A DNA stretch of 64,000 nt from Octopus vulgaris. Lineage: Eukaryota. Below, one piece after another: positions 1-64,000 of the stretch. The notes under the pieces are model-generated. The model was not told the DNA's origin, searched no databases, and was given only the letters and a program-made list of their open reading frames with translations. Positions within the stretch are counted from its first letter, which is position 1; each line of letters starts with the position of its first letter. Position numbers and translations under genes: made by a program. The stretch lies in assembly GCA_951406725.2 (NCBI GenBank), contig OX597836.1, positions 41,788,001-41,852,000 of the forward strand, in the 5' to 3' direction.

Positions 1-12419: not shown

Positions 12420-12555
12420 AACTTGAGTGGACTGGAGCAACGTGAAATGAAGTTTTTTTGCTCAAAAACACAACGCGTCGCCCGATCCAGGAATCGAAAC
12501 CACAATCTTACGATCATGATGCTGACACCCTAACCACTAAGCCACGCGTCTCCAC
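12420..12555 (-). mobile_element. SINE-D (tRNA head ggaggcgcgtggcttagtggttag); further copies ~20866-21170(+), ~43480-43725(-), ~51350-51480(-), ~60985-61210(-)
   Basis: A/B boxes followed by tgtgttcttgagcaa...ttgctccagtccactcag central domain. Confidence 0.8.
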
Positions 12556-12874
12556 AGATTATGAAGTAATACATGATTAATTCAAAATAATGTGGATATA
12601 TATGCATTATAGTTGATGTATTAATCTGCGGGAAACCGGCCCTTATAAGTCGACATGACTCGAGAAAGAATCTTATTTTTTTACCTTACTCCAGTGTTTT
12701 CCAACCCTTATTTTTTTGTGTCCATGGACGCTTGTGATCCCTATTTTACCTTATTGGTCCCTTATAGCCATTCGATGTTTAGAAAAATCCTCTTATATTT
12801 ATATAATGATATTATTAGCAACTGTATAAAACAGGAATGTGTTAGAATATTTTACGTATTGCAGAAGCATACTC

Positions 12875-13072
12875 TTTACTTGTTTCAGTCAGTCATTTGA
12901 CTGCGGTCATGCTGGAGCACAACCTTTAAACGAGGAAATCGACCCCAGGTCTTATTCTTTGTAAGCCTAGTACTTATTTTATGGGTCGCTTTTGCCGAAC
13001 CGCTAAGTTACGGGGAGGTAAACACACCAGCATCGGTTGACAAGCGATGTTGGGGGGACAAACACAGACACA

Positions 13073-13115
<43 letters not shown>

Positions 13116-13615
13116 GCGCGCACACACACACAGACACACACACACACACACACGCACACACACACACATATATATATATACATACAAAAGGCGGCGAGCT
13201 GGCAGAAACGTTAGCACGCCGGGCGAAATGCTTTGTGGTATTTCGTCTGTCGTTACGTTCTGAGTTCAAATTCCGCCGAGCTCGACTTTGCCTTTCATCC
13301 TTCCGGGGTCGATAAATAAAGTACCAGTTTCGCACTGGGGTCGATGTAATCGGCTTAATCCGTTTGTCTGTCCTTGTTTGTCCCCTCTATGTTTAGCCCC
13401 TTGTGCGTAATAGAGAAATATATATATATATATACATACATATACATATATACGACGGGCTTCTTTCAGTTTCCGTCTACCAAATCCACTCACAAGGCTT
13501 TGGTCGGCCCGAGGCTATAGTAGAAGACACTTGCCCAAGGTGCCACGCAGTGGGACTGAACCCAGAACCATGTGGTTGGTAAGCAAGCTACTTACCACAC
13601 AGCCACTCCTGCATC
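12875..13615 (-). mobile_element. SINE-B with a nested SINE-A (13189-13420, +) in its internal microsatellite
   Basis: Head gcaggagtggctgtgtggtaag, CORE-like ccttgggcaagtgtc, internal (TA)/(TG)n, tail gctccagcatgaccgcagtcaaatgactga. Confidence 0.88.
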
Positions 13616-14175
13616 TATGCATAAGCAATTTATTGCATGTAATTTGTAACAACAAAATCTGATATGGAGGCCCAAGTCCCGTACGGGCCCCTGTAGAGAA
13701 CCACTTTGATGGACAGACAAGCAAACAGTGGAAGGCGGACAATCAACGAATAACGTGAGAGGATTTAAACAGTAAAGAACCAACATTGAACTGATGGTTT
13801 GATTCACCGAGAGAATTTCTTTTGCCATCACACCACAAGGGGGCGCCTACGACCAGCTCACATTGAATAGCAACAAGAAAAATAAGAAATACAAGAGAAA
13901 GCAAAAACACACACACACACACAAAATGACGATACCAAATACAAAAAACAAAGCCACAAAAACAACAACGACAGCAAAAAAAAAAAACGAGAGAATTCCA
14001 AAATGGCGCTTGCAGCTTCCGGTATAAAAGAATATTTCTTTTGTTTGTCAAACGGAGATGAGAGTCTTCTGTATTCATGTTGAAACTGGCCTTCGTCATA
14101 AAAACATAAAAATAAAAACAAATATTGATTAATCTATTTTGTTATTGATGTTTTTTTTTTCCTTTCGATTAGAGC

Positions 14176-14210
<35 letters not shown>

Positions 14211-14378
14211 AGAACGAAAATGAATAAATAAATTAAAATGGAATAAAAATCTAAGAAAGGTAAAAATCGAAGAAGAAGAAGAAGAAGAAGAAGAAGAAGA
14301 AGAAGAAGAAGAAGAAGAAGAAGAAGAAGAAGAAGAAGAAGAAGAAGAAGAAGAAGAAGAAGAAGAAGAAGAAGAAGA
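14176..14378. repeat. (CAA)n and (GAA)n trinucleotide tracts
   Basis: Direct reading. Confidence 0.97.
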
Positions 14379-14729
14379 GAATATTTCTGTTCTGCTCCTG
14401 AGGCGGTGTTTGAACGTGACAAACTGTTATTTAGCGTTACTACGTGAGTGTTGGCTATGGAAGCAGCTAACAGGTACGGAGGCACGATAGGGGACAATGA
14501 GTCTCCTCGCTGTAACGGTTTGGATGTGATCGAAGATAGTCAGGGAGAGAGGGAGGGAGGGAGGAAAGGAGGGAGGACAGGAGGAGAAAAAGAAAGGGGG
14601 AGAGAGAGAGAGGGGAGAGGGAGATGGGAGAGAGAGAGAGACAGGTGGATAGATAGAATGACATATATATATATATGTGTGTGTGTGTGTACGTATATAT
14701 GCATATATGCATATATACATATATATATG

Positions 14730-14760
<31 letters not shown>

Positions 14761-15040
14761 GACTGTGTGTGTGTGTGTGTGTGTGTGCGTGTATATGTAT
14801 GTGCATGCGCATTTATGTATAATTGTCTATTTAAATATTTATATGCTTTATACACATACAGATAGATAGAGAGAAAGCGAGAAAGAGAGAGCGAAAGAAA
14901 GAGAGAGCGAAAGAAAGAGAGAGAAAGAGAGAAAGAAAGAGAGAGAGAGAGAAACAGAGACACAGACAGGAAGACATAATATCGTGGTCACATTCTTTTG
15001 TTGTCATTTTATTATTATAATTATATATATATATATATAT

Positions 15041-15422
15041 AGGCGCAGGAGTGGCTGTGTGGTAAGTAGCTTGCTTATCAACCACATGGTTCCGGGTTCA
15101 GTCCCACTGCGTGGCACCTTGGGCAAGTGTCTTCTACTATAGCCTCGGGCCGACCAAAGCCTTGTGAGTGGATTTGGTAGACGGAAACTGAAAGAATCCC
15201 GTCGTATATATGTATATATATATGTGAGTGCGTGTATGTTTGTGTGTTTGTCCCCCTAGCATTGCTTGACAACCGATGCTGTTGTGTTTATGTCCCCGTT
15301 ACTAAGCGGTTCGGCAAAAGAGACCGATAAAATAAGTACTGGGCTTGAAGGCGGTGCTCCAGCATGGCCGCAGTCAAATGACTGAAACAAGTAAAAGAGT
15401 AAAAGAGTAAAAGAGTAAAAGA
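15041..15422 (+). mobile_element. Near full-length SINE-B with (gagtaaaa)n tail; other copies ~25345-25762(-), ~54288-54752(+), ~59060-59700(-, fragments)
   Basis: Head, core, internal microsatellite and tail all present. Confidence 0.9.
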
Positions 15423-15439
15423 GATATATATACACACAT

Positions 15440-15950
<511 letters not shown>

Positions 15951-15965
15951 TAGATAGATAGATAA

Positions 15966-16469
15966 GTTTCTTTATTGGCCACACAGGGCTGCACACAGAT
16001 GGGACAAGTTACAAGGTAGAGCTTTTCTTTTGGGGGATGAAGAGAACAAAAAAAAAGGGGTGGCGTAGGTTTTCGATCAAGAGGGATCGTAAAAGGGAAG
16101 AAAAGAACAAAAACAAAAAAAAATTGAATAAAATAAAAAGAATAAAGAGAAAAAAAAGGAAAGGAAAAGGAACAAAAGGAAAGAGAAATGAAAAAAGAAG
16201 AGAAAAGGGGAAAAAAAGGGGAAGAGGAAAAAAAGAACGATCAATAGGGATCGTGTATCACAGTGTTATGATATATGGTGTAAAGGGGAAAGCAAGTAAG
16301 GTTTATCCGTGGGAAGAAAAGCTTACGAAAAAGACCACGGTAACCTTGGTCAATATTGTTATATGTTACCACATTTGTTTGCAAGTGGGTAACCTTCTGT
16401 TTTCAATTTCTGGGTTCATAGGATCATGGTCAAGGTGGCTTCGTCATTCATACGTGCCATCCTTGCTAC
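15966..16469 (-). mobile_element. LINE 3' end (probably L1/Tx1) inserted in (GATA)n
   Basis: Minus strand ends an ORF with ARMARMNDEATLTMIL*, then pyrimidine-rich UTR and aataaa; GATA arrays on both sides. Clade assignment is recollection, not a search result. Confidence 0.65.
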
Positions 16470-16563
<94 letters not shown>

Positions 16564-16591
16564 CGATAGATAGATAGATAGATAGACAGAG

Positions 16592-16702
<111 letters not shown>

Positions 16703-16720
16703 ATAGATAGACAGAGAGAT

Positions 16721-16847
<127 letters not shown>

Positions 16848-17156
16848 CAGAGATAAGCATTAACAAGGAGAAAAAGGGTGACGGGAGTAGAGAGCTGGGA
16901 TAATTTGGTAAGTTCAGTTAGGTGTTCAGAGACAGGCCAAACCCGTAGCCTTCTCGTAATATATTGTCTCAGTAATGAGTTTGTTCCATTCTTTATTTAT
17001 CGCCTCTGCCACAACTGCAAAAGACTACAGATTCCATAAAAATGGCAGCGCCGATGATGATGATGATGCTGATGATGGGTGTGGTGGTGGCAGGAAGAGA
17101 AGTAGAGGTAGTGGTGTCGTAGGGAGACTGTTTAATGTGAGTGTGTATGTGTGTGC

Positions 17157-17209
<53 letters not shown>

Positions 17210-17337
17210 TGTGTGTGTGCGTGAGTGTGTGTGTGTGTGCGCGCGTGTGTGTTTGTGTGTGATGGATTAAAATGATAAACGAGACAAAGAATTCGATAAT
17301 TAATAAGGTTTGACACCTCCCCATCCCACGTACACAC

Positions 17338-18920
<1,583 letters not shown>

Positions 18921-19148
18921 CCCCCAGCAATACCACCCACCCGTTTCTGTCTTTCACACCACAAATTAATTAAATTTTTATATAATTTATTGCCACCCGG
19001 AACTATTTCAGTTATCTCCAAGGTAACAGAAACTTTTATATTTATATTTATATCATATTTTATCGTTTATTTTCCAATCTCCCATTAAGATCACACACGA
19101 CATATATTTTACGTACAGAATGTTACATACATACGCATGCTCACAGGG

Positions 19149-19179
<31 letters not shown>

Positions 19180-19714
19180 CACGGGTGCATGTGCATACAT
19201 AGAAGCTATATATAACCAGTGCGCGTGTCTTATTGGCAAAATGACCTCCTCAATGGACACCACAAATACGCATTCCCACACTTGCAATAAGACACGCATA
19301 CAGACGCACACGCACACATACACATACTTACACACACATACACACATAAACACACATACACACATACATACATACATACATACATACATACATACATGCA
19401 TACATACATACACACATACACACATACATACACACACATACATACATACATGCATGCATACATACATCCATCCATCCATCCATCCGTCCATCCACACATA
19501 CATACATTCATACATACATACATACATACATACATCCATCCATACATACGTACGTACGTACATACATACATACATACGTACGAACGTATGTACGTGTGTG
19601 TGTATGTATGTATGTCATTTTTAGTTTTATTTCAAGATTTCTTGCCAATAATGAGCCGGTTTCTAGCCTAGATCCAAGGCTCCTTCATTGGCATTTAAAC
19701 AGCAACAGGGTATT

Positions 19715-20865
19715 TCTGTATGTATGTACGTAGTATGTATGTATGTATGTATGTATGTATGTATGTATGTATGTATGTATGTATGTATGTATGTATGTAT
19801 GTATGCATGCATGCATGTATGTATGTATGTATGTATGTATGTATGTATTTATGTACGTACGTACGTACGTACGTATGTATGTATGTATGTATGTGTGTGT
19901 ATGTATGTATGTATGCATGCATGTATGTATGTATGTATGTATGTATGTATGTATGTATGTATGTATGTATGTATGTATGTATGTATGTATGTATGTGTGT
20001 GTATGTATGTATGAATGTATGTATGTAGGTAGGTAGGTATTTATGTATGCATGTATGTATGTTTGTATGTATGTATGTATGTATGTATGTATGTATGTAT
20101 GTATGTATGTATGTATGCATGCATGTATGTATGTATGTATGTATGTATGTATGAATGTATGTATGTATGTATGCATGCATGTATGTATGTATGTATGTAT
20201 GTATGAATGTATTATGTATGTATGTATGTATGTATGTTTGTATGTATGTATGTATGTATGCATGCATGTATGTATGTATGTATGTATGTATGCATGCATG
20301 TATGTATGTATGTATGCATGCATGTATGTATGTATGTATGCATGCATGTATGTATGTATGTATGTATGTATGTGTATGTATGTATGTATGTATGTATGTA
20401 TGTATGTATGTGTGTGTATGTATGTATGAATGTATGTATGTAGGTAGGTAGGTATTTATGTATGCATGTATGTATGTTTGTATGTATGTATGCATGCATG
20501 TATGTATGTTTGTATCTATGTATGTATGTATGTATTTATGTATGTATGTATGAATGTATGTATGTATGTATGTATGCATGCATGTATGTATGTATGTATG
20601 TATGTATGTATGTATGTATGTATGTATGTATGTATGTATGTTTGTATGTATGTATGTATGTATGAATGTATGTATGTATGTATGTATGTATGTATGCATG
20701 CATGTATGTATGTATGTATGTATGTATGAATGTATGTATGTATGTATGTATGTATGTTTGTATGTATGTATGTATGTATGAATGTATGTATGTATGTATG
20801 TATGTATGTTTGTATGTATGTATGTATGTATGAATGTATGTATGTATGTATGTATGTATGTATGT
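19715..20865. repeat. (TATG)n tract; similar tracts at 21171-21362 and 57498-58010
   Basis: Direct reading. Confidence 0.97.
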
Positions 20866-21559
20866 GAAGGCGTGTGGCTTAGTGATTAGAGCATTAGGTT
20901 CACGATTGTAAGGTCGTGAGTTCAATTCCCGGCGACGAGTTGTGTCCTTGGGTAAGACAATTTATTCCACTTTGCTCCAGTCCACTCAGTTGGCAAAAAT
21001 GAGTTGTACCCGTAATTCAAAAGGACCTGCCTTGTCACACTCTGTGTGCCGCTGAATCCCCCCGAGAACTAGGTTAAGGGTTCACGTGTCTGTGGAGTGC
21101 TCAGCCACTTGGACGTTAATTTTACGTGCAAGCTGTTCTGTTGATCGTATCAGCTGAGACCCTCGTCGTCGTATGTATGTATGTATGTATGTATGTATGT
21201 ATGTATGTATGTATGTATGTATGTATGTATGTATGTGTGTGTATGTGTGTGTGTATGTATGTATGTATGTTTGTATGTATGTATGTATGTATGTATGTAT
21301 GTGTGTGTGTATGTGTGTGTGTATGTATGTATGAATGTATGTATGTATGTATGTATGTATGTGATATATATTTGTGATATACACACACATATGCACGGTG
21401 CGACAAGTAGTTGAGGACATACACAGATATAACAGAAGTAAATAAACACCCTATAAAACATCATTTTATGTCTATTTAACTTGAAAAGGTTTATATTTTT
21501 TATTAATGGACATTTTTCTGTTTCAGGTTCTATATGTGACTGTTTAATCATTCCAGGTA

Positions 21560-22545
21560 CCAAAGAAGCCTTGGAACTGTCTAAATTTCAAAGAGGCCGT
21601 ATTGGGTCAATCTGAAGGCGGACTTAGCGTTATCTCACAGAGAACCTTGAGATCCCGATTTCTACAGTTAATAGGGTGATTGTACAATTCACCAGAGAGG
21701 AAAGGAGTCCATATATATTTCTTTACTACCCACAAGGGGCTAAACACAGAGGGAATAAACAAGGACAGACAAACGGATTAAGTCGATTACATCGACCCCA
21801 GTGCATAGCTGGTACATAATTTATCGACCCCGAAAGGATGAAAGGCAAAGTCGACCTCGGTGGCATTTGAACTCAGAACGTAACGGCAGACGAAATACCG
21901 CAAAGTATTTCGCCTGGCGTGCTAACGATTCTGCCAGCTCGCTGCCTTAAGAGTCCATATCGCCATGCCCAGGTCGGCCAGGGCACTCTGACAGGACCCT
22001 TTGCTTTGTTAAGTGAAGTGTGGAGGATAATCCTCATTTCAATGTCTCTGACATAGCCGAACAAGTTGTCAGGTATCTCCAAAAACTTGGTTACTATGGC
22101 AAAGCAGCAAGAAGGAAGCCACTTCTTCAACCAGCCAAAATCAAGTGGAGAAAAGATTGGGCCAATGAGATGATGGAATGGCCACTAGCATTTTGAGACA
22201 CTGTCATGTTGTTTGATGAGTCTGGATTTGCTGTATTTTCTGACAGTGGTCGAGTGTGGTTCTGGAGACTGTGATCAAGAATTTGATGTGAAAAGAATGC
22301 AGCCAGCAATGAAAAATAGTGGCTATTCTATAATTGTCTGGGGAGCAATTTTGAGCAATGGTCAATCAGATCTGGTGGAGTATGATGGAAACAAAAACTC
22401 AGATAAATGTGTGTTCATATTGCAGAAAGGACTCTTTCCAGTCTTCTCCAATGGCGAATGATTAAAGAAGACTCTTTATTTATGGAAGATGAGGCTCCTT
22501 GTCACATGGCTATAAAGAGCCAAGATTAGTTGGAAAAGAATAGCG
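21560..22545 (+). pseudogene. Tc1-like transposase pseudogene interrupted by SINE-A (21714-21947, -)
   Basis: ELSKFQRGRI...IPISTVNRVI (HTH), PGRP, DTVMLFDESGF, SIIVWGAI, FMEDEAPCH; stops and frameshifts; SINE flanked by gagtccatat duplication. Confidence 0.88.
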
Positions 22546-22895
22546 TTAAATTCTATATCTCTTTTAGAGAATTATTATTGCTGTCGAACAGATTTTCGAA
22601 ATCAGCAAATGTATTTTGCTTGAAAATCTATATATGAATATCCTGCAGAGTGAGATTTCGTCGAGGAAGCGGAGGCCTACCACACGTTGACGATAGGCAA
22701 TACACCTTGAAACCATGGTCCGTGTGTGGTTTCCGCTTCATCGGGGAATTATCTCCCTTTGCAGGTTAAAGGACACCGTGACGGTGTCAAGCCTATCTGG
22801 CGACGTCGATGTTCGCCTGGGGCTAAATGCAACAGTAACACCCCCACCACCCTGCCCTGTCCCTAGCCATATTCAGGTGGCTTTAGTCCCTTATG

Positions 22896-22992
<97 letters not shown>

Positions 22993-23222
22993 AGAGTAAC
23001 CACTATGTGGTCGACTCTAGCACTAAAAATAGATCCGCTAGGTTTCAGCCACAAAGAATTGTTTCCGATGAAAGTTAGCACGACTATATATATATGAATA
23101 AATAAATGGAGTTTAACGCAGGTGTAAATAAAATATTTTTACTTTCAACACATGTTTCGAAAATTCCACTGATACTATTTATTTTTCCCATGTTAATTGT
23201 TAACAAGGTAAAAATACACTCA

Positions 23223-23369
<147 letters not shown>

Positions 23370-23928
23370 ATGTATGTATGTATGTATTTGTGTGTCTGCG
23401 TTTGTCCATCCACCATCGCTTAGCAACCGATGTTGGTGTGTTTACGCCACCGTAATTTAGCGGATCGGCAAAAAAGACTTGCAGAATGAGTACTAGGCTT
23501 ACAAAGAAATAAGTCCCGGGGTCGATTTGTTCGACTAAAGACGATGCTCCAGCAAGGCCGTAATCAAATGACTGAAACAAGTAAAAGATTATTATGTGTG
23601 TGTATGTATATGTGCAAACGATTCGTTGTGAAAGTATGTGCGTATGAACGTGCATGTGTGTGTGTGTGTGCACCGTATGTGTGTGTGGTTTCCATGTGAG
23701 TATGTGTATGTAGATTACTCGATATGTATATGTACGCGCACGCGTAACAGGTAATATGTGAGTGTGTAGGTGTGTGCGTGCGAATATGTGTGTGTGTGCG
23801 TATGTGTGTGTATTGTATTGTGGTGTGTTGTGTAAGTCGAATAGAGCTGAATCGGGTTCTTTTTTGTGATGTCTTTTTATGTGTGTATGAGTATGTGAAA
23901 TAGCATGTGTATGCGTTAGTAGTCATTC

Positions 23929-23979
<51 letters not shown>

Positions 23980-24710
23980 CGTGTGTGTGTTTATTGTGTT
24001 TGTTTTCAAGCGTATATTTGTCTATGCCGTGTGTATATGTACGACTTACATAATATGTTAAAATAATCGGGTTAACGTGTGAGCGTGGGTGTTGTGTGTG
24101 TGTGTATGTGTGTATGAGTGTGTGTTGTATGTGTGTACGCGTGTGTGTGTGTGTACGTGTGTGTGTGTGTAAGAGTGTGAGTGTTTTTGCGTGTGTGTAC
24201 ACGCGTGTGTGTGTGTACGCACGTGTGCGTACGCGTGTGTGTGTGTAAGAGTGTTTGTGTATGTGTTTGTGTATGAGTGTGTGTTGTGTGTTTGTTGTGT
24301 GTATGTACGTGCGTGTGTGTGTGTTTGTGTATGAGTGAGTGCGTGTGTGTCTGTATTCATGTATGGGTGTGTGTACAGATGTGTATGTGTGTGCAAGAGT
24401 GCATGTGTTTGTCTTTGTGTATGAGTGTGCGTGTGTCGTGCGTGTGTACGCGCGAGCGTTGTGTATAAGTGTGTGCGTGTGTCTGTGTATGAGTGTGCGC
24501 GTGTGTGTGTATGTGTCTGTGTATTTGTGTATGAGTGTGTGTGTGTGTTTCCACGGAAAATAGCGTTGTCAGGGTCGGATTATCGCACCGTGCGAGACTT
24601 GCAATGGTGTAAGAATGTACAAGGTATACTAAATAATAATAGTATTAGCTTACATGGGTGTGAATGTGTGTATGTATGCGTAGGCCGGGTTTGATATATA
24701 TATATATATT

Positions 24711-24920
24711 TAGTTAATCCAAACAAGAAAGCACAAAAAAAAAAACACAACAACGCGAGGACGTGGAACATATATAGTATTATTGGACGCTCAGGAAAGA
24801 AGGGAAGAAGGAGGGTCTAACGTTTCGAGCGGAGCTCTTCGTCGGAAACATGGGAGGAGGAAAGATCCAGAGAAGGGAAGACAGAGGAAAAAAAATCGCC
24901 AACGGTACACACGAGATCAC
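24711..24920 (-). mobile_element. Short TA-flanked element with hammerhead motif at 24815-24849
   Basis: GUUU-CCGACGA-A-GAGC(UCC)GCUC-GAAA-CG-UU-AGAC; same family as 15440 and 52310. Confidence 0.72.
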
Positions 24921-25568
24921 ATATATATATATATGTACATATATGTGTGTATGTATTTTGATAAGCAGGTGTTTGTGGATGTACGCCTGACCGTGGGTAT
25001 GTGTCTATGTGTGTATATGTTCGTGCGTAAGACTTTCCATGGCGGTTGGCGTGCGTGGGCTGTAAATATCGGACGTGATTGTTTTTAGCGGAGAGTGGGT
25101 GCTAGTGGGCTGTGGTGTTAATTTATAGATAAGAATTACGATGTTTCTGCGATGAAAATATATTGTTAAGTCCATATTGTCCAGAGGAAATAAGTTGTTT
25201 CGCGTGGGTGGACATATTTATGGGGAGTTTAATGTGTGTGTGTGTGTGTGTTGGCGTATATAGGTGAGTATTTATGTATACCGTTGTATCCATTCTGTGG
25301 TGCTGTCATATTAAAATGCTTTCGATATGATATATATATATATATTCTTTACTCTTTACTCTTTTGTTTGCTTCAGTCCTTTGACTGCGGCCATGCTGGA
25401 GCACCGCCTTTAATCGAGCAACTCGACGCCGGGACTTATTCTTTGTAAGCCCAGTACTTATTCTATCGGTCTCTATTGCCGAACCACTAAGTGACGGAGA
25501 CATAAACACACCAGCATCGGTTGTCAAGCAATGCTTGGGGTACAAACACAGACACACAAACATACACG

Positions 25569-25606
<38 letters not shown>

Positions 25607-26126
25607 CATATATACGACGGACTTCTTTCAGTTTCCGCCTACCAAATCCACTCACAAGGCTTTGGTCGGCCCGAGGCTATAGTAGAAGACACTTGCCCAA
25701 GGTGCCACGCAGTGGGACTGAACCCGGAACCATGCTACTTACCACCCAGCCACTCCTGCGCCTATATATATATATATATATATGCTGAGTAATGATATAT
25801 CTTAATAATATTTTATTCTCTGATTTGAAGTGATAATTTTTAATTTCAAAGCCTTTCGTGTTTGCTTACAAATGACCGCGGCCGCATGACTGAAACTATT
25901 GCTTTGCGGGAAGGACTACTTCAACGAAGTTGCATCTTGTCCTTACCTTCATAACGCGGAGTAGATGAAACAGGGACAACAGAAGAAGGGGAATATTCCT
26001 TGTGTTGTATGTCTCGTTTCTCTGTTTTTTCCTTGTTTGAAAAAAAGTTCGTTTCTATGTTTTTTTTTTGTGTTTTCGTTTCTCATTGTGTTCAACGTGT
26101 TTTCTATGTCCTGTACCCTTATACAC

Positions 26127-26193
<67 letters not shown>

Positions 26194-26289
26194 GATATGT
26201 ACATACATGTATGTATATAAGCATATATTTATATATTATTTATATTATTATATGATCGAACGCCATGCATAATTTTCCATGTAAGTTAT

Positions 26290-26347
<58 letters not shown>

Positions 26348-26544
26348 GTCAAACGATGAAATGAGTGCTCAATACCGCATTGGGATTTGCCAAAATGGAG
26401 GGGAACGCCTTTCTCTGTGTGCTCGGTTTGAAAAATTGGTAGGACACGGATATTTTCCTACCTTTTTTAACAGCCTTAATTCACAAATAAAGAATATATG
26501 TGTGTGTTTGTCTCTGTGTGTATGTATATGTATGTATGTATATA

Positions 26545-26620
<76 letters not shown>

Positions 26621-26735
26621 GTAGTAGTACAGAAAAGAGGAATTTCGGTTGTCCCCACGTGGTGGATTGTAATGTATATAAGAAAAATAAGAACGGAAAA
26701 TACGCACACTTAAATGGTTATAGTATAATTTTTAA

Positions 26736-26772
26736 TGTATCGACCGGTTTCGCAATCGCTATTCATGATACA
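26736..26772 (-). ncRNA. Minimal hammerhead motif with A3-U8 core
   Basis: UGUAUC-AUGAAUA-GC(GAUU)GC-GAAA-CCGG-UC-GAUACA. Confidence 0.75.
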
Positions 26773-26863
26773 ATGTTTAATTTATATGAAAATATATTTC
26801 TTCTTAAGAAGAAAATGGATCCATGTTGTTTGTAATGAAATTTCTTATTTTTCTTATTTCACT

Positions 26864-26898
<35 letters not shown>

Positions 26899-27582
26899 TG
26901 TTGTAATTCGGGATGGTTCGTCTTTTTTTTTGTCTAATAAACACACGGACTATATATTCGCTCTTCACTCGTTATGTTATGATGAACGTTGTTCTGGTTA
27001 ATTTACTGGAAGCACATTTGTAAATATAACGATGTAGGCTAATAAAATATTTGAAAACTCAAACCAACATTAGTGCAGTCATTGTCTACACTAAAAAGGC
27101 AGGGTAATCTCCATCACATTGAGAACAGTTTAAGATGAATATATGACTAGCTACCGCCACTAAATCTTATTTGTTCATGGGCAGATTTCCATAGTGTGTG
27201 TAATGTATTTGTAGTCGTATTTGTGCCACCGAATTCGTTTATAACTCCTGTTTTACGTGTAAAGCATAAACAATTCTGAATTTGAAACTAATTATATGTA
27301 GTAATAAAGTGGTTAGCTGGCAGAATATTGCGCTCAATATTCATAGAATAATCATAAAAACTTAGTTATAAAAACCTAAGCTTGCACAAATAGTGCTCGA
27401 CCAATCAGTACAGGCTAATTTTTGGTGGAGGTAGCAATCTTCAAAACAGTTTTCGCACCAAACACACTGGATGAAGATTCTAGATGTAACCATAGAATCT
27501 TAGTTATAAATGTTTACATCTACGAGTGGATAAGTGTTTTGGTTTATGCCATTTCTCCATCTGTTTCTGAAGGTCATGATAT

Positions 27583-28412
27583 ATATTTCTTTACTACCCA
27601 CAAGGGGCTAAACACAGAGAGGACCGACAAATGGGTTAAGTCGATTACATCGACCCCAGTGCGTAACTGGTACTTAATGTATCTATCCCGAAAGGATGAA
27701 AGGCAAAGTCGACCTCGGCGGAATTTGAACCCGAACGTAACGACAGACGAAATACAGCTACGCATTTCGCCCGGCGCGCTAACGTTTCTCCCAGCTCGCC
27801 GCCTTCATGATATATTCTGATAATCCTTTCGAGTATTGGCAGAAGGCGTGAAGTTTTGAGGGAGGAGATTAGTCGATTACTTCGATCCTCAGTGTTCAAC
27901 TGGTACTATTCATTTTATCGATCCCGAAAGGATGAAAGGCAAAGTAGACTTTGGTGGAATTTGAACATGGAACGTAAAGATGGACGAAATACTGCTAAGC
28001 ATTTTGCCCGTCTTGCTAACATTTCTTATTTCTTTATTGCCCACAAGGGGCTAAAAATAGAGGGGACAAACAAGGACATCGACCCCAGTGCGTAACTGGT
28101 ACTTATTTATCGACCCCGAAAGGATGAAAGGCAAAGTCGACCTGGGCGGAATTTGAACTCAAAACGTAGCGGCAGACGAAATACCTTTTTCTTTACTACC
28201 CACAAGGGGCTAAACACAGAGGGGACAAACAAGGACAGACAAGCGGATGAAGTCGATTATATCGACCCCAGTGCGTAACTGGTACTTATTTAATCGACCC
28301 CGAAAGGATGGATGGCAAAGTAGACCTTGGTGGAATTTGAACTCAGAACGTAACGGTAGATGAAATACGGCTACGCATTTTTCCCGGCGTGCTAACGATT
28401 CTGCCAACTCGT
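27583..28412 (-). mobile_element. Cluster of SINE-A copies, both tail types, including a dimer
   Basis: Repeated gaaaggatgaaaggcaaagtcgacctcggcggaatttgaac. Confidence 0.88.
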
Positions 28413-57334: not shown

Positions 57335-57498
57335 AGGAAGAGTTCACGAAAAAACAAGACGAAGACAGGTGGTGTACAAAACAAACAGATGTATTAGTAT
57401 AACGTTCAGGAATAGAAAAGGTCTTTTACATTTCGACCCTACGCTCTTCAACAGAAAAGGGACACAGAAATAACAAGGAGAGAAAAAAAGGAGAGAAA
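57335..57498 (-). mobile_element. Short element of the 15785-15950 family with decayed hammerhead (57423-57459)
   Basis: CUUUU-CUGUUGA-A-GAGC(GUAG)GGUC-GAAA-UG-UA-AAAG. Confidence 0.65.
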
Positions 57499-60400
57499 TG
57501 TATGTATATATTTATGCATGCATGTATGTATATATGTATGTATGTATGCATGCATGTATGCATGCATGTATGTATGTATGTATGTATGTATGTATGTATG
57601 TATGTATGTATGTATGTATGTATGTATGTATGTACGTATGTATGTATGTATGTGTATATGTATGCATGTATGTATGTATTCATGTATGTATATATGTATG
57701 CATGCATGTATGTATATATGTATGTATGTATGCATGCATGTATGCATGCATGTATGTATGTATGTATGTATGTATGTATGTATGCATGCATGTATGTATA
57801 TATGTATGTATGTATGCATGCATGTATGCATGCATGTATGCATGCATGTATGTATGTATGTATGTATGTATGTATGTATGTACGTATGTATGTATGTATG
57901 TGTATATGTATGCATGTATGTATGTATTCATGTATGTATATATGTATGTATGCATGCATGTATGCATGCATGTATGTATGTATGTGTGTATGTATGTATG
58001 TATGTATGCGTTTGTGTGTATGTGTGTGTGTGCGCGCTTGTGCGTGCATGTGTGTGTCTGTGTGTGTGTTTGTGAGAGTGTGGCAGGCTGCAAACATTAT
58101 GATGCACAAAATGAGTGCACTCAATACTTTTGGCTTAGTGCAACATTTAATTCATAACAGCTGATATTAACTGATATTAAGGCGGCGAGCTGGCAGAAAC
58201 GTTAGCACGCCGGGCGAAATGCTTATCGGTATTTCGTCTGCCGCTACGTTCTGAGTTCAAATTCCGCCGAGGTCGACTTTTCCTTTCATCCTTTCGGGGT
58301 CGATTAAATAAGTACCAGTTACGTACTGGGGTCGATATAATCTACTTAATCTGTTTATCTGTCATTGTTTATCCTCTCTGTGTTTAGCCCCTTGTGGGTA
58401 GTAAAGAAAGTGATATTAACTGGTTGTTCCATGTGTCAGTCGTACAGCAAGCTTCCTTCCTTCTTTATAGAAATCATCAGGTTTCTTTAAAAACAAAGAA
58501 TTTCTCTCAAGTATCGAATACGATTTTGTACTTAACAAAGCTGCTTCCTTTTCACATCCGCCTGGTGATTCTTACATGACAAAGTATATGCCAAGGCGAT
58601 AAACACGTAATCGGGAAATAACCACTGCCACCACCACCAACAACAAGTGGAGGCGCAATGGCCCAATTGTTAGGGCAGCGGACTAGCGGTCGGAGGATCG
58701 CGGTTTCGATTTCCAGACCGAGCGTTGTGTGTATTTATTGAGCGAAAATACCTAAAGCTCCATGAGGCTCCGGCAGGTGGTGGTGGCGACCCCTGTTGTA
58801 CTCTTTCGCTCCAACTTTCTCTCACTCTTTCTTCCTGTTTCTTGTCCCCGACTTCCTACGCAACCGCTGAGCCTGGATGCGCATTTATCCATCCGTCGAT
58901 GCTCTCGGTGTCGGGGGTTGACCTGCTTTCTCTTCTGCGGGTTTTACGAATAGCAAAGGACCACCTTCTCCCATCTTGCGAGCTCTGGGACGAAGACCGC
59001 TTCGCTCAACATCAACATCATCATCACCGACAACAACAACAATGTGTGTATGTGTACTATTTTATTCTTTTACATGTTTCATTCATTTGATTGCGACCAT
59101 GCTGGAGTACCGCCCTATTGGGTTATAGTCGAAGAAATCGACCCCAAGACTTATTCTTTGTCAGCGTAGTACTTATTCTATCGATCTCTTTTGCCGAAAC
59201 GCTAAGGGGACATAAACACACCAGTATCAGTTGCCAAGCAATGTTGGGGGGAACAACACAGATAATACATACACGCACACATACACACACACAACATAAA
59301 GTAGAAAGGATTATCTTTCTTGTCCTTGTTTCAGTCATTAGACCGCGGCCATGCTGGAACACCTCCATGAAGAATTTTAGTCAATCTTACCGGCCCCAGT
59401 ATTTATTACTTTTTTCTGTAAAACCTGCTACTTATTCTAACTTTGCGGAACCTCAGTTAGGGGGACATAAACACAACAACACCAATTGTCAAATAGTGGT
59501 GGGGGAAGACAAACACACACACACACACACATATTCATACATATATATACGACAGGCTTCTTTCAGTTTCCGATTACCAAATCTACTCACAAGCCTGATA
59601 CTATAGTAGAAGACACTTGCCCAAAGTGCCATGCAGTGGAACTGAACCCGGAACAGTGTGGCTGGAAAGCAGACTTCTTACCACAAAGCCACGCCTGCAC
59701 CTAGTTAACGTCTTAATTTCCCATACGTATTTCTTTACTGTCCACAAGGGGCTAAACACAGAGGGGACAAACAACGACAGACAAACGGATTAAGTCGATT
59801 ACATTGACCCCAGTGCGTAACTGGTACTTAGTTAATCGACCCCGAAAGGATGAAAGGCAAAGTCGACCTCGGCGGAATTTGAACTCAGAACGTAGCGGCA
59901 AAGGAAATACCTATTTCTTTACTACCCACAAGGGGTCAAACACAGAGGGGACAAACAAGGACAGACAAACGGATTAAGTCGATTATATCGACCCCAGTGC
60001 GTAACTGGTACTTATTTAATCAACCCCCGAAAGGATGAAAGGCAAAGTCGACCTCGGCGGAATTTGAACTCAGAACGTATCGGCAGACGAAATACGGCTA
60101 CGCATTTCGCCCGGCGCGCTAACGTTTCTGCCAGCTCGCCGCCTTAATTTCACATACCATCGCAATCGACTTTGCCCTCTATCCATTTTGGGCTCATAAA
60201 ATAAATTACTAAATGAGTGTTTTACCAGGGCACAGTAAGAAAACGAGTAAAGGGGTACGAATCGTAGAAACATTAGTTTTCTGGCAGATATTTTTTTAAA
60301 AATCCCAGTCAGCAGCAGTTTCCAAGAGCAACCATAGTGAATGCACGAGATTTGACATGGCTGCAGTTAACTATTATTTACCATCGATTGCCATAAACAG

Positions 60401-62515
60401 GAATAATTTTGAACTCGGTTAAAAAGAAAAAAAAAATCGCGGAACTTCTAAGGAAGCCTCATGTAGATATAATCACAAGTATTGATCTTTCGTCTTTATA
60501 GATAAACAGATCGATATTTTCCTTGGTATCGCTTGATCACTTTGTTTCCATTAGATCTCGGATTTCGATTAATATGGTAAAGGGAAAGGAGATGGGAGCA
60601 AGAGAAATCCAATGACGTCAGAACCCTCCAATCCATCCTAAACATAAATGTGTGCACTACTTGATAGGAAAGGCATGAATATCACAACATGGCGTTTCTT
60701 TCGGGCAGTCAAGAGGCCGTTACTCGGTTTCCCATGGCTTATAAGTGTCCAAGGTTACAATATTGCCCTGAAAAGAAAGTCGGTCAGCTGCAGGGTTCAA
60801 GGTCAGAAATTGGGAGGGAAGGGGACCTCTGTGGGATTCGAACTCAGAACGCAAAAAGTCGGATGAAATACCGCCAGGAATTTTGTCCGACGTGCGAACA
60901 ATTCTATCAAATTACTGTCTTTGATATTACTTCTCGATAAATCTTTTCTTCAATTTTTTTTAATACGCCCTTTTAAAGATTAGCCAGGCTCATGGGCCCG
61001 GTTTCCCGATTTCTATGACATATGTGTTCCCCAGCTGGACGGGACGCCAGTCCACCACAGCGTTATTCATTTTTGCCAGCTGAGTGGACGGGAGCAACGT
61101 GAAATGAAGTGTTTTGCTCAAGAACACAACACGTCGCCCGGTCCAGGAATCGAAACCACAATCTTACGATCATGATGCTGACACCCTAACCACAAAGCCA
61201 CACGCCTCCACCTCGATAAATCTACTGAGTATTTAATACTTAATGGCGATGGGATGCCAGCAACACCAGAGTGCTGAAGCTGATTGCTCCAGCTGGCCAA
61301 ACTGTGTTGTTTCTAAATTTTGGCATAGAAGAAAGGAAGAAGGAATGGAATGACAAAATCTCAGAGAAATCTCAGAGATACATACTGTAGCAGTATAGTA
61401 TTTTAAAAGCCTATAATCTATTTCTTTACTACCCACAAGGGGCTAAACACAGAGAGGACAAACAAGGACAGACAAACGGATTTAGTTGATTATATCGACC
61501 CCAGTGCGTAAGTGGTACTTATTTAATCGACCCCGAAAGGATGAATGGTAAAGTCGACCTCGGCGGAATTTGAACTCAGAACGTAGCGACAGACGAAATA
61601 CCTATTTCTTTACTACCCACAAGGGGCTAAACACAGAGAGGACAAACAAGGACAGACAAACGGATTTAGTTGATTATATCGACCCCAGTGCGTAAGTGGT
61701 ACTTATTTAATCGACCCCGAAAGGATGAAAGGTAAAGTCGACCTCGGTGGAATTTGAACTCAGAACGTAGCGACAGACGAAATACTGTTGAGCATTTCGC
61801 CCGTCGTGCTAACGTTTCGGCCAGCTCGCCAGCCAATAATCTAATTACGTTCTTCCAAAGCGACTCATAAACTTAACCAAAATTTGTCTCATTGTGGCAC
61901 GTTTTAGTATCAAGGATTAAGTGATAACAAAGGGTTTATAACGAATCCAGAGAAGACTCCAGCAAGCAGCACTACTAAACTAAAAAAACTTGCATATTGA
62001 CCGACATGTGAGAGACACCACCACTTCGTCGAAAGTAAAAATCTCTTATAGGCGTGCTGTGACTAAAATACGAGTGACTTGCCTGTCGGCAGAGTATATG
62101 CATTAAGTATGATACATAGATAGCTATTTTAATTTTATACTCTTTGAATTGCGTACACCGAGTTGTTTATTCAGCGTAGCGGCTGTTCGCAGTGTCAGTG
62201 AATATATTATTCACAGCTTCCCATATTGGAGGCGAGAAAATCTCGCCCAAGCATACTTATGGCCGCGTGCATGTCATTGACAAGGGCCAATAAAGTGGGA
62301 ATTGCATCTGGCGTTCTTGCTATCCCAGCAGCTGGGACAGTTTTATCGCCCCTCTCCGATATATATCGTGTTTTTTAACAAAGCACCTCCGAAGGAAATT
62401 TATCTTCCACGGAAACCGAGGTAGCTTGCCTGTCTTTAAATATGATACAGGAATGCCAATATATACATGCATACATACATACAGACATGCATACATACAT
62501 ACATACATACATACA

Positions 62516-62547
<32 letters not shown>

Positions 62548-62549
62548 AA

Positions 62550-62920
62550 CTAATCGACTGGCCCTCTCCCCCAAAATTTCGGGTCTTAACGGCATTTCGT
62601 CCGTCTTTTCGTTCTGAGTTCAAATTCCGCCGAGGTCGACTTTGCTTTTCATCCTTTCGGGGTCTAATAAATTAAGTACCCTTTGTGTACTGGGATCGAT
62701 CTAATCGACTGGCCCACTCCCGCAAAATTTCGGGTCTTAACGGCATTTCATCAGTCTTTTCGTTCTGAGTTCAAATTCCGCCGAGGTCGACTTTGCTTTT
62801 CATCATTTCGGATTCGATAAAACGAGTACCAGTTAAGCACTGGGGAGGGGCAGGGGCGATCTAATCAACTTCCCCACTTACCCGAGGTTTCTGGACTTGC
62901 GCCAAAATTTGAAACCAATA
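62550..62920 (+). mobile_element. Alternative-tail SINE-A tandem, ~151-bp period
   Basis: ctaatcgactggccc...aaaatttcgggtc|ttaacggcatttc at 62550 and 62701. Confidence 0.8.
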
Positions 62921-63172
62921 TTTGAGCAAGTGATAAATACCATTTTCTTATATCCCGGTTACTCTTGCATTTTTATTGCCGGGTCATAGTGCTAGTGCAT
63001 GCATATACAGCTGCGTGCGTGCGCACATACACACGAGTACTGTCCAAATCTTCGACCAATCACATACAGCTAGCTGGCATTCAATTGGCGTATCAAGTTT
63101 CGGGCATTTTGATTGGGTTTTGGATAGAAAATTCACAAAAAAGTCACTTTTATTGATTTTTAATGGCTTTGA

Positions 63173-63786
63173 GGGGTGACTGGGAAAATGTAAAGATGTG
63201 CACGACCACCCTTGGACGGCTTTGAATGACCATAGAAAGTGCGAGCCCTCTAACTGAAAAATTTGTATAAAGGACACACACACAGACAGACATTTTGCCG
63301 TTTATATATAGAGAGATTTGTGGGGTGACTGGGGAAATGTAAAGAGGTGCACGACCACCCTTGGACGGTTTTGAATGACCATAGAAAGTGCGAGCCCTCT
63401 AACTGAAAAATTGTTGATTTGTATAAAGGACACAAACGCAGACAGACATTTTGCCGTTTATATATAGAGAGATTTGTGGGGTGACTGGGGAAATGTAAAG
63501 ATGTGCACGACCACCCTTGGACGGTTTTGAATGACCATAGAAAGTGCGAGCCCTCTAACTGAAAAATTGTGGATTTGTATAAAGGACACGCACACAGACA
63601 TACATTTTGCCGTTTATATATAGAGAGACTTTTGGGGTGACTGGGGAAATGTATTGATGTGCATGACCACCCTTGGACGGGTTTGAATGACCATAGAAAG
63701 TGCGAGCCCTCTAACTGAAAAATTGTGGATTTGTATAAAGGACACACACACAGACAGACATTTTGCCGTTTATATATGTAGAGATT
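63173..63786 (-). repeat. Four tandem ~156-bp units resembling the 5' end of a non-autonomous Helitron-like element
   Basis: Units start on + at 63173, 63322, 63478, 63634; minus strand begins tctctatatataaacggcaaaatgtctgtctgtgtg. Confidence 0.7.
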
Positions 63787-64000
63787 CCCTCGTACTCTCA
63801 TCAGCAGCTTTCCTCATGTACATCATTTAATAATAATTCCGTCATCTTTGACGGTTCGGATACTGTAATATTTCTTTTAAAAAAAAACAGTTTACACACA
63901 ATACTTACTCGTCTTCCGTACTTTGACAGCCGGAAGGCGAGGTAAGTGGTCCCTGATGAAACTTGAGAAAGATTAAGATATTATCATAATGTCCTCACTT

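Follow-up and report, generated by a model that had tools for sequence, protein, structure and literature searches.

Does a hammerhead motif in which the C3-G8 pair of the core is replaced by A3-U8 still represent a ribozyme, and, if so, whose? This question is raised by two short motifs on the minus strand of a 64-kb stretch of DNA (the window), which a sequence-only reading had described as a compensatory core found twice and had taken for selected variant ribozymes.

Engineered swaps of the 3:8 pair have reportedly been tested in some of the work of Lünse et al., Przybilski and Hammann 2007, Nelson and Uhlenbeck 2008a, b, Hammann 2012, Scott 2013, and Martick and Scott 2006. It is in the active fold alone that positions 3 and 8 pair (PMC3884650). 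When a type III hammerhead was scanned completely for double mutants, C3G/G8C was the one combination in this region that rescued, all others showing low activity (PMC9901934). The premise that compensatory 3:8 swaps can retain activity thus holds for G3-C8, while it cannot be regarded as established for A3-U8. A natural U3-A8 core occurs in the Penelope-like elements (PLEs) of Schistosoma, and for PLE minimal hammerheads the same study reports weak cleavage, seen in dimers but not in monomers (PMC4209133).

Two compact motifs in the window

The two motifs are:

26772 to 26736, minus strand: hammerhead copy 1, compact type I
52818 to 52788, minus strand: hammerhead copy 2, older AUGAUUA subfamily

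Copy 1 possesses a stem I of 6 bp, in which 26772-26767 pairs with 26741-26736. The core AUGAAUA begins at 26766 (A3 at 26766, U8 at 26761) and is followed by a stem II of 2 bp (G-C, C-G) with a 4-nt loop (stem II and loop at 26759-26752), the GAAA box at 26751-26748, the palindrome ACCGGU at 26748-26743 and a GUC triplet with C17 at 26742. The predicted cut lies between 26742 and 26741. Copy 2 shows a stem I of 3 bp, the core AUGAUUA from 52815 (A3 at 52815, U8 at 52810), a 2-bp stem II with a GAAA tetraloop and a predicted cut between 52791 and 52790. Its segment ACAGGU is non-palindromic, with the break at 52795. Related contigs carry the palindromic base at this position (depth 6582/6956, run X15), and the mismatch is therefore a mutation of copy 2. 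The sequence-only reading had placed both cores exactly, without stating the strand. It had likewise described the 2-bp stem II, GAAA, GUC site and (near-)palindromic stem III of each copy, as well as stem I sequences that differ and still pair; these descriptions hold, the palindrome being intact in copy 1 only.

Neither copy matches the consensus core CUGANGA of the PLE minimal hammerheads, both reading AUGANUA; U3-A8 is already allowed there as an exception to this consensus (PMC4209133). The expectation that CUGANGA-type pattern searches would miss them is borne out by Rfam: cmscan of 161-nt stretches around copy 1 and copy 2 returns no hammerhead family at E values up to 10. For the whole window, the 150 rows listed of 559 consist of microsatellite matches and one U6 copy (50189-50288, minus strand; 79.9 bits), a U6 snRNA copy with several changes that is probably a pseudogene. 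A descriptor for the shared architecture of the two copies, written after the motif had been seen, gives 2 matches in the window compared to 1 in 200 order-2 Markov simulations (mean 0.005).

Both motifs lie in truncated Penelope-like elements

The surroundings of the two motifs contain the following features:

26570..26896, minus strand: 3' end (pseudo-LTR region) of an A3-U8 PLE, 5'-truncated, ~330 bp (blastn)
26521..26618, no strand: (TA)n microsatellite at the element 3' end; another (TA)n tract lies at 26864-26898
52697..53387, minus strand: 5'-truncated PLE copy with endonuclease remnant and copy 2, ~80% identical to L007, L066 and L077
53091..53375, minus strand: GIY-YIG endonuclease remnant, 95 codons, 68% identical to L151

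Copies 1 and 2 are 5'-truncated copies of one Neptune-like PLE clade and not independent variants. The fragment around copy 1 has no ORF left and is 92-95% identical to L004, L014 and L019; in near-full-length copies the equivalent stretch sits behind the RT-EN frame. The endonuclease remnant ends ~275 nt upstream of copy 2, and the sequence surrounding copy 1 is related to that surrounding copy 2. The locus L151 has an open frame of 635 aa that matches RVT_1 (E 1e-6, narrowly missing the curated cut-off) and GIY-YIG (E 1.6e-6) and contains a C-X4-C-XX-C linker, and its motif lies 283 nt behind the frame. Its protein homologs are RT/GIY-YIG proteins, a few of them named from oysters. In A3-U8 elements the motif occupies a fixed place ~260-320 nt behind the RT/GIY-YIG frame. 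The identification as a hammerhead motif stands; the PLE context, which explains the motif, had been missed. The order of RT, C-X4-C-XX-C linker and C-terminal GIY-YIG in L151, together with the TA-repeat flanks, resembles Neptune clade PLEs, and a TA-repeat bias is reported for PLEs with a Zn-finger-like linker (PMC8557442). The label Neptune-like refers to this domain layout, our tree covering local and contig sequences.

In this genome, the A3-U8 family appears to have died out. At 12 near-full-length A3-U8 loci no upstream same-strand motif was found by the pattern used, and all 12 frames are broken; intact A3-U8 frames are likewise missing among the matches listed, of which the longest open frames reach 635, 585 and 554 aa. 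Copies 1 and 2 themselves are dead fragments, i.e. ordinary transposon debris. In the U3-based sister clade 811-aa frames are numerous, and same-strand motif pairs with a spacing of 4.0 kb occur at two (L362, L363) of the three intact loci compared. A decayed RT-endonuclease remnant of a more distant PLE family was also noticed in the window at 36121-37831 (plus strand), with no clear hammerhead found behind it.

The 3:8 pair across the genome

The descriptor search for any 3:8 pair, which the sequence-only reading had proposed, was run on the assembly (2.8 Gb) within the frame N3 UGA N N8 AGC, loop, GC GAAA CNNGUC. Hereby, 960 exact A3-U8 matches were obtained (reversed control 0), along with 1,347 matches in which both positions are changed; among 100 listed of the latter, 94 are U3-A8, 4 U3·G8 and 2 G3-A8. 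Position 3 alone is changed in 35 matches and position 8 alone in 45, i.e. in 80 single changes (reversed controls 0). With another base at position 17, 127 further A3-U8 matches appear, in most of which this base is U, as CpG decay would lead one to expect. The doubly changed matches increase by 908, and 100 listed of these comprise 84 U3-A8, 15 U3·G8 and 1 C3-G8.

To avoid selecting on the motif, a second set was picked by endonuclease protein similarity and comprises the top 30 matches for the A3-U8 family. The motif region is kept in 28 of these 30 loci, and all 28 have A3 and U8 (query locus included); one of the remaining loci has the motif deleted and the other has unrelated DNA in its place. 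A3-U8 is therefore the family state. The core bases U4, G5, A6, A9, G12, A13, A14, A15.1 and U16.1, which the genome-wide search patterns had fixed, are the majority base in all columns of this protein-picked set.

A3-U8 in other architectures gives 118 matches (control 36), most of the 100 listed being single mutants of the known A3-U8 family; a second A3-U8 origin was not seen among them. A looser GUC pattern with C or G at positions 3 and 8 yields 278 matches (control 39). No G3-C8 family was seen among the 100 listed of the C/G-at-3-and-8 pattern, which include 2 GUGAACA rows. The compact A3-U8 (960 + 127) and U3-based (1,347 + 908) motifs outnumber this looser pattern and thus mark a gap in annotation. 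A separate C3-G8 family with a 359-bp tandem unit is also present in the genome.

Beyond the assembly, a pattern scan of metagenomes returned at least 119 loci, of which 80 were examined. Only 4 of these 80 have minimal stems and none has a PLE frame; the pattern being too loose, these matches are regarded as chance. None of 30 candidate stretches in viral contigs proved to be a relative. Genome contigs included six PLE-bearing contigs in bacterial bins (L278-L283), which encode animal-type PLE proteins and are probably host DNA contamination of these bins; the motif is found in 4 of the 6 (3 C3-G8, 1 U3-A8).

Stem I covariation and the state of the copies

Covariation was evaluated on 39 sequences (32 distinct), namely 29 of the 30 A3-U8 loci (L020 being a duplicate of L019), copies 1 and 2 of the window, the loci L062 and L136, and six of the nine U3-A8 loci in which N1.1 is present. 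All six pairs of stem I change on both sides, and so does the 3:8 pair, in agreement with the family covariation that the sequence-only reading presupposed. The covariation score of 0.355, compared to 0.137 for shuffled (0/500) and at most 0.151 for slid alignments, is favoured toward pairing because the 21 of 30 U3-based loci without N1.1 were left out, and the counts are inflated by relatedness, the rows being related by descent. Within the A3-U8 lineage alone, at least five versions of stem I exist, with A·C intermediates in some copies. As judged from these alignments, the repeated restoration of stem I pairing points to selection on master elements. The type I topology with a paired stem I and a G10.1-C11.1 stem II is present throughout this picture: G10.1-C11.1 occurs in 32 of 32 rows, where the search pattern fixed it, and in 27 of 28 on each side in the protein-picked set, and the palindrome of copy 1 is that of the family majority.

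A chance look-alike or neutral relic, the pairings of which would be inherited noise, would fit a short motif with a stem II of only 2 bp, the missing Rfam match and covariation counts inflated by descent. We consider this explanation largely refuted and highly improbable, as it is contradicted by the fixed position behind PLE frames, by C3-G8 hammerheads at the equivalent place in the related elements L278, L279, L283 and L284, and by the at least five different sequence pairs of stem I.

The condition of the present copies bears on another explanation, the strongest version of the sequence-only reading, namely that both genomic copies are host-retained and currently active variant ribozymes. 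Substitutions that break the 3:8 pair are found at position 3 in 35 of 995 family matches (3.5%) and at position 8 in 38 of 998 (3.8%), the latter number being the 45 A3-V8 matches less 7 with a sister-family loop. These values are near the flank divergence of the protein-picked copies (85/3,075, 2.8%). Rare substitutions in 11 core columns of the same copies amount to 3/308 (1.0%). This is a weak hint of more conservation in the core columns than in the flanks, and together with the intact structure of copy 1 it speaks for retention by the host; the gap rests, however, on three events, the other motif columns also show 2.8%, and the family-wide breakage of positions 3 and 8, the broken palindrome of copy 2 and the location of the copies 26 kb apart with different stems speak against it. 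We therefore regard host-retained activity as very unlikely. Any selection, as claimed by the sequence-only reading, would have acted on past master elements and not on the genomic copies.

Origin of the A3-U8 pair

For the linker plus endonuclease region, a tree of 25 rows was calculated with a midpoint root; L007 and L065 were left out as too short. Hereby, the A3-U8 lineage comprises 13 rows, including copy 2, with a support of 90/97. Its sister is the U3-based clade (100/99), and the joint clade is supported by 100/99. The seven more distant rows consist of five with C3-G8, one with U3-A8 and one in which the motif was not found. Four rows of the A3-U8 clade are single mutants at position 3 or 8. 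On this tree, A3-U8 probably arose once, by one switch from U-A to A-U. The simplest reading of the order is C3-G8 to U3-A8, followed by the single switch to A3-U8, with U3·G8, seen in L374 and L378, as a possible bridge between C3-G8 and U3-A8. Given one probable origin, the thousands of copies represent one event. The sequence-only reading was thus correct about two motifs, while two selected events are not what they record: they come from two subfamilies within a single PLE clade, in which A3-U8 probably arose once.

Folding and proposed mechanism

The best monomer of copy 1 has a predicted energy of -5.8 kcal/mol (RNAfold) and pairs A3 with U16.1. A double-hammerhead dimer is predicted at -19.7 kcal/mol, compared to two monomers at -5.8 kcal/mol each, and the lowest-energy dimer at -22.2 kcal/mol is a non-catalytic one in which stem II is swapped. 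For copy 2 the catalytic dimer reaches -6.4 kcal/mol as against -14.2 kcal/mol for a misfold through a UCAUGA palindrome, which is possible because A3 creates this palindrome. According to these calculations, copy 1 could still fold as a dimer and copy 2 probably not.

Taking context, covariation and folding together, we favor, with a probability of roughly 0.58, that the A3-U8 motif of the master elements conferred a slow, dimer-dependent and possibly protein-assisted cleavage on the element RNA. Hereby, a single motif would not be able to close stem III, the loop having only 2 nt, and the A3-U16.1 pairing of the monomer would hold the motif off. Two motifs could pair via the ACCGGU palindrome and so build two cores, each of which would cut after GUC. 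The partner motifs might be those of a single tandem transcript, with its two pseudo-LTRs, or belong to separate transcripts. By analogy to the Anolis PLE, where the hammerhead cleaves only with the protein of the element (PMC11167929), the element's own protein may be needed for folding. As a result of the cut, the template for transposition would be trimmed or closed into a circle.

More tentatively, the A3-U8 motif with its 2-bp stem II (31-37 nt) may be a working dimeric or protein-assisted ribozyme that ranks among the smallest natural hammerheads, a proposal that we consider possible though not probable. If true, one PLE radiation would document how the catalytic 3:8 pair has moved in nature through C-G, U·G, U-A and A-U; the dimer or the protein of the element would buffer a core that a mutational scan of naked RNA calls low-activity; and counts based on CUGANGA would overlook the majority of compact PLE hammerheads in genomes of this kind.

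Sister subfamilies with altered cores

Among the U3-based sister loci (L031-L060), 21 of 30 are without N1.1, and stem I of these therefore needs an unpaired U before position 3. The young tandem L378 combines the missing N1.1 with U3·G8 and A17. A further young PLE family (L284-L314, e.g. G000:C1:27.84 Mb) has intact 775-aa frames, 4,271-bp tandems and a C3-G8 hammerhead. In L308 and L314 of this family U4 is changed to C; 3 of 30 loci keep U4 and 27 have no U4 match. A core change with reportedly reduced activity, U4C would appear to have expanded together with the most active family.

Observations of this kind bear on the possibility that we are dealing with a hammerhead-derived structure that is kept for folding, dimerisation or binding of the PLE protein, with little or no catalysis. 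With cleavage dispensable, the core would then be free to drift from any pair to any other (C-G, U·G, U-A, A-U). In young amplifying sisters one indeed finds U3·G8, U4C or a U that stands unpaired ahead of position 3. In vitro, PLE insertion was unaffected by hammerhead mutations, i.e. did not need hammerhead cleavage, and Anolis RNA-seq gave no reads ending at the cut site (PMC11167929); according to Craig et al., hammerheads may simply ride along in PLEs (PMC8557442). Such a structural role is at odds with a 3:8 pair that stays paired across clades (80 broken matches versus 960 A3-U8 and 1,347 doubly changed ones) and with G12, the GAAA box and a non-G at position 17 that are kept across clades ~58-63% identical in protein. 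Since only G3-C8 rescues in the mutational scan (PMC9901934) and young sisters spread with weakened cores, we nevertheless treat a mainly structural role as a real, if less probable, option. Should the motif of the master elements cleave, as we favor, a natural A3-U8 state would be added to the known C3-G8 and U3-A8 states, and the sisters with U3-A8, U3·G8, U4C and the unpaired U before position 3 would form a panel for the question whether PLE hammerheads must cut.

Relation to known hammerheads

The closest known relatives are the minimal hammerheads of metazoan PLEs (Cervera and De la Peña 2014, PMC4209133). The present motif shares with them the type I topology, the short palindromic helix III and G10.1-C11.1, the place behind the RT-EN frame, the occurrence mostly as single 5'-truncated copies plus nearby opposite-strand pairs, and a covaried 3:8 pair, there U3-A8 in the Cercyon PLEs of Schistosoma mansoni, which had been found by homology and not by a descriptor. 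Fig. S3 of that study, with its 56 representatives, contains 53 C3-G8, 2 U3-A8 and 1 U3·G8 cores and no A3-U8. Stem II has 2 bp here, compared to a shortest stem of 3 bp in this figure, and the extra base between positions 9 and 10.1, which is part of the consensus there and lacking in 2 of the 56, is absent here. By its sequence features, the A3-U8 motif thus belongs with the PLE minimal hammerheads, from which it departs in three respects: the 3:8 pair of the core, the shorter stem II and the lack of a base between 9 and 10.1.

Natural 3:8 covariation is also described by Perreault et al. 2011 (PMC3088659), who call a two-base-pair stem II common; the covariation reported there is U3-A8, not A3-U8. 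The hammerheads of Lünse, Weinberg and Breaker (RNA Biol 14:1499; PMC5785218) are similar in being PLE-linked, with a very short palindromic stem III and cleavage as a dimer (via PMC6765202). The hammerhead in the pseudo-LTR of the Anolis Poseidon PLE (PMC11167929) offers a model for protein-assisted cleavage, but has a canonical C3-G8 core and belongs to another PLE clade. Non-LTR retrozymes, i.e. tandem short repeats with a type I hammerhead each and no coding frame, are unlike the A3-U8 copies, which are dispersed or form inverted pairs and are tied to PLE frames. In the literature compared we found no natural A3-U8 core; Lünse et al. (PMC5785218), outside this comparison, may list A3-U8. 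PLE minimal hammerheads and natural U3-A8 cores are already known.

Other features of the window

Further hammerhead-like motifs were noticed in the window. A U3-A8 minimal motif of another design lies at 32228 (minus strand), with a 5-bp stem I, a 4-bp stem II and the palindrome ACAUGU. The motif at 22687 (plus strand) resembles the 359-bp tandem C3-G8 family, which is retrozyme-like (L081-L099), with a changed core. The one at 10501 (minus strand) looks like a C3-G8 minimal motif, and those at 50540 (minus strand) and 53600 (plus strand) are doubtful. The window also contains tandem arrays of a 174-190-bp SINE-like unit at 86-1189, 3940-5018, 5384-5743, 31008-31379 and 39690-40211, which presumably resembles the Nin-domain SINEs of molluscs.
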